From contig CAVQQD010000003.1 of assembly GCA_963714975.1 (NCBI GenBank), positions 416,001 through 480,000 of the forward strand: a stretch of 64,000 nt of DNA, written 5' to 3'. Shown piece by piece: positions 1-64,000 of this stretch. The translations under genes and the position numbers were made by a program. The stretch is from an uncultured Gammaproteobacteria bacterium. Its GTDB lineage: Bacteria > Pseudomonadota > Gammaproteobacteria > JAURND01. How positions within the stretch are numbered: position 1 is the first letter of the stretch; every line of letters starts with the position of its first letter. The notes under the pieces are model-generated. The model saw only the letters and a list, made by a program, of their open reading frames with translations, did not search any database and had not been told where the DNA came from.

Positions 1-506
1 CAAACCTAGTCCGCTTGAGGCCACAAGGAAGTTTGGATTTGGAAGATGTAGTTGGGTCTTTTGTGACATCTAGCACTACGCATCCTATCTGTACAGTTAC
101 AGACCGAAATACAGACAAGCCAAAAGACGACTCCCCCACTAAGCAAAGCTTTTGTACTTATGCCGGATTGTTTTTCAGTCATCCAGCGGGTCAGCTAGCC
201 AGCTTTGCTGTTGTTGAAGGGGTTTCCTTGGGATTGGCCTATTGGATAGCCTCCTCTTTGGGGGATCTTGATAAGGTAAATGACTTTATGTCGACAACTC
301 CTTGGGAAAAAGCAGTGTCGGGGACATCGGTGTATGGGGGAGCATTCGTGCTTGCTGCTTTACTGGTCATTGGCTATCAGTATTATCAGTGCTATAAGAA
401 TAGAGCCAATAATGCAAAAGAAAGCGATATCGGTCAGACTAAGTTAAAAACCCAGGCTGATTCTCACGAAGACACGTTGCCCTTGTTGCTGGAATCAACC
501 ACCTAA
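1..506 (+). CDS. Hypothetical membrane protein, 5'-partial (runs off window start)
   Basis: Frame is open upstream of TTG15 to the window edge; two hydrophobic segments; no recognised family. Confidence 0.6.
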   Translation, partial: NLVRLRPQGSLDLEDVVGSFVTSSTTHPICTVTDRNTDKPKDDSPTKQSFCTYAGLFFSHPAGQLASFAVVEGVSLGLAYWIASSLGDLDKVNDFMSTTPWEKAVSGTSVYGGAFVLAALLVIGYQYYQCYKNRANNAKESDIGQTKLKTQADSHEDTLPLLLESTT

Positions 507-513
507 CTTTTCG

Positions 514-728
514 CATTATTCTTTCTCCCTTTGTGGGAGAAGGTGGCCCTTCGACAGGCTCAGGCCAGGCTGACGGATGAGGGGGAGGGGGCTCTTCGTC
601 ATCCCGAGCTCCCCTCCGTCATCCCGAGCGAACGCGAGGGAACTCCTGCAACTGGCATGGAGATCCCTCGTCGCAAGCTCCTCGGGATGACGAAGTGCCC
701 TTCTCCCACAAGGGGAGAAGGAATAATG
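514..728. repeat. Composite palindromic repeat (REP/MITE-like; modules A+C+B)
   Basis: Termini CATTATTCTTTCTCCC...GGGAGAAGGAATAATG are inverted repeats; contains CCCTTCGACAGGCTCAGG and GTCATCCCGAG...CTCGGGATGAC modules also found at 33164-33316. Confidence 0.85.
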
Positions 729-757
729 TCAAAGGATTATGTGGGAGCATTTAAATA

Positions 758-1681
758 ATGCCTGCTGTACAGTTATTACAAATCGCATCAGAGAATGTCG
801 ATCAGCGACTCGATAATTTTTTATTCACACGTCTTAAAGGGGCGCCTAAAAGTAGGATTTATCGGGCAATTCGGGAAGGTGAGGTCCGGGTTAATAAAAA
901 GCGGGTGCAGGTAAGTTATAAACTCCAGGCTGGGGATTCCGTGCGCATTCCTCCGCTGCGTTTAGCAAAACCCCAAGACCAAACCTTGCCTGCCGCGAGC
1001 TTAGCTAAATTATTAGAGCAATCGATTGTATACGAAGACAAGCAGCTGATTATGATCAATAAGCCTTCAGGGGTTGCTGCGCACGGAGGCAGTGGAATTC
1101 AGTTTGGGGTGATTGAGCTGATTCGTCATCTGCGTCCCAAAGAAAAATTTTTAGAATTAGTCCATCGCCTGGATCGTGATACCAGTGGTTGCCTGCTTAT
1201 TGCCAAGAAGCCAAGTATTTTAAAAGCACTTCATGCTTTATTGGTGCAAGGAGGCGTACAAAAACGTTATTTAGCTTTGGTTCAGGGAGTTTGGCAGGGA
1301 GGAGAGCGTCGGGTGCAGGCAGCACTTCGCAAAAACATTCTCCAATCAGGCGAGCGACTAGTCAAAGTGCATCGCGAAGGAAAACCTTCTGAAACCTTGT
1401 TTCGCCCCTTAGCTATTTTTTCCCAGACAACCCTGGTTGAAGCTTCCCCAAAAACAGGGCGTACCCATCAAATCCGCGTCCACGCCCAGCATATTGGACA
1501 TCCCATTTTGGGGGATGATAAATATGGCGACAAAGAAACCAGTGCACATTTTGGAGTAAAGCATTTATTATTACATGCTGCTTCATTGCAATTTCAATTA
1601 CCTGAAACGGGGCTAATTGCTATTGGCGCTTGCTTAGATGCGCATTTTTTGGAAATGCTGCAGAATCCAAATCTCCGGTAA
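758..1681 (+). CDS. rluC: 23S rRNA pseudouridine synthase RluC
   Basis: S4 domain (QRLDNFL...SRIYRAIREGEVRVN), NKPSG..HGGSG, HRLDRDTSG catalytic motif, TGRTHQIRVH. Confidence 0.93.
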   Translation: MPAVQLLQIASENVDQRLDNFLFTRLKGAPKSRIYRAIREGEVRVNKKRVQVSYKLQAGDSVRIPPLRLAKPQDQTLPAASLAKLLEQSIVYEDKQLIMINKPSGVAAHGGSGIQFGVIELIRHLRPKEKFLELVHRLDRDTSGCLLIAKKPSILKALHALLVQGGVQKRYLALVQGVWQGGERRVQAALRKNILQSGERLVKVHREGKPSETLFRPLAIFSQTTLVEASPKTGRTHQIRVHAQHIGHPILGDDKYGDKETSAHFGVKHLLLHAASLQFQLPETGLIAIGACLDAHFLEMLQNPNLR

Positions 1682-2320
1682 GTCGGGAAAGGAGAAATTA
1701 CCGCTTTGGTCAGCGGATCTGCCATTTATACAATAAAGATCGCAATTACAAAAGCTGTTACTAGTAAGTGGAATGCAATTGTGCAAGAATGTTCCGGGAA
1801 AATTGATTCCCTAATTGAGCTGTTACAGGGAAAGTTTTCAAAAGCGGTCATGCAAGTTATTACTAATCCTGAAAAGGGATTATTTCCGCATCCTAATGAA
1901 ATCAAGCTCAGTTGTTCTTGTCCCGACTGGGCGGATATGTGTAAGCATGTTGCGGCTGTACTTTATGGGGTTGGTGCTCGCCTTGACATCAGACCGGAAG
2001 AATTGTTTATATTGCGCCAGGTGGATCATCTTGAATTAATTGCTCAGGCAGGGAGCGTTTCACTCACCCAGTCATTGGCTGATCCAAGTGATCAAACTCT
2101 CGATGGCAGTGATCTTTCGTCGTTGTTTGGCATTGAGATGGGTGATTCCTCTGAAAAGAGTAAGCCGAAACAGAAAAAACCGGCAAGAAAATCAAATAAG
2201 GCAATTAAGATTAAAGCCATCAAGGTTAAAGCGGCCAAGGCTAAAGTGACGTGATTGGCTAAATCCAAGGTTGCCAAAGTAACCAAGATTAAAGCGTCGA
2301 CCAGCAAGAGAAAGAGATAA
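1682..2320 (+). pseudogene. SWIM zinc-finger protein remnant (5' truncated; in-frame TGA at 2252-2254)
   Basis: CSCPDWADMCKHVAAVLYGVGARLD SWIM motif; homologous-looking VGKGEITALVSGS starts right after the rluC stop with no real start; K/A-rich tail continues in frame past TGA (LAKSKVAKVTKIKASTSKRKR*). Confidence 0.7.
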
Positions 2321-5173
<2,853 letters not shown>

Positions 5174-5181
<8 letters not shown>

Positions 5182-5374
5182 AGTGCAATTTAATGGCGAG
5201 AAGAAACATCTTCCAGAAGACACGCTTTTATCCGCCTTCTTACCGCCAAATCATCCAGAGATCAGGTTTGCTGTGGCGATAAACAGTCGCTTTGTTCCTC
5301 CTGCCCACTATACCAGTACCTATTTAAAGCAGGGGGACATCATTACCTTAGTAGCTCCTATGTCGGGAGGTTAA
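5174..5374 (+). CDS. thiS: Sulfur carrier protein ThiS
   Basis: 66 aa, FAVAINSRFVP, C-terminal GG. Confidence 0.93.
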
Positions 5375-6160
5375 ATGGTTTGGTTATTAGCAGATGCAAA
5401 AATTAAGAGCCGTTTATTGTTAGGCACTGCGCAATATTCTGCATTACAGACGATGCAGGATTCAATTCAGGAGTCGGGAGCTTCAGTAATCACTGTTTCC
5501 TTGCGTCGGCAAAGTTTGAATGAAAAAAGTGCGAATGTATTTTGGCAAGCCATTAAAAATCTTGGTTGTACTATTTTGCCCAATACCGCAGGTTGTCGCA
5601 GTGTGCAGGATGCAGTCACCATGGCGGAAATGGCACGCGAAGTTTTTAATACCTCCTGGATTAAATTAGAAGTGGTGGGCGACGACTTCAACTTACAGCC
5701 GGATATTTTTCAGTTAGTAGAGGCAGCAAAAATATTGATCAAGAAAGGCTTTGAGGTATTCCCTTACTGCACGGAAGACTTGATTTTATGCCAGCGTCTG
5801 GTGGATGTGGGCTGCCGCATCTTAATGCCCTGGGCGGCGCCGATTGGTTCGGGCCGTGGATTATTAAACTCCTATGCTTTAGAGGTTTTAAGAGCACGTT
5901 TTCCAGAGATCACGTTAATTATTGATGCGGGCATTGGAAAACCTTCCCATGCCGTGCAAGCAATGGAACTGGGCTATGACGGTCTTTTATTGAACACGGC
6001 GATCGCATTGGCCAGGAACCCAATATTGATGGCAAGCGCTTTTAAGGAAGCGGTACGAGCAGGCCGTTCTGCTTATGAGGCGGGCTTAATCGTCGAAAGA
6101 AATTGTGCACAGCCCAGCACGGTGTTATTAGATACCCCTTTTTGGCATCAAGATGCTTAG
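5375..6160 (+). CDS. thiG: Thiazole synthase ThiG
   Basis: [40 protein letters not shown]. Confidence 0.96.
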
Positions 6161-6161
6161 T

Positions 6162-6296
6162 CATTATTCCTTCTCTCCTTGTGGGAGAAGGTGCCGAAGG
6201 CGGATGAGGGGTAAGTTTGAAATAGCTCAAAGCCAGAAAGTACTCCCCTCATCCGGCCTACGGCCACCTTCTCCCACAAGGGGAGAAGGAGTAATG
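6162..6296. repeat. Inverted pair of family-A repeats
   Basis: CATTATTCCTTCTCTCCTTGTGGGAGAAGGTG...CACCTTCTCCCACAAGGGGAGAAGGAGTAATG; termini nearly the same as 514-728. Confidence 0.85.
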
Positions 6297-6306
6297 CGAG
6301 ACACTT

Positions 6307-7788
6307 ATGACTAAAGCAGTAGTTTGGACAATGGCAGGTTCTGATTCCGGCGGGGGTGCTGGCATTCAAGCCGATTTACACGTGATGCAAGGCATGGGAG
6401 TCCACGGTTGTTCCGTGATTACTGCGGTGACTGCGCAGAACACTCATGCCGTCAAAGAGATTCACTGGGTGCCAGCAGCGCATGTAGCAGCGCAAATTCA
6501 AGCTTTGCGGGAAGACCTTGCTCCCCAAGCGATTAAGTTAGGCATGTTGGGTGATGTTGCTGCTGTTGCGGTCATTAGCGATTTTCTTAAGCAGTATTCA
6601 GGTAAAGTCGTGCTCGATCCAGTGATGATTGCGGGCTGTGGGGATCATTTATTTGCCGATGATGTAGCGGATCGCATTGCTTTATTACAGCACATTTTTC
6701 CTGTAGTGGATGTGATCACTCCCAATTTGCAGGAAGCAGCCCGCCTGGTTGGATTTGCTCTAACTTCTCATCAAGCAATAGCGCAAGCGGCAACGCAACT
6801 GTTAGCTATGGGGTCTAAAAGTGTGTTAATTAAGGGGGGCCATGTTGCAGATGAGCAGTGGAGTCAAGATTATTGGACCAATGGCACTGAGGCATTTTGG
6901 CTCGCGTCGCCAAGAATAGCTTCTGCGGGGTTTCATGGGGCGGGTTGTACCTTATCCTCTGCCATTGCCTCGGCATTAGGTCTGGGGTATGGACTCAAAG
7001 AGGCCTTAGTGATTGGTAAGATGGTTGTCAATCGTGGGCTGCGGCTGGCTGCGAAACAGGGGGCGGGTTTAATGCCAGTTGCGCATGGGGGTTGGCCAGA
7101 AGCTGCAGAAGATTTTCCTCAGGTTGCTGTCCATCCGCTTCAGGACACTGCAGTGCATTTTCCTAGTTGTGATCGAAATCTAGGATTATACCCCTTGGTA
7201 GATCGGTCTGCGTGGTTAGAAACCTTATTACCGTTGGGTGTTAAAACCATTCAACTCCGGATAAAAGATTTAACTGAAAGCGAATTAGCAGCAGAAATTA
7301 AGCGCGCGGTTTTTCTCTCCAAGCAATTTCTTGGCGTGCGCTTATTTATTAATGATCACTGGGAGCTGGCAATAAAATATGGCGCCTACGGGGTGCATCT
7401 GGGCCAAACGGATTTAAGTGCAGAGGCGATCACGAAAATTCGCCAAGCTGGATTGCGTTTAGGGGTGAGTACTCATAATTATTATGAATTAGCCATAGCC
7501 CAAGCGCTTCATCCTTCCTATATTGCTGTCGGTCCTATTTTTGCCACCAGCAGCAAACAATTTTCCGATGCCCCACTGGGTATTGAAACTTTACAGCGTT
7601 GGCGCAAGCTAGTGCGATGGCCATTAGTCGCTATTGGCGGCATTGGCAGGGAACAAGTTCCTGAACTATTGGCGGCAGGTGCAGATGGGGTTGCCGTCAT
7701 TGCCGCTATTGTGAAAACAGAAAATCCTAACTTAGCGACTGAGGAATTGCTTGGACAAGTGCAGAAGGTGGCCGTGGGCTCGAACTAG
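6307..7788 (+). CDS. thiDE: Bifunctional HMP/HMP-P kinase-thiamine phosphate synthase (ThiD-ThiE fusion)
   Basis: AGSDSGGGAGIQAD and HGAGCTLSSAIA (ThiD); QLRIKD, FINDHW, GVHLGQ, PLVAIGGI (ThiE). Confidence 0.92.
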   Translation: MTKAVVWTMAGSDSGGGAGIQADLHVMQGMGVHGCSVITAVTAQNTHAVKEIHWVPAAHVAAQIQALREDLAPQAIKLGMLGDVAAVAVISDFLKQYSGKVVLDPVMIAGCGDHLFADDVADRIALLQHIFPVVDVITPNLQEAARLVGFALTSHQAIAQAATQLLAMGSKSVLIKGGHVADEQWSQDYWTNGTEAFWLASPRIASAGFHGAGCTLSSAIASALGLGYGLKEALVIGKMVVNRGLRLAAKQGAGLMPVAHGGWPEAAEDFPQVAVHPLQDTAVHFPSCDRNLGLYPLVDRSAWLETLLPLGVKTIQLRIKDLTESELAAEIKRAVFLSKQFLGVRLFINDHWELAIKYGAYGVHLGQTDLSAEAITKIRQAGLRLGVSTHNYYELAIAQALHPSYIAVGPIFATSSKQFSDAPLGIETLQRWRKLVRWPLVAIGGIGREQVPELLAAGADGVAVIAAIVKTENPNLATEELLGQVQKVAVGSN

Positions 7789-7843
7789 AATCCCCTTTCC
7801 CTAACTATCTCCCACATTCCCTCGCTGCCGGTCAGGCTAAGTT

Positions 7844-7892
7844 CCCTCTCCCCCAACCGTTTTTGTTGGTGGGAGAGGGTTAGGGAGAGGGG
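7844..7892. repeat. Family-A repeat variant
   Basis: CCCTCTCCCCCAACCGTTTTTGTTGGTGGGAGAGGGTTAGGGAGAGGGG, near-identical to 42926-42975. Confidence 0.85.
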
Positions 7893-7922
7893 TCAAAAAA
7901 AGGGGAGAAGAGAACTTTGAGC

Positions 7923-8444
7923 TTAAATTTGTCCTATTTGTATTTGTCCTGACTCTACTACTGCGACTGAATCATCGATTGTTGATTTATCTTTAGCAGT
8001 CATTTTCCCTGCTTTATAACAACCATACGCTGCACCCATCAGTGCTCCGACTAAAATACAGCCGGCCAGAATAAGGAGAATCTCAGGAAGATGTTCTTCC
8101 CCGACATTTTTAGATAAGAACAGAATGGGTGCACTTGCAAACATTCCCGCAAATCCCCCTAAGAAAGTATATCCATGAAAAGCACCCACTGCTTCGTCAC
8201 GTTTTTTTTGTGGAAGATCTTTTTCCAAGTGGTCATCCAATACTTTTCCCGCTGCGGCGGCAGCTAATACACCCATTAAGAAAGCGCCAAAAACTATAGT
8301 TGTTAAAAGAACCATTTCGTCAAAGTAAGCTAATTGACGTGCGCTTACGATAGCGCAAGCACACATTCCAAATACTGCCATGCCAACCACATGTCCCTTT
8401 CCTACATGAGAAAAGAAATTGTCAAATTTATCTTCGCTGCTCAT
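7923..8444 (-). CDS. Hypothetical 4-TM membrane protein
   Basis: 173-aa ORF with GAGG SD and four hydrophobic segments; no family recognised. Confidence 0.7.
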   Translation of the reverse strand: MSSEDKFDNFFSHVGKGHVVGMAVFGMCACAIVSARQLAYFDEMVLLTTIVFGAFLMGVLAAAAAGKVLDDHLEKDLPQKKRDEAVGAFHGYTFLGGFAGMFASAPILFLSKNVGEEHLPEILLILAGCILVGALMGAAYGCYKAGKMTAKDKSTIDDSVAVVESGQIQIGQI

Positions 8445-8551
8445 TATAATTCCTCGTCTAAGGTTAAAGAATTATCTTTTATAGACAATAGTAGTCAATT
8501 TGTCAATTAACTTCAGTAATTCCAGCGCGTAAGCTTTTTTTAAGAAAAAGT

Positions 8552-8580
8552 TTGCATTTAACCAAAAGCCGTTGAATAAT
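8552..8580 (+). promoter_or_regulatory. Putative sigma70 promoter of the module
   Basis: TTGCAT-17 bp-AATAAT, identical in copy 2. Confidence 0.45.
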
Positions 8581-8584
8581 ACTG

Positions 8585-8695
8585 AAACCTCAGATGCTCA
8601 CGCACCTGAGGCCGCGCCCTACAGATGCTTCGAACCATCTGCGAGGGTACTTCCATAACCCCAACCTTTAACGGAGGTCGGCAATCGTGGCTCAT
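8585..8695 (-). ncRNA. Putative cis-antisense sRNA covering the SD and start of the leader ORF
   Basis: Minus-strand TTTACG-16 bp-TAAGCT (8725-8698) conserved in both copies; region has three hairpins and ends in hairpin CCTCAGGTGC..GCATCTGAGG followed by TTT. Confidence 0.4.
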
Positions 8696-8908
8696 GCAGC
8701 TTACTTCATTACGCGTTGGCGTAAAACTCTTTTTTGTAGGTTTGTCACATTTTTTTACCTGCTGTTATTTAGGCGGTTTTGCTGCGCCTGGATAAACAGG
8801 CTTTTACCTTGCATACACTCCTCTTGTGTCCGCACTGTGTTATGGAACTGGGTAGGAGCTGGCGGGTTTTTTGGTGGCATTCTTTCATTACCAGAGGGTA
8901 GGCAGTAG
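8687..8908 (+). CDS. 73-aa hydrophobic leader peptide (unknown family)
   Basis: GGAGGT SD 8 nt upstream; start is GTG here and ATG at the same position in copy 2; the visible indel between copies is 3 nt. Confidence 0.55.
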   Translation: MAHAAYFITRWRKTLFCRFVTFFYLLLFRRFCCAWINRLLPCIHSSCVRTVLWNWVGAGGFFGGILSLPEGRQ

Positions 8909-8990
8909 CAGAGGAGTTTAGGTGTGGCGAAAAGCACCCTTCTCTGCTCTTCGCCATTACCTACTAAACCTCTACACTGCCTACATTTTT
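8898..8990 (+). terminator. Long imperfect hairpin followed by T-run (attenuator/terminator-like)
   Basis: GTAGGCAGT/ACTGCCTAC, AGAGG/CCTCT, GTTTA/TAAAC, TGGCGAA/TTCGCCA arms, then ATTTTT. Confidence 0.5.
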
Positions 8991-9048
8991 CATGTTGATT
9001 ACACAGCACTTTCAGAAAATCAAATTCAATCATTTCTCGGAGAATTTT

Positions 9049-9471
9049 ATGACACAACAATCACAACACATTCCTGTCGCACGTATTTTAGTAACCGAAG
9101 ACAATCGCATGGCCGCAAAAGCCGCGCAAGGTTTGTTCAAAGATAAAAATTGCCACGTTGATGTAGAAGGTTCTGCCACAGCAACGCTCGAACATTTACA
9201 GGATCACTACGATTTGCTGGTGATCGACTTAGGCCTCCCGGATTTCAGCGGCCTCATTCTCGCGGAGAAAATTCGCAATTCTGGCGCCGCACTTGCAGCA
9301 GCCCCGATTGTGATTTTAACCGCCCATGGAGATGAAACGCATAAGGCGCAAGCCAAAAAGTTGGGATTAAATGGTTTTTTGCAGAAACCCTTAACCTCTG
9401 CGTTATGTGATCGATTGCTGTGGCGTTTTGTGCGTATGCCTGTCGATAATAATTATTTTCTTGAGAATTAA
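9049..9471 (+). CDS. Single-domain response regulator (CheY-like receiver)
   Basis: ILVTEDN, DLLVIDLGLPDFSG (phospho-Asp), IVILTA, FLQKP; GGAG SD before ATG9049. Confidence 0.88.
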   Translation: MTQQSQHIPVARILVTEDNRMAAKAAQGLFKDKNCHVDVEGSATATLEHLQDHYDLLVIDLGLPDFSGLILAEKIRNSGAALAAAPIVILTAHGDETHKAQAKKLGLNGFLQKPLTSALCDRLLWRFVRMPVDNNYFLEN

Positions 9472-10043
9472 TCGTACTGGCTTGGTAACTACGGTATTGT
9501 TATTTATTGTTGTAGGCTAGACTAGCCCTCTTTTTTAAAGAGGGCTAATCATGGAAAAAATATATTCCCTGCATGACCGATTTTTCCGCGCAGCGATGAG
9601 CGAGCCGCGTGTGGCGAAGGCGTTTTTCGAACATCATTTACCAGAAGAAATTCTCAAAATAATCGATCTCGACACCTTGCGTTTAGAAAAAGAAATTTAT
9701 GTGAACTCAAAGCTAAAGCTAGTGATGACAGATATAGTATTTTCAGTAAATTATGCAAAAAATCCCGGCCTTTTGTATTTGTTGCCGGAACACCGCAGTA
9801 GCTTTACGCGTTGGCAAGCATTTATTTTATTGGTTTATATGGTTATGATTCTGGATTATCATCATAAAAAATTTAAGAACCAGAAGCATTTGCCTTTAAT
9901 TTATCCCATAGTTTTCTATCACGGTGGAGTTATCTATCCTGGCTCAACAGATTTATCAAATTTATTTCAGGATTCCCAAGGAATAATGCCACCCATATCC
10001 TGTCAACCATTTCAGCTGATTGATTTGAATACCATTCCAGATC

Positions 10044-11593
10044 CAATGGCACTACCTTAAGCCACAGAATATTTTAAAATCCTTTTATTTATTTTACGTA
10101 GCAATTTTTCTTTTTCGATTGCTCTGTTTCTCTTCAAGGCTGGAAATGGTTTCGGTCTTTGCTTGACTAGCCTGGGCTCCACCCTATCTGGTCTATTTCC
10201 AACTTTGTTTTGCACAATTAATTTTAACATCTCAATATACATTTTATGGTTGCTCACCTGATTTGAGCTTATAAAATAAGGAATAAATTCATTTAGTAGC
10301 TGCACACTTCCCTTAAAGCTTATTTCCCATGGATTAACGCCATACTCATAACAAGCTTTTGCTATAATTATTCTGATAAAATTATATGCTAATAAATGAA
10401 TTCCTATTTCTTTTCTAACCATTTCTGGTGTTTTGCACGATAACATATCCATATTCATGATACTTTTAATACTTCGCAAATTAAGCTCCACCTCCTACCT
10501 TCGCTTATATATTTGGGCAAGCTCTGCTTTGTGGTATTTTTTGTCTAAAAATGTTGTAACGTATATGTGGCCTGATACTTTAAATTCCCGTATGGAAATT
10601 TGATCGGGGTATGCCTCATATTGCTTTTGTGTCATCCATTCCGGTTTCTGTGGTTTCTCCCAGTTGACAATGTGATCATTTTTACCCAATTTTTGTCCCA
10701 TTCTAAAATCATAATTCCTTTGACTTTGTCCGCGAAAAACACCATCAGCTCCTATTTTTTTTAAGTCCGCCATAAGAAAAAAATTGGGGTAATAACGGTC
10801 ACCCAGCACAATATCGTCGGCTTTAATGCAGTTTATAATTTCTCTTAATAATGAGATTTCTCCTGTGCCCTTTCCTTTGTGAGCCCCTATTGCATAATCT
10901 ATTACGGTTCCCCGCGTCAGTGACATAACGGCTACTATTCGCGCCATAGGAAATCCAGCCCCTTTTTTCTGATTACCATGCTGAGGAAATTTTTTTTGAT
11001 TAGCTTTTGTATCCGACATTTTGACGGTAGATCCATCAAATGCTTTTAATTCTCGGCCATAGACTTTCCATCTCATTGGAATAGATTTCAAAGGGAAAGC
11101 TCCAGATTCTTTAACTAATGCCTTCACAGTATCTTCAGGCAATCGCTTTCTGGCCTTACAATAGGGGCCAGTATTTGAGCTTATTTTATTCTGCTTCTTT
11201 TTTTTACTATGCAGCTGCTCCACAACAACACCAGCAACCGCTTTTTTGCAGGATTTATCTGGATTTAAAACTTGTTTAATAAACGTAAATAAGGTTTTGG
11301 TGGGGCTATATATCCGGTCACGATATTCCCGGCACTCTCTAAGTATCTTCTGACATTTTTCTGAATTCAATAGGTTTAACAGGAAAATGTCTGGTGCACC
11401 ATCAGCCAATTCTTGTCTTTTATTTTTAACTTGCTTAATTTTATTTTTCTTTTTAAAATTCACAGATCAGTTTCCTTTTTTTATTATTGTGTGTTTGCTA
11501 CAACAATAATATTAAATTTGGAAACTGATTTCATCTTTTTTCATCTAAATCATAGGCTTATATTCATCTTTGCTCCTTAAGGTAGTGCCATTG
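10044..11593 (-). mobile_element. IS4-family insertion sequence (1550 bp)
   Basis: Perfect 18-bp IRs CAATGGCACTACCTTAAG (10044-10061, 11576-11593); 11-bp TSD CATTCCAGATC (10033-10043, 11594-11604). Confidence 0.95.
10057..11463 (-). pseudogene. IS4 transposase with in-frame TAG
   Basis: DGS, LGDRYY and YKRR*EVELNLRSIK (YREK signature; the usual Trp reads TAG at 10495-10497). Confidence 0.88.
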
Positions 11594-11849
11594 CATTCCA
11601 GATCAAGCTTTGAAAAAGGATGATTGGTTAAGTATAATGCACATTACTATGAAGTATATTCGAGCACCAGATATGTTGCCCCATCTGGCGGGCTTGGCAA
11701 ATGCCTGGAGAATAGTGGATCAGGCAGGTGGGCATGATTATTTAGAAGCAGTCTTTACTTATATTCTTGACCAAGCTGAAATAAGTAATCTCGATAAATT
11801 ATTTGAGCTCATACAAGAAAGTTTATCTAATAACTCACAGGAGAACGTT

Positions 11850-12083
11850 ATGACCATTGCACAACAATTAATAGAACGAGGGCGCCAAGAAGCTATGACC
11901 ATTGCACAACAATTAATAGAACGAGGGCGCCAAGAAGGGCGACAACAGGGTCAGTTTGAAACGGCGGAAGCAATAGCCAAAAGACTTTTACAAACAGATT
12001 TTTCTATTGAGCAAGTAGCCCGATTTACCACGCTGCCGCCAGAAATAGTGGCTAAGCTAGAGCAAGAGCAGACGGTTACCTAG
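11850..12083 (+). CDS. Putative internal small protein RpnS (C-terminal antitoxin module)
   Basis: AGGAG (11839-11843) just upstream of in-frame ATG of MTIAQQL; 45-bp tandem duplication at 11849-11938. Confidence 0.55.
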   Translation: MTIAQQLIERGRQEAMTIAQQLIERGRQEGRQQGQFETAEAIAKRLLQTDFSIEQVARFTTLPPEIVAKLEQEQTVT

Positions 12084-12159
12084 ATGCAGGTGCATACACC
12101 TGTTACACTAAGCAATACGCATTAGCCCTAGATCATTGCAGCACACGGATACAAAGCTC

Positions 12160-13290
12160 ATGAAACTAACATTGGTTTGGCAGCAATTACGTACCCATGA
12201 ACTAGCACTATTGGTTGGTATAATTAGTGTGATTATGCTGTACGTATTAAAAGCCTATGGTGTCATGGGCTCGGTTAACCCAATTGTAGCTCTGGGTGTG
12301 TTTATCTGGCTGTTCCTGGTCATCTTGTATTGTGTATTCCTCGTTGTTCGGCACGCGGAAGCCTTGGCTAAATTACTGAGAGAACCACTTGGCACCTTAG
12401 TGCTCACTTTGTCAGTGATCACCATTGAAATTGTTATTATCACGAGCGTGATGTTGGTGGGTGCCGAAATGCCTTCATTAGCCCGGGATACCATGTATTC
12501 CGTGATCATGGTAATTCTCAATGGTATGGTTGGCATTAGTTTACTGTTAGGCGGGTGGCGACATCGTGAACAGAGTTTCAACTTACAGGGTTCTTGCGCA
12601 TTTCTAAGCGCTATCTTAATAATTGCCGTCGTAGGTCTTATATTGCCCTCTCATACCTTGTCTACCAAGGGACCCACCTTCTCGTACTTACAAAGCCTAT
12701 TCTTTATCATCACTTCTATCAGCATTTATGTGGTATTTTTGGCGATGCAAACTGGCCCTTACCGCCGCTATTTTATCGATTCATTAGATAACACCTACCC
12801 GAGGCCTCCTGCTCATCAGGCAGCTAGAACTGTACGTTACTACTCATTACCTACGCACTTGATATTGCTAATACTTTATCTGTTAATCACGGCGATTTTG
12901 GCAAAAGGTATCGCCACGCCGGTTGATTTTATCCTAATCAAGCTGCATCAACCGCCTGCTCTTGGCGGTTTTATTGTCGCGATACTGATTTTATCCCCCG
13001 AAGCGTTTGCCGCTATTCGAGCCTCGATGTCAAACCAACTGCAACGCGCCATGAATATTTTATTAGGTTCAGTGTTGGCCACTATTAGCTTAACTATTCC
13101 GGCCGTATTAACTGTAGGTTTTTTTACTGGGAAGCATGTCGTATTAGGTTTAGGTGGGATTGACTCGATTATGTTAATGCTGACCTTGTTAGTGAGCATT
13201 TTAACCTTTAGTAATGGCAAAACTAATGTATTTCAGGGGTTGCTGCATCTATTAATTTTTGTCACTTATGTAGTACTGATCTATGATTAA
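12160..13290 (+). CDS. chaA: Ca2+(Na+)/H+ antiporter ChaA
   Basis: VVRHAEALA..EPLGTLVLTLSVITIE, LARDTMYS, SPEAFAAI, LGSVLATISLTIP. Confidence 0.9.
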   Translation: MKLTLVWQQLRTHELALLVGIISVIMLYVLKAYGVMGSVNPIVALGVFIWLFLVILYCVFLVVRHAEALAKLLREPLGTLVLTLSVITIEIVIITSVMLVGAEMPSLARDTMYSVIMVILNGMVGISLLLGGWRHREQSFNLQGSCAFLSAILIIAVVGLILPSHTLSTKGPTFSYLQSLFFIITSISIYVVFLAMQTGPYRRYFIDSLDNTYPRPPAHQAARTVRYYSLPTHLILLILYLLITAILAKGIATPVDFILIKLHQPPALGGFIVAILILSPEAFAAIRASMSNQLQRAMNILLGSVLATISLTIPAVLTVGFFTGKHVVLGLGGIDSIMLMLTLLVSILTFSNGKTNVFQGLLHLLIFVTYVVLIYD

Positions 13291-13300
13291 TTGTTTCTGT

Positions 13301-13337
13301 AACCATTCAGCACAGGATAGAAACAGGCATCTATGGC
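13301..13337. repeat. Fragment of family-E repeat
   Basis: AACCAT(T/G)CAGCACAGGATAGAAACAGGCATCTATGGC shared with 47301-47337; supplies the stop codon of the adjacent minus-strand gene. Confidence 0.8.
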
Positions 13338-14866
13338 TGATAGATCAGGTCGGTGCTTTCGTCGTGTTGCAATGCGGCTTGTTCGTCAAGTTCTTTACTT
13401 AATTGCCTCGCCTGTGCGAGTGTCTGGTGAATATGAGGCGCTTCATTGCCCTCTTGGCGGAAGTCGGTGTAAACACTTCCATATTGTGGATGTAACAATT
13501 CTTCTGCTTTCTGTAGATTAGTTCTAGAATCTTCTATTAAAATGATGTTGCGGTCCTGGGGATCTCTATTAAAATGTTTAGCTGCTGCACAGAGATGAAA
13601 GTTTTTACCATGGCTTTTTTGTGCCTTCTCTTCAGGAAGCCAGCTTTCTATATGGATATTTTTAAGGATCTGTTCATCCAATCCAATTTTTTCTTTCAAG
13701 AAGCGCCGAATTAACTCGACATGCGGATTATAACTCACGATAGCAATATCGTGACCCGCATAGAACAATTCTTCGAATGCTGTCTTCCATTCATGCGCTA
13801 AACCGCGGGGCTTGATATTTTGGATAGCTTTCCATTGCGTCTCTGTGTTTGTATCGTGCAGTCCACAGAGGGTGAGCATCTCATAAACATGCTGGTTGGT
13901 TATGGTTTCATCAAAATCAAAAGCGATAAGCCCCCTTTTTATTGGCCGACTTGCTTTATTCTCTAGGGTGGGTCTTCGGTTTTGCGCGCCATTTGAGCCG
14001 ATGTTGGAGGATTTTGCTTGTCTGATAAATGGTGCAGCTAGAAGGCTAAGAGCAAGTATTATCGAAAAAGTTACGCTGATAGCTAAGGTACTCTCCGAAG
14101 AGAGGTTCAATTTATCCCCTAATACATTTGCCATCGAATAAGTCCCAAATGCTATTCCTGGTATCATGGCAAGATAACTAAGGGTTAGTAGAACATGAGC
14201 ATGAGCATTTGAGTTATTCTTCTGCTGAAATTGTGGTTTATTGGTTATAGTAGCAGTACCGTGAAATATTATAGTAGCAACTAGATGGAGTATTGCGGCA
14301 GGTAAGGCATAGGGGGAGGGAAGTCCTAGATATATAAAACCAGAACTAACTACTGTAGCTGTAATGTTTGCAGCTAAATCTGAGTAGGTGGTGTTGCCTA
14401 ATTGGCAGCTTTGGGTAGATTTTGCCGGGTCTAATTTTTGTTTTGCCTGCTTGTAGACCTCCCGAGAGAAATTGGCTGTGGCTAGGGCCAATATTAGCGC
14501 AACAGTTATACTGATAGCTAAGCTAGCTTCTGAAGAGATAGCCAATTTTTCCCCTAATACATTCGTCGCTTCATAATATGCAAATGGCACTCCTGCTATA
14601 AAGGGTAAAGCGCTAGCAAAAAGCACTTTGTTATAGGTATTGATTTTCTGCTCATTGTCTTGCTTTGGTGCACTCGATATCAATTGACATTGTTTCTCAA
14701 TTACGTAGTTATGTATTATATACGCTGTTAGATTGATTATGGCCAAGGGTAAAGCATAGGGCGAAGGAGTTCCTAGGTATATAAAGCCTGAATTAATAGT
14801 AGCAAATGTTGCGAAAACTGAGAGGTAATTGATGTCAGCAATGTTATCGCGTGTGTTTTGTTGCAT
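13331..14866 (-). CDS. Membrane protein with internally duplicated TM module and C-terminal HAD-like domain
   Basis: Two copies of SGFIYLG(T/L)PSPYALP...NVLG(E/D)KL..SSE..LAIS; AFDFDETIT (DxD), IVS, K..H, IEDS HAD-type motifs. Confidence 0.7.
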   Translation of the reverse strand: MQQNTRDNIADINYLSVFATFATINSGFIYLGTPSPYALPLAIINLTAYIIHNYVIEKQCQLISSAPKQDNEQKINTYNKVLFASALPFIAGVPFAYYEATNVLGEKLAISSEASLAISITVALILALATANFSREVYKQAKQKLDPAKSTQSCQLGNTTYSDLAANITATVVSSGFIYLGLPSPYALPAAILHLVATIIFHGTATITNKPQFQQKNNSNAHAHVLLTLSYLAMIPGIAFGTYSMANVLGDKLNLSSESTLAISVTFSIILALSLLAAPFIRQAKSSNIGSNGAQNRRPTLENKASRPIKRGLIAFDFDETITNQHVYEMLTLCGLHDTNTETQWKAIQNIKPRGLAHEWKTAFEELFYAGHDIAIVSYNPHVELIRRFLKEKIGLDEQILKNIHIESWLPEEKAQKSHGKNFHLCAAAKHFNRDPQDRNIILIEDSRTNLQKAEELLHPQYGSVYTDFRQEGNEAPHIHQTLAQARQLSKELDEQAALQHDESTDLIYQP

Positions 14867-15011
14867 AGTTCATTTACCTAATATCTTGTCATCGATGCTA
14901 ATTATTTGCATATTTTACATAATTCTGCCTAAAAGTAAAGGCAAAATGCTGCCCTGGGGCAGAAATACTGCGGGTTGGGTGAGGATGTGCTTTTTTTGGC
15001 TATAAGCCATT

Positions 15012-16532
15012 TCATACACCCTCACCCGCCTTCGGTCCCCTCTCCCGCAAGCGGGAGAGGGGACTTGCTGGGCTCTCACCTGCCTTCACCCATTCTTCCG
15101 CAAGCGGGGGAGGGGCTTTAGATAAGTAACCTGCCAATTCGTCCAGCAGTGCGTGTTCAACGCTATCCAGGGTTTTTTCCGTGCGGATTTTGTGGATAAT
15201 TTCCAGCGCTTGTTGCCGAGTCAAGCGCTGATTGCCGCGAAAATCAAGCGGAGTTAATGCGGGTTCATCAGGATTAAGGCTCGATAAATACTGATTAAAT
15301 TCTTGCTGTAATTCTGGGGTGAGATCCGAAAAATAATTGCGTCCCAGGTAACGCAGCACTATAGTTCGTAACACTGGGTGGGTAAATTGCCCCACCATGC
15401 TAAGTTTTTGCGCAATGGGGGCTTGGCGAAATAAATGACATAGACTTTCCTCTTCACGGCTCAAAAAACCATTCTCATATAATGTCGTTTCGATATCAGC
15501 GCCAGGTATTTTGGGATAGGTATAATTTTGATAATAAGCTTGGATTGCCTTAAAAATGGCAGCATTTTCCTGCAACCATTGCAGATTGCTTTGGGTGATG
15601 GCTTGCCGTTCGTCAGTTAAATGCTGGGTAAAGCGTGGCAGGTAAGGCAAAATTATTCCGCCTTCGCCAGTTTTTTTGCGGCAGACCCAGGTATTCTCTG
15701 CGATAGTGTCTGGATGCGTCGAGGAGAGGATTGATTGGTCCAAACGTAACCAGAGCTGTTGGTTTTTATAATGCTGATGTTGGCCTAAATAAAGTACCGG
15801 AAATTGATATTGATTATCAGCACCGGTTTCCCCAATCATCAGGGCCAAGTAGTGCGTCTCGTCGCTTATAAATCCTACCGGTAATTGTTGCCTACGGCTT
15901 TGGTTAGTGGCTTTAGCAAAACTGCCCATGGCATACTCCCACATTTTCGTATGGGCGCGAAAATGCTTGGCTAGGGCTAAAGTGGCTTCAACATCGACCA
16001 GTGCATTATGCGCTGACCCACTGGCAAGCTGATTAGCTTGATTTAAATTCTCTAATTTGAGTGAAAGCTTGTCATTGAGTCTAGGCCAAATAAGGTTAAC
16101 TGCCTCATTCGTGTTGTACAAAAAATATAATTGGGTGATCGGTAATAAATCGAAACGACCACAATCATTGCTCCATTGGTGGGTGTAGGGAGGCAATAAA
16201 TTGCGATAAAAAGCAAAGCGTAGAAATTCATCGTCAAAGCGCAGGGTATTATAACCACCACTTTGGGTCCCGGGAGTGTTGACCAATTTATGAATTTGCG
16301 CAATGACACTAGCTTCTGGGCTGCCTGCTAACATTTGCGCGATCGAGATTCGATGAATGAGTATTGCCGCAGGTTCTGGAATTACATCGCAATTCAATTT
16401 AATGCGGTATTCATAACGTTCCAGCTCATTTAAGTTTAAATCGGTACGAATAGCGGCAAATTGTAATATTTGATCAAAACATTTACTACGCCCAGTGGTT
16501 TCTAAGTCGTAAAATAGATAGGTTTTATTCAT
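15012..16532 (-). CDS. sbcB: Exodeoxyribonuclease I
   Basis: FYDLETTG, QFAAIRTD, GYNTLRFDDE, SLKLE, AHNALVDVEAT; C-terminal ~33 aa are repeat-derived. Confidence 0.9.
   Translation of the reverse strand: MNKTYLFYDLETTGRSKCFDQILQFAAIRTDLNLNELERYEYRIKLNCDVIPEPAAILIHRISIAQMLAGSPEASVIAQIHKLVNTPGTQSGGYNTLRFDDEFLRFAFYRNLLPPYTHQWSNDCGRFDLLPITQLYFLYNTNEAVNLIWPRLNDKLSLKLENLNQANQLASGSAHNALVDVEATLALAKHFRAHTKMWEYAMGSFAKATNQSRRQQLPVGFISDETHYLALMIGETGADNQYQFPVLYLGQHQHYKNQQLWLRLDQSILSSTHPDTIAENTWVCRKKTGEGGIILPYLPRFTQHLTDERQAITQSNLQWLQENAAIFKAIQAYYQNYTYPKIPGADIETTLYENGFLSREEESLCHLFRQAPIAQKLSMVGQFTHPVLRTIVLRYLGRNYFSDLTPELQQEFNQYLSSLNPDEPALTPLDFRGNQRLTRQQALEIIHKIRTEKTLDSVEHALLDELAGYLSKAPPPLAEEWVKAGESPASPLSRLRERGPKAGEGV
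15018..15118. repeat. Tandem family-A repeats inside the sbcB 3' end
   Basis: CCCCTCTCCCGCAAGCGGGAGAGGGG and CTTCCGCAAGCGGGGGAGGGG. Confidence 0.8.
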
Positions 16533-16661
16533 GGATATCCCGTTGTTCCGGTGCCGGCTGGATCTAGCGCCCGGTAGTCATGAGCTAATAGTAAATGATC
16601 TCAGTGGGCTTGCCTAGTTTTGGGTGAGTGCTAGAATAGGGGGTGATCTAAACAGGGAGGT

Positions 16662-19600
16662 GTGATGGATAATGCTGAGGAACATATTCCGCGTTGGTAT
16701 CAGGAAGCCATTATTTATGAGCTTCATGTCCGCGCTTTTTTCGATAGTAATAAAGACGGTAGTGGCGATTTTCGTGGCTTAATTCAAAAGCTTGATTATT
16801 TGCAGAACCTAGGGGTTACTGCGATTTGGTTGCTACCTTTTTATCCCTCACCGTTAAGGGACGACGGCTATGATATTTCTGACTACACTAATGTCCATCC
16901 CACTTATGGAAACCTGGCCGATTTTAAATTAATGCTGCGTGAAGCGCATCGCCGCAATATTCGCGTTATCACCGAGTTAGTAGTCAATCATACTTCCGAT
17001 CAGCATCCATGGTTTCAGCGGGCACGCCGTGCCAAACCCGGCAGTCAATGGCGTGATTTTTATGTGTGGAGTAATACCACCCAGCGATTTGAAGATGCCA
17101 GAATTATTTTTCAAGATTTTGAATCGTCCAACTGGACTTGGGACCCGGTAGCTCAGGCCTATTATTGGCACCGGTTTTATGCTAATCAACCAGATCTCAA
17201 TTTTGATAATCCCTTGGTGCAAAAAGCGGTGCAGCAATGGTTGGATTTTTGGTTGAATTTGGGAGTAGATGGTCTACGTTTAGACGCGATTCCTTATCTT
17301 TATAAACGTGAAGGAACTAATTGTGAAAATTTGCCAGAGACCCATGCATTCTTAAAAAAAATCCGTCAACACATTAATGAAAAATATGCCGATCGCATGT
17401 TGTTAGCGGAGGCCAATCAATGGCCAGAAGATGCTGTCACTTATTTTGGCAACGGCGATGAATGTCATATGGCCTTTCATTTTCCATTGATGCCCAGAAT
17501 GTTTATGGCCTTGCAAATGGAAGATCGATTTCCCCTGGTGGATATCTTACAGCAAACCCCCGAAATTCCCTCCTCTTGCCAATGGTGTATTTTCTTGCGT
17601 AATCACGATGAATTGACCCTCGAGATGGTCACCGATGAAGAACGAGATTACATGTATCAAGTCTATGCTCAAGATCCACAAGCACGGGTTAATTTAGGAA
17701 TACGCCGGCGATTGGCGCCGTTACTAAATAGTAATCGAAAAAAAATTGAATTAATGAATGCCTTATTATTTGCTATACCTGGCACTCCGGTTATTTATTA
17801 TGGAGATGAGATTGGGATGGGAGATAATTATTATTTAGGTGATCGTAATGCGGTGCGTACTCCTATGCAATGGAATGCGGATCGGAATGCTGGATTTTCT
17901 ACTTCTCATGCCCAGAGTCTTTTTCTCCCGATTATTATCGACCCTGAATATCACTACGAATCCGTCAATGTGGATACTCAAGAAAAAAACCCGGAATCCT
18001 TATTATGGTGGATGAAAAGATTAATTGCGTTACGCAAACGTTATCCAGCATTAGCATTAGGAAAGATCCAATTTTTATTTCCAGAGAATCCAAAAGTTCT
18101 CGCGTTCACGACTAGTTATAAAGATCAAACCTTATTAATTGTGGCGAATTTTTCTCGTTTTAGTGAATATGTTGAGTTAGATTTGTCTGATTGGGAGGGA
18201 AATAGTTTGCTTGAACTATTTGGGCAATCAGAATTCCCGGCAGTCACCGGGAAATCCTATTTCCTAAGTTTGGGCCCCCATGCATTTTATTGGTTTTTGT
18301 TGAAATCGAAATCATCTGAAATATCTGAAATTTCTGAGAGTGAAAATCCTATTATGGAAGTTGCGATTCGTGGTAGTTGGGATCGCTTATTAAAAGAAAG
18401 CGATCAAGCTCATTTAGAATCTATTTTACTTAATTATTTACCTCAGCAACGTTGGTTTGGGCGCAAGAATTTTAAGATAAAACAACTGCAACTAGAAGAA
18501 TCCCTCTCTATCTTTATTGAGGATAGGAGATTTTACCTACTTTTTGTTGAGGTTATTGATGTAAAAGATCAGAAAACAATTTATTTTTTACCAATTACCA
18601 GCATAAAAGAACAAGATAACGAGATATTAAAAGAAATTCCACAGACCGCGTTAATTGCCAAAATTGTGCCTGAGAACGAATATTTAATCGATGCGAGCTT
18701 TGATCAAAAATTATGCGATAGGGTGATTAAATACATTGCCAGAGGGCAGAAAATACGCGGGAAAAAAGGTATTTTATCTGCACAAAATACTTCAATATTC
18801 AAATCTTTAGCTTTAAAAAATCAATCGGCAGATTTGACGCTATTAAGTTCAGAACAAACCAATACTTCGATTAAGTACGGAACTGAATTTATTTTGAAAT
18901 ATTATCGACGCTGTCAGGCAGGAGTCAATCCAGAAATAGAAATTGGTCAATTTTTAACTGAGAAACAGCGCTTTCCTTACTCTCCAGCCTTTGCGGGATG
19001 TCTAGAATATATCGATAGGAGTGGAAAAGTTATATCATTAGCGGTTCTTCATCAATTTATCCAACATGAGACTGATGGTTGGCAGTATACCTTAGATCAT
19101 ATTAATCGTTTTTTTGAAAAAATATTAACTGAAAATAGCAATTTGCCAACGATAATTCCACATCCAGAATTATCTCACAATTTTTTTGAGAATGAGCACC
19201 CCATCCCAGAGGAAGTAAAATCATTACTTGGTAATTATATTTATATGGTCAACTTATTAGGCCAGCATACTGCAGAGCTGCATATTGTGCTTGCTTCTAA
19301 TGCTGAAGAGCTTGATTTTGCTCCCGAAGTGTTTTCCACCTTTCATCAACGTGCGCTGTATCAATCTATCCGGTCGTTGGTGGGCAGAACGTTTAGTCAG
19401 TTAAAAAAGGCAACGGTAAATTTGGACGGCGAAGTAGCCAATTATGCCCGAAAAATTTTAGATTCTTCCGAAAGAGTTGATGCAATCTTACGTAAAATTA
19501 TTAATCGCAAGATAAGTGGATTACGTATTCGTAGCCATGGTGATTTTCATTTAGGTCAGGTGATCTTTACCGGTAAAGATTTTATGTTGGTCGATTTTGA

Positions 19601-19979
19601 AGGAGAGCCAGAGCGTTCCTTATCGGAGCGGCGAATCAAACGATCACCCCTAGTAGATGTTGCTGGGATGCTAAGATCGTTTCATTATGCTGCTATGTCC
19701 GCATTATTTGGTCCAACCTCATTGGTCAGAAAAGAAGACATCAAAACTTTAGAGTCTTGGGCAAATTTTTGGAATCAATGGGTCCGGGTATGTTTCTTAA
19801 ATGGGTATTTTTCGAAAGCAAAAAATCAATCATTCCTTCCAAAAAATCAAAAAGATTTCGCACTGTTATTAAAAATATTTATGCTAGAAAAAGCTGTTTA
19901 TGAAATTAATTACGAATTAAATAATAGGCCTGAATGGTTAGAAATTCCTTGTCGTGGTTTAGTTGAGCTATTAGAATGA
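16662..19979 (+). CDS. treS: Trehalose synthase-maltokinase fusion (TreS-Mak/Pep2)
   Basis: SPLRDDGYDISDY, LRLDAIPY, AEANQWPED, FLRNHDELTLE; kinase part EQTNTS, HGDFHLGQV, DFEGEP, DVAGMLRSF. Confidence 0.94.
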   Translation: MMDNAEEHIPRWYQEAIIYELHVRAFFDSNKDGSGDFRGLIQKLDYLQNLGVTAIWLLPFYPSPLRDDGYDISDYTNVHPTYGNLADFKLMLREAHRRNIRVITELVVNHTSDQHPWFQRARRAKPGSQWRDFYVWSNTTQRFEDARIIFQDFESSNWTWDPVAQAYYWHRFYANQPDLNFDNPLVQKAVQQWLDFWLNLGVDGLRLDAIPYLYKREGTNCENLPETHAFLKKIRQHINEKYADRMLLAEANQWPEDAVTYFGNGDECHMAFHFPLMPRMFMALQMEDRFPLVDILQQTPEIPSSCQWCIFLRNHDELTLEMVTDEERDYMYQVYAQDPQARVNLGIRRRLAPLLNSNRKKIELMNALLFAIPGTPVIYYGDEIGMGDNYYLGDRNAVRTPMQWNADRNAGFSTSHAQSLFLPIIIDPEYHYESVNVDTQEKNPESLLWWMKRLIALRKRYPALALGKIQFLFPENPKVLAFTTSYKDQTLLIVANFSRFSEYVELDLSDWEGNSLLELFGQSEFPAVTGKSYFLSLGPHAFYWFLLKSKSSEISEISESENPIMEVAIRGSWDRLLKESDQAHLESILLNYLPQQRWFGRKNFKIKQLQLEESLSIFIEDRRFYLLFVEVIDVKDQKTIYFLPITSIKEQDNEILKEIPQTALIAKIVPENEYLIDASFDQKLCDRVIKYIARGQKIRGKKGILSAQNTSIFKSLALKNQSADLTLLSSEQTNTSIKYGTEFILKYYRRCQAGVNPEIEIGQFLTEKQRFPYSPAFAGCLEYIDRSGKVISLAVLHQFIQHETDGWQYTLDHINRFFEKILTENSNLPTIIPHPELSHNFFENEHPIPEEVKSLLGNYIYMVNLLGQHTAELHIVLASNAEELDFAPEVFSTFHQRALYQSIRSLVGRTFSQLKKATVNLDGEVANYARKILDSSERVDAILRKIINRKISGLRIRSHGDFHLGQVIFTGKDFMLVDFEGEPERSLSERRIKRSPLVDVAGMLRSFHYAAMSALFGPTSLVRKEDIKTLESWANFWNQWVRVCFLNGYFSKAKNQSFLPKNQKDFALLLKIFMLEKAVYEINYELNNRPEWLEIPCRGLVELLE

Positions 19980-22042
19980 ACAAGGTAAATAATCCAACGA
20001 TTCGTTGCTTAGCTAAAATTTACGGGGTTCAAACAGCTTATTATGATGTCTTTAAACAGCGTCGCTGGGTGTCTGCAGCAACATTAGGTGCTATGTTAGA
20101 CGCCATGGGCGTTTCTTTGGCGAGTCATCAAGAAGCGTTGCAGAAAAAATGCGTTGAGCCGGTACAAATTGCCTGGGATGGCTATCTGGATCACATACCT
20201 TTATATTTCCCCCAGGAACTCTCGTCTAGCAAACTTTCTTGTCAATTAATTGGCGAAGATGGCAACATTCACGAATGGGATGTGGCCTTAGATAAAAGTC
20301 CGATTTTCAAAGAAGAAAATTTATTTGGTCGTATTTTTATTACTAAAATATTACCAATGAGTAAAACCCTGTCTCTAGGCTATCATCAACTAAAAATTAG
20401 CTTAAACAGTCAAGATTTCTTTTCTTTAATTATTGCTGCGCCGCGGTTTGGGTATTCCCATCGTCCCCAGCGTAAACGCAGCTGGGGGTTATTTACCCCT
20501 CTTTATGCGTTAAATTCAGCACGTAATTTTGGAGCAGGAGATTTCACTGACTTTCGTCAATTAATTCAATGGTTGTCAAACAAGGGCGGAGACTTAGTAG
20601 GAACATTGCCGTTATTTGCCAATTTCTTCGCTAATCCTTACGAGCCAAGTCCATATTCACCAGTCAGTCGACTTTTTTTTAATGAATTTTATTTAGATGT
20701 CGAGCAAATCCCTGAATTGAGCCAAAGTACTAAAGCACAAAATTTACTTAATTCAATGGCATTGCAAAAGGAACTACAAGTTTTACGAGAAGCACCCTTA
20801 GTTAACTATCCAAAAATAATGACTATAAAGCGCCGCATTTTAGAGCTACTTAGTGATGAATTTTTTGCAAACGGAGTGGAAGAACGAAAATTGGCATTTC
20901 AAACTTTTATTGCTAGTAACCCATTAATGGAAAATTATGCCAGCTTTCGTGCCGTCCAGGAAAGTTTACAAACAGCTTGGCATCATTGGCCGCAAATTCT
21001 CAAATTGGGTGAAATTTGTAGCGACGATTACGATCCTAAAGTAAAAGAATATTATCTTTATTCTCAATGGCAAGTACAGGAGCAACTTTCACGCATAAGA
21101 CAGGAAGCCCGTTTGCAGCAAGTAAAGCTTTATTTAGATATGCCGCTTGGGGTTCATGCCGATGGTTATGATACCTGGCGAGAGAGCAATTTATTTGCGC
21201 AAAGTTTAACTGTAGGTGCGCCACCTGATGCAGTATTTGTTCAAGGACAAAATTGGAGTTTCCCTCCCATCATCCCCCATATCCAACGAGAACAGCATTA
21301 CCATTATTTCATCAATTATTTACGTCAAACCTTAGCTTACGTGGATCTTTTGCGGATCGATCATGTTATGGGTTTACATCGTTTATATTGTATTCCCCAA
21401 GGATTTTCTGTAGCAGAAGGAGCTTTTATTCGATACCCCGCAGAGGAACTGTACGCTATTTTATGTTTAGAATCTGTACGGCATAAAGCGTGTATTGTCG
21501 GAGAAAATTTAGGGATGGTTCCTCAGTATGTGAATACTACTATGAATAAACATCATTTGTATAAAATGCATGTTTTGCAATATGAAATTGATTCTGATCC
21601 TGCCAAAGTTCTTAAGGGAATCCCTAGGCATAGTGTGGCAAGTTTCAATACCCATGATATGCCTCCCTTTGCTGCGTATATAAAGGGTTTAGATTTACAG
21701 GATCGAGAAAAAAAAGGCTATATGACTGCTCAACAAGCCACAAAAGAATATACTCATCGTCAGCAAATATTTCAATCGCTACTTTCCTCTAAGAGTAAAT
21801 TATGGCAATTATTGTCTATTTGTCTAAATATTTTAGCTAAAAGTAGGTGTCAATTCCTGTTAATTAATTTAGAAGATTTATGGTTAGAAACGCGAGCACA
21901 AAATATCCCAGCTTCTGGAATGACCTATCCTAATTGGCAACGGAAAAATCGACGAAAATTTTCCGAATGGCGCAACGACCGTAAATTAATTAAGATGCTA
22001 GTTCATGTAGCTAAGCTGCGTCAAGGAGAGTTAGGAAAATGA
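19976..22042 (+). CDS. malQ: 4-alpha-glucanotransferase (GH77)
   Basis: PSPYSPVSRLF, YLDMPLG, GAPPD, LRIDHVMG, VGENLG, THDMPP. Confidence 0.93.
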   Translation: MNKVNNPTIRCLAKIYGVQTAYYDVFKQRRWVSAATLGAMLDAMGVSLASHQEALQKKCVEPVQIAWDGYLDHIPLYFPQELSSSKLSCQLIGEDGNIHEWDVALDKSPIFKEENLFGRIFITKILPMSKTLSLGYHQLKISLNSQDFFSLIIAAPRFGYSHRPQRKRSWGLFTPLYALNSARNFGAGDFTDFRQLIQWLSNKGGDLVGTLPLFANFFANPYEPSPYSPVSRLFFNEFYLDVEQIPELSQSTKAQNLLNSMALQKELQVLREAPLVNYPKIMTIKRRILELLSDEFFANGVEERKLAFQTFIASNPLMENYASFRAVQESLQTAWHHWPQILKLGEICSDDYDPKVKEYYLYSQWQVQEQLSRIRQEARLQQVKLYLDMPLGVHADGYDTWRESNLFAQSLTVGAPPDAVFVQGQNWSFPPIIPHIQREQHYHYFINYLRQTLAYVDLLRIDHVMGLHRLYCIPQGFSVAEGAFIRYPAEELYAILCLESVRHKACIVGENLGMVPQYVNTTMNKHHLYKMHVLQYEIDSDPAKVLKGIPRHSVASFNTHDMPPFAAYIKGLDLQDREKKGYMTAQQATKEYTHRQQIFQSLLSSKSKLWQLLSICLNILAKSRCQFLLINLEDLWLETRAQNIPASGMTYPNWQRKNRRKFSEWRNDRKLIKMLVHVAKLRQGELGK

Positions 22043-23961
22043 GCAATGAATATAATATTAGTGATGTGGATATTTACTTGTTTAACCAAGGCGATCATGT
22101 GCGGTTATATCAAAAATTAGGTGCACACTGTATCGTAAAAAATGCAGAGCCAGGGGTGCAGTTTGCAGTTTGGGCCCCTAACGCTAAACAAGTTTTTGTG
22201 ATGGGAGAGTTTAATGATTGGAATAAGACGAGTCATCCTCTGCAACCTTTAGCCAGTTCGGGTATTTGGGTTGGATTTATTCCTGGACTCTCCCAAGGAG
22301 AACATTATAAATATCATATTGTTTCTAATCGTCATAATTTATCTGGTGATAAGGCGGATCCATTGGCTTTTTATGCTGAGGTACCGCATCGCACTGCTTC
22401 GATTGTGTGGTCTTTGGATTATCAATGGCAAGATGCCGAATGGATGCAGAGCCGCAAAGAATATCAAGCGCATAATCAGCCGCTCGCGATTTATGAGGTG
22501 CATCTTGGTTCGTGGCGACGAATTCCAGAACAGGAAAATCGCTTTTTGAGCTATCGTGAATTGGCGCCACAATTAACCGATTACGTAAAACAGTTAGGAT
22601 TTACCCATGTGGAATTCATGCCAATTATGGAACATCCTTTTTATGGCTCCTGGGGTTATCAAATTACTAGCTATTTTGCCCCTACTAGCCGCTATGGTTC
22701 CCCTCAAGACTTGATGTATTTAATTGATTATCTCCATCAACACGGTATTGGGGTGATTTTGGATTGGGTTCCTTCTCATTTTCCTACGGATGATCATGGT
22801 TTAGCATTATTTGACGGGACACATTTATATGAACATGCGGACCCACGATTAGGATTTCATCCTGATTGGCATAGTGCTATTTTTAACTATGGTCGTTATG
22901 AGGTGCGTAGTTTTCTGTATAGTAGTGCGCTGTTTTGGTTGGATAAATATCATATTGATGGCTTACGGGTGGATGCAGTGGCTTCGATGTTATATCTAGA
23001 TTATTCACGTAAAGAAGGTGAATGGATTCCAAATCAATATGGTGGGCGAGAAAATATTGATGCCTTATTTTTTATTCGGCGACTCAACGAAGAGATTTAT
23101 AAAAATTATCCTGATGTACAAACTTTTGCCGAAGAATCTACTGATTGGGGGATGGTTTCCCGGCCTACTTATGTCGGAGGTCTAGGTTTTGGTTATAAGT
23201 GGGATATGGGTTGGATGCATGATACTTTATCTTATTTACACTATGATCCTATTCATCGAAGTTATCATCATAATGAATTAACTTTTCGTATGCTTTATGC
23301 TTTCTCGGAAAATTTTGTTTTGCCGCTGTCGCATGATGAAGTAGTGCATGGCAAGAGTAGCTTACTTGCGAAAATGCCAGGTGATGATTGGCAGAAGTTT
23401 GCAAACTTACGTTTATTATTGGGTTATCTCTATGCTCAACCAGGGAAAAAGCTGCTATTTATGGGAGGAGAGTGGGGCCAATGGGGCGAGTGGCAGCATG
23501 ACGAAAGTTTAGCATGGCATTTATTGCAGTATCCACTCCATCAAGGAATGCAAAAATGGGTGCAAATGCTGAACCAGCTTTATCGACAAGTAAAAGCTTT
23601 ACATCAATTAGATACGGAACCTTTAGGCTTTGAGTGGATTGATTGCGCAGACTATACCTCTAGTGTGATTAGTTTTCTTCGCCATTCGACTGAAAAAGAT
23701 AATTACGTGCTTGTGGTTATGAATTGTACTCCGGTAACACACCGGCAATATCGAATCGGAGTTCCTAATCAAGGTCTTTGGCGAGAGATTGCGAATAGTG
23801 ATGGTATGGAATTTGGGGGAAGTGGTCAGGAAAATTCAGGTGATCTGTGCACAACAGATACTCCTTGTCATCAGCGGCCTTATTCACTGAATTTAATTTT
23901 GCCTCCTTTAGGAATTCTTTTTTTGCAACCTCTCGAGGGGGCGGGGGGTCTATGCGATTAG
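22039..23961 (+). CDS. glgB: 1,4-alpha-glucan branching enzyme
   Basis: FAVWAPNA, YEVHLGSW, GSWGYQ, DWVPSHF, LRVDAVASM, AEEST, LSHDEVVHGK. Confidence 0.95.
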   Translation: MSNEYNISDVDIYLFNQGDHVRLYQKLGAHCIVKNAEPGVQFAVWAPNAKQVFVMGEFNDWNKTSHPLQPLASSGIWVGFIPGLSQGEHYKYHIVSNRHNLSGDKADPLAFYAEVPHRTASIVWSLDYQWQDAEWMQSRKEYQAHNQPLAIYEVHLGSWRRIPEQENRFLSYRELAPQLTDYVKQLGFTHVEFMPIMEHPFYGSWGYQITSYFAPTSRYGSPQDLMYLIDYLHQHGIGVILDWVPSHFPTDDHGLALFDGTHLYEHADPRLGFHPDWHSAIFNYGRYEVRSFLYSSALFWLDKYHIDGLRVDAVASMLYLDYSRKEGEWIPNQYGGRENIDALFFIRRLNEEIYKNYPDVQTFAEESTDWGMVSRPTYVGGLGFGYKWDMGWMHDTLSYLHYDPIHRSYHHNELTFRMLYAFSENFVLPLSHDEVVHGKSSLLAKMPGDDWQKFANLRLLLGYLYAQPGKKLLFMGGEWGQWGEWQHDESLAWHLLQYPLHQGMQKWVQMLNQLYRQVKALHQLDTEPLGFEWIDCADYTSSVISFLRHSTEKDNYVLVVMNCTPVTHRQYRIGVPNQGLWREIANSDGMEFGGSGQENSGDLCTTDTPCHQRPYSLNLILPPLGILFLQPLEGAGGLCD

Positions 23962-25850
23962 GAGCAACCTATTTAAGTGAAAATCAAACTGAATTTCTGC
24001 TGTATGCTCCTTACGCCGAAGCAGTTGAGCTGGTCATTGGGGCTCCTGGCGGGTTTAAACAAGCCATGCTAAGACAAGAAAAGGGTTATTTTCATTGTAT
24101 TGCTCAAAATGTGCCGCCAGGCAGTCTTTATTGGTACCGTTTCAACCAGCAATGCTATGCTGATCCAGCTTCTCGTTTTCAACCGGAAGGAATTTTCGGA
24201 CCTTCGCAAGTTATTGATGCCTGTTACAGCAATTCCCGCTCTATAGAACTTTGGCCGACGGGTGACGCGTGGGGCAACAACGCCGCGCGCAGCGAGCGAG
24301 CACGACGGGTTGCCCGCGCGGCAGGACCCGTCGGGGATCAGAGCTTCAGCGGGTGGCGGGGTTTAGCGCTTAGTCAGTATATTATTTATGAAGTACATGT
24401 AGGTACTTTTACTTCCGAGGGTACTTTTGCAGCACTGATGGCGAAGCTGGATTGGATAGGCGAGCTTGGTGTGACCGCCATTGAGTTAATGCCAGTGGCG
24501 CAATTTCCTGGAGATAGAAATTGGGGCTATGATGGCGTGTTTCCTTTTGCAGTGCAGAATAGCTACGGCACACCGGAACAATTAAAAGCGTTAGTGCAAG
24601 CCTGTCATCAGCGGGGTTTAGCAGTGATTTTGGACGTGGTTTATAATCACGTAGGCCCGGAAGGAAATCACTTCAATCAATTTGGTCCGTATTTTACCGA
24701 GCGGTATCACACGCCTTGGGGAGCTGCGATCAATTTTGATGGACCCAGCAATCATGAAATTCGCCGCTTCTTCATAGAAAATGCTTTAATGTGGGTTGGC
24801 GATTATCACATCGATGCGTTGCGTTTGGATGCTCTGCACGCGGTATTTGATTATTCTGCTGATCCTTTTTTGGCTGAATTAGCTGAGCAGGTTCATCATT
24901 TTGCTCGACAGACCGGTCGATTCATTTATTTATTTGCTGAAGCCGCTCGGAATGACTTGAAATTTGTTCATCGCAAAAAGCAGGGAGGATACGGCTTAGA
25001 TGTGCAGTGGAATGAGGATTTTCATCATGCCTTACATGCGGTATTAACGGGAGAAAGAAGCGGTTATTATCAAGATTTTGGTCAATTAGCTCAATTGGCA
25101 AAAGCTTTTAAAGAAGGCTACGTGCTTACCGAGCGGGGTCAATCTTCTGCGGAGGTTGCAGGGGAAAAATTTCTAGTATTTGGTCAAAATCACGATCAAA
25201 TTGGAAATCGTATGCTAGGAGAGCGCTTCACTCAGTTGCTTAATTTTGCCCAGCGCAAACTTGCCGCCAGTGTGATTTTGCTGTCTCCTTATATTCCACT
25301 GTTATTTATGGGAGAAGAATATGGTGAAGAAGCACGCTTTTGGTATTTTATCAGTCACGCTAATCCTAATTTAATTCAGGCAGTGAGAGAAGGTCGACGC
25401 AAAGAATTTAGCCTAGATGATAATTCGAATGAAATGCTGGACCCGCAAGCAATCGAGACATTTATACAATCGAAACTGCATCATCATTTGCGCCAGGAAG
25501 ACTGGCATAAACCATTATATACCTGGTACCAACAATTAATTTCCTATCGAAAAAATATACCGACATTAGCGCACTTAGACAAAATAAATACCGTTGTGCG
25601 TTGTAATACTGAATTGATGCTAATGACGGTACATCGGTGGCATCAAAGTGATGAAGTCTTTATTGTTTTCTTTTTTGTTAACACTGAATCTAAGATCTCT
25701 ATTACCACGCCACCTGGAGTATGGCACAAAATATTAGATTCCGAGGATAGAGAATGGGGAGGCAACGGCAGTTCCTTGCCCCCAAAAATTTCATCTGAGA
25801 CCCAATTAATATTGAGGGCATATGTTACAGCTATTTACCGTAAAACGTGA
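23952..25850 (+). CDS. treZ: Malto-oligosyltrehalose trehalohydrolase, with in-frame repeat insertion
   Basis: DPASRFQPEG, RNWGYDG, DVVYNH, LRLDALH, QNHDQIGNR; start taken at ATG23952. Confidence 0.92.
   Translation: MRLGATYLSENQTEFLLYAPYAEAVELVIGAPGGFKQAMLRQEKGYFHCIAQNVPPGSLYWYRFNQQCYADPASRFQPEGIFGPSQVIDACYSNSRSIELWPTGDAWGNNAARSERARRVARAAGPVGDQSFSGWRGLALSQYIIYEVHVGTFTSEGTFAALMAKLDWIGELGVTAIELMPVAQFPGDRNWGYDGVFPFAVQNSYGTPEQLKALVQACHQRGLAVILDVVYNHVGPEGNHFNQFGPYFTERYHTPWGAAINFDGPSNHEIRRFFIENALMWVGDYHIDALRLDALHAVFDYSADPFLAELAEQVHHFARQTGRFIYLFAEAARNDLKFVHRKKQGGYGLDVQWNEDFHHALHAVLTGERSGYYQDFGQLAQLAKAFKEGYVLTERGQSSAEVAGEKFLVFGQNHDQIGNRMLGERFTQLLNFAQRKLAASVILLSPYIPLLFMGEEYGEEARFWYFISHANPNLIQAVREGRRKEFSLDDNSNEMLDPQAIETFIQSKLHHHLRQEDWHKPLYTWYQQLISYRKNIPTLAHLDKINTVVRCNTELMLMTVHRWHQSDEVFIVFFFVNTESKISITTPPGVWHKILDSEDREWGGNGSSLPPKISSETQLILRAYVTAIYRKT
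24227..24353. repeat. Family-D repeat inserted in frame in treZ
   Basis: CAGCAATTCCCGCT...GACGGGTGACGCG...GGACCCGTC...TTCAGCGGG; GC-rich island in an AT-rich gene; homologues at 44961-45041 and 60016-60095. Confidence 0.85.
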
Positions 25851-25854
25851 TATG

Positions 25855-25968
25855 ACCGGCACAAGCCGCAGGGGTGACGCATGGGACAACACCACCGCGC
25901 GCAGCGTGCGAGCACGGTGGGTTGCCCATGCGGCAGGACCTCGTAGGCGAGTTGGTGGGCGGTACAAG
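25855..25968. repeat. Family-D-related repeat
   Basis: GGGTGACGCATGGGACAACACCACCGCGCGCAGCGTGCGAGCACGGTGGGTTGCCCATGCGGCAGGACC matches the internal part of 24260-24330. Confidence 0.8.
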
Positions 25969-25984
25969 CTGGAGGATAATTAAA

Positions 25985-28405
25985 ATGGATCGATATATTT
26001 GCATTCATGGACATTTTTATCAGCCGCCTCGGGAAAATCCTTGGCTAGGGAAAATTGAACAACAAGATTCTGCTTACCCTTATCATGACTGGAATGAACG
26101 TATTACGGAAGAATGTTATGCACCTAATTCTACAGCGCGCATTTTGGACAGTAATAAGCGGATTATTAAAATTGTAAATAATTATTCTAAAATCAGTTTT
26201 AATTTTGGACCGACCTTATTGTCTTGGTTAGAAGAATATTCTCCCGAAGTTTATGCAGCTATTCTTCAGGCCGACAAAGACAGCATACAACTGTTTGCGG
26301 GTTGTGGCAGCGCCATCGCGCAAGCTTATAACCATATGATCATGCCGTTGGCAAATCGCCAGGATAAGTACACGCAGGTTTTGTGGGGAATCCGCGATTT
26401 TGAACATCGATTTCAGCGCAAGCCATTAGGGATGTGGTTACCTGAAACAGCAGTTGATTTAGAAACCCTAGAAATCATGGCAGAATTAGCAATTAAGTTT
26501 ACTATTTTAGCGCAACATCAAGCAAAGCGACTGCGAAAAATAGCAGATCATAGCCGTTGGCATGATGTTAACAATGGCCAGATCTCTCCGACCATGCCTT
26601 ATCTGCAAAAATTGGCTTCAGGTCGGTCAATCGTAATTTTCCTCTATGATGGTCCAGTTTCTCAGGCGATTGCATTTACTGATATGCTTAAAAATGGAGA
26701 AAATTTAGCTGAAAGTATTAACAAGATTTTTTCCGATAAATCCAATCGCCCAGAGCTAGCTAATATTGCCACGGATGGTGAAACTTATGGTCATCATCAT
26801 CCTTTTGGCGATATGGCATTAGCCTATGCCTTGCACTATATTGAAGAAAAACAGCTGGGCAAGGTAACCAATTACAGCCAATTTCTGCAAATTTTTCCGC
26901 CTAACCATGAGATCGATATCCTCGAAAATACTTCCTGGAGCTGTATTCATGGAGTTGAACGCTGGCGATCTAATTGTGGTTGCGCTGGTGGAGGTAATTG
27001 GAATCAAGAGTGGCGTCGGCCGTTACGAGAAGCACTGGATTGGTTGCGTGATTCGATAAAGTCTCCCTATGAAAATAAATGTCATGAAATTTTTAAAGAT
27101 CCTTGGACCGCGCGTAATAATTACATTGAGGTAATTTTGGATCGCTCTGACCAATCGTTAGGGAAATTTTTTCAAGAAAATGCTATCCATGATTTAAATG
27201 AAGAAGAAAGGCAAGTTGCATTATGTTTGATGGAAATGCAACGACATGCCCTGTTGATGTATACGAGCTGTGGCTGGTTTTTTGAGGAATTATCTCGGAT
27301 TGAAACCACGCAAATTATTAGTTATGCTGCAAGAGTAATTCAATTAGCTGAGCAGACTTTGTTAATTTCACTTGAATATCAATTTTTGGAAAGATTAGCT
27401 AATGCAAAAAGTAATATTCCAGAATATCATGATGGCCGGTATGTTTATGACAATTTTATTAAACCAAGGACCATCACTTGGCCAAAAATCGCTGCTCATT
27501 ATGCCATTACTTCGTTATTCGAAAATTATGAAAAGAATGATGAAATTTATTATTACCGAATAGATCATGCTGATGTCCAAAAAATGACTTCAGGTAACGT
27601 ACAGCTTTTGTTAGGTCATGGAATATTTACCTCTGTCATTACCCGTGAATTTTCCAAATTATCATTTGGAGTTCTACATTTAGGCGACCAAAATCTTATC
27701 TGTGCAAGTAAATTTCATAATGAACAAGATTATGCGAAAATGTTTCAAGAAATCAATAATATGTTTAACGGAGCCGATTTAGTAGGGGTTAATAAACTTT
27801 TCTATGCCTATTTTGATGATTCAATTTATTCTATAGGCTCTCTTTTTTATGATCAAAAGCGTTGGGTATTAAATCGGATTTTTGAAAATACCTTGATAGA
27901 AATTGAAATTATTTATAAAAGAATTTATCAACAACATGCCTTTTTAATACGTTTTATTGAGGATTTGGGAATTCCTCTTCCTGAGGCATTTAAAACGGTT
28001 GCTCAACATATAATTAATTCAGAAATAAAGAAAGAATTTTCCAGAGTAAAATTTAAATTAACTCATATTAATAAATTATTAGATGAGGCCAAACTTGCCA
28101 AGGTGAAATTAGATCCAGTTGAGCTTGGGTTTGTTTTGCAAAAAACGTTAGAGTGTATGATGTTGAGTTTGCAAAGAGATGTTAGTTCATTAAAAAAAAT
28201 GCGCCACATTATAGATGCAATGAAGGTTATTGGTCGTTTACCGTTTCAAATTAATCTTTATCATATACAAAACAGCTTTTTTCAATTATTGGAGTCAACT
28301 TACCCTCAGTTTAAACAACTAGCGGATCAGGGTGGGGAGAAAGAACAGACTTGGGTAGAGAATTTTCATATTCTCGGTGACCAATTATCTATTAATGTTT
28401 CATAG
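25985..28405 (+). CDS. GH57/DUF3536 glycoside hydrolase
   Basis: HGHFYQPPRENPW, GMWLPETAV, ATDGETYGHH, SWSCIHGVERWRSNCGC, MYTSCGWFF; GGAGG SD before ATG25985. Confidence 0.9.
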   Translation: MDRYICIHGHFYQPPRENPWLGKIEQQDSAYPYHDWNERITEECYAPNSTARILDSNKRIIKIVNNYSKISFNFGPTLLSWLEEYSPEVYAAILQADKDSIQLFAGCGSAIAQAYNHMIMPLANRQDKYTQVLWGIRDFEHRFQRKPLGMWLPETAVDLETLEIMAELAIKFTILAQHQAKRLRKIADHSRWHDVNNGQISPTMPYLQKLASGRSIVIFLYDGPVSQAIAFTDMLKNGENLAESINKIFSDKSNRPELANIATDGETYGHHHPFGDMALAYALHYIEEKQLGKVTNYSQFLQIFPPNHEIDILENTSWSCIHGVERWRSNCGCAGGGNWNQEWRRPLREALDWLRDSIKSPYENKCHEIFKDPWTARNNYIEVILDRSDQSLGKFFQENAIHDLNEEERQVALCLMEMQRHALLMYTSCGWFFEELSRIETTQIISYAARVIQLAEQTLLISLEYQFLERLANAKSNIPEYHDGRYVYDNFIKPRTITWPKIAAHYAITSLFENYEKNDEIYYYRIDHADVQKMTSGNVQLLLGHGIFTSVITREFSKLSFGVLHLGDQNLICASKFHNEQDYAKMFQEINNMFNGADLVGVNKLFYAYFDDSIYSIGSLFYDQKRWVLNRIFENTLIEIEIIYKRIYQQHAFLIRFIEDLGIPLPEAFKTVAQHIINSEIKKEFSRVKFKLTHINKLLDEAKLAKVKLDPVELGFVLQKTLECMMLSLQRDVSSLKKMRHIIDAMKVIGRLPFQINLYHIQNSFFQLLESTYPQFKQLADQGGEKEQTWVENFHILGDQLSINVS

Positions 28406-28411
28406 GTTGAT

Positions 28412-30643
28412 ATGCGAAGACCCTTAGCAACTTATCGGCTGCAATTAAATCATTTATTTCCGCTAAGAGAAGCCACTAAATGGATTTCTTACTGGCATTC
28501 GTTAGGGATATCGGACCTCTATGCCTCACCGTTAACTTCGGCTCAACCTGGGAGTTTGCATGGTTATGATGTGATTAACCCTAATAAAATTAATCCGGAA
28601 ATTGGCAGCAAAGCTGATTTAAACTCCTTTTCTAAAACACTACACCAACACCAAATGGGTCTTTTGTTTGACTTTGTCCCTAATCATATGTCTACGGCAA
28701 GTGAAAATGCTTGGTGGCAAGACGTATTACGAAAAGGGAGAAAGTCAAAATTTTATCGCTATTTTGATTTAAACTGGCGGTTAAATCCTAAATTCCCCTA
28801 TCGACGATTTTTTGACATCAATGAATTAGTATCGTTACGAGTAGAGGATCCAGCAGTATTTGACGCTATTCATCATCTGGTTTTTTCTTTAATAAGATCC
28901 GATATTATTACCGGGTTACGAATTGATCACATTGATGGTCTTTTCGCACCTAAGGATTATTTGTTAAAATTACAAACACAAATCAGCAAAATTATTGGAG
29001 AAAAATTTTATATTGTAGTCGAGAAAATTTTAGCTTATAACGAAACTATTCCGCTTAATTGGCCAGTTTGTGGAACTACGGGCTATGATTTTTTAAATCG
29101 AGTGAATACTGTTTTCGTGCATAAAAAAGGCTATGAGGAATTAAAACTAGCCTATCAAGCAATAACCGGGAAAAAGCAAAGCTGGGAATTGACTCGTTAT
29201 CAAAATAAAAAAGCCGTGATTCGTCAGATTTTTAATGATGAAACTAAGAAATTAGCCTTAGATTTACAAGAAGTAATGCTTATTTTAGCCAAAACTAAAT
29301 TGGATTTATCGGTATTAGAAGAAGCCATTATTGAAGTGACGGCTAATCTGGGTGTTTATAGAACTTATATTGAAAATCCCCCCAATATTTCGGCCAAGCA
29401 AAAGACTGCATGGATTAACTGGGTGATGCATTGGCAACAGTACACTGGCCCAGTGATGGCTAAAGGCTATGAGGATACTACTTCCTATATCTATCTTCCT
29501 TTGCTCTCCTTAGCTGAGGTGGGAAGCGATGTCGTAATGGAGAAAACGTTGGGTAATGTGCATTGCTTGCACGATTTTTTCATTAAGCGCCAGCTGCATT
29601 GGCCTTATTCATTAAATGCTTCTTCTACTCATGATACTAAGCGCTCTGAAGATGTTCGCGCGCGCATTAATGTATTATCGGAAATTCCTCAGGAATGGGT
29701 TTCACGGGTAAGAATTTGGAAGCAAATACTCGATCCGCTAAAAAAAATAATTAATGGTGAGCCTGTTCCTGATAATAATCTGGAATTTTTCATTTATCAA
29801 AGTTTGCTTGGGGTCTGGCCAACCTCGTCAAAGTATTCCAAATCTCGGCTATGTCAACGTATGAAAAATATGATTGTAAAGGCAGCGCGCGAAGCCAAAA
29901 TTTATACTAGCTGGCAATGCCCTACCCAAGATTATGAGTCCGCTTTAGTTTATTTTATTGATATTTTATTTCGCGAATACAAGTTCATGAATATTTTCCT
30001 ACCTTTTCAAGCAAAGATAGCATTTCATGGTATATTAAATTCCCTAAGTCAGTTAGTGGCAAAAATTACTGCACCTGGCATCCCTGATTTCTATCAAGGG
30101 ACTGAGCTATGGAATTTTTTGTTAGTGGATCCTGATAATCGCCAGGTAGTTGATTTTCGAAATTATCAAAAATGCCTGCTCGGTATTTGGGGGGGGAAGC
30201 AGCAAAGCACCGGTAAATTACTTGATAGAATTTGCAAAAATTGGCGTAACGGCAGAATAAAAATGTATGTCATGCTAAAAGCATTGATTTTTAGGCAGCA
30301 GTTTTTTAAGGTGTTTCAAGAGGGTGCATATATTCCTCTCAAAGTTTCTGGAAAATGCCATAATTGCGTTTTTGCTTATGCTAGATTTTTAGCTAATACC
30401 TGGATTATCGTGGTAATAGTCCGTTTCACTACTTTTCTGGTGGATTCTGGCCAATTTCCGCATGGCCAAGAAATTTGGGGAAAGACTAGCATTGTTCTCC
30501 CTAAAAATGCTCCCACTTGTTTTAGAAATATTTTTACTGAGGAAGTGCTAACTGCTTTTCCTGGCAGAGATTGCAATAAAATTTTATTATCTACTATTTT
30601 TAATCAATTTCCCGTGGCAATATTGACAGGGACGACAGTGTGA
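28412..30643 (+). CDS. treY: Malto-oligosyltrehalose synthase
   Basis: ATYRLQL, GSLHGYDV, DFVPNHM, YRRFFDINEL, LRIDHIDG, VEKIL, STHDTKRSEDVRAR, LVDPDNR. Confidence 0.92.
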   Translation: MRRPLATYRLQLNHLFPLREATKWISYWHSLGISDLYASPLTSAQPGSLHGYDVINPNKINPEIGSKADLNSFSKTLHQHQMGLLFDFVPNHMSTASENAWWQDVLRKGRKSKFYRYFDLNWRLNPKFPYRRFFDINELVSLRVEDPAVFDAIHHLVFSLIRSDIITGLRIDHIDGLFAPKDYLLKLQTQISKIIGEKFYIVVEKILAYNETIPLNWPVCGTTGYDFLNRVNTVFVHKKGYEELKLAYQAITGKKQSWELTRYQNKKAVIRQIFNDETKKLALDLQEVMLILAKTKLDLSVLEEAIIEVTANLGVYRTYIENPPNISAKQKTAWINWVMHWQQYTGPVMAKGYEDTTSYIYLPLLSLAEVGSDVVMEKTLGNVHCLHDFFIKRQLHWPYSLNASSTHDTKRSEDVRARINVLSEIPQEWVSRVRIWKQILDPLKKIINGEPVPDNNLEFFIYQSLLGVWPTSSKYSKSRLCQRMKNMIVKAAREAKIYTSWQCPTQDYESALVYFIDILFREYKFMNIFLPFQAKIAFHGILNSLSQLVAKITAPGIPDFYQGTELWNFLLVDPDNRQVVDFRNYQKCLLGIWGGKQQSTGKLLDRICKNWRNGRIKMYVMLKALIFRQQFFKVFQEGAYIPLKVSGKCHNCVFAYARFLANTWIIVVIVRFTTFLVDSGQFPHGQEIWGKTSIVLPKNAPTCFRNIFTEEVLTAFPGRDCNKILLSTIFNQFPVAILTGTTV

Positions 30644-30649
30644 GTAGTT

Positions 30650-31183
30650 ATGTTAGTTATCCTTGACCGTGATGGTGTGATCAATGAAGATTCGGATGAT
30701 TTTATTAAGTCACCTTCTGAATGGATTCCTATACCCAACAGTTTGCAAGCGATTGCGGCTTTAAATAAGGCTGGGCATCAGGTGGTAATAGCGACTAATC
30801 AGTCGGGGATTGCGCGTGGGTTGTTTACGGAACAAGATCTAACAGCCATTCATCAAAAGATGCAAGTGGCGTTAGCAGCAGTAGGTGGGCATATTGATGG
30901 GATTTTTTATTGTCCGCATCATCCTGATGAAGGCTGTGATTGCCGCAAACCAAGGCCAGAAATGTTGCTGCAAATCGCTGAGCAGTTCAAGGTGGATTTG
31001 CGTCAGGCGTTATTAATTGGCGATGCTGAACGCGATATTCTTTGCGCTCAGGCAGTGGATTGTCCGGCTTGGTTAGTGATGACGGGAAAGGGAATGCGCG
31101 TTTTGTCCCGTAAAGTTTTAACGGGTGTGCCGATTTATGCTGATCTGGCCGCTGCAGTTGCGCAAATTAAACAGCACAGGTAA
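30650..31183 (+). CDS. gmhB: D-glycero-D-manno-heptose 1,7-bisphosphate phosphatase
   Basis: LDRDGVIN, ATNQSGIARG, CPHHPDEGCDCRKP. Confidence 0.92.
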   Translation: MLVILDRDGVINEDSDDFIKSPSEWIPIPNSLQAIAALNKAGHQVVIATNQSGIARGLFTEQDLTAIHQKMQVALAAVGGHIDGIFYCPHHPDEGCDCRKPRPEMLLQIAEQFKVDLRQALLIGDAERDILCAQAVDCPAWLVMTGKGMRVLSRKVLTGVPIYADLAAAVAQIKQHR

Positions 31184-31190
31184 CTATTCA

Positions 31191-32198
31191 CTACGCTTTT
31201 GCCTCTCCCCTTGTGTGCATAAGAATATGTTTCTGTAAGCTGGTGGCAGTTTGTGGACCGTGCAAAGTCTCATGAAGTTGCCCTTGGGGATCAATTAAAA
31301 AGGTTACAGGGAGCGCAGGGATATTTTGAATGCCGAAGCGTTTCAGTGGAAATTTTTGCAGTAGGGGGAATTGCAGGTGCAGAGTTTGGGCTAATTGGTT
31401 AATTTCGGCCTTAGCTAAGCCATCATAACTGACCCCTAAAACCAAGGCACGTTGGCGATTTTGTTGATAAAAGGTGTTGAGTTCAGGTAATTCTTTGAGA
31501 CAGGGCTGACACCAGGTGGCCCAGTAGTTGACAATGATCCATTGGCCGCGGTAATCAGATAAATTAATCAGGCGCCCATGATTGTCGCGAATATCGGCGG
31601 AGGGGGTAGCAGCAAGCAACTGCTTGATATCCGCAGCAATTTTATTGGCATCATGTGGCATGGTGAAAACGCCATAAAACTGCCCCTCAGGGTTGATAAT
31701 TAGAATCGTCCCGCTGTGATCAATGCTTTCACCATTTTTCGTATACAACACGCTCAAATCATGAGTGAGCTGATCGACTTGGGTGGGCAAACCAGTTGCT
31801 CCTAAAAAATGCGGGTTAAAGCTGCTTAAATATTCGCTAAGGCGCTCTGGAGTGTCGCGTTCAGGGTCGACTGAGATAAAAACAACTTGAGGCAGATTTC
31901 TCTCTTGAGCTGCCAATTTTTTATAAGCTTGATTTAAAGTAGCTAAAGTAGTGGGACATAAATCCGGGCAATTGCTGAAACCAAAAAATAGCAAGCTCCA
32001 GTGGCCTTTTAGATTTTGTTCACTAAAGGGCTGGTTTTTAGCATCGATTAATTGGAAGGAGTTAATGATTCTTGGTTGAGTAAATACGGTGGCTGTGGTG
32101 AGATTAGGTTTGGCAGAAGCCAGCTGATAATGGTTGTGGTACACCCAGGCGCCGAACAACGCGGCAATCAGGGCGATAGCGGCAATGAATAGTTTCAT
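31191..32198 (-). CDS. SCO1/SenC-TlpA thioredoxin fusion protein
   Basis: FFGFSNCPDLCP and DHS (SCO) followed by VNYWATWCQPCLKELP...LPVTFLID (TlpA-like); start taken at ATG32198. Confidence 0.85.
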   Translation of the reverse strand: MKLFIAAIALIAALFGAWVYHNHYQLASAKPNLTTATVFTQPRIINSFQLIDAKNQPFSEQNLKGHWSLLFFGFSNCPDLCPTTLATLNQAYKKLAAQERNLPQVVFISVDPERDTPERLSEYLSSFNPHFLGATGLPTQVDQLTHDLSVLYTKNGESIDHSGTILIINPEGQFYGVFTMPHDANKIAADIKQLLAATPSADIRDNHGRLINLSDYRGQWIIVNYWATWCQPCLKELPELNTFYQQNRQRALVLGVSYDGLAKAEINQLAQTLHLQFPLLQKFPLKRFGIQNIPALPVTFLIDPQGQLHETLHGPQTATSLQKHILMHTRGEAKA

Positions 32199-32222
32199 AG
32201 ATATAATACCCCCTCTCTCCGT

Positions 32223-32256
32223 AAATCCCTTCTCCCGCTTGCGGGAGAGGGGATTT
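32223..32256. repeat. Family-A repeat
   Basis: AAATCCCTTCTCCCGCTTGCGGGAGAGGGGATTT hairpin. Confidence 0.8.
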
Positions 32257-32263
32257 TTGTTTT

Positions 32264-33136
32264 TCACAACCGATCTACCAACAAGGCTACAAAAAGTAAT
32301 AGCAAATAAATAATTGAGTAGCGAAAAGTTTGCATCGCTACCTTAGTGTCATGAGAATATTTTAAGCGCACAGCCCAGTATAAAAAGCCTGCATCCAAGA
32401 GCAATACGCTAATTAAGTAAATCCAGCCGCTCATGCCGACCACAAAAGGCAGTAAGGAGACAGCAGTAAGCAGGCAAGTATAAAGTAAAATGCTCAACTT
32501 GGTAAAGTCGATGCCATGGGTGACAGGTAGCATGGGGATGTTTGCCTGGGCATATTCTTTCGCGCGATGCACAGCAAGTGCCCAAAAGTGTGGTGGGGTC
32601 CAGGTGTAAATAATTAACACCAGCAGCCAGCCGCCATAGCCTAGGTGATTACTCACTGCAGCCCAGCCGAGCAGTGGAGGCATTGCTCCTGCCACACCGC
32701 CGATGACGATATTTTGTGGGGTGATACGTTTTAAAAACATGGTGTAAATAAAGGCGTAACTGAAAAAACTTAGCAAGGTCAGTAAAGCAGTTAAGGGATT
32801 GACCCAGAGCACTAAAATTCCCAGCCCGGTTACTGAGAGGAGGCTAGCAAACCAAATGGCTTTGGGCACTGAAACTTTACCTGTTGGGATGGGTCGTGAT
32901 TCCGTGCGATGCATTAAGGCATCAATATGTCGGTCAACTAGATGATTCACCACAGCGCCGGCTGCAGCAGTGAGGCCAATTCCTAACAGCCCGCAGATGA
33001 GTATTTGCCAAGTCAGCACCCCCGGGGCAAGTAACATCCCGACCAAAGCAGTGACAAGCATCAAGGCGACTACGCGCGGCTTGCACAGCTCATAGTATCC
33101 ACGCCAGATGGTCGATTGTAAGTAGACAGTTAGCAT
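32264..33136 (-). CDS. ctaB: Protoheme IX farnesyltransferase
   Basis: ELCKPRV, DRHIDALMHRT..RPIP, LKRITPQNIVIGG, WTPPHFWAL. Confidence 0.93.
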   Translation of the reverse strand: MLTVYLQSTIWRGYYELCKPRVVALMLVTALVGMLLAPGVLTWQILICGLLGIGLTAAAGAVVNHLVDRHIDALMHRTESRPIPTGKVSVPKAIWFASLLSVTGLGILVLWVNPLTALLTLLSFFSYAFIYTMFLKRITPQNIVIGGVAGAMPPLLGWAAVSNHLGYGGWLLVLIIYTWTPPHFWALAVHRAKEYAQANIPMLPVTHGIDFTKLSILLYTCLLTAVSLLPFVVGMSGWIYLISVLLLDAGFLYWAVRLKYSHDTKVAMQTFRYSIIYLLLLFVALLVDRL

Positions 33137-33163
33137 AAATTAGTCCGATAGTAATCCCCCCCG

Positions 33164-33316
33164 AATCCCCTCTCTCGCTTGCGGGAGAAGGTGCCCCTTC
33201 GACAGGCTCAGGGCAGGCTGGCGGGTGAGGGTGTCTCTCCGTCATTCCGAGGAGCTTGCGACGAGGGATTTCCATGCCAATGGCAGGAGATCCCTCACTT
33301 CGCTCGGGATGACGAA
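33164..33316. repeat. Composite repeat (A+C+B), overlapping the ctaA stop
   Basis: Same modules as 514-728, with the B module in the opposite orientation. Confidence 0.85.
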
Positions 33317-34344
33317 GAGCCCAGTCTATAGATTAAAGTCACAATACTCAGCAATAAAATAGCCGCCATGCCATTGTGAGCTACGGCTACCGGCATTGGC
33401 AAGAGCCAGGCCACATTCGCGATACCCAGTGAAAATTGGCAAATCACAACCAGCAGCACAATAGCCGCAGTCCCGTGCAGCGGCAGCGCTTTTTTCGAAA
33501 ATAGCATACTCAAGGCCAAGATTCCCACCACCAGCAGAGTAATCAATGCCCCATAGCGATGCAGCATTTGAATACCAATGCGTGCTGGGGTACCCAATAC
33601 CCCACCCTCATAATTAATGCCAATAGGTTGGATAAAACTAAACCCCTGGGTTAAATGCAAAGGCGGAAATAATTGCCCATGGCAATCTGGAAAGCTGGTA
33701 CAAACTAAAGCAGCATAATTAGTACTGGTCCAAGCTCCTAAAAACAATTGCCCAATAACTACCAATAACGCCAGCACTGCCCAGGGTTTAAAGCAGTGGG
33801 CAGCGGGTATAGGCTGGGGTTGCTTGGGATTCGTGGCAAGGCTGACAAACCAGAGTAGGGCAGTGATGGCCATGCCACCCAGCAGATGGGCACTGACCAC
33901 ACCAGGTTGCACTAACCAAGTGACAGTCCACATGCCAAGAATAGCCTGAAAGATAACGAGCAGAAGAAGCAAAATTAAGGATTTTATTGGCGCTTGACCA
34001 CGGGACCCACGCCCAATTCCCCAAACGGTAAGCACCACAATCAGCAACCCTAAACTACCAGCAAAATAGCGATGCACCATCTCCTTCCAGGCCTTAGCAG
34101 GTTCCACCAGTTGTTGAAATGTATGTTGGGCTTTAGCAATTGCGCTGGGTGTTTCGGGGACTGTTAAGTGCCCATAACAGCCAGGCCAGTCAGGGCAGCC
34201 TAAACCAGCATCGCCTAAGCGAGTATATGCGCCTAGCATCACGACCAAAAGCGCCAGAAGGGTGGTCAAGCGTGCTAACCAAAAATATCCGCGTTTTCCC
34301 CGGATGGGAGAAGGTGCCGGAGGTGGAAGAGGGGTAGTAATCAT
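33295..34344 (-). CDS. ctaA: Heme A synthase (COX15/CtaA)
   Basis: GAYTRLGDAGLGCPDWPGC, EMVHRY, HLLGG, QMLHR, AHN. Confidence 0.92.
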   Translation of the reverse strand: MITTPLPPPAPSPIRGKRGYFWLARLTTLLALLVVMLGAYTRLGDAGLGCPDWPGCYGHLTVPETPSAIAKAQHTFQQLVEPAKAWKEMVHRYFAGSLGLLIVVLTVWGIGRGSRGQAPIKSLILLLLLVIFQAILGMWTVTWLVQPGVVSAHLLGGMAITALLWFVSLATNPKQPQPIPAAHCFKPWAVLALLVVIGQLFLGAWTSTNYAALVCTSFPDCHGQLFPPLHLTQGFSFIQPIGINYEGGVLGTPARIGIQMLHRYGALITLLVVGILALSMLFSKKALPLHGTAAIVLLVVICQFSLGIANVAWLLPMPVAVAHNGMAAILLLSIVTLIYRLGSSSSRAK

Positions 34345-34349
34345 GCAAC

Positions 34350-34931
34350 CTATCCAATATTAGAAAGTTTTAGCAGTCGAGTAATATCTTTAAAAATTCC
34401 CATCGGGTTGGTGTCCAGTGGATAGTACATCAAGACATTGCCATGTGGGTCAATGAGATAAATCAAACCTTGCTGGGCAGCAAGTTGTGCCGCTCCTGTT
34501 TCACCGAGAAATTGCCTCAGTCGTTGCGAAGTAGTGCTGAAATGCAGGGTCCCGGAGTAGACTTTATTAAGTAATTCACCTAGAGCAGGATCGGCATGCT
34601 CCGAGAGCGTGAGTACTGCACGTTGCAGACGAGCACTGTACTTACCTGTAGCCGTACGAATTTGCCGTAAGTAGTAAATTTTTTGCTCACAGTTGGCGTC
34701 GCAGCTGGTTTTGGGGTTGATATACAACAGCAACCAGCGCCCTTTCCAAGCCGTTGCTTCTACCAGTTGGGTAAAGTCTAAAGGAGGATCAATGAGTCGA
34801 CCATGATGGGTGGTCGCAAAAGATTTGAAAGAGTGGTGGTTGACCATCCAACTGGCTATGCCTAAAGGCAGGCCAAATAGCAGTAGCAGGCTAAGGATGA
34901 TTACTAAGGTTTTATTTTTCGAGTTGCTCAC
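34350..34931 (-). CDS. Cytochrome oxidase assembly-associated membrane protein (SCO/thioredoxin-like)
   Basis: N-terminal TM, CDANC, YLIDPHGNVLMYY..DITRLLKLS; position between SURF1 and ctaA. Confidence 0.75.
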   Translation of the reverse strand: MSNSKNKTLVIILSLLLLFGLPLGIASWMVNHHSFKSFATTHHGRLIDPPLDFTQLVEATAWKGRWLLLYINPKTSCDANCEQKIYYLRQIRTATGKYSARLQRAVLTLSEHADPALGELLNKVYSGTLHFSTTSQRLRQFLGETGAAQLAAQQGLIYLIDPHGNVLMYYPLDTNPMGIFKDITRLLKLSNIG

Positions 34932-35616
34932 GGCGTTTCAAGTTCAGGCTTATATAAATAATAATGATTATCGCAGCAAAAGAAAACCATTGTACCGCAT
35001 AACTCACGTGTTTGGAGGGCGGCATGTTGATGGGTTTCCATTCACGGACAAATCCGTCCGCTGCAGTGGGAGATAATAACACTAGCTGTGGGAAAAGCGG
35101 TACTTTTAAACGTTGTTGAATTGTAGAAATATCCAAGGCTTGCAGTCGCAGGGGCCATTGGTTGCTGGCATCAGCTATGCTACCCAGGGTAAAAGGTTTA
35201 CCAGGGGATTGATAAATATAGCCCACCAAGGTGTGACTGCTAGCTTCGGGGATTGGTGGCAAAATTTTTCGCTCAGGGGGGGCGGGAATCCAGCCGCGGT
35301 TTACCAGGATGCGTTGTTGTGTGCCTTGTTGGATAAAGGGAGTTAACACTTCGTAACCCATTTGGTGGTGGTGGATTTTATTGTCGAGCAAAAAATTGTG
35401 TTGGTTGTCATAATGTCCGATTACGCTGACTGGCTGGTACATCGCAGCACTATCCTGAGGAAGTTGTTCAATGGGAATGGCTGGTGCTTGCAACCGCGTG
35501 ACAAACTGTTGTTGTAAAATTTGCTTTTCGTGGGCGCGCGAAAGTTGCCAAAATCCTAAAGAGGTAAACAAGCTGGCTAGAGCCAAAGTGCCTAGAAAAT
35601 ATATGAGTTTTATGAT
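34912..35616 (-). CDS. SURF1-family protein (start uncertain)
   Basis: LGFWQLSRA, GYEVLTP, LVNRGW, HVSYAVQWF; frame open upstream of TTG35586. Confidence 0.88.
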   Translation of the reverse strand: MIKLIYFLGTLALASLFTSLGFWQLSRAHEKQILQQQFVTRLQAPAIPIEQLPQDSAAMYQPVSVIGHYDNQHNFLLDNKIHHHQMGYEVLTPFIQQGTQQRILVNRGWIPAPPERKILPPIPEASSHTLVGYIYQSPGKPFTLGSIADASNQWPLRLQALDISTIQQRLKVPLFPQLVLLSPTAADGFVREWKPINMPPSKHVSYAVQWFSFAAIIIIIYISLNLKRREQLEK

Positions 35617-35628
35617 ATTTACCCCCTC

Positions 35629-35690
35629 CCGAACCCGCCGCCTACGGGATGCCGCCGGGCAACACGCCGTGCTTGTAGCTCTTTAGGAGG
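35629..35690. repeat. Degenerate family-D-like repeat upstream of SURF1
   Basis: CCCGCCGCCTACGGGATGCCGCCGGGCAACACGCCGTGC resembles the reverse complement of the 25855-25968/60016-60095 cores. Confidence 0.45.
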
Positions 35691-35863
35691 CCAGCCTTGA
35701 GGATTGTTCGCTCCATATTACAGCCTCAACGCTTTTAGCACTTGTTGACGCAATTCATATAATACAGGTTTGTGGAGCAAGCCGCTTAATTTTAATTCTC
35801 GTGCTAAGGAATTTTCGTTGCTATGATGCGAACTATTAATTAAAACTCTCATAAGGTTAGCCC

Positions 35864-36322
35864 ATGCTTAAAAATATTCAGCTCAAAATTATTGACCCGC
35901 GAGTAGGGATGGAATTCCCCTTGCCTACTTATGCCACTCCCGGCTCGGCGGGATTAGACTTACATGCCTGCTTAGATCATCCAGTCCCGGTTGCCCCTTC
36001 TGAAACCATCCTGGTTCCTACTGGTTTGGCAATCCATATAGCTGACCCTCACATGGCCGCAATGATTCTGCCACGTTCTGGTTTGGGTCATAAACATGGT
36101 TTAGTATTAGGAAATTTAGTGGGCTTGATTGATTCTGATTACCAAGGTCCTCTCCAAGTTTCCTGCTGGAATCGAGGTAGCAAAACCTATACAGTACAAC
36201 CAGGTGAGCGAATTGCTCAATTAGTAGTATTCCCTATTCTACGGGCTAAATTTGAAGTGGTGGATGAATTTGCAGAAACAGAGCGTGGCGCTGGAGGATT
36301 TGGTTCCTCCGGACAATTCTAG
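35864..36322 (+). CDS. dut: dUTP diphosphatase
   Basis: [32 protein letters not shown]. Confidence 0.96.
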
Positions 36323-36334
36323 GTCTAAATTATC

Positions 36335-36538
36335 ATGTTAATAAAAATTGCTATCTTAAGCTTGATTTTAGGAATTTTAATTGCGCTGGGAAGTGCTTTA
36401 TATTTTATGCTCAGCAGGAAAAGCTCTCCTCAATTGATGGCCAAGGCTTTGAGTTGGCGCATTGGTTTATCGATCATTATGTTTTTATTACTGCTTTTGG
36501 CATTCGTTTCTGGCTGGATTCATCCGCATCCCCTTTAG
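36335..36538 (+). CDS. Twin-TM small protein (DUF2909-like)
   Basis: LGSALYFML...KALSWRIGLS...GWIHPH. Confidence 0.8.
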   Translation: MLIKIAILSLILGILIALGSALYFMLSRKSSPQLMAKALSWRIGLSIIMFLLLLLAFVSGWIHPHPL

Positions 36539-36599
36539 CCTCCTCTCAATACGCTACGGTATTGCTCAAAATTAATTTCAAGCTAAGCTTTGCTGCATT

Positions 36600-37274
36600 A
36601 TGGCAATTACAGATTGGCCGCTCGGGGAGCGTCCGCGTGAAAAATTATTGAAATTTGGTGCTGCAGCTTTGTCTGATGCTGAGCTGTTAGCTATTTTTTT
36701 ACGCACCGGCATCCGCGGGAAAACAGCAGTAGATCTGGCTCGGAATTTGCTCATAGAATTTAAAGGATTGCGAAACATATTAACGGCGAGTTATAAAGAA
36801 TTTTGCGATCAACCAGGCCTGGGTTTAGTTAAATTTGCGCAACTACAAGCCATTATGGAAATCAGTCGGCGCTGCCTACATGAAGTATTAAAACAATCGG
36901 ATGTCATTGCAAATTCAGAGCACACGAAGCTCTATCTTACTTCACGGTTACGTCATTACCAACGAGAGGTTTTTGCCTGCTTATTTTTGGATACTCGCCA
37001 TCATATAGTGGAATATGAAGAACTGTTTTTTGGCACGATTGATTATGCCCATGTTTATCCGCGTGAAGTTGTAAAACGTGCCTTAGCGCACAATGCAGCA
37101 GCAGTTATTTTGGCGCATAACCATCCCTCAGGGATAGTCGATCCCAGCACGGCTGATCGAGAAATTACGCAGCGTTTAGTACAAGCCCTGGATTTAGTGG
37201 ATATCCGAGTATTGGATCATATCATTGTTGGCAAGGGTAAAGTGGCTTCGTTTGCTGAGTTGGGATATTTATAA
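36600..37274 (+). CDS. radC: RadC (JAB domain) protein
   Basis: [34 protein letters not shown]. Confidence 0.95.
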
Positions 37275-37303
37275 TGATTGTGATTACATGACCTGCTACA
37301 ATT

Positions 37304-37582
37304 ATGATAAAAAGCTGGCAGCATAAAGGGCTAAAATTATTTTATGAAACTGGTAATACCAGTAAAATTCAGCCAAAGCATGCAAGCAAGTTGCACGATG
37401 TCTTGCAGATACTCGATTCGGTAACGAAACCAGAACAAATGCGTTTGCCAGGGCTTGATTTTCATAAACTTACTGGAGATTTAAAAGGTTTCTATTCAAT
37501 AAAAATAAATGGCAATTGGCGTATTATTTTTAGGTTTGATGGAGCAGATGTTATTTTGGTTGATTATACTGATTATCATTGA
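37304..37582 (+). CDS. higB: HigB-type toxin (RelE/ParE superfamily)
   Basis: MIKSWQHKGL..., FHKLTG, YSIKINGNWRIIFRF, DYH. Confidence 0.9.
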   Translation: MIKSWQHKGLKLFYETGNTSKIQPKHASKLHDVLQILDSVTKPEQMRLPGLDFHKLTGDLKGFYSIKINGNWRIIFRFDGADVILVDYTDYH

Positions 37583-37597
37583 GGTGAAATAGAAATT

Positions 37598-37939
37598 ATG
37601 ATTCATAATCCAAAACATCCAGGCCAATTGGTAAAAAGTATGTGTCTTGAGCCTTGTGACTTATCGGTGACTGAAGCGGCGCAGGCATTAATGATTTCCC
37701 GCCAGACCTTATCTAAATTAATCAATGGGCATATATCAATAAGCTTAGACATGGCAATTCGATTAGCTAGAGTATTTAAGACTTCTGAAGAATTGTGGGT
37801 AAATTTACAAGCTGCTTATGATCTTTGGCAAGCTAATAAATTTCGTTCTAAGCCTCATCTTAAACCGCCTAAGCGCACTCTAACTGCTCGCTCTAAGTCT
37901 GTACGGCGACGTCTCGTGCGCAATTCAGCGAATGCATAA
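37598..37939 (+). CDS. higA: HigA antitoxin (HTH)
   Basis: HPG, SVTEAAQAL.ISRQTLSKLING, MAIRL, WVNLQAAYD. Confidence 0.9.
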   Translation: MIHNPKHPGQLVKSMCLEPCDLSVTEAAQALMISRQTLSKLINGHISISLDMAIRLARVFKTSEELWVNLQAAYDLWQANKFRSKPHLKPPKRTLTARSKSVRRRLVRNSANA

Positions 37940-37942
37940 GTC

Positions 37943-38512
37943 TCACACCAATAACTCGGTAGCGATGCGCAGTAAACTATCTGATAGCAACAAGGTGAGA
38001 ATCTGCAAAACAATAATTACTATCACAGGAGAAAGATCAAATCCTGCTATGGGGGGAATTAAACGGCGTAGTGGTTTTACGAGAGGGTCGGTTAATTGAA
38101 TTAGGGCAAAGTAGGCAGGATGGTGATGGGCTTTAGGAACGAAACTTAAAACAACACGAATAATAATGGCGTAAAAATAAAACATGAGAAATTTATGAAT
38201 CAGGCTGCTGCAAGTAAATAATACCAGGCCTATGATTCGTGGGAAGGTATGTAATTCAAATAAAATCAGCACGATCAATTTCAGTGCTTCAAGTACCACA
38301 AGTAAGAACAGTACAGCTAAGTCAATCCCTTTGATATCGGGGAGAATTTTTTGTAGAGGCCTAATGATGGGTTGGGTAAATTTAATGGCAAATTGCGATA
38401 GTGGATTGTAATAATCCGCATGAATTGCTTGTAACAAAAATCTGAGCATCACCACATAGATATACAGATCAAATAATGTTTGAATTAAAAACACACCTGT
38501 GTGAAAAAACAT
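37943..38512 (-). CDS. yggT: YggT family membrane protein
   Basis: ADYYNPLSQF, LTDPLVKPLRRLIPP..GFDLSP; follows proC. Confidence 0.9.
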   Translation of the reverse strand: MFFHTGVFLIQTLFDLYIYVVMLRFLLQAIHADYYNPLSQFAIKFTQPIIRPLQKILPDIKGIDLAVLFLLVVLEALKLIVLILFELHTFPRIIGLVLFTCSSLIHKFLMFYFYAIIIRVVLSFVPKAHHHPAYFALIQLTDPLVKPLRRLIPPIAGFDLSPVIVIIVLQILTLLLSDSLLRIATELLV

Positions 38513-38517
38513 AGGAA

Positions 38518-39330
38518 TTACCTTTCTATTGCCCCTAGTTCTTCATATCGCTGCAAGGCAGCTTGTACTGCATGAAGAATGAGTGTATTAAATCCACCTT
38601 GCTCTAGAACCTTTAGTGCTTGCTCCGTGCCACCTCCAGGTGAAGTTACTTTTTTCCTCAGAGCATCTACTGATTCCTTACAGTCACTTGCCATGCGTGC
38701 GCTACCTAGGGCTGTTTGTAAAATTAATGGCTTGGCAATATGCTGCGGCAAGCCAAGCTGCATGGCTGTAGATTCTAACGCTTCTAGCAGAGAAAAAAAA
38801 TACGCAGGCCCACTGCCAGTAATGGCTGTGACCAAATTAAGTTGCGCTTCATCATCGAGCCAAATTGAAATGCCAATGGAATTAAAAATTTTTTCCGCCT
38901 GTTCTCGTTGTCCGGGGGTAACCTGCGCATTGGCATACAGGGCAGTAGCACTGGCCTGAACAGTGGCTGGGGTGTTTGGCATAGCGCGCACGATAGCCGA
39001 TTGCTGGCCAAAATGTTGCTGAAAAAATTTCACAGGTACGCCTGCTGCAACCGAAATAATCAGCGGTTGGCGCTGGCAAATGGTAGTTGTGAGTTCCGCG
39101 ACCACGGCAGGCATGATTTGTGGTTTAACCGCTAAAATAACGATATCCGCTCCTGCTGTTGCTTCTATGTTGTCTATACTACCGTGAATACCCAGGCGTT
39201 TCTCCAGCTGATGCAATTGTTCACGACTTCCAGTGGTTGCCCAGATGTGTTGACGCGAAAAGCCGGCATTGATTAACCCGTCAAGGATGGCAGAGCCTAA
39301 ATTACCCGCTCCAATTAATGTAATATTCAT
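38518..39330 (-). CDS. proC: Pyrroline-5-carboxylate reductase
   Basis: IGAGNLG, LAVKPQ, RAMPNTP, TGSGPAY, VTSPGG. Confidence 0.95.
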
Positions 39331-40898
39331 ACCAAGGCCACGTTTGCTATTACTTGAGGTCCTGCCGCCTGAATGTTCTCAGGCGCCGCAAATTTTTGGA
39401 AATTACTGATAAATTGTTGGATGAGAATGTTAGCTTGCTGATCGTAAGCCACGCTATTGGCCCAAGCATTTCTTGGATTTAATAACTGGTCATTGATTCC
39501 GTTAATTTGCCGTGGGATTAAGATTCGGAACCCAGGTAATTCTTCCATTGGGGTGTCCAGCAATTCACCGCTTAATGCTGCTGTAACGATAGCCCGAGTG
39601 GTTGGAATATCAAAGCGTTTACCACCAGCACCATAAGCGCCGCTAGTCCATCCGGTATTAATTAAATAGACTGGAGTTTGGGTTTCTGTAATCCGTTTCA
39701 TCAATAGATTGGCGTAAACCATAGCTGGACGCGGAAAAAATGGTGCGCCAAAGCAAGTGCTGAAAGTGGGTTTAATCTCGGCACTGCTGCCAACTTCGGT
39801 ACTACCCACGTGGGCGGTATAGCCACTTAAAAAATAATAGGCGGTTTGTTCCAGATTTAACAAAGCGATCGGTGGCAATACGCCGTATAAATCACAGGTG
39901 AGGAAAATGACTATCCGCGGAGGGCCACAGAGATTTTCAAGCACTCGAGAAGAGATATGCTCTCTGGGATAGGCGGCACGGGTATTTTCTGAAAGACTGC
40001 TGTCCTCATAACGGGGCTCTTTAGTTTTCGCATCTAGCACCACATTTTCCATCACGGCGCCTTGGCTAATGGCGTGCCAAATCATGGGTTCATGTTGTTC
40101 CGAGAGATTAATGCATTTGGCATAACAACCACCTTCGAAATTAAAAATTCCCGTCGCGCTCCAACCATGTTCATCATCACCGACGAGGGGGCGTTGCTCA
40201 TCTGCAGACAAGGTAGTTTTTCCAGTGCCAGATAAGCCAAAAAATAGTGCCGGGTCATCCTTCTTTCCCACATTGGCGGAACAGTGCATCGGTAATACAT
40301 CTTGTTCTGGGAGCAAAAAATTTAGCACCGAAAACATCGCCTTTTTAATTTCACCCGCATATTCTAGGCCGCAGAGTAAAACACGTCGTAGGCTAAAGTT
40401 AATAATGAGAGCAGCCTCGCTATGGGTTCCATCGCGCTCAGGATTAGTCAGAAAACCAGGTGCGCTCATAATCGTCCAGGTGTCGGAGCGTGTAGCATCG
40501 ACGTTTTTATCGCGGATAAATAATTGAGTCGCAAAGAGGTTATGCCAAGCAGTTTCGGTGATTACTCGCAAGGGTAAATCGTATTCAGGATCTGCTCCTA
40601 CTTTTAAACGCGAAATAAAGACCTCTTTAAAGGATAAGTATTCGTAAGCTCGAGCCCAAAGTTCATTGAATTTTTCCGGAGCAAAAGGTTGATTGATAGG
40701 ACCCCAATCGACGGTATCGGTGGTAATATCATCTTTAACAATAAAACGATCTTTGGGAGAGCGTCCGGTACGTTTGCCGGTTTGCACGCTAAGAGCAGAA
40801 TTAGAGGCTAAAACCCCTTCCTGGCGTTTAAGAGCCAGCTCAATTAGTTTCTCGGGAGTCAATTGTTCAAATTCATGGGCAAAGGTCATTTTGGACAT
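39327..40898 (-). CDS. pckA: Phosphoenolpyruvate carboxykinase (ATP)
   Basis: [46 protein letters not shown]. Confidence 0.96.
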
Positions 40899-40999
40899 TG
40901 GATTATCCTTGGCAGAGTGGATCGGGCTGAAGTTGCGAAAATGCCTATTATATACTGAAGAGATGACAGAAGGTATGGTAAGATGCCATTTTATTTTAG

Positions 41000-41605
41000 A
41001 TGAGCGAATTTGACCCTATGCCTACTTATGATTCTTTGCAGCATGTATTTCTTATCGCAATGCCTCAAATGTCAGATCCCATATTTGCTCAATCAGTGAT
41101 TTATTTGTGGGAGTGTACTGAATACGGCGCGAGGGGCGCTATTATTAATAAAAAAATTGCCAATACTTGTTTGGGAGACCTATTTAAACAACTTAAGCTA
41201 CAGACCATTGACCCTACTGCCTCAAATTTACCGGTATATCATGGTGGCCCAGTTTCTGCAGATCAAGGTTTTATCATTCGGCGTCAGCACCAAGTTGAAG
41301 ATTTCACTGGAAAACCCCTGGTTGAAATTACTGTTTCTTCTTCGAGGAATGATTTAGTAGAGTTAGCCAATGGTCAAGGGGTAGAAGATGCTTTGGTGAT
41401 AGTGGGTTGTACTCATTGGGATGGAGGGCAGCTTGATGATGAAATAGCTAAAAATCATTGGCTAATTGTTCCTTTTAGCGAGCATACTTTGTTTTCTGAG
41501 GATCGCAGTAGTCTTGAAACCGATAGATCAGCTGAAAATTGGCTAAAAGCTGCGGCAAGGGCAGGCATTGATTTGAGTCGAGTCTCAGCGGGGGGGAATG
41601 CTTAG
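41000..41605 (+). CDS. yqgE: YqgE/AlgH family protein
   Basis: [28 protein letters not shown]. Confidence 0.88.
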
Positions 41606-42054
41606 TGAATGAGAGTGTTAGTGCAGCGACGGTATTAGGTTTTGATTTTGGTTTAAGATACATTGGAGTGGCGGTAGGGCAAACTGTGACCGGTACAGCG
41701 AATCCCCTTGAGACCCTTAAAGCTCGCCAAGGCGAGCCTATATGGGATAGGATTGCTGGTTTAATTGATCATTGGCGCCCTAGTGTCTTAATGGTAGGTG
41801 TGCCTTTGACTGCCAGTGGGGCAGAACAACCTATTACCCAAGCCGCACGACGGTTTGCTGAGAACTTGGGGGTTCATTTTGCTCTACCGGTGTTGATGAT
41901 TGACGAGCGTTATACTACTTTAGAAGCCAAGCAAGATTTGTTTGAGCGCGGTGGATTTCGGGCGCTTAAAAAATCCAGGATCGATGCCTGGTCGGCAAAA
42001 ATTATTACTGAAAATGGGTTGCGGCAATGGACCAAAGACATTTTCTTTCAGTGA
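41605..42054 (+). CDS. ruvX: YqgF/RuvX nuclease
   Basis: [29 protein letters not shown]. Confidence 0.92.
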
Positions 42055-42965
42055 AAGAAGTCACCAAGGAACAAATCCAAGCGCTATTTGCAACGGCACA
42101 ACAGTGGCTTACCCCCATTCCTCCCCCTGCCTTGCTTAAGCATAAAACGGTGGCTAATCTATTTTTAGAAAATAGTACCCGTACCCGCTGTTCCTTTGAG
42201 CTCGCCGCAAAAAGACTGGGTGCAGATGTGTTGAATTTTAATTTTGGGGCTTCTTCTCAGGCCAAAGGCGAGACTTTGTTAGACACGGTGGCAAATTTAC
42301 AGGCCTTGGGGGTCGATTTGTTTGTGGTGCGTCATGCCGTAGAAGGTATGCCAGCGCGCATTGCGCAGCATCTAGGTGCGCAGGCGAGTGTCATTAATGC
42401 GGGGGATGGTTGTCATGAACATCCTACCCAAGCCATGTTAGATGCCTTTACTATTCAACACTATAAAGGAAAATTTAAGGGTCTGCGCGTGGCAATTATT
42501 GGCGACGTCAAGCATTCGCGGGTGGCGAATTCTGTGATTGCGGCTTTGTTGACCCTGGAAGTGAATGAAATTCATTTAATTGGTCCAGCGGCTTTATTGC
42601 CACAGGTGCTTGAGCCAGAGATTAAAGTTTATGAAGATTTAACCGCTGGGATTGCTGACGCTGATATAGTGATGGTGCTGCGGTTGCAACGGGAGCGGAT
42701 GCAAGAAGGGCATGTGCCTAATCAAGAAGTTTATTTCCGTGATTATGGACTGACGGCAGAAAAATTACGCTATGCCAAGCCGGATGCCATTGTCATGCAC
42801 CCAGGACCGATCAATCGTGGGGTGGAAATCGCCTCAGAGGTAGCTGATGGCCCGCAGTCAGTTATTTTGTCGCAAGTGAGATTTGGGGTGGTAGTGCGGA
42901 TGGCGATTATGAGTCACCTCCTAATCCCCTCTGCCCAACCGTTTTTGTTGGTGGGAGAGGGTTAG
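42027..42965 (+). CDS. pyrB: Aspartate carbamoyltransferase catalytic subunit
   Basis: [37 protein letters not shown]. Confidence 0.95.
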
Positions 42966-42975
42966 GGAGAGGGGG
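42926..42975. repeat. Family-A variant spanning the convergent pyrB/dedA stops
   Basis: Near-identical to 7844-7892. Confidence 0.85.
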
Positions 42976-43597
42976 TCTTACTTTTCCTCCCCTTCGACCG
43001 CCACGCCCTTAACCAAAAAATAAAACTGATCAACGCAGCAATTCCTAAGGTAGCGAGTAGTAATTCATACCAATGGGATTCGAGGGTGTTGTAAATGTGG
43101 TGCCATTTATTTCCTACGAAATAGCCAATGGACAGAAAAGTAGTGACCCAGATTGCCGCGCCGGTGTAGGAGAATAGGGCAAAGTGTCGATATTCCATTA
43201 AAGTAACTCCAGCCGCATAGCCGGTTAAATGCCTTACCCCAGGGATAAAGTAGCCGACCAGTAAAGTCCAGCGGCCAATCCGTTCAAACCAGTCATGCAC
43301 CCGCTGCATCCGTACTGCGGTAATGCCAATCCAGGGGCCAAATTTTTTAATGAGATAGGCGCCCGCCGTCTTGCCGATGAGATAACTAATCGTAATCCCA
43401 CAACACGCCCCCGCAAATGCGGCAATTGCCGTTGGAATTAGCTCTAGCTGGCCTTTGGATAACAAAACTCCTGACACGACCATTAATGTCTCATCAGGAA
43501 TGGGTAAGGCAAAGATGCCCAACATTAACAAAATAAACAGAGCAAAACTGCCGTACTGAGTGATCCAATTGGTTAATTCAGGTAAAAAACTTTCCAT
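42962..43597 (-). CDS. DedA family membrane protein
   Basis: [21 protein letters not shown]...F. Confidence 0.9.
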
Positions 43598-43689
43598 CCG
43601 CGCATAGTAGCAGAAATCCCCAGCGCAAGCGAGAGAGGGGATTTAAGTCCAGCAATTGTAAGTCACCACTTGTGTTAAAGTAGTTCCTA

Positions 43690-43853
43690 AGAGAGAAAAG
43701 GCTCCCTCGCAAGAAGGAGCCTGCGGGCGTGAGCGACCGGTCAGCAATAGGTTATACAGCCGTGGGAATCAAGGTACTCTAGCCCTAACTCTCAATACGT
43801 TTGAATAGTTCATTTGGGACTAAAGCTCCCGCTTACAATCGTAAATATCGAGG
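43690..43853 (+). ncRNA. Bridge RNA of IS110 element 1
   Basis: Target guides CAGCAAT (43742-43748) and GGGAAT (43764-43769); donor guides ATAGTTCAT (43805-43813) and CTTACAAT (43832-43839); each pair flanks a small hairpin. Confidence 0.8.
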
Positions 43854-43858
43854 TTACC

Positions 43859-44812
43859 ATGAAATTGTATAGTTCTTTTATCGGTATGGATATAGGGAAA
43901 TTTAATTTTGTTGTTGCCTTACATGGAGAAAAGATCACGAAAGAGTATCCAAATAGCGCTGAGGGCATTAAGGATTTTTTAAAAGATTATGAAGAAATTT
44001 TACCCACAGCATTTTGTGTGGTTGAAACGACAGGGGGTCATGAAAAAATTTTGTTACTGGCCCTGCGTTCTAATAGATATGCAGTCCATCGTGCAGATAC
44101 TAGGAAAGTAAAAAACTTTATCCATTCCTATGGTAAAAAGGCAAAAACAGATGCATTAGACGCTAAAGGACTAGCCCATTATAGTTATGAAAGGTATCAG
44201 GAATTAGATATTTATGAACCTCCTGATGAAACGGATATAGCACTTTTTACATTGGTAATGCGTAAAAATGATTTAACAGAGATGCTGGTTGCTGAAAAAA
44301 ATCGCCTTAAATCGCCTAATAATCATGAAATAGTAGAAATAAGTTGTAAAAAAATGATTACCATGCTCTCGGAAGAAATCAAATTGCTCAATGAGAAAAT
44401 AAATGAGCTGATTGAAGGTGTACCTTATTTAAGGGAAAAAAGGAAAGTTTTAAAGAGCATTCCAGGGATTGGTGATGTGCTGAGCTGTGAATTGATTACT
44501 TTATTGCCTGAACTAGGAACACTGGATAGGAGAAAAATAGCTGCTTTAGCTGGGTTAGCTCCTCAAGCAAATGAGAGTGGCAAATACAAAGGATACAGGC
44601 GCTGTGGTTATGGTCGTCAAGGAGTGAAGCCAAAATTATTTCTCGCTGCCATGGCGGCAAGGAATTCAAATTCGCATCTAAAAGTCTTTTATGAAAAATT
44701 GGTTGGGTCAGGTAAAAAGAAAATGGTGGCTTTAACCGCTTTAATGAGAAAAATTTTAGTCATCGCCAATGCAAAGGTAAGAGATTTCAATAAAGAATAT
44801 AATTTGGCTTGA
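43859..44812 (+). CDS. IS110 recombinase
   Basis: GMDIGK, VETTGG, AKTDALDA (DEDD), SIPGIG, GLAPQANESG. Confidence 0.93.
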   Translation: MKLYSSFIGMDIGKFNFVVALHGEKITKEYPNSAEGIKDFLKDYEEILPTAFCVVETTGGHEKILLLALRSNRYAVHRADTRKVKNFIHSYGKKAKTDALDAKGLAHYSYERYQELDIYEPPDETDIALFTLVMRKNDLTEMLVAEKNRLKSPNNHEIVEISCKKMITMLSEEIKLLNEKINELIEGVPYLREKRKVLKSIPGIGDVLSCELITLLPELGTLDRRKIAALAGLAPQANESGKYKGYRRCGYGRQGVKPKLFLAAMAARNSNSHLKVFYEKLVGSGKKKMVALTALMRKILVIANAKVRDFNKEYNLA

Positions 44813-44960
44813 AAGAGCACCAAGGAGGGTGCGGTCAAGCCAAATCGACAAGCCCGCTCAGCGGGCGCGTCAGTAGGGAGAAACCCTAGTTTAGGCTGGG
44901 GTTTATAGACTTGTATGCTTAAAAATTTTATTTTTTTAAAATTTTTAAGACATAGTTGAT

Positions 44961-45041
44961 TCCCGCTGAAACCCTGCTCGCCGACGGGTCCCCGCCTGCG
45001 CGTCACCCGTCGTTCAAATGGCTGCAGAGCTGGAATTGCTG
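44961..45041. repeat. Remainder of the family-D repeat split by IS110 element 1
   Basis: TCCCGCTGAAACCC...GACGGGTCC...CGCGTCACCCGTC...AGCTGGAATTGCTG. Confidence 0.85.
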
Positions 45042-45119
45042 GTTCACAGTAGACATCAACTGCTTTTTTTAGGATGATAGCCTGAGCTGCAACAATTCCA
45101 ACTAAATGAGGTAAATACA

Positions 45120-46034
45120 ATGAGATACGTAGAAACTCAATCAATTGAATTGGCGGAAGATAATGCTAAACGCTTTGCCTATTCTACTATGGCAGCAGCA
45201 GCGGTTCAGATGGGTCTATTTGCTTATGCATTAAGTACCTATGATCCAGAGCGGATCCCCAATGCATTTGGGTATTTAACTATGTGGCAATTAGCACTGT
45301 TAGCCATGACTTGCTTAGTGGCTGCAATCAAAGTGGCAAATATTTATCGCAACACAAAATCATCTGATAAAGATCCTGGCAAAAAACGAATCCACCAATT
45401 ACTTGCGCTGCGAGATGACCCCAATAATTTAAGAAGTTTGACGTTTTATGTCTCAATAGTGGCCAGTGCTTTATTTTGGGGCATATTGGCCAAGGATTAT
45501 ATAGTGGCGCTGGACTATGAGAAATTAGGAGTGAGTTTTGCATTCCATGGTTTGGGCTTCTTACTTTATTTGGCCTATATTTCTTACAACCGTATAGACA
45601 TTTCTCACAACACAGCTGATTGCTGTGCTGGGAAAGACAAGGAGGATCCTGGGGAGGAGGATTATGTCGATTTGGCGGAGAGCAAAGATGAGAGTGCGGG
45701 GAAGAGCAAGCAGGTCTCTGCATGGGATAAGTTCATGCAGTTCTTTCATGACCACCCCTATGTAAGAAATGGGTTATTTTGCGCTACTTATTTAGGTTTT
45801 TCAGTGGCTTTAGCAAAAGGAGGGGTAAACAGTCCTTTAGGTCAACCCTATTTCTATGAAGTGCTAGATTGGAATAATCACTTGTCTACTGCGCTCATTT
45901 TTGCCAGCATAGGATTAGTCGCCATGTTGGCCCTCACTCTTGCCTGTGGTTGGGCTCAAACCAAAGTACGTGATTGGCGGGATCAGGCAGAGCGAGAACA
46001 GTATCAGACTGTTGATCATACTGCTGGCAAATAG
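45120..46034 (+). CDS. Membrane protein, FAR-17a/AIG1/rolling-stone-like
   Basis: YLTMWQL, LFWGIL, FHG, YFYEVLDW motifs; about 6 TM segments. Confidence 0.5.
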   Translation: MRYVETQSIELAEDNAKRFAYSTMAAAAVQMGLFAYALSTYDPERIPNAFGYLTMWQLALLAMTCLVAAIKVANIYRNTKSSDKDPGKKRIHQLLALRDDPNNLRSLTFYVSIVASALFWGILAKDYIVALDYEKLGVSFAFHGLGFLLYLAYISYNRIDISHNTADCCAGKDKEDPGEEDYVDLAESKDESAGKSKQVSAWDKFMQFFHDHPYVRNGLFCATYLGFSVALAKGGVNSPLGQPYFYEVLDWNNHLSTALIFASIGLVAMLALTLACGWAQTKVRDWRDQAEREQYQTVDHTAGK

Positions 46035-47296
46035 TGAAAATTCAATATCTAACTGCTAGTTGTGTAGGTAATACCCTCGAATGGTTCGATTTTGGATTAT
46101 TTATTTACTTAGCCACGCAAATAGGCGCACAATTTTTCCCTGTTGCTGACCCGCAAATGGCTGCGTTGGCTGCTTTTGCTGTGTTTGCAGCAGGATCCAT
46201 TTGTCGTCCCTTAGGCGCCGTATTTTTTGGCTATGTGGGTGATCGATTCGGGCGCGCGGTCGCCTTGCGCGCCTCAATCTTGACCATTACGTTGACTATG
46301 TTGCTAGTGGGGTTATTACCCACTTATCAGCAACTCGGTATGCTTGCAACGGGTCTTTTCATTTTTGTACGTTTATTGCAGGGTCTTTCCGTAGGTGGAG
46401 AGTATACCAGTGCTGCAGTCTATATTGCAGAACTAGCACCGACCCAATACCGAGGTTTTTTCACTGCATTTGTAGCCAGCAGCGCTAATGCCGGTTTCCT
46501 GTTAGCCACCTTAGTAGTGTTGCTCTTAAAAGCATCGGTTCCCTTACCAGCATTGCAGGCGTGGGGCTGGCGTTTGCCATTTTTATTTTCTGGCTTGCTA
46601 GGATTGGCAATTTTGTATTATCGACTGCGACTTATTGAAACTCCCGCTTATTCTGAATTGAGAAGGCAACAGCGCCTTACAAAAATACCTTTGCTTGCGG
46701 CATTTCGCTCGGATCCTGGAAACATGCTGAAAATTTTCGGCATGACCGCCATGGGCTCTTCGTGTTATTTTGTGTTTTTTGGTTATATGCCAACTTATTT
46801 GGCTGAATATGCAGATTATCCTCCGCAGTTATTTTTCACCCTGCAGGGGATTTTATTGCTGCTGATGATCATTTTAATCCCCGTGGCGGGAATTTGTGGG
46901 GATCGTTTTGGTCGAAAAAACATGTTAATTATTGCCGGTCTGGCTTTGTTCTTGTTAGTTTTACCCGGTTTTTATTTGCTACAAAGTAAAACTATTCTTG
47001 CCATTGTGGTGTCTTTGATGATTGCCGCGTTATTAAGTGCTTTGGAGCAGGGGAACACCCTTGCCACAGCCATTGAGCACTGCCCCGCGGAGATCCGTTG
47101 TACGACGGTATCTTTTGCCTATAATCTGGGAAATGCCTTACTGGGGGGCTCTTCTCCTTTGATTGCGGCATTACTGGCCCAAGGGATAAACCATTTTGCT
47201 CCTGCGTATTATTTAATGGGAATGGCTATTATTAGTTTGGTAGCTATTACTAGCTTAAGGAATATGCGTCAGGTAACTTCCGCAACTAATATCTAG
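46034..47296 (+). CDS. MFS transporter (ProP/MHS family)
   Basis: GNTLEWFDFG, RPLG..FFGYVGDRFGR, RLLQGLSVGGEY, WGWRLPF. Confidence 0.92.
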   Translation: MKIQYLTASCVGNTLEWFDFGLFIYLATQIGAQFFPVADPQMAALAAFAVFAAGSICRPLGAVFFGYVGDRFGRAVALRASILTITLTMLLVGLLPTYQQLGMLATGLFIFVRLLQGLSVGGEYTSAAVYIAELAPTQYRGFFTAFVASSANAGFLLATLVVLLLKASVPLPALQAWGWRLPFLFSGLLGLAILYYRLRLIETPAYSELRRQQRLTKIPLLAAFRSDPGNMLKIFGMTAMGSSCYFVFFGYMPTYLAEYADYPPQLFFTLQGILLLLMIILIPVAGICGDRFGRKNMLIIAGLALFLLVLPGFYLLQSKTILAIVVSLMIAALLSALEQGNTLATAIEHCPAEIRCTTVSFAYNLGNALLGGSSPLIAALLAQGINHFAPAYYLMGMAIISLVAITSLRNMRQVTSATNI

Positions 47297-47300
47297 GTAA

Positions 47301-47448
47301 AACCATGCAGCACAGGATAGAAACAGGCATCTATGGCCTATCTTTCGCAACGAAATAGCTGAAAAATGCTCATGTACTAACGTGTACACTGCGCTTTTTC
47401 ATCAATTTCTTTGCTTCAACCTAGGCTCATAGCTGCCTGTTTTTGCCG
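47301..47448. repeat. Family-E MITE-like repeat
   Basis: AAACAGGCATCTATG...CATAGCTGCCTGTTT subterminal IR, central TGTACTAACGTGTACA hairpin; left end shared with 13301-13337. Confidence 0.75.
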
Positions 47449-47478
47449 ATTTTGGCAATGTGGCGAATAGTTCCGTAT

Positions 47479-48624
47479 CTAAATGATTTGGCCTTCCCAA
47501 AGTTTCGCAAGGAAATCACGCCAGTGTAAAATTTCAATTGAATTTTGTTTACGATTGATAGGATCAAAACTAATTAAATAATAACGTTGGCAAATATTTT
47601 CTTCTGCTAATACGGTTAAGCCCTTCAAATGTTTGGCAGCTACATATTGGGTAGTTTTAACTTCAATCGCAATTCTATCATCCAATATAAAGTCCACTTC
47701 ATGGCCGTGAGTAGAACGCCAATAATTCAGTGGAATAAATAAGCGTCGGTAACTGATATAAGCTTGCAGTTCCAGTGCGATAAAATGTTCGAATGCTTGA
47801 CCATATAAGTCTGCAGCGGGTTCCAGATGTTTAATAGAAGCCAGAGTGTTTTTTACTCCCAGATCGAAAAAATAAAATTTAGCAGTACTTAACGCTTTAC
47901 GTTTGATAGTTTTATTCCAACCTGAGATCAGAAATCCCAGAAAAGTATCTTGTAGAATTTGATAATACTCGCGTACTGTGCTTACTGGGATGCCGGTATC
48001 GCTAGCGATGCTGGTGAAGTTTATTATTTGTCCTGATGTTAGCGCTGCCACAGTTAGAAAGCGGGAAAAAGCAGGAATTCGTCTCACAAGAGCTTCCATT
48101 TGGATTTCTTGCTGTAAATAAGTGTTTACGTAAGCATGTAATTCTTCTTGTGGCTCCTCACTTAAGTAAACAGGGGGAAGACCACCCACCTGTAAATAAC
48201 GCTCTAGGTTGAAGTTGGGTATTTCATGACTAGTGAGGGGAAACAAATGAGCTTCCCAGGCTCGACCTGCAAGTAGATTGGTGTGGTGTTGACGTAATTT
48301 TCTCGCACTGGACCCAGTCAGTAAAAAGCGGATTTTTTGTTCTTCTATCAATCGATGCACTTCATTAAGCAGCATTGGAATACGTTGTACTTCATCTATC
48401 ACTACCGTAGAGTACACAGGAAAAGCATGGATAATGCTTTCTAAAGCATAGGGGGCTTCATTTAAGCGCAAAAATAATTGACCTTCGAGGAGATTCAGCA
48501 CTGGAACGTTGGAATTGAATTGCTTTCTAATCAGGGAAGATTTGCCAGTTGCGCGGGGTCCAAACAGAAAAAATGATTTTTTTTCCAATAAATTGGGCAG
48601 GTCTAACAGCCTAGATATAAACAT
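47479..48624 (-). CDS. AAA+ ATPase with DUF4143/PD-(D/E)XK-like C-terminus
   Basis: GPRATGKS, IDEVQ, LTGSSAR, KFYFFDLG, EVDF..AIEVK. Confidence 0.88.
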   Translation of the reverse strand: MFISRLLDLPNLLEKKSFFLFGPRATGKSSLIRKQFNSNVPVLNLLEGQLFLRLNEAPYALESIIHAFPVYSTVVIDEVQRIPMLLNEVHRLIEEQKIRFLLTGSSARKLRQHHTNLLAGRAWEAHLFPLTSHEIPNFNLERYLQVGGLPPVYLSEEPQEELHAYVNTYLQQEIQMEALVRRIPAFSRFLTVAALTSGQIINFTSIASDTGIPVSTVREYYQILQDTFLGFLISGWNKTIKRKALSTAKFYFFDLGVKNTLASIKHLEPAADLYGQAFEHFIALELQAYISYRRLFIPLNYWRSTHGHEVDFILDDRIAIEVKTTQYVAAKHLKGLTVLAEENICQRYYLISFDPINRKQNSIEILHWRDFLAKLWEGQII

Positions 48625-48988
48625 AGCTATAATCTCATTGGGAAAATCCACGGTAATTCTACAGAATATCCGGATATTTGGCAATAGAATTGCTGATGTA
48701 TAAAATCCAAGATATGTTGTCAAGCAATAATATGGTAGATTATCCAGGGCTTTTTCTTACCATAGAGGGAGCTAGCGCTCTAGTTCTTGCTGTCTGTACC
48801 TGTTATTTGGTTAAAAAATATTTTAAATCATGATTTGGTTGAGAGAGCTGAAACATCTGTGCGAAATGATTTAATTATGGAAGCGGTTAATGCGCCTGAG
48901 ACGGTTAGCACACCCGTCGGATAATTACTGCGAGGTTATTTTTTGGAATCATTAAATAGATTAGCACGATTCACGAGGAAAATTTTTG

Positions 48989-49279
48989 ATGAGTATTAAA
49001 CCCCAAGATATTATTCCAGATGGAGTTGATTTTGTGGAAAGACAAGGAATAGCAATCAGAAAAGGCAGTGCAGCCGCAATTTTAGCCAATGCAGATATTT
49101 TAGCAAATGAACAAGCCAGCCAAGCTCAGAAGGAGGCTGCGCTGCAAACAATTCGTGAACTCATGCCTGGAATGGTCGCTGCAGGAATGCACCGTCATGT
49201 GACTTGGAATAATTCAGAAATCCAAAAAATAATGCAGGAGGTATATCGTGAAATTCCCCATTGGGATCAGCGATTTTAA
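48989..49279 (+). CDS. Small hypothetical protein
   Basis: ~96-aa ORF after GAGG SD; no function recognised. Confidence 0.6.
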   Translation: MSIKPQDIIPDGVDFVERQGIAIRKGSAAAILANADILANEQASQAQKEAALQTIRELMPGMVAAGMHRHVTWNNSEIQKIMQEVYREIPHWDQRF

Positions 49280-49817
49280 AGAAATTATCAAGGGGAATTT
49301 TTATTTCTTTGATAAGAGCTTATTTATCAAAGAAGTTCTTGATGACACCAAAGTCTTATTAATCACCCGCCCACGACGTTTTGGCAAGACCTTGAATATG
49401 TCAATGCTGCGATATTTTTTTGCCAAAGAAATATGGGGTGAAGCCAATAATCCTACGTTGTTCGATGGCTTGAACATTACTCGTTGCTCAGCAGAATATC
49501 TCCAGCATCAAGGCCACTATCCGGTGATTTTCTTAACCCTTAAAGATGTAAAGGATAATAATTTCGACAATTTCTACACCAGCTTTTGCCAGGTAATTAG
49601 CGAGCTTTATTCAGAGCACCGCTATTTATTAGAGAGCGATAGCTTATATTCTGAGGATAAAGATGTTTATCGGTCTATTCTGGATCAGCAGGCCAGTTTT
49701 GCAAATATGCAAGTTGCCTTAAAAAATTTAACTCGATATTTGTATCTACACAAGAGGACAAAAGGGTGTCACGCGAGCAACTCGCTATACTCCTGTTCTT
49801 CAGAAGGCCAGCCTTAA
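49248..49817 (+). pseudogene. AAA-ATPase-like (PD-(D/E)XK-associated) protein, 3' truncated
   Basis: KFPIGISDF, FDKSLFI, TRPRRFGKTLNMSML, YPVIFLTLK; ends before the IDEYD Walker B motif. Confidence 0.8.
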
Positions 49818-49843
49818 AATCAACAATACTGTGCCAGATTAAT

Positions 49844-49937
49844 GAGATCCCTCGCTTCGCTCGGGATGACGCATGGGGAGTTGCCGGGATGACATTTGGG
49901 GAGTTACCATCCATAGGGATGGCACCGGGGAGTTACC
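49844..49937. repeat. Family-B repeat half followed by three degenerate ~23-bp tandem units
   Basis: GAGATCCCTCGCTTCGCTCGGGATGAC; GGGATGRC..GGGGAGTTRCC three times. Confidence 0.7.
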
Positions 49938-49960
49938 TCCATTGTCGGAATTTACCATTG

Positions 49961-49997
49961 TCATGTGTTGACATGAAAATCTAATTTAGATTAAAAT
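49961..49997 (+). promoter_or_regulatory. Sigma70 promoter with overlapping palindromes
   Basis: TTGACA (49968-49973), 18 bp, TAAAAT; TCATGT-N4-ACATGA and AATCTAATTTAGATT. Confidence 0.6.
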
Positions 49998-50004
49998 ATC
50001 CAAT

Positions 50005-50601
50005 ATGAACAAAGTAATAAAAAAGTTTTTGCCTACCGCTGAAGCTATTCAACGGTTATTGCATCCTTATGCGGAAGTGGTTATTCATGACATTAAGCGC
50101 AACAAAATTGCAGCCATATTTCATTCTTTTTCTAAGCGTAGGGTGGGGGATCCTTCATTGTTAACTCCAGAAGAAATGAGTGGGTTGGAAGATTGTATCG
50201 GGCCTTATGAAAAGCTGAATTGGGATGGTAATAAGCTCAAATCAATTAGTAGCGTGATTCGAGATGAAACTGATCAAGCAGTTGGCTTGTTATGTATCAA
50301 TTTAGACATTTCTAAATTAATTACCATCAGTCAGGGGATAATGACGTTTATGCAGAGTGGCAATCTTATTGCTCAACCCTCCCATTTTTTTAAAGACGAT
50401 TGGCAAGAAAAAATTAATCAATATGTTCATACTTACTTGAGTGAACGCCATTTAAATTTGGAATCACTAAATCGGGATGAGAAAAAAGCTTTGATTGAAC
50501 ATTTAAATAAAATTGGTGCGTTTACTGGAAAAAACGCTGCTGCGTATGTTGCTCAGGTTGTCGGGATATCTAGAGCAACGGTTTACAATTATCTGAGGTA
50601 A
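50005..50601 (+). CDS. YheO-like PAS + HTH transcriptional regulator
   Basis: PYAEVVIHD, LKSIS, LLCINLD, GISRATVYNYL. Confidence 0.88.
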   Translation: MNKVIKKFLPTAEAIQRLLHPYAEVVIHDIKRNKIAAIFHSFSKRRVGDPSLLTPEEMSGLEDCIGPYEKLNWDGNKLKSISSVIRDETDQAVGLLCINLDISKLITISQGIMTFMQSGNLIAQPSHFFKDDWQEKINQYVHTYLSERHLNLESLNRDEKKALIEHLNKIGAFTGKNAAAYVAQVVGISRATVYNYLR

Positions 50602-50603
50602 GC

Positions 50604-51734
50604 ATGAAAATAGCCCCCTTTAAAATTGAAGAATATTTCACCCAATATGAATTTTCAGTGCAGTATATGATGGGATCTTCTGATCCGGAATCTTTTACTT
50701 TGTCAGAAATAGTTGCCATGGCGGATTCGGAAAGTTTATCTTTATGGAATCAGTTGTATTTGGGATATACCGAATACTATGGTCTGCCGTTGTTGAGAGC
50801 TGAAATCAGCCAATTATATTCGAGCTTGGATCAAAATCATATTCTGGTTTGTTCTGGCGCAGAAGAAGCCATTTACATCACCATGCAGGTTTTGCTAAAA
50901 CCAGGAGATCAGGTTATCGTAGTGACTCCTTGCTATAATTCGCTTAAGGAAATTCCTAAAGCCGTTGGCGCGCAAGTCACCGAGTTACCATTGAATTATC
51001 AAAATGATCACTGGTCTTTAGATTTGGAAAAATTTGCCTCTTTGGTCACCAAAAGAACTAAATTGATTATCGTTAATTTCCCCCATAATCCAACGGGGTT
51101 TTTACCCAACCATGAAACTTTTCAAGCGATTGTTGAAATAGCGAAACGGCATAATTCTTATTTATTCAGTGATGAAGTTTTCCGATTGTCCGAGCAAGAT
51201 CCGCAAGATCGATTACCCAATGCAGTGGATTGTTATGAAAAAGCGCTGAGTATAGGGGTGATGTCTAAATCATTTGGATTAGCGGGATTGCGGATTGGTT
51301 GGATTGCTTCTCATCTTAAAAGTTTGCTTCATGATTTTGTATCCTATAAAAATTACACTTCAATGTGTAATAGCGCTCCTAGTGAAATTTTATCATTGAT
51401 TGCCCTACGAAATAAGGAACGGATTTTAGAAAGAATTCAAAACATTACCAAACCTAATTTGGATTTACTGGATAATTATTTTCAGCGCAATGCAGATGTT
51501 TATCAATGGGAGCGCCCACGAGCGGGTTTTGTTGGGTTTCCCAAGTTAAAATTGCAAATAAACATAGAGACTTTTTCCAAAAGATTCATTGAAGAAGAAA
51601 ATGTGGTGATTTTACCTGATACTTTATTTGATTATTCAGATAATCGATTTAGAGTAGGCTATGGCAGAGGTTATTTTCTGGAAACATTAAATAGACTAGA
51701 GGGATTCACCAAGAGATTGCATATGGTTCTTTGA
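50604..51734 (+). CDS. PLP-dependent aminotransferase class I/II
   Basis: NFPHNPTG, SDEVF, MSKSFGLAGLRIGW; the stop codon is supplied by the tnpB element right end. Confidence 0.9.
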   Translation: MKIAPFKIEEYFTQYEFSVQYMMGSSDPESFTLSEIVAMADSESLSLWNQLYLGYTEYYGLPLLRAEISQLYSSLDQNHILVCSGAEEAIYITMQVLLKPGDQVIVVTPCYNSLKEIPKAVGAQVTELPLNYQNDHWSLDLEKFASLVTKRTKLIIVNFPHNPTGFLPNHETFQAIVEIAKRHNSYLFSDEVFRLSEQDPQDRLPNAVDCYEKALSIGVMSKSFGLAGLRIGWIASHLKSLLHDFVSYKNYTSMCNSAPSEILSLIALRNKERILERIQNITKPNLDLLDNYFQRNADVYQWERPRAGFVGFPKLKLQINIETFSKRFIEEENVVILPDTLFDYSDNRFRVGYGRGYFLETLNRLEGFTKRLHMVL

Positions 51735-51774
51735 CATCCTTGTATCTTAATTCTAATCACTCAATGTGGTTAAA

Positions 51775-51960
51775 TATCCAAGGGCACTTGGATAGGGGTA
51801 AATATGCCGGTGACATCCTAAGGCATTAAGCCTGTAGAGGAGATTTTAGCAATTTACCCCGTACTTTATTCATACAGACCGGACGGTATCTTAGGACTTG
51901 AGGTAAATATCAATGATCCTGTATTCACAAGGTTGGTCCGAATAAAGCTATCCAAGCTAT
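51775..51960 (+). ncRNA. Bridge RNA of IS110 element 2
   Basis: Target guides TGACATCCT (51811-51819) and GAGGAG (51837-51842) inside stem GGGGTAAAT/ATTTACCCC; donor guides GACGGTATCT (51882-51891) and ACAAG (51927-51931). Confidence 0.87.
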
Positions 51961-51982
51961 TCGCAACATGTAGGATACTACT

Positions 51983-52948
51983 ATGAAGAAAGCATTTCTA
52001 GGCATTGATATCAGTAAAAATACATTTGATGTAGCTGTGCTAATGGAAGATAAGATAAAAACTCAAAAATTCAACAATAACGAGCAAGGCTTTAATAAAT
52101 TACTTGTATGGCTAAACCAGAAGGAAATCGTGTTGTCTCAAGCTTGTATGGAAGCAACCAGTATTTACGGGCAGGCATTAGCCGAATTTCTTTATGCTCA
52201 AGAAATCCCTATAAGCGTTGTTAATCCTGCGAGAATTAAAGGATTTTCTCAAAGTGAATTAGCCCGCTCTAAAAATGATATTCTTGATGCAAAATTAATT
52301 GCAAGATTTTGTAAGTTGATAGGCCCAGAATTATGGCAACCAACTCCTGAACCGATTAAAATATTACAGCAATGGGTTAGGAGATTGGATGATTTAATCG
52401 CTATGCACAGACAAGAAGAAAACCGATTAGAAGTTTCTGATCATTGTTTAAAGGAGCACATACAAGAGAACATTAGCCACTTAGAAAACAATATTAAGGA
52501 AGTTAAAAATGTCATTAAAAATCACATAAATAGCGATCCTGACATGAAGAAAAAAAGCAAGCTATTGCAATCTATTCCTGGTATTGGAGAAGCAACTACA
52601 GCGCAGATATTGGCTTTTATTGGGAATGTGAGTAAATTCAATAATGCGAAAGAATTGGCGGCATTCGTTGGTCTTAATCCCAAGCAACGACAATCAGGAA
52701 CCTCTATCAATGGTAGAGCTAGACTCTCTAAAACAGGTGATTCGGCTCTAAGAAAAGCATTTTATATGCCCGCTGTTGTCGCCATGAGACATAACCCAAT
52801 ACTCAGAAATTTTTCTATGCGACTAGAAAAAACCGGCAAACACAAAATGGTTATTATTGGCGCAGTAATGAGAAAGCTTGTTCATATGATTTACGGGATA
52901 CTAAAATCTGAAACCGTGTTTGATCAAAATATATTAAAATTAGCTTGA
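51983..52948 (+). CDS. IS110 recombinase
   Basis: [35 protein letters not shown]. Confidence 0.94.
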
Positions 52949-52997
52949 CAGATGAGACGGTATCTCCTCGCCTAAAGGGCGAGGATTCCTACTGCGG

Positions 52998-54206
52998 TTA
53001 CGCAACTTGTGCGCAACTCGCTTCGGTGGGTTCTTGCTTCCTCGAGCGACCTGACTGCGTCTTCTCTCCACAAGCTAGCAAGCGGTGCCCCCGCTCTAAA
53101 ATATTGATCGCGCCAACCACATCGGCATGGTGGCTATAGCCACAACGCACGCACGCAAACTCAGCTTGCGTTTTGCGATTGTCTGCACAAACGTGCTGAC
53201 AGGCAGGACAGGTTCGACTGGTATTTTTCGGATCCACCGCCAGAAAAATGCCACCGTTCCACTCAAGCTTATAAGCTAACTGGCGTCGAAATTCGCCCCA
53301 ACCCTGATCCAGTATGGCGCGATTTAAACCTGCCTTTTGTCTGACCTGGCGACCGTGCTGCTCACAGTTGCCTTTGGCAGATTTCGACATTGCAGCTATC
53401 TGCAAATCCTCAACACAGACGAGCGCGTGGTTTTTGCTAATCGCGGTGCTGGTTTTGTGCAGAAAATCTTGTCTGACATTGGCAATTGTGTTGTGAGTCT
53501 TTTGAACCCGCCTTTGGGCTTTGATCCAATTACGACTAAATTTTTTCTTACGCTTCAAGCGACGTTGATAATGCGCAAGGCGTGCTTGATGTTTTTTGAA
53601 GCTATTCATGGGTTCGACATAGGTCCCATCACTCATCGTAGCAAAACGTGCAATACCCATATCAATACCCACTGGGGTAGTAGCTGTTGGCAAGGGTTGA
53701 CTCTCTTCACGCTCGGTCTGCACTGATACAAACCACAAGCCATTGCATTGCTTGACGATGACATTTTTAATTTTCCCTACTACATCGCGACTGTTGCGAT
53801 AGCGTATCCATCCCAATTTTGGCAGAAAAATACAGTTATTATCTTGATCCAGCTTAAACCCTTGTGGAAAACGAAAACTAGCTGATGAGTGAGCTTTTTT
53901 CTTGAATTTGGGGAAAGCAGCACGGTAGGCGAAGAAGTTTTTAAATGCGCGATCAAGGTCTTTAGTGACTTGTTGCAAGGTTTGGGAGGGTGATTGTTGC
54001 AGGTAGGGCATTTCTTTTTTCCATACTAACAACCAGTGATTCATACCAAAGCTATGGGTAAACGGTTTGTTTTCGGCGTAGAGCTCTTGTTGACGCGCTA
54101 ATGCTAAATTCCAAACCTTACGTGCATTACCCGCAAACTGACTCATCGCGCGTTTTTGCGCACCATTCGGCTCAATACGGAATTTAAATGCTTGCTGGAT
54201 TTTCAT
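52998..54206 (-). CDS. tnpB: RNA-guided endonuclease TnpB
   Basis: N-terminal HTH (AFKFRIEP), RuvC GIDMG / VEDL / HADVVGA, Zn finger CPAC..CVRC. Confidence 0.94.
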
Positions 54207-54284
54207 GCGACTATTATATTCTGGTCTATGCCAAACTCAATACAGTAAAAAGCGAATCCATCACTTATGTGGAGCTCCACATAA

Positions 54285-54461
54285 GATCACCAGCAAATCG
54301 TAGTGATCCTGTAAATGTTCGAGCGTTGCTGTGGCTGAACCTTCTACATCGACGTGGCAATGTTTGTCTTTGAACAAACCTTGCGCGGCTTTTGCGGCCA
54401 TTCGGTTGTCTTCGGTTACTAAAATACGTGCGATAGGGGTGCTTTGTGATTGTTGTGTCAT
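54285..54461 (-). pseudogene. Receiver domain copy 2, truncated at the tnpB element left boundary
   Basis: Near-identical to the 9049 gene up to DHYDLLVI, then unrelated sequence; phospho-Asp lost. Confidence 0.85.
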
Positions 54462-54630
54462 AAAATTCTCCGAGAAATGATTGAATTTGATTTTCTGAAA
54501 GTGTTGCGTAATCAACATGAAAAATGTAGGCAGTGCAGAGGTTTAGTAAGTAATGGCGAAGAGCAATTTCTCGTCATCCCGGCATTCATGCCGGGACAAC
54601 AAAGACACTTCGCCACACCTCACTCCTCTG

Positions 54631-54855
54631 CTACTGCCTACCCTCTTGTAATGAAAGAATGCCACCAAAAAACCTGCCCCAAGCTCCTACCCAGTTCCAT
54701 AACACAGCAAGGACAGGCGAGGAGTGTATACAAGGTAAAAGCCTGTTTGTCCAGGCGCAACAAAGCCGCCTGAATAACAGCAGGTAAAAAAATGAGACAA
54801 ACCTACAGAAAAGAGTTTTACGAAAACTCGTAATGAAGTAAGCTGGACGAGTCAT
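54631..54855 (-). CDS. 74-aa leader peptide, copy 2
   Basis: GGAGGT SD plus ATG; MTRPAYFITSFRKTLFCRFVSFFYLLLFRR... paralogous to 8687-8908. Confidence 0.55.
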   Translation of the reverse strand: MTRPAYFITSFRKTLFCRFVSFFYLLLFRRLCCAWTNRLLPCIHSSPVLAVLWNWVGAWGRFFGGILSLQEGRQ

Positions 54856-55008
54856 GACTGCCGACCTCCGATGAAGGTTGGGGTTATGGAAGTACCCTCG
54901 CAGATGGTTTGGACATCTGTAGGGCGCGGCCTCAGGTGCGTGAGCATCTGAGGTTTCAGTATTATTCAACGGCTTTTGGTTAAATGCAAACTTTTTCTTA
55001 AAAAAAGC

Positions 55009-55671
55009 TTATTTGATTTTTTTCAACAAATAAGCGCATTCATAAAGGTCATGAATTTTTCTTGCCACCCAATGGGACGGAATCTCAGTAATGAACTCTT
55101 TCTCTAGTTGCGTCACACTAAAGTGACTATTAAAAAATAATTTGACATCTTCATATGGAGTAGAAAAGGGAGGTTCCGCGACGTCCGGGGCGCCATGTTC
55201 AAAAACTATCAGTAACATTTTACTATTTAGAGGGATAACAGTTTTTAACCAATTAATATACTGGCTGCGTAATGTTTTGGGTGGTAATGCAGTTAAAGAG
55301 CCTCTATCGTACACGGCCTTAATTTCTGAAAGATGTTGAGAAGTTAAATCAAACAAATCTCCATGGTAAAGGGTACAAGATGCATTTTGATATATTTGGA
55401 AAGAATTATCTTTAAGCTGAGTGATATCAAGTTTGTTTTCTTTAAGAAAATCAGAAATGGCAATAGGGCTTATTTCTACGCCGATTACTCGTTGATTTTG
55501 TTGCATTAGCCAGGTCATGTCTACGCTTTTTCCACACAAGGGAACAAAAACCTTTTCCTGGCTTTGTAGATCTAGAGTTTTAAAATGTTTAATTAGAAAT
55601 CGATGTGGAGTAAGTTGATTAAAAGGGATATTTCCTACTTCCCAACGATTTAGCCAATATTTTTTATCCAT
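55009..55671 (-). CDS. Thiopurine S-methyltransferase family protein
   Basis: YWLNRW, VFVPLCGKSVDM, GVEIS, GDLF, VYDRGSL, PPFS. Confidence 0.9.
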   Translation of the reverse strand: MDKKYWLNRWEVGNIPFNQLTPHRFLIKHFKTLDLQSQEKVFVPLCGKSVDMTWLMQQNQRVIGVEISPIAISDFLKENKLDITQLKDNSFQIYQNASCTLYHGDLFDLTSQHLSEIKAVYDRGSLTALPPKTLRSQYINWLKTVIPLNSKMLLIVFEHGAPDVAEPPFSTPYEDVKLFFNSHFSVTQLEKEFITEIPSHWVARKIHDLYECAYLLKKIK

Positions 55672-55695
55672 AACCCCCTCTCCTCCGAAATCTCC

Positions 55696-55758
55696 CCTAC
55701 CCCCGGCACTTCGTCATCCCTCGCTTCGCTCGGGATGACGAAGTGTCGTGGGGGTAGG
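55696..55758. repeat. Family-B repeat forming the tfuA 3' end
   Basis: CACTTCGTCATCCCTCGCTTCGCTCGGGATGACGAAGTG. Confidence 0.8.
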
Positions 55759-57292
55759 CGGAATTATGGTTGTACCATAAATCTTTGGCATTTTGGTAAA
55801 GCCCTGTTAGCCATAAGGCATCTCGAAACCACCAGATGTGATCGGCTTTTGCTGGTAAGTTAAAACAATCTAAATTATTTTGTTGTACCAGATGCGTATA
55901 ATGGCAATTCAAGCTAATGAGTTCCTGATATTTTTTTGCATTGATCGCATTATCCCTTAGCCATTGCTGTAAATCTTCAGGAGTGAGCAAATTAAATTTT
56001 TGGCGAAAAAGACGAGAGTAGTGTTCTAAAGATTCTGTGGTAGGTTGCAAATTATATTGCTTAATTTTTTGGGTTAGGAACCACCAGAGCAAGGCAATTT
56101 TATGTAATAAAATGTATTTCATGGGTTCTTGATGCATGAAAAGAGTGATCACTTCTTCAGCAGTGGCTTGCTTATTTGTTGCTAATTGATATTTGCTAAA
56201 ATCTCCAAATAAATACAGGTGTAGCAGTAAATAATCTTGTGGCTCGTCGAGGGAAGTCTTGTGACTTTCTTGTTGCAGCAGGTTGGCAATGCTGTTCATC
56301 CTGGTTAAAAATTCTGTTCTTTCTTCCAGGGTACAATCGTATTTCTTGCAACCATCGCTACGTAATAAATCTTCCGGTATCCCAAGAAAATTTTCGGCTG
56401 CGTTGTTATCTGCAGAAATTACTTCATGACTAAATTGATAAATAGTGCTGAGTAAATAAGCAAGGCGGCGGGCGAGTAAATAGTGATCTTCAAGATGCTG
56501 TGCTTCCGCGGCCACTTTTTCTTGCATAGGCAGCCAAGGGAGGGGATCAGGAAAAGAACTACATAGCATATTTTTTTGTAATACCCGAAAAAAGTTTGGG
56601 GCAGCAGGGAAAGGGTTAGCTACTGATGTTACTACCGGGAGCCTTTGGTGGTGTAACTTTTCTAAAAGCAATTGGGCGTCGAGGCGTTTTTGGTCAACGT
56701 ACCCGCCGTTTTGTAACCACTGCAATAAACGAGTAGCGACAGCAGAATCCAAACCGGCGCCTTCTACAGCTTGGTGTAGATTTCTTGTTCGATAATGCAT
56801 TGATTTTGCGATCTCGATAATTTCGTCAGCGCAGGCTCTTGAGATTATATTTTGCGATGTTGCTTGGTTTAGGCTAGCGCGTATGTTGACCATGGCGTCA
56901 GTGAGAGGTAGGTAGTTTTTATCAGCAGGCGCATGAAGCACAGCTACTTCGTCGTCATCATTGAGACGTTTCTGATAATAATCGGCAAAAATTTTGCCTA
57001 TGCCGACCATGCCAAAATCTGCCAATTCTGCGGCACGTAATGCTCCCATACTACTCGCCCCTAAAACTTGAATGCCTTGATTCAGTGCATATAAAATCTC
57101 CTTATGCCACACGGCTGCAGTATGCTCAAAATAGCCATCAATAATCGCCAGAATTCGTGGCTTGAGACGCAAAGCTTGGAGTATATCGCCACATTTTACT
57201 GGTGGAAGAAAAAAAGCTTGCGGCGCTAGTTTTTGCGCTTCTGCTAAAGGTAACGAAGGGCCTAGAAATACTAGATTAGCGATGTGTGACAT
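55697..57292 (-). CDS. TfuA-like protein with long C-terminal extension
   Basis: VFLGPSL, PPVKCGD, IIDGYF...VWHKEIL, GASSMGALRAAEL, DDDEVA, DQKRLDA. Confidence 0.9.
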   Translation of the reverse strand: MSHIANLVFLGPSLPLAEAQKLAPQAFFLPPVKCGDILQALRLKPRILAIIDGYFEHTAAVWHKEILYALNQGIQVLGASSMGALRAAELADFGMVGIGKIFADYYQKRLNDDDEVAVLHAPADKNYLPLTDAMVNIRASLNQATSQNIISRACADEIIEIAKSMHYRTRNLHQAVEGAGLDSAVATRLLQWLQNGGYVDQKRLDAQLLLEKLHHQRLPVVTSVANPFPAAPNFFRVLQKNMLCSSFPDPLPWLPMQEKVAAEAQHLEDHYLLARRLAYLLSTIYQFSHEVISADNNAAENFLGIPEDLLRSDGCKKYDCTLEERTEFLTRMNSIANLLQQESHKTSLDEPQDYLLLHLYLFGDFSKYQLATNKQATAEEVITLFMHQEPMKYILLHKIALLWWFLTQKIKQYNLQPTTESLEHYSRLFRQKFNLLTPEDLQQWLRDNAINAKKYQELISLNCHYTHLVQQNNLDCFNLPAKADHIWWFRDALWLTGLYQNAKDLWYNHNSAYPHDTSSSRAKRGMTKCRG

Positions 57293-58424
57293 GGAGGTGC
57301 ATTCCTGGGATCAACATATGAATTACCGGGACCTGCAGTGCAGGGTTGGTGTGGTCCACCACGAACATGTGTTCAAACCCCGCATTTTGCAATTTTTGGA
57401 TCAGCGTAGCAATAGTGGCAGAGAATGAAGGTGGAATGGTCGGTGTGGGGCAGGCCTGAAATTCACGTTTCCCAGATCGTTTTGTAGAGCATTGCGGTAG
57501 TTGAGGTGATAAGGAGTAATATTCAGGGAATATATCATCTCTGACCCCGCTGATCCAAGTGAGCCGCGATTGGGCTGCTTCCGAGATTGCGCGCGATAAA
57601 GCAATTGATTTCGAAAGGTGCGTGCCGGTGCCGCTAAAGAGACGCGAACCGCGGGTCAGGTCAGGGTCTTGCAAGACGCAATGAAATGTAGGGATACCAA
57701 GGACATTGCTAATATCCCAAAGATTCATGGTGATTTTGCTATAAGCTATGCGTGCAATTAATTCTCGATTGACGGGACAATCTACTGATTCCAAAATAAT
57801 CTGTGTTGCCTCCTTCTTATGTGGAGCGAGCTGAATCCAGCGAAAAATGCAATCGCGTTCGATGAGTTCATATAAACCATGACAGATCGCTTCTTCCTTG
57901 GTATTGCCGGCGGCTAAGCCATTACTACTAATCGTGAAATAATGACGCTCGGCACAGGGAACTGTAGTGTCTAAATTAATCAATGCGTGGGGTAGGTATG
58001 CAGTTTGTTGGTGCATAAGATCCCAAGCTTTGGTCCAGTTTAGTTGCCATTGCGTGATATCAGGGGCTGAATAAAGCCCAGAGCTGAAAAGCTGTGGCTC
58101 AACTAAGGGATGAGTGCTTGAGAATTCATGATAAGTTCCCAGGAAATCAGGAGGGTTGGCATTTTCTGCATGATAGTTCTCGAGCGATTCCATAATGGCT
58201 GATACTTGTGCCAATTCCCAGCTTAAGCCTTTACCCTGGGAGACTGCAAGATGTTTTGCTTGGGGGCGTATACTTAATGCGACGGGTATTTGTAGCGAGT
58301 CTAGTCCTGTGACATTAGCAATTCGGGTAATACCGACAGTGGGAAGCAATGGCAGAAGAACGGCTAAAGTTTCGCTTGCCGCACAAGTGCGCAGCGTTCC
58401 TCCAAGATCGAAAATTTCCTGCAT
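57276..58424 (-). CDS. YcaO-family protein (TfuA-associated type)
   Basis: GITRIANVTGLD, SQGKG, SAIMESLE, SNGLAAGN, ELIERD, EAAQSRLT.ISGVRDD, IPG. Confidence 0.92.
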   Translation of the reverse strand: MQEIFDLGGTLRTCAASETLAVLLPLLPTVGITRIANVTGLDSLQIPVALSIRPQAKHLAVSQGKGLSWELAQVSAIMESLENYHAENANPPDFLGTYHEFSSTHPLVEPQLFSSGLYSAPDITQWQLNWTKAWDLMHQQTAYLPHALINLDTTVPCAERHYFTISSNGLAAGNTKEEAICHGLYELIERDCIFRWIQLAPHKKEATQIILESVDCPVNRELIARIAYSKITMNLWDISNVLGIPTFHCVLQDPDLTRGSRLFSGTGTHLSKSIALSRAISEAAQSRLTWISGVRDDIFPEYYSLSPQLPQCSTKRSGKREFQACPTPTIPPSFSATIATLIQKLQNAGFEHMFVVDHTNPALQVPVIHMLIPGMHLHVTHR

Positions 58425-58500
58425 GGTTTCTCCTTTGAGTATGCTAATATGCTTGACTAAACAGCAATTCTCGCTCTTACTTTGGGATAGGGGGACTCCT

Positions 58501-60000
58501 ATGCTATTTATAGCGTGTTTCAGGTGGTTTTTACCAGCACTTTTTTTACTGGGCGCTATCCTCTTTCCTTCGGTGGGATGGGCAGTTCAGGTTCCACTGA
58601 CACTATTTCCGATAGAAAATTATGATCAAAATGTCGATACTTGGTTATCTCCCAAGGATTCTCATTATGATGTTGCGCTATTGAGTGCTGCTTATCAACA
58701 GCAGCGTTTCGCAGAATTTTTTCGCCATTATTTTTCTACCAAGTCTGATGGTCTGTCACCTTGGAGCCGTTTCTATATAGAGCAAGTTTTTCAGGAGCAA
58801 GGTGGCGTCCAGTCCCTTCAAAAGGAATTATTAGAGCAGCTCAGTAATAAAAATAAGTCTCCTCAATTGATTGGCTATGGGGAAAATTTTCGACCTCATA
58901 CCGAGCAATGGATCGAAAACATTACTCGAAATATGGACTTGCCTGCTTTGGGGAATTTAAAGTTTCAGCCAGCTAATCGCGGTATTTTAGTGAATAATAT
59001 TGCTTTACGAGCTTTGCCGACGCGCGATCCCCATTTTTATTGGTTTGGTTTGGCGGGACAGGGCTACCCCTTTGATAATTTGCAAGTTTCTGCGCTATGG
59101 ACGGGAACCCCAGTCTATATTCTTGGTGAAACTAAAGATCATAACTGGCTCTTAATTGCTGCACCTGGGGTTATTGGTTGGGTAGAGGCGGCTGTGGTCG
59201 CTAGGGCAAATGATAATTTTGTGCGAGTATGGGAGCGCTTGGCGCGTAATCAGCTGATTGCGATTACTCATATCGAAGTGCCGATAGTGGATGCGCGTAA
59301 TCAGGCGTTTCAATTTGCGGCTTATGTGGGTGCAGTTTTTCCCGTATTTGGAGTAGCAGGTAAAGATTTTAAAATACTTATTCCAACTCGTGATAGCTGG
59401 GGTCAAGCGCGCATTCATTATGCGCTAGTAAGCAAGGAACATGCGGTGCGTATGCCGTTATTAGCCACCCCAAGAAATTTTGCCAAGTTGCTAAAAGCGG
59501 TGCAAAACCGTCCTTATGGTTGGGGTGGGATTTATTTCTATAATGATTGTTCTGCTGAGCTAAAAAATCTTTATACCCCATTTGGGATTTGGCTAAACCG
59601 CCATTCTTCCGATCAAATGAAAACGGGGCGGTTAGTAGATTTAGCTAGCGCTTCCCGCGAAGAACGCATTAATTATTTAATTCAACATGGCCACCCTCTC
59701 ATGACGGTGGTTTATATTGGGGGCCATGTTTTTCTCTATGTGGGAAATTATCCGAATCCTCAGGATCCCCAGCGTGCTATTATGGCGATGACCTATCAAA
59801 CTATATGGGGCCTAAAGCCACTCAATCAAGAAGGTCGAGCTGTGATTGGGAAAGCAGCATTCATCCCATTGCTCGCCACCTTCCCAGAAGATCCATCCTT
59901 GATGTCACAAGCAAGCAAATCCATATTTCAAGTAAATTTTATTGATGAATGGCCGGATAAGGCTCAGAGAACAATTCCTGTTTTCGAAAAAGCTTCTTGA
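58501..60000 (+). CDS. SH3-NlpC/P60 cell-wall peptidase
   Basis: Signal peptide, YPFDNLQ, PYGWGG...DCSA, GHVFLYVG; start taken at ATG58501. Confidence 0.88.
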   Translation: MLFIACFRWFLPALFLLGAILFPSVGWAVQVPLTLFPIENYDQNVDTWLSPKDSHYDVALLSAAYQQQRFAEFFRHYFSTKSDGLSPWSRFYIEQVFQEQGGVQSLQKELLEQLSNKNKSPQLIGYGENFRPHTEQWIENITRNMDLPALGNLKFQPANRGILVNNIALRALPTRDPHFYWFGLAGQGYPFDNLQVSALWTGTPVYILGETKDHNWLLIAAPGVIGWVEAAVVARANDNFVRVWERLARNQLIAITHIEVPIVDARNQAFQFAAYVGAVFPVFGVAGKDFKILIPTRDSWGQARIHYALVSKEHAVRMPLLATPRNFAKLLKAVQNRPYGWGGIYFYNDCSAELKNLYTPFGIWLNRHSSDQMKTGRLVDLASASREERINYLIQHGHPLMTVVYIGGHVFLYVGNYPNPQDPQRAIMAMTYQTIWGLKPLNQEGRAVIGKAAFIPLLATFPEDPSLMSQASKSIFQVNFIDEWPDKAQRTIPVFEKAS

Positions 60001-60015
60001 AAAATCATTATAATA

Positions 60016-60095
60016 AATTCCCGCTCATTCCGTTATAGGACCGACGGGTGCCGCAGCGGCAAGACCCGTAGGGGAACAAGGCTTCAGCGGGAATT
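60016..60095. repeat. Family-D repeat between convergent genes
   Basis: AATTCCCGCT...GACGGGT...GACCCGT...TTCAGCGGGAATT. Confidence 0.85.
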
Positions 60096-60104
60096 CCTCA
60101 AAAA

Positions 60105-60626
60105 TCATTTGACTGGATGAATGACGTTTGTGACAATGCCCAAGATGTGAGTTTCGTTTTCAGGTTTTATTTCAATCGCTGAAAATTTACTATTTTCAGG
60201 CAGTAGAAAAACTTGACCACTCTTATTTTTTTTTAAACGCTTTACGGTGAGTTGGCCATCCAGGGAGGCAATAACTATTTTTCCATCGGTAGGTTCCATG
60301 CGGCAGTCTACGATCAAAATGTCGCCATCATGTATTCCTGCGTTTATCATTGAATCTCCGCTGACACGCACTAAGAAAGTTTTTTCAGGATTTTTGACGA
60401 GCAGTTCGTTTAAGTCCATCGTCCCATCAATGTGGTCTTCGATCAAGCTAGGCAAGCCAGCAGCTATTTTCGAAATATAGAGAGGTAATTGATAGCCCTT
60501 GTTAGTAACAAACGACAAAACTGATTTAATTAGGCTTTCTGGAATACGAATAGCTTTAGTGGGCTCTTTAAAACGCCCTTGGCCTTTCGGTCGCCCAGCG
60601 CCTACTCTTGCTCCACCTCGACCCAT
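60105..60626 (-). CDS. UmuD-like S24 self-cleaving protein with N-terminal extension
   Basis: RGGARVGAGRPKG, AAG cleavage site, VSGDSM (Ser), TVKRL (Lys); GAGGT SD before ATG60626. Confidence 0.88.
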   Translation of the reverse strand: MGRGGARVGAGRPKGQGRFKEPTKAIRIPESLIKSVLSFVTNKGYQLPLYISKIAAGLPSLIEDHIDGTMDLNELLVKNPEKTFLVRVSGDSMINAGIHDGDILIVDCRMEPTDGKIVIASLDGQLTVKRLKKNKSGQVFLLPENSKFSAIEIKPENETHILGIVTNVIHPVK

Positions 60627-60648
60627 AAAAACCTCACTGGAAATATTG

Positions 60649-60670
60649 TTGAATATTGTACATAATTCAA
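60649..60670. promoter_or_regulatory. Palindromic candidate operator
   Basis: TTGAATATTGTACATAATTCAA, between divergent genes. Confidence 0.55.
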
Positions 60671-60713
60671 AACGGAAAATATCGATGTTGATTTTAATAG
60701 AAGGAATAAGAAT

Positions 60714-61385
60714 ATGGTACATATTAAAATTAATGATACGAGGTCTAACCCATCAGCACGAGGAAAACGACTTCGTACTGTGCGTTCGATGGCGGGATTG
60801 ACACGTGATCAGGTAGAAAAAAAGTATGGCTTAAGCGCTTATACCGTACAATCTTGGGAAGCGGCTAGAGCAGGAGGGTTGACTAAGCGCGGAGCCGAAC
60901 GTGTTATTCCAATGGTCCGTAATGAGGGCATCTATTGCACCGTAGATTGGCTGCTGCATGGAGTAGGAGAACCCCCAAGACCCACTTATTTACAGATCAA
61001 CCCCAAACCTGAGCCCGATTATGTTCAAAATGAAGCTTCTACCATTATTCAAGAGCTGTTGCTGTTTCGCTCTCTTAATCGAGATGCCATTGACTTAGTG
61101 GTCAGTGATGATGGGATGGACCCTTTCTACTGCCAGGGAGATTATGTGGCAGGAAAGCGTTATTTTGAAGAGATGATTGCACGTTTAGTGGGCCATAATT
61201 GTATTGTGCAGACAGATAACAACTTGATCCTATTACGTCGGATTAAGCTGAGCAAATCTTCCGGTATGTACAACTTGATTTGTCTTAATCCTGATACCAC
61301 AATAGAGGCTACAACTTTATATGAACAGAAATTGGTCAGCGCCGCTCCAGTGATTTGGCATAGGCGACGTGATCCTGTTACTTGA
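60714..61385 (+). CDS. XRE-family HTH regulator with S24-like C-terminal domain
   Basis: [14 protein letters not shown]...[23 protein letters not shown]. Confidence 0.75.
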
Positions 61386-61396
61386 GAAGAGGAATT

Positions 61397-62359
61397 ATGG
61401 AATACAAAGATTATTACCAAATATTAGGCTTAGAAAAAACTGCAACTTTGGAGCAGATAAAAAAGCGTTATCGAATATTGGCGCGCAAATATCACCCGGA
61501 TGTGAGCAAAGAAAAGGATGCCGAAGAAAAATTTAAGCAGGTAAAAGAGGCTTATGAAGTACTCAAGGACCCTAAAAAACGCAAGGCCTATGATCAGCTC
61601 GGTAGTCAATGGCGGGCAGGGGAACAATTTAAACCGCCGCCTGGTTGGCAATGGGATTTTCAACAGCCAGCTGGAGGTGTCGAGGGTGAAGGCTCTACTG
61701 GGTTTGGGGATTTCAGTGATTTTTTTGAAAACTTATTTGGTCAAGGTGTCAGAAGTCGGACTTGGCAGAGAGCTTATAGTCAGAAAGGCCAGGATTTGCA
61801 GAGTAAAATTATCATATCCTTGGAAGAAGCTTTTGCCGGAACTCAGCGAGTAATCCAATTACAAGATCCTGTGTTAGATCCTGGTACTGGGCGAATAGTG
61901 AATAAGACACGTAATTTAAAGATAAAAATTCCGGCTGGAGTGATTGCAGGCCAGCAAATCCGCTTAGCAGGTCAAGGTGGCAAAGGACAAGGAGCCGGGA
62001 AGCCTGGTGACCTCTACTTGGAAATTCAATTGTCAGAACATCCCTGGTTTACTTTAAAAAATCGAGATATTTATTTAAATTTGCCGGTCACACCTTGGGA
62101 AGCTGCCTTGGGAAGCAAAATTTCCATTCCAACTTTAGGTGGTAAAGTGGAGTTGACAATTCCACCGCATTCACAAACGGGTAGTCAATTGCGCTTAAGA
62201 AATCGGGGATTGCCAGGTTCACCTCCTGGTGACCAATATGTGGTCCTGACCATTTATACGCCTGAACCAAAGACGGAAGAGCAGCAGCAGTTGTATCGAC
62301 AAATGGCGCAAGTAATGCCTTTTAATCCACGCGCGGATCATTTTGGATCATCAATCTGA
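61397..62359 (+). CDS. cbpA: Curved DNA-binding protein CbpA (DnaJ class)
   Basis: [17 protein letters not shown], no Zn finger, [10 protein letters not shown]; followed by cbpM. Confidence 0.9.
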
Positions 62360-62703
62360 TGAGGAAAGATATAATGAAGCAGGATGATTTAATCAGAGGG
62401 GTTCTTATAGAAAAATCCCATTCACTGACCCTCGAAGAATTTTGTGGTGCGATTCATACCTCGCCAGAAATAATTATCGAAATGGTTGAGTACAAGTTAC
62501 TCCTGCCAGAAGGGGAAACGCAAGATAAATGGCGCTTTGATTCCTTTTCATTACGACGGGGTCGGATTGCATTAAGTTTCTACTATGAGCTAGAGATAAA
62601 TTGGGAAGGGATCGCTCTAGCTGTGGAATTATTAGAGGAAATTGAACAGCTGCGCCAACAAGTTGCCCTATTGAAAATGCAAACTTCTACTGATTTCCGC
62701 TGA
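62359..62703 (+). CDS. cbpM: Chaperone modulator CbpM
   Basis: LTLEEFC, W.F, ELEINWEGIALAVELLEEIEQLR; follows cbpA. Confidence 0.88.
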   Translation: MRKDIMKQDDLIRGVLIEKSHSLTLEEFCGAIHTSPEIIIEMVEYKLLLPEGETQDKWRFDSFSLRRGRIALSFYYELEINWEGIALAVELLEEIEQLRQQVALLKMQTSTDFR

Positions 62704-64000
62704 ATGAATTTAAATATTTGTTTAGCCCTTGCTCAGTTAAGATATTTTGTGCTTGTTGCCAAGAAATATTTTTCTGCTGCTTAAGAGATTCTAAAATTCG
62801 CACTATGGATAGACCTACAGGAGAGAAAGAAAAACCTGTATTAGTTTTTTGTTCATAATCTATGGCATCGAATAACACAGCATTTGCGTCTGCAAAACTG
62901 ATGGGGGCTATTTTCCCATAGTTCTTTATCCAAAAAAAATTCGTGAGGCTAGTATTCACATGGAGCTGAATAAGATAAGTTGCTCGCCCAATTAATTTTA
63001 AATTGCTGGGCCTGACATCCGTCATCGTATTACCCACTACTCGACCGAGTTTTGCCATCACTGCAGTGGAATGAGCATTAAGTAACATTTTAAGACCAAT
63101 GATTTGATTGAGTCCAAACGCGTCCGCTTGTGGAATCAATACCTGCAAGAAAGCTGTTTTGGTTTTAAGATACTTAAACGCATCAATTTGCGCGGTAGGC
63201 AAAGATTTTGGCGCAACTGAAATTAGCGCTAAATTTGCTTTGGCTTTGAGGAATAACTGTAACCACTCGTTATAACGTGTTGGAAGAGGTTCATTTGATA
63301 ATAAAATTATCACTCCTAAATCACCGACTGTAGGTCCATTTTGTTGCTGGTTATTTGAGGAAAAAGATAAATCATATAAATTTTGTTGTTCTTCCCCGGC
63401 ATTGCTTAGGCTTCTTAGAGCAGCTTGTTTTAAATAGGGATCTTCGATTTGATTAAATGACTCATGATAAAATTCTGCTTTCAACCCGTGAAAGGGACGC
63501 CCTAAGAGCATTTGCCATGCTTCTGCTGTGGTGGTAATGGGAGACCACACTTGAATCCAGGATAACTTTTCTTTGGCATTGGCTGGGTCTAAAGGTTTTA
63601 AATTAAAGGTAGGTGCCCGTTCAGTCACATCGACAAAAACTGGTAACAGTGCTTGTTGTGCTAAATAAATAGAGCGATTATGCTGCGCATACGTTTCAGC
63701 CTCCAGTTCTGTCCATGGTGCTATTTGTGCAGCCGAATTGTAAATATGTTGTTGAATAACAGCAAAATCTAATAATCGCTGTTTGATAGTCTTGGATTCA
63801 TCAAAACCTAACCGTTTGAGTTGCGTTAGTGAAAGATAATGTTGCAGGATGTGGTGAATAGCATCTTCTAAAATAATACCACTAACGTATAGGCTTGTAG
63901 TGGTAGCCTGCATCCGTGTTGAACCACTGATCGCTTGCGGACCCGTAGTGAGATTAATTTTTTTAATTAGAGGGTTATCAAGGACTGCTCTGCTTCTATC
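62687..64000 (-). CDS. SIS-domain protein, MurQ/glucokinase-regulatory-protein-like, 5'-partial
   Basis: Frame open to the window end: GPQAISGSTRMQATT, LKMLLNAHST, MTDVRPSNLKLIGRA. Confidence 0.75.
   Translation of the reverse strand, partial: DRSRAVLDNPLIKKINLTTGPQAISGSTRMQATTTSLYVSGIILEDAIHHILQHYLSLTQLKRLGFDESKTIKQRLLDFAVIQQHIYNSAAQIAPWTELEAETYAQHNRSIYLAQQALLPVFVDVTERAPTFNLKPLDPANAKEKLSWIQVWSPITTTAEAWQMLLGRPFHGLKAEFYHESFNQIEDPYLKQAALRSLSNAGEEQQNLYDLSFSSNNQQQNGPTVGDLGVIILLSNEPLPTRYNEWLQLFLKAKANLALISVAPKSLPTAQIDAFKYLKTKTAFLQVLIPQADAFGLNQIIGLKMLLNAHSTAVMAKLGRVVGNTMTDVRPSNLKLIGRATYLIQLHVNTSLTNFFWIKNYGKIAPISFADANAVLFDAIDYEQKTNTGFSFSPVGLSIVRILESLKQQKNISWQQAQNILTEQGLNKYLNSFSGNQ

What the first reader, a model, noticed from the sequence alone, without database searches (positions are those of the whole stretch)
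8530..9471. Dispersed ~700-bp module: structured leader, hydrophobic peptide, hairpin and lone receiver domain
Seen: two copies (8530-9225 plus strand, 55011-54285 minus strand) with a sharp shared 5' boundary and no IRs or transposase. About 500 bp upstream of the receiver gene are conserved. The 73/74-aa ORF keeps its SD, swaps GTG for ATG and keeps its frame across a 3-nt indel. Hairpin differences fall mainly in loops. TTCCATAAC (8651-8659) and CCTAC are complementary to GTTATGGAA (8839-8847) and GTAGG (8852-8856). Known: split long-range complementarity plus a small toxic ORF recalls the P1 c4-icd and P4 CI-kil regions. Inference: an undescribed RNA-controlled cassette that gates a receiver protein and, in copy 1, an Rpn nuclease; possibly a self-spreading addiction or defence unit.
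Basis: partly seen in the sequence, partly recalled or inferred. Interest (0 to 1): 0.78.

Follow-up and report, generated by a model that had tools for sequence, protein, structure and literature searches.

The report
Structured translated leader before signalling genes
The two "modules" are members of a large, previously undescribed family of long, highly folded mRNA leaders carrying a small reading frame that is kept open whatever peptide it encodes; they sit in front of signalling genes in an uncultured bacterial lineage and probably control those genes.

Summary
The 520 nt upstream of the receiver gene is one of about 25 copies of a leader in this 2.56-Mb genome (CM: 26 matches). Relatives occur in 6 of 9 genomes of the same GTDB family, in one or two other families, and in metagenome contigs.

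Each copy has its own sigma-70-like promoter. A 31-39-bp terminal hairpin follows, then the downstream gene.

A 73-75-codon upstream ORF is open in 16 of 17 full copies. It always stops inside the 5' arm of the terminal hairpin. Its peptide is barely constrained, and its frame shifts and returns between subfamilies.

Downstream genes are single-domain receivers or cyclodipeptide synthase-kinase-receiver operons here. Elsewhere they are DUF3050-kinase operons, a deaminase-like gene, a csrA-like gene and Sel1-like genes.

Best reading: a new cis-regulatory, translation-dependent leader RNA. The toxin, addiction-module and self-spreading readings are not supported. The signal and the sign of regulation remain unknown. 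No Rfam match, and none of four literature searches found a description.

The parts
8530..8580 (+). Promoter of copy 1. TAAG-N7-TAAG direct repeat (8530-8544), -35 TTGCAT (8552-8557), -10 AATAAT (8575-8580).
   Evidence: Promoter scan. The two hexamers are conserved at the same place in 15 of 16 G000 leaders A-E examined, and the direct repeat upstream of -35 was found by regex in 23 of 37 promoters.
8588..8611 (+). Hairpin P1 (CCTCAG...CTGAGG).
   Evidence: 5 of 8 pairs change on both sides across 16 copies; 99.2% of cells are paired.
8617..8647 (+). Hairpin P2 (CAGATG...CATCTG with lower stem CCCT/AGGG).
   Evidence: Covaries within the genome. Across 40 leaders from seven genomes plus metagenomes, all 8 pairs have double changes.
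8651..8659 (+). 5' strand of the long-range helix P3 (TTCCATAAC), inside the conserved CACTTCCA segment.
   Evidence: Swap test: cognate partner -12.0 kcal/mol against -7.7 for partners from other subfamilies. Compensatory variants are CATAAC/GTTATG, CAGCAAC/GTTGCTG, CACAAC/GTTGTG and ATAATC/GATTAT.
8663..8678 (+). AACCT (8663-8667) facing the Shine-Dalgarno GGAGGT (8673-8678) of the small ORF: a small hairpin that would occlude the ribosome-binding site.
   Evidence: The partner varies with the sequence 3' of the SD: AACCT/AGGTT, AAACT/AGTTT, AAATCT/AGATTT, AAGCT/AGCTT, AACTC/GAGTT. These were read from the alignments. No formal count was possible.
8687..8908 (+). Upstream ORF of copy 1 (GTG, 73 codons, stop TAG at 8906-8908).
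   Evidence: Open with the same stop position in 16 of 17 full copies. Phase map shows compensated frameshifts.
8709..8724 (+). Hairpin h1 (TTACGCG...CGCGTAA) inside the ORF.
   Evidence: 4 of 6 pairs covary. All 4 modelled pairs covary across 40 leaders.
8770..8792 (+). Hairpin h2 inside the ORF.
   Evidence: 10 pairs, 3 with double changes, 94.4% paired.
8800..8859 (+). Hairpin h3 (GCTTTTACC...GGTAGGAGC). Its loop holds the conserved TCCTC and the 3' strand of P3 (8839-8847).
   Evidence: 6 of 8 pairs have double changes. P3 crosses this helix, so the two form a pseudoknot or are alternative folds.
8898..8984 (+). Long terminal hairpin P5. The ORF stop codon lies in its 5' arm.
   Evidence: 31-39 bp in all 16 G000 copies tested. 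Cognate arms -51.2 kcal/mol against -39.3 for arms from other subfamilies (22 leaders from all clades). The stop codon is paired in the minimum-energy folds.
9039..9471 (+). Ribosome-binding site (GGAG 9039-9042) and single-domain receiver gene (9049-9471, 140 aa).
   Evidence: Pfam Response_reg, E 5.1e-19, residues 13-117.
54462..55011 (-). Leader copy 2, including its upstream ORF at 54631-54855 (ATG, 74 codons).
   Evidence: CM match at 54796-54960, 137.7 bits.
54270..54461 (-). 5' fragment of the receiver gene of copy 2 (residues 1-64).
   Evidence: tblastn, 89% identity. No further piece is in the window.
52998..54206 (-). TnpB-type IS element gene that truncates copy 2. It is not part of the leader.
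   Evidence: Pfam OrfB_IS605, Cas12f1-like_TNB and HTH_OrfB_IS605. The same element cuts another leader at C1:103976.

Best explanation
The feature is one member of a multi-copy family of long (about 440-570 nt), promoter-proximal, highly structured mRNA leaders that act in cis on the gene that follows.

Anatomy, 5' to 3':
- its own sigma-70-like promoter;
- two 5' hairpins (P1, P2);
- a conserved CACUUCCA segment;
- a small hairpin that occludes the ribosome-binding site of an upstream ORF;
- the ORF itself, about 74 codons in this genome, which folds into three hairpins;
- a long-range helix (P3) joining the segment just upstream of the ORF's ribosome-binding site to a loop about 150 nt into the ORF (about 190 nt further along the RNA);
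- a 31-39-bp hairpin (P5) whose 5' arm contains the ORF stop codon;
- about 50-70 nt further on, the ribosome-binding site and start of the regulated gene.

Shown here:
- the structure is under selection;
- the ORF is kept open and ends at a fixed place while its peptide and even its frame drift;
- leader and gene have co-diverged for a long time;
- the leader precedes unrelated genes in related bacteria.

Inferred:
- What matters is that ribosomes travel from the occluded start to the stop inside P5, not what peptide they make.
- Whether they do so is set by the alternative pairings around the ORF's ribosome-binding site (local hairpin versus P3).
- Their passage and termination unwind h1-h3, P3 and the base of P5. 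This changes the fate of the downstream message, most plausibly by preventing premature (Rho-type) termination or processing of the long P5 duplex. Simple unmasking of the downstream ribosome-binding site is less likely.

The input signal is unknown.
For: Copy number and spread:
- BLAST finds 20 matches in the genome.
- nhmmer finds 24 hits at 23 loci, plus one more locus with a 5'-domain profile.
- The covariance model finds 26 matches here, and matches in 6 of 9 genomes of the family: G001 2, G002 4, G003 6, G005 4, G008 2.
- 5 of 151 sampled genomes of the class have a match, counting G000 and G003 of its own family; outside the family, G093 is clear, G127 is weak and G053 looks false.
- 5 of 11 metagenome pattern hits are confirmed by nhmmer.

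Structure:
- Minimum free energy is -156 kcal/mol, z = -4.55, and 0 of 100 shuffles fold as well.
- 27 of 70 RNAalifold pairs show compensatory change.
- For the 45 pairs of five local hairpins, 95.5% of cells pair, against 85.2% in shuffles (0 of 500 reach it) and 35-48% when partners are slid. 22 pairs have double changes.
- Across 40 leaders from seven genomes plus metagenomes, 89.1% pair against 74.1% in shuffles (0 of 500). All P2 and h1 pairs have double changes.
- P3 swap test: -12.0 against -7.7 kcal/mol. P5 swap test: -51.2 against -39.3.

Upstream ORF:
- There are 0 stops in frame in 16 of 16 copies, against 0-6 in each other frame.
- The stop position is the same in all 16.
- dN/dS is 0.39-1.03, mean about 0.67. 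The two shifted frames give 0.78 and 0.93.
- There is no codon periodicity: column entropy is 0.85/0.76/0.84 for codon positions 1-3.
- Subfamilies B/C run one base out of phase with A over about 37 columns, and D/E over about 60 columns. All return to the same stop.
- The conserved AGCTTAC is read Ala-Tyr in G000 and G005 but Ser-Leu in the metagenome clade.
- 36 of 40 leaders carry an ORF of 45 or more codons. 33 of 40 have a strong duplex around the stop.

Co-divergence:
- Leader nucleotide identity between subfamilies is 0.46-0.73.
- Receiver nucleotide identity is 0.52-0.60, and receiver amino-acid identity 0.41-0.53.

Different cargo elsewhere:
- OTT_1508-like deaminase and DUF3050 in G005.
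- DUF3050, in some copies followed by a PAS-kinase gene, in G001, G002 and G003.
- A csrA-like gene in G093 (identified by eye).
- A weak Sel1 match in a metagenome contig.
Against: - No transcript or ribosome data could be obtained, so co-transcription and translation of the ORF are inferred.
- Modelling gave no consistent opening of the downstream ribosome-binding site. Mean unpaired probability was 0.36 for the free RNA, 0.42 with the ORF stop region masked and 0.37 with the whole ORF masked (11 leaders). Simple translational coupling is therefore not supported.
- P5 is followed by a run of T only in subfamily A, so it is not a general intrinsic terminator.
- dN/dS is somewhat below 1, and an N-terminal motif (A-Y-x-I-...-K-T-L-F) is shared by G000 and G005. 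Some constraint on the first 17 or so residues cannot be excluded.
- The helix CACUUC/GGAGU has no double changes.
- Four of 40 leaders have short ORFs of 31-37 codons.
- The regulatory signal is unknown.
Confidence: 0.6

Rival explanations
1. A type I toxin-antitoxin-like module, as in hok/sok or the first reader's c4-icd analogy. The small ORF would encode a toxic membrane peptide whose translation is held in check by mRNA fold-back and an antisense RNA.
For: - The mRNA is long and tightly folded, with a covarying long-range helix and an occluded ribosome-binding site.
- It is multi-copy.
- The peptides are basic, with net charge +1 to +9 in G000, and rich in Phe, Trp and Cys.
Against: - No hydrophobic stretch is conserved. 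The best 19-residue Kyte-Doolittle window scores 0.88-1.87 in G000 and often contains Arg or His.
- The peptide changes frame between subfamilies, and dN/dS is about 0.67.
- No promoter-like site on the opposite strand is shared by all subfamilies: none in A, D or E, and different places in B and C.
- Every intact copy is followed at a fixed distance by a gene with its own ribosome-binding site.
- No Rfam toxin-antitoxin RNA family matches.
Confidence: 0.06
2. An independent non-coding RNA gene of about 400 nt ending at P5. It would act in trans, or sponge a protein such as CsrA, and merely lie upstream of signalling genes, or have a dual function.
For: - It has its own conserved promoter.
- Covariation is stronger than many leaders show.
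- P5 plus a T-run in subfamily A looks terminator-like.
- There are many GGA motifs.
- One relative precedes a csrA-like gene.
Against: - The distance and orientation to a downstream start codon are fixed in nearly all copies.
- The ORF and its ribosome-binding site are maintained.
- There is no T-run after P5 in most subfamilies.
Confidence: 0.14
3. A selfish or mobile promoter-leader cassette that copies itself in front of genes.
For: - The shared 5' edge is sharp.
- There are about 25 copies.
- It lies in front of unrelated genes in other genomes.
- Copies within a genome resemble each other more than copies in other genomes do.
Against: - There are no terminal inverted or direct repeats and no associated mobility gene.
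- The IS elements and the group II intron nearby interrupt copies rather than carry them.
- Leader and receiver diverge in step down to 41-53% protein identity. This fits duplication of whole genes.
- DUF3050 follows the leader in four genomes of three genera, which fits inheritance.
Confidence: 0.07
4. A classical ligand- or tRNA-sensing element. Either the 5' domain is a riboswitch-like aptamer, or the ORF is an attenuator peptide that reads charged-tRNA supply. This would suit operons whose first enzyme, a cyclodipeptide synthase, consumes aminoacyl-tRNAs.
For: - Unpaired stretches between covarying helices are invariant, for example GCCGCGCC and GGCACUUCCA.
- The ancestral-looking cargo is a cyclodipeptide synthase (PDB 5ocd_A, E 6.5e-53).
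- The ORF must be traversed by ribosomes.
Against: - There is no run of a particular codon, and the peptide frame drifts.
- The same leader precedes genes unrelated to tRNA use.
- No Rfam riboswitch matches.
- G005 copies lack P1.
Confidence: 0.1

Closest known systems
Translated regulatory leaders of bacterial operons (trpL-type attenuators; mgtL/mgtA, tnaC, speFL and similar ORF-dependent Rho or structure switches). Recalled from general knowledge, not read here.
   Same: A promoter-proximal leader with a small ORF. Ribosome occupancy of that ORF, combined with alternative RNA pairings, decides whether the downstream gene is expressed.
   Different: - The ORF is far longer: 57-78 codons in most copies.
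- It has no conserved regulatory codons or arrest motif, and its frame drifts.
- It ends inside a 31-39-bp hairpin.
- The leader is 440-570 nt with a pseudoknot-like long-range helix.
- It is present in 2-26 copies per genome.
- No terminator/antiterminator pair was identified.
Recalled, not read here.
   Same: A small ORF of about 73 codons upstream of the regulated gene. Short complementary RNA segments in the same transcript lie near the ORF's ribosome-binding site. A dependence of downstream expression on translation of the small ORF is plausible here too.
   Different: - No match to the Rfam C4 family.
- Only one of the two proposed complementary pairs is conserved.
- Its partner lies about 150 nt into the ORF (about 190 nt downstream of the 5' strand), not at the ribosome-binding site.
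- There is no phage context.
hok/sok-type type I toxin mRNAs. Recalled, not read here.
   Same: A compact mRNA of about 400 nt with long-range fold-back and an occluded ribosome-binding site. Multi-copy in genomes.
   Different: - No conserved toxin-like peptide.
- No conserved antisense promoter.
- Always followed by a separate gene.
Orphan structured leader motifs and riboswitch candidates catalogued in Rfam.
   Same: A conserved cis-located RNA with covarying helices upstream of a functionally coherent gene set.
   Different: No Rfam 15 family reaches its gathering score anywhere in the window. Only chance-level hits appear at E up to 10 in 8400-9600. The element also contains an obligatory ORF.

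Membership tests
Rfam RNA families (including C4 antisense RNA, SymR and riboswitches) | Score at or above the family's gathering threshold. | tested here: not met
   0 matches in the 64-kb window at gathering scores. In 8400-9600 at E up to 10 there are only 4 hits (rhtB, mir-483, MESTIT1_3, SNORD10), all far below threshold.
Type I toxin-antitoxin (hok/sok-like) | Small ORF encoding a conserved hydrophobic, membrane-active peptide. | tested here: not met
   The best hydropathy window differs in place and score between subfamilies (0.88-1.87 in G000). The frame shifts between subfamilies. dN/dS is about 0.67.
Type I toxin-antitoxin (hok/sok-like) | Antisense RNA gene overlapping the toxin mRNA. 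| tested here: inconclusive
   A consensus scan of the opposite strand finds no site shared by all subfamilies. No RNA data were available.
Type I toxin-antitoxin (hok/sok-like) | Long-range fold-back pairing that closes the mRNA. | tested here: met
   Helix P3 covaries. This is a resemblance in working, not proof of membership.
Leader-peptide transcription attenuators (trp/his type) | Short leader ORF with clustered codons for the sensed amino acid. | tested here: not met
   The ORF has 73-75 codons and no conserved codon cluster. The conserved bases are read in different frames.
Leader-peptide transcription attenuators (trp/his type) | Mutually exclusive antiterminator and intrinsic terminator (stem plus U-run). 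| tested here: inconclusive
   P5 is followed by TTTTT only in subfamily A. The internal GGGTTTTTT is not directly preceded by a stem.
P1 c4-icd-ant type control | Two short segments of an upstream RNA complementary to sites flanking the ribosome-binding site of the small ORF. | tested here: not met
   Only TTCCATAAC/GTTATGGAA is conserved, and its partner lies about 150 nt into the ORF (about 190 nt downstream of the 5' strand). CCTAC and GTAGG belong to P2 and h3.
Response regulator receiver (Pfam PF00072) | Receiver domain above the curated score, with no output domain. | tested here: met
   68.9 bits against a cut-off of 30.2, covering residues 13-117 of 140.
Cyclodipeptide synthase (first gene of the D/E operons) | Sequence similarity to solved cyclodipeptide synthases. 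| tested here: met
   5ocd_A, E 6.5e-53 over residues 6-230. Five further chains named cyclodipeptide synthase also match, with E from 1.4e-29 to 0.84. 5OCD is Fdum-CDPS of Fluoribacter dumoffii (PMC12945691, passages read). There is no Pfam hit at E 0.01.
Mobile element (MITE or IS) | Terminal repeats, target duplication or an associated transposase. | tested here: not met
   No repeats at the ends. Nearby transposase and intron genes interrupt copies.

The most novel reading that the evidence does not exclude
This would be a new class of regulon-wide sensor RNA. A pseudoknotted leader of about 450 nt uses a frame-agnostic ORF as a ribosome track, so that the rate or completion of one passage of ribosomes from an occluded start to a stop buried in a long duplex sets the output of a whole set of signalling operons. 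These are signal-synthase/kinase/receiver modules, including tRNA-dependent cyclodipeptide synthases. In this way cell-cell or host signalling would be tied directly to translational capacity or charged-tRNA supply. The conserved 5' domain may in addition bind a small ligand or a protein.
Probability: 0.15. Interest if true: 0.85.

Novelty: new variant of a known kind. Interest (0 to 1): 0.66.

Why it matters
- It adds a large, well-supported structured RNA family to a poorly known, uncultured and probably host-associated gammaproteobacterial lineage.
- It gives a clean natural example of selection for translation of an upstream ORF independent of its peptide: compensated frameshifts with a fixed stop inside a hairpin.
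- It points to a co-regulated set of signalling operons (cyclodipeptide synthase or DUF3050 enzyme, PAS histidine kinase, single-domain receiver) whose biology is unknown.
- The leader is compact enough to test in reporter constructs in a laboratory host.

Tried and rejected
- **Rfam:** nothing at gathering scores in the window, and only noise at E up to 10.
- **Expression:** no RNA holder listed. The one partial holder is a soil-metagenome DNA run with 0.24 of the sampled words.
- **The search for related loci** with the cyclodipeptide synthase in genome contigs: 46 pattern matches, none confirmed.
- **Pattern scans:**
  - Genome contigs gave 7 stretches. Four are true, all in one genome. Three (an Acidobacteriota MAG, a Sulfurovaceae MAG and a 'Proteobacteria bacterium' MAG) were not confirmed by nhmmer, and the last lies in an aminotransferase-like ORF.
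  - Metagenome contigs gave 11 stretches: 5 confirmed, 1 marginal (E 0.37), 5 not confirmed.
- **Extended 5'-domain/distal-ORF complementarity** beyond P3: cognate -25.8, other subfamilies -23.1, shuffled -21.4 +/- 0.85 kcal/mol. Not convincing.
- **First automatic P5 swap test** was invalid, because the arms were taken from folds with spurious outer pairs. It was redone.
- **Column-wise helix search** on a MAFFT alignment missed P3 because of a one-base-pair insertion in subfamilies B/C.
- **Translational coupling by unmasking** the downstream ribosome-binding site: not supported by modelling.
- **Helix CACUUC/GGAGU:** no double changes.
- **P-SD hairpin:** covariation was read by eye. The CM alignment does not hold it in register, so no formal count was made.
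- **CM hits outside the family:** the hit in G053 lies in what looks like coding sequence and has no ORF, so it was treated as false. The hit in G127 precedes a 77-residue acidic ORF and was left open.
- **Literature:**
  - 'cyclodipeptide synthase' + 'histidine kinase' + 'Legionella': 1 paper, irrelevant.
  - 'cyclodipeptide synthase' + 'response regulator' + 'leader': 1 paper, irrelevant.
  - The PmrA binding-site consensus was not found in the passages read, so that resemblance rests on recall.
- **Earlier notes of this scan:** none found on this element by sequence or by words.
Full report
**1. Observation**

The window holds the two copies described. The repeat finder reports three collinear inverted blocks:
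- 8530-8627/54914-55011 (98 nt, 100%)
- 8633-8865/54677-54909 (233 nt, 89%)
- 8945-9225/54285-54565 (281 nt, 95%)

The pairwise alignment shows unrelated sequence up to 8528-8530 and near-identity from there. The small ORF is 8687-8908 (GTG, 73 codons). Its twin starts with ATG, has 74 codons and differs by one 3-nt indel. Both follow GGAGGT. The downstream ORF is a single-domain receiver (Pfam Response_reg, E 5.1e-19).

The end of copy 2 at 54285 is not a natural boundary. A TnpB-type IS200/IS605 gene (52998-54206; OrfB_IS605 and Cas12f1-like_TNB) is inserted there. Only receiver residues 1-64 remain in the window.

The Rpn-like gene after copy 1 (Transposase_31/YhgA-like, E 8.4e-43) is separated from the receiver gene by a hairpin with a T-run (9515-9527). 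It is itself cut by a DDE-transposase element.

**2. It is a large family, not a pair**

Counts in the genome (2.56 Mb, three contigs) by method:

| Method | Result |
|---|---|
| BLAST with 8530-9050 | 20 places |
| nhmmer, profile of 16 copies | 24 hits at 23 loci |
| nhmmer, 5'-domain profile | one further locus |
| Covariance model | 26 matches at E <= 1e-5 |

Seventeen copies are full length or nearly so, in subfamilies A-E at 66-72% identity to the window copy. A more distant subfamily F has four copies. Subfamily H has three, one of which is a deletion derivative. There is also one fragment.

Three copies are damaged by other elements:
- window copy 2 and the copy at C1:103976, by the same TnpB element;
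- the copy at C2:391-393k, by a 2.5-kb group II intron (RVT_1, Intron_maturas2 and HNH).

**3. What follows the leaders**

In this genome nearly every copy leads to a single-domain receiver. The exceptions are one copy whose small ORF runs into a 287-residue ORF (C2:714812), one deletion derivative and one fragment. The receiver is reached either directly (subfamilies A, B, C, F) or at the end of a three-gene operon (subfamilies D, E), as shown.

The three-gene operon encodes:
- a 248-residue protein that matches solved cyclodipeptide synthases. The best match is 5ocd_A, E 6.5e-53. This is Fdum-CDPS of Fluoribacter dumoffii according to passages of PMC12945691. It has no Pfam hit.
- a 465-residue kinase with PQ-loop, PAS_4, HisKA and HATPase_c;
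- the receiver.

Several D/E copies have lost most of the synthase and kinase genes. Subfamily-C receivers begin with a sequence resembling the synthase N-terminus. I therefore infer that the lone receivers are deletion derivatives. This is inference.

tblastn finds 35 receiver-like segments in the genome. Only some of them carry the leader.

**4. The RNA is under selection for structure**

- The 478-nt leader folds at -156 kcal/mol, z = -4.55. None of 100 shuffles folds as well.
- On 16 copies, RNAalifold predicts 70 pairs, 27 with compensatory change.
- For the five local hairpins (45 pairs), 95.5% of cells pair, against 85.2% in shuffles (0 of 500) and 35-48% when partners are slid. 22 pairs have changes on both sides.
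The partners change together between subfamilies. Cognate strands give -12.0 kcal/mol against -7.7 for strands from other subfamilies. Subfamily F shows a further compensated variant, read from the output.
- P3 crosses hairpin h3, which also covaries. The two form a pseudoknot or are alternatives.
- A 31-39-bp hairpin (P5) follows the ORF in all 16 G000 copies tested. Cognate arms give -51.2 kcal/mol against -39.3 for arms from other subfamilies (22 leaders from all clades).
- The loop of P5 tolerates palindromic inserts of 30-90 nt.

**5. The small ORF is kept open, but not its peptide**

- In 16 of 17 full copies the frame is open from the same start region to the same stop. The other two frames of the same stretch carry 0-6 stops each. 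The seventeenth copy is frameshifted.
- Between subfamilies, dN/dS is 0.39-1.03 (mean about 0.67). The two shifted control frames give 0.78 and 0.93.
- The three codon positions vary alike (entropy 0.85/0.76/0.84).
- Mapping codon phase onto the nucleotide alignment shows that B/C run one base out of phase with A for about 37 columns, and D/E for about 60 columns. This includes the conserved block GGGTTTTTTGGTGG. All return to the same stop.
- In the metagenome clade the conserved AGCTTAC is read in yet another phase.
- The stop always lies about 14 nt inside the 5' arm of P5. It is base-paired in the predicted folds.
- The motif TAG-[C/A]-AGAGG recurs in G001, G003 and metagenome copies.

This pattern argues that ribosome passage to a fixed end point is what selection sees.

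There is no conserved hydrophobic segment and no antisense promoter-like site shared by all subfamilies.

**6. Relatives**

- The GTDB family (which is also the whole order) holds nine genomes. The model finds the leader in six of them: G000 26, G001 2, G002 4, G003 6, G005 4, G008 2. It finds none in G004 (95% complete) or in G006 and G007 (63% complete).
- In a sample of 151 genomes of the class, five have a match. Besides G000 and G003 these are G093, from another family (E 1.7e-17), a weak G127, and a G053 hit that I regard as false.
- An exact-pattern scan of 185,579 species genomes found only G005 (record JASGJS010000001.1) besides chance hits. The tool notes that records of the window's own genome may be left out.
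- A scan of metagenome contigs added five confirmed loci from AT-richer relatives.
- Across 40 leaders aligned to the model, P2 and h1 covary at every pair. 89.1% of cells pair, against 74.1% in shuffles (0 of 500).
- 36 of 40 leaders have an ORF of at least 45 codons. 33 of 40 have a strong duplex around its stop.

Cargo differs between genomes:

| Genome | Gene after the leader |
|---|---|
| G005 | OTT_1508-like deaminase, DUF3050, unknowns |
| G001, G002, G003 | DUF3050, in some copies followed by a PAS-type kinase |
| G093 | csrA-like 64-residue gene (by eye) |
| metagenome contigs | small Sel1-like proteins (weak Pfam hit) |

Leader and receiver have diverged to a similar degree. Leader nucleotide identity is 0.46-0.73. 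Receiver nucleotide identity is 0.52-0.60, and receiver amino-acid identity 0.41-0.53. The duplications are therefore old, and the leader has been retained throughout.

**7. How it probably works**

Shown:
- a promoter;
- a structured leader;
- an ORF with an occluded ribosome-binding site;
- a long-range helix linking the region just upstream of that site to the distal ORF;
- a stop inside a long duplex;
- a downstream gene with its own ribosome-binding site 50-70 nt after the duplex.

Inferred:
- The leader acts in cis, and the act of translating the ORF is part of the switch.
- The local hairpin that covers the ORF's ribosome-binding site and helix P3 would set how often ribosomes load. The partner of that hairpin changes with the sequence 3' of the SD in at least five variants, read by eye.
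- Translating ribosomes must melt h1-h3, P3 and the base of P5.

Modelling did not show that this exposes the downstream ribosome-binding site: 0.36, 0.42 and 0.37 unpaired in the three states, on 11 leaders. I therefore favour an effect on transcript completion or stability. Examples are protection from Rho-type termination in a 450-nt leader, or control of cleavage of the P5 duplex, which has the length of an RNase III substrate. Direct translational coupling seems less likely.

Neither the sign of the effect nor the input signal is known.

**8. Comparison with known systems**

By recall, the element works most like translated regulatory leaders such as trpL, mgtL, tnaC and speFL. It shares with the P1 c4-icd-ant region the idea of a small ORF of about 73 codons whose translation licenses the next gene. 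It fails the membership tests for these families, for hok/sok-type modules, for mobile elements and for every Rfam family (see the table of tests).

No description was found in four literature searches. The supplements of the papers listed were not consulted.

**9. Verdict**

This is a real and statistically well-supported new family of structured, translated leaders. It is ordinary in kind (cis-regulatory leader) but unusual in size, copy number, pseudoknot-like architecture and its frame-agnostic ORF. The toxin, addiction and mobile-cassette reading is not supported.

Noticed in passing
window 52998-54206 (-) and G000 C1:103976 region: The same TnpB-type IS200/IS605 element (402-residue ORF) interrupts the receiver gene of leader copy 2 and, elsewhere, another leader just after its small ORF. 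An IS110-family transposase gene (51983-52948) lies beside it in the window.
   Followed up: partly
window 9551-12083: A YhgA/Rpn-like gene is split by an inserted DDE-transposase element (ORFs 10057-11463 on the minus strand). A possible C-terminal part resumes at 11610-12083; it has no Pfam hit and was not compared. Fragments of the same element interrupt another receiver gene at G000 C2:458k (L076). An intact 380-residue Rpn-like gene follows the third subfamily-A copy at C2:319.7k.
   Followed up: partly
G000 C2:391070-393616 (L077): A group II intron (624-residue RVT_1 / maturase / HNH protein) has inserted into one leader copy, splitting it into a 5' piece and a 3' piece.
   Followed up: yes
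L021 564-3119 and paralogues at G000 C2:14k, C2:391k, C3:802k: Repeated operons encode a cyclodipeptide synthase (closest to Fdum-CDPS), a PQ-loop/PAS histidine kinase and a single-domain receiver. This is a possible cyclodipeptide signalling module. Related genomes have a DUF3050 (haem-oxygenase-like) enzyme in the synthase position.
   Followed up: partly
window 8530-8544 and the same place in other copies; L056, L060, L066-L072: A direct repeat TAAG/TTAA-N7-TAAG/TTAA with an 11-bp period lies 4-9 nt upstream of the -35 hexamer. A strict regex found it in 23 of 37 promoters, and subfamily C has it in a slightly different spelling. It looks like a site for a winged-helix response regulator. 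From memory it resembles the Legionella/Coxiella PmrA box; this was not verified in any paper read.
   Followed up: partly
window about 54545-54575 (-) and P5 loops of G000 C2:904k, C3:63k, C3:72k, C3:175k: Small palindromic repeat elements of 30-90 nt have landed in the loop of the long terminal hairpin of several leaders without disturbing its stem.
   Followed up: no
L055 (G093) 475-669: In a genome of another family the leader precedes a 64-residue ORF that looks like a CsrA paralogue. This was identified by eye and not scanned.
   Followed up: no
L036 285-1769 (-) (G005): A 495-residue protein with an OTT_1508-like deaminase domain follows one leader copy.
   Followed up: partly
window 14049-14604; 24260-25940; 636-695 with 33237-33296: Other repeats reported by the repeat finder: a 121-nt direct pair (71%), a 69-nt GC-rich direct pair (87%), and a 60-nt inverted pair of a palindromic element.
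   Followed up: no
G000 C2:714812 (+): In one subfamily-H copy the start of the small ORF runs on into a 287-residue ORF of unknown family. This may be a deletion fusion.
   Followed up: no

What the first reader, a model, noticed from the sequence alone, without database searches (positions are those of the whole stretch)
43650..45041. A second, AT-core IS110 whose bridge RNA targets the host family-D repeat terminus
Seen: junctions CAGCA-AT|TGTAAG and ATAGTTG-AT|TCCCGCTG. The empty site CAGCAATTCCCGCT is the repeat terminus and occurs intact at 24227. The upstream non-coding region has CAGCAAT and GGGAAT (target), then ATAGTTCAT (one mismatch) and CTTACAAT (donor). Joining the ends gives TTGATT-18-TAAAGT with an extended -10 TG. 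Inference: this is a bridge recombinase with a non-CT core and longer right guides than IS621, with ~150 bp of extra structured sequence after the ORF. It could act as an orthogonal tool to element 2. The site inside treZ is a predicted future target.
Basis: partly seen in the sequence, partly recalled or inferred. Interest (0 to 1): 0.78.

Follow-up and report, generated by a model that had tools for sequence, protein, structure and literature searches.

The report
Bridge-RNA insertion sequence targeting host repeat
This is a genuine IS110-type mobile element whose own non-coding RNA carries short guide segments that match both its ends and the tip of a host repeat into which it inserts; it is a well-supported new member of a recently described kind rather than a new kind of system.

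Summary
Window 43657-44960 is a 1304-bp IS110-group element. It has a DEDD/Ser recombinase, a 201-nt left end and a 149-nt right end. It sits inside the terminus (CAGCA-AT-TCCCGCT) of a GC-rich palindromic host repeat.

The genome holds four near-identical copies, one of them broken by an IS3-like element, plus two remnants. All carry the same junctions. The left end folds into two internal loops whose arms equal left target + AT, the reverse complement of AT + right target, left donor (one mismatch) and the reverse complement of AT + right donor.

The decisive test was comparative. Four genomes and 80 metagenome contigs hold relatives with the same donor ends but different flanks, and the target guides follow the flanks:
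- Left flank 7-mer found in the element's own loop region in 46 of 70 lineages, against 0.9% for non-cognate pairs.
- Right guide found in 38 of 50, against 3.6%.

The RNA stems covary. The core is AT in 56 of 56 right guides.

It is a new member of a known kind. One item stays open: the first ~100 nt of the right end are strongly structured and much better conserved than synonymous sites in the one close relative. Activity, RNA ends and orthogonality to the other IS110 were not tested.

The parts
43650..43656 (+). Left half of the target plus the left copy of the core: CAGCA + AT. This is the outer tip of the host repeat.
   Evidence: All 5 left junctions in the genome, and a sixth remnant, end in CAGCAAT.
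43657..44960 (+). The insertion sequence, 1304 bp, TGTAAG...ATAGTTGAT, counted with one copy of the AT core.
   Evidence: three full copies; the copies differ by 1 nt; flanks diverge exactly here.
43673..43681 (+). Extended -10 (TGT TAAAGT) of the promoter that is completed only when the ends are joined. The -35 TTGATT comes from 44956-44960 plus T43657.
   Evidence: Read. A TGnTAnnn(T/A) box at this place is seen, by my reading and not counted, in most of the 56 aligned left ends. Function is inferred.
43689..43850 (+). Predicted bridge RNA of about 160 nt: basal stem, 5' hairpin, target-binding loop arm, donor-binding loop arm. Both ends are inferred, not mapped.
   Evidence: Fold. Alignment of 56 left ends. 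Stem covariation.
43742..43748 (+). Left target guide (LTG) CAGCAAT = left target + core, same sense.
43764..43771 (+). Right target guide (RTG) GGGAAT = reverse complement of AT+TCCC. It is followed by CA, the complement of donor positions 6-7 (TG), in the place of the IS621 'handshake guide'.
   Evidence: C in 54 of 56, then A in 32 of 56. The handshake rule is from PMC11208158.
43805..43813 (+). Left donor guide (LDG) ATAGTTCAT. It matches the right-end terminus ATAGTTGAT except for C43811.
   Evidence: In G054 both the guide and the element end read ATGGTTG.
43832..43839 (+). Right donor guide (RDG) CTTACAAT = reverse complement of AT+TGTAAG (left-end terminus).
   Evidence: TTACAATC is invariant in 56 of 56.
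43859..44812 (+). Recombinase gene, 317 aa. GAGG lies 8 nt before the ATG.
   Evidence: Pfam PF01548 and PF02371. NCBIfam NF033542 at 160.7 bits, cut-off 140. PDB hits ISCro4 and IS621 transposases.
44813..44925 (+). Right-end structured module (three GC-containing hairpins). Function unknown.
44926..44960 (+). A/T-only palindrome, then the donor left arm GAC-ATAGTTG-AT. It supplies the -35 and a possible UP-like tract in the circle.
   Evidence: Read. The terminal CAT(A/G)GTTGAT is shared by relatives.
44961..45043 (+). Right half of the target (TCCC...) and the rest of the split host repeat. It ends in the inverted terminus GGAATTGCTGG.
24227..24240 (+). An unoccupied copy of the target, CAGCAATTCCCGCT. 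It is the tip of a repeat lying in frame inside a GH13-type ORF (23847-25850).

Best explanation
Window 43657-44960 is an IS110-group insertion sequence that moves by bridge-RNA-guided recombination.

Its 317-aa DEDD/Ser recombinase is expected to bind an RNA of about 160 nt transcribed from the left end. That RNA has two internal loops:
- The donor loop carries AUAGUUCAU and CUUACAAU, which pair in the same way with the joined element ends ATAGTTG-AT-TGTAAG.

Recombination at the shared AT dinucleotide puts the circular element into the tip of a GC-rich palindromic host repeat without a target duplication.

In the circle, the right end supplies a -35 (TTGATT) to the extended -10 in the left end, so RNA and recombinase should be made mainly from the excised form.

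Shown here: element limits, copies, protein family, guide matches, guide-flank covariation, stem covariation. Inferred: transcription start, RNA-protein binding, circle formation, present-day activity.
For: Protein:
- PF01548 + PF02371 and NF033542 'IS110 family RNA-guided transposase' above cut-off.
- Best solved relatives are ISCro4 (E 9e-32) and IS621 (E 5e-29) transposases. The motifs that hold the IS621 catalytic D/E/D/D/S are aligned and conserved: D11, E56, D98, D101, S240 here. The residue roles are from PMC11208158.

Copies:
- 3 full copies differing by 1 nt, 1 copy split by an IS3-like element, 1 left-end fragment and 1 17-nt remnant. All follow CAGCAAT, and 4 of 4 right junctions are followed by TCCCG.

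Target:
- The 11-mer CAGCAATTCCC occurs 36 times against 0.96 expected, and the 14-mer 25 times against 0.013.
- It is the inverted terminus of a repeat of about 87-147 bp, with 89 termini within 1 mismatch.

RNA:
- The single-sequence fold gives both internal loops with the guides on the loop strands.
- On 56 aligned left ends, my named structure has 94.8% of cells paired, against 87.2% in shuffles and 34-53% when slid. 15 of 26 pairs carry compensatory changes, and 118 cells are doubly changed against 28 expected.

Guide-flank covariation:
- Sample: 72 non-redundant lineages, from 77 records (72 pattern matches in 80 metagenome contigs with a recognisable left-end start, plus 5 genome lineages).
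- The last 7 nt of the left flank is present in the element's own target-loop region in 46 of 70, and in non-cognate regions in 44 of 4768.
- The reverse complement of AT + 4 nt of right flank is present in 38 of 50, against 83 of 2288.
- Hand-checked in 5 of 5 genome lineages with five different targets.
- Reconstructed empty sites exist in relatives' genomes: 177 copies in G166 and 6 in G205, with reversed-pattern controls at 0.

Orientation of guides equals the published rule (PMC11208160).
Against: - No direct evidence of RNA, circle or movement. No RNA run holds the locus, and the four runs laid gave only 151-264-nt contig pieces with no joints. The circle junction 15-mer is absent from the assembly (0 hits), as expected for an assembly.
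- The single-sequence fold of the left end is not unusually stable: z = -0.93, with 41 of 200 shuffles as good.
- Rfam 15 gave no hit in 43000-45600 at E <= 1 apart from an irrelevant one.
- The LDG has C where the donor needs G, the only such case among 56.
- The window copy has a private A at 43794 where the other copies carry G and most aligned relatives read G (my reading).
- 24 of 70 and 12 of 50 lineages failed the exact-match covariation test. By eye several of these are mis-set element ends or contig ends, but I did not resolve them one by one.
- The 51 metagenome rows of alignment A1 were chosen because their left flank matched their loop region within 1 mismatch. Guide statistics taken from A1 are therefore conditioned on that choice.
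- In all 56 the base after the RDG core is C, complementary to the element's own donor G7. In IS621 such cognate pairing inhibits strand exchange (PMC11208158), so details of the mechanism may differ.
Confidence: 0.9

Rival explanations
1. The element is a true bridge-RNA IS, but this lineage, or at least the window copy, is now immobile. A mismatch in the donor guide and a point change in the RNA have crippled it, and the copies are relics.
For: - LDG position 7 is C in this element only; it is G in 53 of 56 and A in 2 of 56.
- The window copy carries a private A43794 in the RNA between the two arms.
- One copy is interrupted and two are remnants.
- No circle junction in the assembly and no joints in the reads laid.
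Against: - Four copies at different sites differ by at most 1 nt over 1304 bp, which points to recent movement with this very guide.
- In IS621, LD position 7 is the one mismatch-tolerant donor position (PMC11208160, section 10).
- The ORF is intact with all catalytic motifs.
Confidence: 0.15
2. Target choice is made by the protein alone, and the four guide-like matches in the left end are chance or by-products of the ends.
For: Each short match alone is not rare in shuffles. GGGAAT appears in 10,825 of 200,000 shuffles.
Against: - Guide-flank covariation across 70 and 50 lineages, with non-cognate rates of 0.9% and 3.6%.
- The positions are fixed on the two strands of conserved internal loops.
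- Both target guides together occur in only 143 of 200,000 shuffles.
Confidence: 0.02
3. It is an IS1111-type element whose guide RNA (seekRNA/bridge RNA) is encoded in the structured right end.
For: The right end is long for this clade and very structured.
Against: - The right end holds no 7-mer of target or donor in either sense, and only the 6-mer CCCGCT of its own palindrome.
- The left end is longer than the right (201 against 149 nt) and holds all four guides.
- The sub-terminal inverted repeat is at most 3 bp, perfect in 28 of 54 relatives, not the 7-17 bp that defines the IS1111 group (PMC11208160).
- Relatives work with right ends as short as 1-5 nt.
Confidence: 0.03

Closest known systems
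IS621 (E. coli) and IS622/ISCro4 (Citrobacter rodentium) bridge recombinase systems, IS110 group
   Same: - Same two protein domains and catalytic motifs; these are the best solved-structure hits.
- Bridge RNA encoded in the left end, with a target loop and a donor loop.
- LTG/LDG read like the top strand, RTG/RDG are reverse complements, and the core is included in the pairing.
- Junction-made promoter.
- The base after the RTG core is complementary to donor position 7, as for the IS621 handshake guide.
   Different: - The solved IS621 and ISCro4 proteins are distant: E 5e-29 and 9e-32 over about 300 aligned residues, roughly a third of positions identical by my eye. Identity was not computed.
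- Core AT instead of CT.
- Right guides are longer: 6 and 8 bp with the core, against 4 bp for RTG-RT and 2 bp of RD beyond the core stated for IS621.
- LT is shorter: 5-6 nt match in most flanks here.
- The LDG does not pair with the core in most relatives.
- The base after the RDG core is an invariant C that fits the element's own donor, not the target.
- A 149-nt right end with a conserved structured module.
REP-targeting IS110-family elements (ISPpu9, ISPpu10 of Pseudomonas putida; survey by Tobes and Pareja 2006)
   Same: Insertion at one fixed position and orientation in a GC-rich palindromic repeat that is present in many copies. Sources: PMC12288879 and 10.64898/2026.03.19.712850, abstracts only; PMC1525189, search listing only.
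   Different: - Unrelated repeat and target sequence.
- Those elements are treated as IS1111-type or have downstream RNAs (Ssr9). Here the guide RNA is upstream.
- Whether the repeat's stem-loop adds specificity here, as reported for ISPpu10, was not tested.
IS1111 group (seekRNA elements; Siddiquee et al. 2024, PMC11187229)
   Same: DEDD transposase, circular intermediate, RNA with segments matching both strands of the target (abstract and passages).
   Different: In the IS1111 group the non-coding region is downstream, the sub-terminal inverted repeats are 7-17 bp, and the order of the strand-matching segments is reversed. None of these applies here.

Membership tests
IS110 family, IS110 group (bridge recombinase elements) | [quoted passage not shown] | tested here: met
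   - E 3.9e-19 and 9.6e-14.
- NF033542 at 160.7 bits against cut-off 140.
- GMD11IG, VVE56TTG, KTD98ALD101A and NES240G aligned to the IS621 motifs. The numbering offset of the PDB chain was not resolved.
IS110 family, IS110 group (bridge recombinase elements) | No target-site duplication; a short core shared by target and joined ends. | tested here: met
   Occupied sites read CAGCA-ATT-GTAAG...GTTG-ATT-CCCG and empty sites read CAGCAATTCCCG. The guides overlap on AT.
IS110 family, IS110 group (bridge recombinase elements) | Long left non-coding end that encodes the RNA; left end longer than right end. | tested here: met
   Left end 201 nt, right end 149 nt. All four guides are in the left end. 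The clade median right end is 34 nt.
IS110 family, IS110 group (bridge recombinase elements) | RNA with two internal loops carrying LTG/RTG and LDG/RDG in the published strand arrangement. | tested here: met
   for structure and covariation. The rule is from PMC11208160.
IS110 family, IS110 group (bridge recombinase elements) | Target guides covary with insertion-site flanks across orthologues. | tested here: met
   46 of 70 against 44 of 4768, and 38 of 50 against 83 of 2288; 5 of 5 genome lineages.
IS110 family, IS110 group (bridge recombinase elements) | Promoter reconstituted across the joined right and left ends. | tested here: inconclusive
   Sequence only. TTGATT-18-TGtTAAAGT is read, and by eye the -10 box recurs in most of the 56 left ends. 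No transcript data.
IS110 family, IS110 group (bridge recombinase elements) | Short 2-3-bp inverted repeat flanking the donor arms (Durrant 2024, Extended Data Fig. 10 legend). | tested here: inconclusive
   GAC...GTC here. A perfect 3-nt inverted repeat is present in 28 of 54 relatives.
IS110 family, IS110 group (bridge recombinase elements) | Circular intermediate, and RNA bound by the recombinase. | not testable with these tools
   Reads laid gave no joints. No RNA holder was listed.
IS1111 group | Sub-terminal inverted repeats of 7-17 bp, and the guide RNA encoded in a long right end. | tested here: not met
   at most 3 bp, and no target or donor 7-mer in the right end.
Rfam RNA families | Match to a curated covariance model over the left or right end. 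| tested here: not met
   nothing at E <= 1 in 43000-45600 except a 35-nt chance match outside the element. I do not know whether Rfam 15 holds a bridge-RNA model.

The most novel reading that the evidence does not exclude
The first ~100 nt of the right end (44813-44925) may be a second selected functional module of this sub-lineage. It could be an RNA in the recombinase 3' UTR, or a cis-acting DNA site that controls expression or excision, rather than filler.

It is 92-94% identical to the only close relative (L065) over element nt 1101-1250, where third codon positions of the ORF are 53% identical. It folds with z = -7.4. Most members of the clade lack it.
Probability: 0.3. Interest if true: 0.55.

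Novelty: new member of a known kind. Interest (0 to 1): 0.38.

Why it matters
The element gives a clean natural example, with more than 50 relatives, of a bridge-RNA clade fixed on an AT core.

- Its right guides are longer than in IS621. That is the change that rescued non-CT cores when IS621 was engineered (PMC11208160, passage). The natural design therefore supports the engineering rule and offers a candidate recombinase with a different core and donor.
- It shows the usual ecological logic of these elements: a safe, multi-copy landing pad at the tip of a host repeat, with about 36 sites of which 4-6 were ever used.
- None of this changes the picture of how IS110 elements work.
- The open points could teach something new: the conserved right-end module, the invariant C next to the RDG core, and the GU/AT mixed cores in some relatives.

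Tried and rejected
Searches that gave nothing useful:
- Rfam scan of 43000-45600 at E <= 1: no relevant family.
- The search for related loci in genome contigs with the protein: only 2 distant actinobacterial hits.
- tblastn against plasmids: 2278 records, all under 60% identity, and no more than 36.4% among the 15 rows listed. No close named IS was found.

Sequencing runs: no RNA holder was listed, and six runs hold only small shares. Four were laid and gave six contig pieces of 151-264 nt, with no joints and no loose ends. This is no evidence either way on expression, excision or habitat.

Right-end module:
- Not related to host repeats; blastn-short gave only 13-21-nt matches.
- Present in L065 only among the loci held.
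- Not found in 400 other genomes of a phylum sample or in viral contigs.
- The right end as guide carrier was rejected.
- The promoter/terminator scan of the integrated locus found no + strand terminator after the ORF and cannot see the circle promoter.

Literature:
- 'AT core' + IS110 + bridge RNA: 0 papers.
- The end motif + IS110: 0 papers.
- These two searches do not show that AT-core IS110s are undescribed. ISfinder could not be queried.

Host organism: not identified. Its order has only 9 species genomes in the held collection, and the genome was served without the limits applied to some others. I therefore treated it as an ordinary environmental bacterium. Its identity should be checked before bench work.

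Not resolved: the 24 of 70 and 12 of 50 misses were not examined individually.
Full report
**What is there**

The mobile unit is 1304 bp (43657-44960). It comprises:
- a 201-nt non-coding left end;
- an ORF at 43859-44812 (317 aa);
- a 149-nt non-coding right end.

The ORF carries PF01548 and PF02371 and passes NCBIfam NF033542, 'IS110 family RNA-guided transposase' (160.7 bits, cut-off 140). Its best solved relatives are the ISCro4 and IS621 transposases (E 9e-32 and 5e-29). The motifs that hold the IS621 catalytic D, E, D, D and S are conserved: D11, E56, D98, D101 and S240 here. The residue roles are taken from passages of PMC11208158.

**Copies and target**

The 2.56-Mb genome (3 contigs) holds:
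- three full copies, of which the window copy differs from the other two by one base, A43794;
- a fourth copy cut in its right end by an IS3-like element;
- a 162-nt left-end fragment at 96% identity;
- a 17-nt left-end remnant.

Every left junction follows CAGCAAT, and 4 of 4 right junctions are followed by TCCCG. The uninterrupted site CAGCAATTCCCGCT occurs 25 times (0.013 expected). The guide-defined 11-mer CAGCAATTCCC occurs 36 times (0.96 expected).

This sequence is the inverted terminus of a GC-rich palindromic repeat. Units measure about 87-147 bp, with 46 + 43 termini within one mismatch and 59 BLAST hits to the rebuilt unit. The site at 24227 is one of these. It lies in frame inside a 667-aa ORF with CBM48, alpha-amylase and DUF3459 domains, between the CBM48 and catalytic parts.

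**The RNA**

Folded alone, the left end gives a 5' hairpin and two arms, each with an internal loop. The energy is not unusual (z = -0.93).

- In the first loop the 5' strand holds CAGCAAU and the 3' strand holds GGGAAU.
- In the second loop the strands hold AUAGUUCAU and CUUACAAU.

According to Durrant et al. [quoted passage not shown] That is exactly the arrangement seen. LTG and RTG overlap only on AT, which fixes the core within the ambiguous ATT.

**Comparative test**

A class-wide sample of 400 genomes gave relatives of 47-57% protein identity in six genomes, three of them with several copies. Their ends are the same, (AT)TGTAAGT ... CAT(A/G)GTTGAT, and their flanks differ. In five lineages with five different targets, the aligned LTG and RTG each spell their own flanks:

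| Lineage | LTG / RTG | Site |
|---|---|---|
| G054 | TAGCTAT / TAGAAT | TAGCT-AT-TCTA |
| G166 | CTCGCAAT / CGTCAT | CTCGCA-AT-GACG |
| G205 | GCAATCAT / GTGTTAAT | GCAATC-AT-TAACAC |
| G294 | ACGACAT / ATAGAT | ACGAC-AT-CTAT |

The fifth lineage is the window element itself (CAGCAAT / GGGAAT for CAGCA-AT-TCCC).

In G054 the donor end and the LDG both read ATGGTTG. The rebuilt empty sites exist in those genomes: 177 times in G166 and 6 in G205, with controls at 0. Relatives therefore also land in multi-copy sequences.

A pattern for the conserved donor loop then found 82 stretches in metagenome contigs, of which 80 loci were returned. From these:
- 81 pattern matches were found and 9 were dropped for lacking a recognisable left-end start;
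- with the five genome lineages this gave 77 records and 72 non-redundant loop regions;
- the last 7 nt of the left flank is in the element's own loop region in 46 of 70, and in other elements' regions in 44 of 4768;
- the reverse complement of AT + 4 right-flank bases is found in 38 of 50, against 83 of 2288;
- a fifth right-flank base matches in only 15 of 50, so RTG pairing is 6 bp including the core.

Some misses are visibly mis-set ends or contig ends. I did not resolve them all.

**Structure**

The 56 aligned left ends are the window, 4 genome lineages and 51 metagenome rows. The 51 were chosen for having a left-flank match within 1 mismatch and enough sequence. On these, RNAalifold found 23 pairs, 9 with compensatory changes. 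My named six-helix structure gives:
- 94.8% paired cells, against 87.2% in column shuffles (0 of 500 reach it) and 34-53% when slid;
- 15 of 26 pairs with changes on both sides;
- 118 doubly changed cells against 28 expected.

Clade-wide statistics:

| Feature | Count |
|---|---|
| RTG core AU | 56 of 56 |
| LTG core AU | 49 of 56 (GU in 5) |
| Base after the RTG core is C | 54 of 56 |
| That C followed by A | 32 of 56 |

CA is the complement of donor positions 6-7 (TG). This is the place and logic of the IS621 handshake guide (PMC11208158).

**Promoter**

The left end carries TGTTAAAGT (43673-43681). By my reading, not counted, an extended -10 recurs at that place in most of the 56 aligned left ends. 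In the joined form TTGATT lies 18 nt upstream. In the integrated form that position reads GCAATT. A start about 7 nt after the -10 would fall at the first base of the conserved basal stem (AAGAGAG, 43689). All of this is inference from sequence.

**Differences from IS621**

- The core is AT, not CT.
- The right guides are longer.
- The LDG does not pair with the core in most relatives. The two bases after position 7 are AT in only 9 of 56.
- The base after the RDG core is C in 56 of 56 and fits the element's own donor G7, which in IS621 would hinder strand exchange.
- This element alone has C at LDG position 7, where relatives have G in 53, A in 2 and C in 1. IS621 tolerates mismatches at just that position (PMC11208160, section 10), and the near-identity of four copies argues the element moved with it.

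**The right end**

The right end folds into four hairpins (z = -7.4). The clade's median right end is 34 nt (range 1-396; 14 of 52 exceed 100 nt), so most of it is dispensable for the mechanism.

Against the one close relative (L065, same length), conservation runs as follows:

| Region | Nucleotide identity |
|---|---|
| ORF overall | 73% |
| ORF third codon positions | 53% |
| Left end | 84% |
| Right end | 87% |
| Element nt 1101-1250 | 92-94% |

The module has no target or donor 7-mer and no Rfam hit. It shows no similarity to host repeats and has no other relative in what I could search. With two sequences no covariation test is possible. Selection on a second function and recent exchange of ends are both open.

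**Verdict**

The system is a member of the IS110 bridge-recombinase kind described in 2024, not a new kind. I could not find this clade or an AT-core natural clade named in two literature searches. The relevant supplementary tables and ISfinder were out of reach.

Noticed in passing
G000:C3:403858-405270 (locus L004 about 2703-4115): An IS3-family element sits exactly in the centre of the right-end palindrome GCCCGCTC^AGCGGGC of one copy of the IS. It has an rve integrase ORF of 282 aa, terminal inverted repeats TATAG(C/T)GGGCG and a 3-bp duplication CTC.
   Followed up: partly
G000:C2:41382-41420: A repeat terminus carries only the first 17 nt of the left end (TGTAAGTCACCACTTGT) between CAGCAAT and TCTCGCTG. 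This is a scar of partial excision or an internal deletion. The mechanism was not worked out.
   Followed up: partly
G000:C3:400239-400400: An older 162-nt left-end fragment with 7 differences. Its LTG reads GGCAGCAAT, fitting its own flank GCAGCAAT. Its RTG reads GAGAAT and its LDG position 7 is A.
   Followed up: partly
window 24227-24352, inside ORF 23847-25850: A full copy of the GC-rich palindromic repeat lies in frame inside a GH13-type gene, between its CBM48 and catalytic domains. The host repeat therefore also colonises coding sequence without breaking the frame.
   Followed up: partly
window 51983-52948 (ORF); left end near 51740: A second, unrelated IS110-family element of 321 aa, about 30% identical, with 5 copies in the genome. 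Its left flanks converge on TTTGAC(A/T)T before CCTTGTATC. Its RNA and core were not analysed.
   Followed up: partly
loci L042, L069, L074, L079, L115: In 5 of 56 relatives the LTG core and the left junction read GT, while the RTG core and the right junction read AT. This fits a GT target core read by the RTG through a G-U wobble, with each junction keeping a different core.
   Followed up: no
window 43840 and alignment A1 column 272: The base after the RDG core is C in 56 of 56 relatives. It is complementary to the element's own donor G7 rather than to the variable target position 7. This is unlike the IS621 handshake rule.
   Followed up: partly
window 43794: The window copy has A where the other genomic copies have G and where most aligned relatives read G by eye. 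The base lies between the two arms of the predicted RNA.
   Followed up: yes
window 43827-43833: TCCCGCT, the right half of the target in the same sense, also occurs in the donor-loop inner stem. That stretch is conserved in relatives with other targets, so this is probably chance.
   Followed up: partly
genome G166 (handle only): The 13-nt empty target of the related element occurs 177 times (86 + 91) in a 2.2-Mb genome, so that host carries a very abundant short repeat.
   Followed up: no

Follow-up and report, generated by a model that had tools for sequence, protein, structure and literature searches.

Insertion sequences of the IS110 family are already known to target REP sequences, attC sites and the ends of Tn21, and IS4321/IS5075 are a precedent for elements that target the end of another transposon. 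As Partridge and Hall reportedly described in 2003, these insertion sequences, which encode a DEDD transposase, target and split the conserved end of another transposon. IS4321/IS5075 belong to the IS1111 group, carry a guide RNA downstream of tnp together with subterminal inverted repeats (IRs), and use the IR of a DDE transposon as their target. According to PMC11187229, membership of the IS110 rather than the IS1111 group is indicated by a long non-coding end upstream of tnp and by the absence of subterminal IRs. For IS621, the left and right target guides (LTG and RTG) of the bridge RNA are defined in PMC11208160, and PMC11208158 covers the handshake guides as well as the catalytic residues D11, E60, D102 and D105 and the nucleophilic Ser S241. 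With regard to specificity, the preprint 10.64898/2026.03.19.712850 states for ISPpu10 that distal LTG mismatches are tolerated and that the right-target (RT) interface is rigid.

The window analysed here, a stretch of 64,000 nucleotides from an uncultured gammaproteobacterium, contains an IS110-family insertion sequence of 1225 bp on the plus strand (51741..52965), which is preceded by CT and has CT as its last two bases. Four full copies sharing 99-100% identity are present in the genome in addition to one truncated copy (copy 5); in 4/4 full copies the CT core flanks base 1 and closes the element, and no target duplication is seen. The encoded bridge recombinase, or IS110 transposase, of 321 aa (51983..52948, plus strand) comprises both an N-terminal DEDD RuvC-like domain (DEDD_Tnp_IS110, PF01548, E 3.7e-24) and a C-terminal Tnp domain (Transposase_20, PF02371, E 9.5e-29), and matches ISCro4 (9t56, E 3.4e-73) and IS621 (8wt6, E 1.9e-71) in the PDB over its full length. 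In a phmmer alignment, D9, E57, D99, D102 and S238 correspond to D11, E60, D102, D105 and S241 of IS621, the nucleophilic Ser S238 being followed by G239. The tnp ORF is preceded by 242 nt and followed by 17 nt of non-coding sequence, and neither terminal nor subterminal inverted repeats were found at the element ends. Read from the sequence, these features support the assignment of 51741-52965 to the IS110 group, with a predicted IS621-type bridge RNA that would be programmed for the very site the element occupies.

The initial annotation had proposed a two-loop bridge RNA of the IS621 type in this non-coding end, with guides matching both the target and the joined ends of the element; the guide matches were recovered, and the two-loop layout is borne out by fold, guide positions, a chance estimate and covariation. 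The fold of the 5' non-coding end (z = -2.9) consists of a 5' stem-loop (51774..51794, plus strand, from the MFE fold) and two modules, each composed of stem, internal loop and hairpin. The first module, the putative target-binding loop (51795..51860, plus strand), is assigned from the fold and from the guide matches to the occupied site. Its outer stem, GGGGTAAAT (51795-51803) paired with ATTTACCCC (51852-51860), encloses both target guides, namely the LTG TGACATCCT (51811-51819), which matches the left target of the occupied site, and the RTG GAGGAG (51837-51842), which matches its right side, while an inner hairpin (51821-51833) is flanked by the two. In the second module, the putative donor-binding loop (51876..51938, plus strand), the guides match the element's own joined ends: the left donor guide (LDG) GACGGTATCT (51882-51891) is identical to the element's final 10 nt (52956-52965), and the right donor guide (RDG) ACAAG (51927-51931) is the reverse complement of CT plus TGT, the first 3 nt. 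As in the IS621 definition, LTG and LDG read as the top strand, and RTG and RDG as its complement. The handshake positions are taken by AT after the RTG (51843-44) and GT after the RDG (51932-33), where base pairing is possible between the A and donor position 7 (T) and between the G and target position 7 (C), as for the handshake guides. The RTG apparently comprises 6 nt (core plus 4), unlike the 4 nt of IS621.

Both modules were recovered by RNAalifold on 19 homologues, with compensatory changes in 22/40 pairs. Moreover, the donor loop covaries with the element end, as the LDG and the right end alike read GACAGTATCT in 14 cyanobacterial relatives and GACGGTATCT here. The assignment of the target guides was controlled on 15 aligned relatives, all of which (15/15) combine an RTG GTAG with a right flank beginning with AC, and in 10/15 the LTG CCCGCCCCT matches the left flank directly before the left end TGTATCTT... 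When all 288,917 CT dinucleotides on both strands of the whole genome were compared with the 242-nt non-coding end, 399 had their 7+2-nt left side in it and a single one also had the 6-nt right guide within 40 nt, which puts the chance of such a double match at about 3 in a million per site. An Rfam scan of 49500-55500 at E <= 1 returned no bridge-RNA or omegaRNA family and one chance match alone.

At the right end of the element (52945..52965, plus strand), the left donor and core (52956-65) are preceded by TTGACA (52945-50) in the manner of a -35 box. Recomputing the circle junction in silico reproduced the previously claimed, putative promoter, in which TTGACA is separated by a 17-nt spacer from TATCTT (51743-48), a sequence agreeing with TATAAT at 4/6 positions; in the inserted state, a promoter and terminator scan yielded sites no commoner than in shuffles. 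Overall, the element resembles IS621 and ISCro4 in domain architecture, catalytic residues, CT core and a promoter predicted to be rebuilt at the circle junction. The predicted bridge RNA is likewise encoded by the 5' non-coding end and likewise combines a 5' stem-loop with a donor loop and with a target loop holding a 9-nt LTG that includes the core as well as an RTG. It departs from IS621 in its natural target, which is the right end (RE) of a TnpB/IS200-605 element in place of a REP, with the hairpin here on the right-target side.

The occupied site is supported as the RE of a TnpB-only IS200/605 element. Direct reading confirms the proposal that removal of 51741-52965 restores this end: TTGACATCCT (51731-40) is joined to CCTCGCCTAAAGGGCGAGGATTCC (from 52966), and the minus strand then shows a hairpin starting 13 nt past the tnpB stop codon followed by the terminal ..GGATGTCAA. 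The IS110 site accordingly lies 10 nt inside the RE, between its hairpin and the terminal GTCAA. On one side, the detached terminal 10 nt (51731..51740, minus strand; TTGACATCCT on the plus and AGGATGTCAA on the minus strand) contain the left target TGACATC and the CT core. The stop codon of an aminotransferase ORF also falls within 51731..51740. On the other side lies the subterminal hairpin (CCTCGCC..GGCGAGG, 52966..52984, minus strand), the first 4 nt of which, CCTC, constitute the right target. The body of the element, a member of family 1 of this genome, extends over 52966..54260 on the minus strand, its left-end (LE) boundary being approximate, and includes a presumed omegaRNA scaffold region (~52966-53150, minus strand) and tnpB (52998..54206, minus strand), which is intact in the window copy and encodes 402 aa. 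Pfam domains OrfB_IS605, Cas12f1-like_TNB and HTH_OrfB_IS605 are found in the protein, including both RuvC (OrfB_IS605) and zinc-ribbon TNB domains, and residues 5-380 match ISDra2 TnpB in the PDB (8h1j/8bf8) with E 1.6e-43.

Comparison of the family-1 elements rested on ten RE-side matches, 7 being complete REs and the other 3 remnants, diverged or partial. The elements are devoid of inverted repeats, their RE consisting of the subterminal hairpin and a conserved terminal, and their outer flanks diverge directly outside TTGAC; the copies carry two different LE-proximal modules. RE variants differ at left-target position 5 (A, T or G), at the hairpin foot (CCTC vs CCCC) and in the core (CT to TG). 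The hairpin motif occurs at 6 loci in the genome, comprising 5 family-1 REs and one diverged RE-like site, and the fold of an unoccupied TnpB copy shows the terminal hairpin (z = -1.7). Y1 tnpA is represented by three PF01797 matches, one of them without a stop, all in a second sub-family; the tnpA-bearing element shares the right-end layout GGAAT-hairpin-AGGATGTCAA. The invaded element resembles ISDra2 in a TnpB homologous over its full length, in an RE with subterminal hairpin and conserved terminal and in the presence of a Y1 TnpA in the genome, and differs from it as a TnpB-only (IS1341-like) element whose predicted omegaRNA matches no Rfam family.

Within this genome, 3/4 full IS110 copies and 5/6 left junctions are located at the TnpB RE position, in agreement with the earlier claim that a conserved multicopy RE serves as landing pad, and the related metagenome locus L080 adds a further case. 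Copies 1, 2 and 3 lie between TTGACATCCT and CCTCGCC.. of three TnpB elements with differing outer flanks, and the truncated copy 5 as well as a 30-nt left-end remnant at C2:270049 likewise follow TTGAC[T/A]TCCT. The expectation that each insertion would be found at this target thus held for three of the full copies and failed for copy 4 (C2:1202801), which is situated in an unrelated ORF, at a non-hairpin site that agrees with the guides at 10/13 positions, including the core-proximal ones, with 3 distal left-target mismatches. Targeting is therefore not absolute.

For a target census, the IS copies were removed in silico and the 13-mer TGACATC-CT-CCTC was sought genome-wide; it covers the point at which the conserved terminal AGGATGTCAA meets the foot of the subterminal hairpin. 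Exactly 3 perfect 13-mers exist, all of them occupied TnpB REs, whereas the sole 1-mismatch site (the RE at C3:268402) and all 47 two-mismatch sites are empty. Among these empty sites are REs of another IS605 family with a perfect left half and a different right half. Moreover, the LTG is polymorphic at position 5 among the IS110 copies (A or T), and two REs are empty as well despite a perfect match to the T-allele LTG, their right side reading CCCC. Occupancy of near-perfect REs is consequently not simply saturating; the mismatch tolerance of ISPpu10 fits both copy 4, with its distal left-target mismatches, and the empty REs with right-target changes. A stand-alone REP was rejected as the target, given that the hairpin motif occurs in RE contexts only and that all 3 perfect targets are REs. 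Excess variation within the 13-nt target was unsupported (2/13 vs 80/1240 variable columns, P = 0.20). An empty-site joint across the IS was absent from the contigs of four sequencing runs, which gave partial coverage only, a result uninformative either way.

Beyond this genome, the L080 recombinase shares 76% aa identity with that of the window, and its element, too, lies in a TnpB element, at the RE position used in the window; the TnpB there is intact and 49% identical to the window TnpB. The RTG of L080 is GGGGAG and its RE reads CT followed by CCCC, showing that the RTG covaries with the site. As for the LTG, copy 3 and L080 both carry TGACTTCCT though their sites read A or G at that position, leaving an imperfect LTG match in 2/5 assessable RE insertions; the covariation of target guides with RE variants suggested earlier is hence seen in the L080 RTG but not in these two LTGs. 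In sequencing run X4, a single contig of low depth, of which 43 nt belong to the IS side, joins an IS110 right end, 95-99% alike, to an RE hairpin of the family-2 type at the same position. None of the 8 other genomes of the host family, which are also all that the collection has of the order, contained the recombinase, and element DNA matched no other genome among the 400 scored from the class. A search for tnpB in the flanks (<=2.5 kb) of 75 related loci, using an HMM of 4 TnpBs, retrieved L080 only, and single-sequence tblastn with TnpB on the first 50 related loci added one weak match, L069 (E 2e-4). No match to a 23-nt bridge-RNA stretch occurred in the viral contigs scanned, and the plasmid collection contained only 4 records with partial matches of 60-80%. 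As far as these loci show, RE targeting is not a family-wide habit; it is unsupported for relatives at 56% aa or below, which target other sequences, such as CCCGCCCCT followed by AC, or a REP-like hairpin in the case of L046.

These observations are best explained by an active-looking, IS621-like IS110 insertion sequence for whose lineage the TnpB RE constitutes the programmed natural landing pad, a reading to which we assign a probability of roughly 0.85, and to which the restriction of the 13-mer to TnpB REs in this genome directly points. On the IS621 model, joining of the right and left ends in the excised circle would create a sigma-70-type promoter, which would drive a bridge RNA of ~180 nt from the left non-coding end; its donor loop would pair with the element's own junction GACGGTAT-CT-TGT and its target loop with TGACATC-CT-CCTC. 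This landing pad is present in several copies, is distributed by a second transposon and does the host no harm, and single-base guide changes retarget the element to right-end variants. In addition, the 1.2-kb insertion would separate the RE hairpin from the TCAA cleavage site and part the omegaRNA scaffold from its flanking guide, so that the invaded copy should be neither excised by TnpA nor able to home through TnpB for as long as the IS110 has not been precisely excised.

The latter consequence would not apply if the RE were a neutral safe harbour, repeated and harmless, in which the invaded TnpB element is functionally unaffected, either through omegaRNA 3' processing or an internal promoter that makes the last 10 nt dispensable, or through substitution by a TCAA-like motif. 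This alternative is unlikely but has a sizeable chance of being correct: the window copy keeps an intact 402-aa tnpB, as does L080, and the minus strand of the IS110 right end (..CATCTGTCAA) offers TGTCAA 15 nt past the junction. It is established, however, through work attributed to Karvelis (2021) and to Altae-Tran (2021), that TnpB takes its guide from the sequence directly adjoining the RE terminal on the outside, and this terminal now lies 1.2 kb from the scaffold. Furthermore, tnpB is decayed in 2/3 occupied but in 0/4 unoccupied full-length elements, a difference which is not significant (hypergeometric P 0.14, hand-computed) and to that extent favours the harbour as well. Going further than the landing-pad reading in the opposite direction, the IS110 lineage might be a specialised hyperparasite that co-evolves with TnpB/IS200-605 elements, RE variants acting as escape alleles, bridge-RNA alleles tracking them and each insertion detaching the guide of one RNA-guided nuclease locus from its scaffold and so silencing that locus reversibly; we consider this doubtful and put it forward only as speculation. 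Among the alleles invoked for it are A or T at the variable LTG position 5 and the RTG variants GAGGAG here and GGGGAG in L080.

Improbable, by comparison, is a history in which a single IS110 insertion into one TnpB RE was followed by copying of the 2.5-kb composite by TnpA in trans, so that the three occupied REs would go back to one event and would not reflect repeated targeting. The TnpB-element ends form the exact limits of the composite, and the genome has an intact Y1 TnpA whose element shows a matching RE layout, but the RE hairpin is now 1.2 kb away from the TCAA cleavage site; in the IS608 model of Barabas (2008) the two reportedly have to be within a few nt of each other. Copies 1 and 2 group against copy 3 for IS110 SNPs and TnpB RE-side SNPs alike, yet with three copies congruent groupings have a 1 in 3 chance. 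Independent insertion at a programmed landing pad is favoured by copy 5 and the C2:270049 remnant, which occupy RE terminals with other variants and flanks, by the L080 and X4 insertions in different RE families, in L080 with RTG covariation, and by the bridge RNA, which itself specifies this site. That the protein merely recognises a REP-like hairpin, the guide-like matches in the non-coding end being incidental, is extremely improbable: the target does abut a hairpin, IS110-family members often insert beside hairpins (REP), and ISPpu10 integration is enhanced by a target stem-loop (preprint 10.64898/2026.03.19.712850), but against it stand the double guide match at about 3e-6 per site, RTG covariation with the RE variant in L080, LDG covariation with the right end across relatives, the unoccupied REs that combine other hairpins with the same left half, and copy 4 at a non-hairpin site matching core-proximal guide positions.

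In terms of the programmed landing pad, the mechanism is a known one and the natural target is new. As with ISPpu10, ISPpu9, ISPa11 and other REP-targeting IS110 elements, the target is repeated, hairpin-associated and host-neutral; REPs, however, are stand-alone repeats mobilised by RAYTs, whereas the repeat here belongs to a coding TnpB element, of which it forms the functional end. In contrast to IS4321/IS5075, the target belongs to a single-strand transposon and its end also encodes a guide RNA, the presumed omegaRNA. The initial annotation had suspected a target class lacking a known description, and, supplementary natural-target tables (e.g. of PMC11208160) aside, no earlier description of TnpB-element ends as IS110 target was found in the available full-text literature. 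IS200/IS605 or TnpB ends are likewise unmentioned as such a target in the accessible portions of PMC11208160, PMC11187229, PMC11208158 and PMC1525189, and in those of 10.64898/2026.08.14.744561, 10.64898/2026.03.19.712850 and PMC13626964.

Bridge-RNA recombinases would thereby gain a natural target class, the functional end of another RNA-guided transposon, which forms a stable pad across genera, presumably because the landing site is constrained by the TnpA and omegaRNA functions of its victim. One genome can evidently house two RNA-guided mobile systems in direct conflict, and if the proposed silencing holds true, IS110 insertion would amount to a switch that acts reversibly on TnpB homing. 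With its occupied and unoccupied RE variants, this single genome furthermore provides a small natural specificity data set on mismatch tolerance, and the lineage is a clear case from nature in which one or two guide bases bring about retargeting, as seen in the RTG (GAGG here vs GGGG in L080) and at LTG position 5 (A/T among the copies).

Within the window (G000:C3:416001-480000), the IS110 element (51741-52965, plus strand, 1225 bp) carries a single ORF (51983-52948, plus strand), which encodes a 321-aa recombinase with the Pfam domains DEDD_Tnp_IS110 and Transposase_20. The protein aligns over its full length with the solved bridge recombinases of ISCro4 (E 3.4e-73) and IS621 (E 1.9e-71), and in this alignment its D9, E57, D99, D102 and S238-G239 lie opposite D11, E60, D102, D105 and S241-G242 of IS621, of which D11, E60, D102, D105 and S241 are named as essential in the text of PMC11208158. 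The ORF is preceded by 242 nt and followed by 17 nt of non-coding sequence, and no inverted repeats were found at the element ends. The position of the non-coding end and inverted repeats separate the IS110 group from the IS1111 group (PMC11187229); hence, a long upstream non-coding end and ends devoid of inverted repeats place the element in the former. Recomputed in silico, the circle junction would comprise TTGACA, a 17-nt spacer and TATCTT, as the initial annotation had stated.

The region 51771-51960 folds into three plus-strand modules (z = -2.9 vs shuffles): a 5' stem-loop, a unit of stem, internal loop and hairpin (51795-51860) and a second such unit (about 51876-51938). RNAalifold recovered both stem/internal-loop/hairpin modules, with double changes in 22 of 40 pairs, from 19 sequences comprising this element, its metagenome relative L080 and 17 cyanobacterial relatives. 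According to the text of Durrant et al. (PMC11208160), the left target guide (LTG) is the 9-nt top-strand reading of left target (LT) plus core and the right target guide (RTG) is complementary to core plus right target (RT), with analogous definitions for the donor loop. All four guides fit these definitions: the LTG (TGACATCCT, 51811-19) matches the 9 nt preceding the element, the RTG (GAGGAG, 51837-42) is the complement of CT plus CCTC beyond it, the left donor guide (LDG; GACGGTATCT, 51882-91) matches its final 10 nt, and the right donor guide (RDG; ACAAG, 51927-31) is the complement of CT plus its initial three nt. The two-loop layout of target guides and own-end guides described initially is thus borne out by the guides as well as the fold. 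In addition, the RTG is followed by AT and the RDG by GT, each dinucleotide standing where handshake guides are expected; A could pair with T at donor position 7 and G with C at target position 7, as IS621 covariation predicts (PMC11208158). As a chance control, 288,917 CT sites across the genome were compared with the non-coding end, and a 9-mer match combined with a 6-mer match close by was seen at only one.

The element lies 10 nt inside the right end (RE) of a TnpB-only IS200/605 element, whose tnpB (52998-54206, minus strand) encodes three TnpB Pfam domains and matches ISDra2 TnpB (E 1.6e-43, residues 5-380). On the minus strand, this RE consists of GGAAT, a hairpin and then AGGATGTCAA. 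The genome holds ten RE-side matches of this family 1 (seven complete REs, three diverged or partial remnants), whose likeness ends directly outside GTCAA. A second, tnpA-bearing IS605 family (family 2) has the same RE layout with a different hairpin. Moreover, the terminal TTGACATCCT is common to further IS200/605 sub-families in the genome, and TTGACATCCT or TTGAAATCCT is retained by relatives of the TnpB element in three further genomes of this taxonomic family. Since the terminal is shared across families while the hairpins differ, the IS110 target consists of the victim's conserved terminal in its left half and, in its right half, of the hairpin foot, which marks the sub-family. At least four RE sub-families ending in TTGACATCCT have different hairpins (for example at C2:507709, C2:662375, C2:1165290 and C3:647112, by contig), and no IS110 occupancy of these was found in the genome.

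Among three Y1 tnpA copies, C2:659197-659559 is the sole open one, with C2:509016-509378 and C1:106334-106696 each containing one in-frame TAG. The TGA stop (51732-51734) of a class I/II aminotransferase ORF (50604-51734) falls within the terminal TTGAC of the TnpB element; the gene, with this element at its extreme 3' end, thus takes its stop codon from the latter, and its transcription leads into the bridge-RNA region. A perfect 22-nt palindrome (54261-54285) directly outside the apparent left end (LE) of the TnpB element overlaps the end of an 85-aa ORF (54261-54518, minus strand), and the next 115 nt (54285-54400) recur at 97% identity at G000:C3:425110-425225 (about 9110-9225 in the window). 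Other TnpB copies share a different LE-proximal module over at least 50 nt; hence, the LE placed here, and with it the TAM, is only provisional.

After insertion, the hairpin stays beside tnpB, whereas AGGATGTCAA and the flank lie 1.2 kb away. For TnpA of IS608, the TCAA cleavage site reportedly has to be combined with the hairpin and a GAAT-type guide, and the TnpB guide is said to start directly beyond the right end. Owing to this separation, both TnpA use of its RE and TnpB guiding should be lost in the invaded copy, as the initial annotation had proposed. Because IS110 excision is described as scarless, though less efficient than insertion, reversal would be possible in principle. The tnpB gene is intact in four of four unoccupied full-length elements vs one of three occupied ones (hand-computed hypergeometric P 5/35 = 0.14): next to IS110 copy cp3 it bears a 13-bp deletion and single-base insertions, next to cp2 an internal deletion, and in L080 it is intact although occupied. 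As a sign of functional loss, this decay is only suggestive. That the RE merely offers a safe harbour, leaving the invaded TnpB element functionally unaffected, is somewhat unlikely, and the IS110 may instead antagonise TnpB elements. A co-evolving arms race between the two is unlikely and has no statistical support: variable sites number 2/13 in the target vs 80/1240 overall (P = 0.20).

The genome contains four full IS110 copies (cp1-cp4), the truncated cp5 and a 30-nt left-end remnant at C2:270049. Three of these, cp1, cp2 and cp3, share one RE position, each in a TnpB element with its own, entirely different outer flanks; cp5 and the remnant are likewise preceded by TTGAC[T/A]TCCT, and 5/6 left and 3/4 right junctions lie at REs. 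The exception, cp4, interrupts an ORF without assigned function at a site identical to the target in the core, throughout the four-base RT and in the six LT bases nearest the core. Upon removal of the four copies in silico, exactly three perfect 13-mers remain in the 2.56-Mb genome, namely the three occupied REs; the single 1-mismatch site and all 47 two-mismatch sites, including family-2 REs with a perfect left half, are unoccupied. The multicopy RE as landing pad thus holds for cp1-cp3, cp5 and the remnant, but not for cp4 in its unrelated ORF. In this pattern distal LT mismatches are tolerated and the RT is rigid, in agreement with the mutational scan of ISPpu10 (10.64898/2026.03.19.712850). 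Movement by TnpA of a composite, i.e. a TnpB element with IS110 inside, would reduce the three occupied REs to one event and could account for cp1-cp3; it is improbable, since it fails for cp5, the remnant, L080, a contig of sequencing run X4 and the guide match itself. The remnant, about 30 nt of left end directly after TTTGACATCCT and then unrelated sequence, is the sixth trace of the element, again at an RE terminal. In cp5 (G000:C1:90926-91636; L005:1043-1969, minus strand), the IS110 DEDD domain and a Transposase_31 (YhgA-like) segment form one chimeric ORF of 308 aa, pointing to a rearrangement at IS position 711.

The copies differ at one LTG position, where cp1 and cp2 have A and cp3, cp4 and cp5 have T, and it is exactly here that A, T or G is found among the REs; cp1 and cp2 follow A-type terminals and cp5 a T-type terminal, but cp3 combines the T allele with an A-type site. 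In L080 (recombinase 76% identical in aa; 81% nt identity overall), IS110 lies at the same RE position of an intact TnpB element whose TnpB is 49% identical to that in the window; its RE reads CT followed by CCCC and its RTG GGGGAG, while its LTG is TGACTTCCT vs the site TGACGTCCT. Covariation with RE variants, raised in the initial annotation, is seen in the L080 RTG and the LTG alleles, with the LTGs of cp3 and L080 mismatched. In X4, a single low-depth contig with 43 nt of IS side joins a 95-99% alike IS110 right end to a family-2-type hairpin. Choice of the hairpin structure by the protein, with incidental guide matches, is practically ruled out by the guide covariation and by cp4.

In more remote relatives (at most 56% aa identity, the majority cyanobacterial), the donor loop is conserved and so are the ends (TGTATCTT.. 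and ..GACAGTATCT); in 14 of them an A in the LDG is matched by a compensatory A in the right end. Their target guides differ from those of the analysed genome and match their own flanks: RTG GTAG is paired with a right flank beginning AC in 15/15, and in 10/15 the left flank adjoining the left end agrees with LTG CCCGCCCCT. In L026, L027, L031 and L061 (cyanobacterial; 4/15), AC rather than the left end comes after the best LTG match upstream of the element, which looks like an unoccupied target near an inserted copy or a longer left end. A four-TnpB HMM search of 75 related loci (flanks up to 2.5 kb) found tnpB only in L080, and tblastn with the window TnpB against 50 loci gave one weak match (L069, E 2e-4). 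Since these target guides match flanks not beside tnpB, RE targeting is a sub-clade property reached by natural reprogramming.

The mechanism is the known bridge-RNA mechanism, and the natural target class is new. The natural IS110-family targets described in the literature consulted comprise REPs, attC sites, Tn21-family IRs and short linear sites; a full-text search of main texts found no IS200/IS605 or TnpB end as IS110 target, consistent with the earlier impression that the class was undescribed. Although mechanistically unsurprising, its appeal is that one RNA-guided transposon is programmed against the guide-RNA end of another. Elsewhere in the window, a motif resembling GGGGAGTT[A/G]CC occurs several times in the intergenic region 49850-49960, upstream of a YheO-like PAS/HTH gene.
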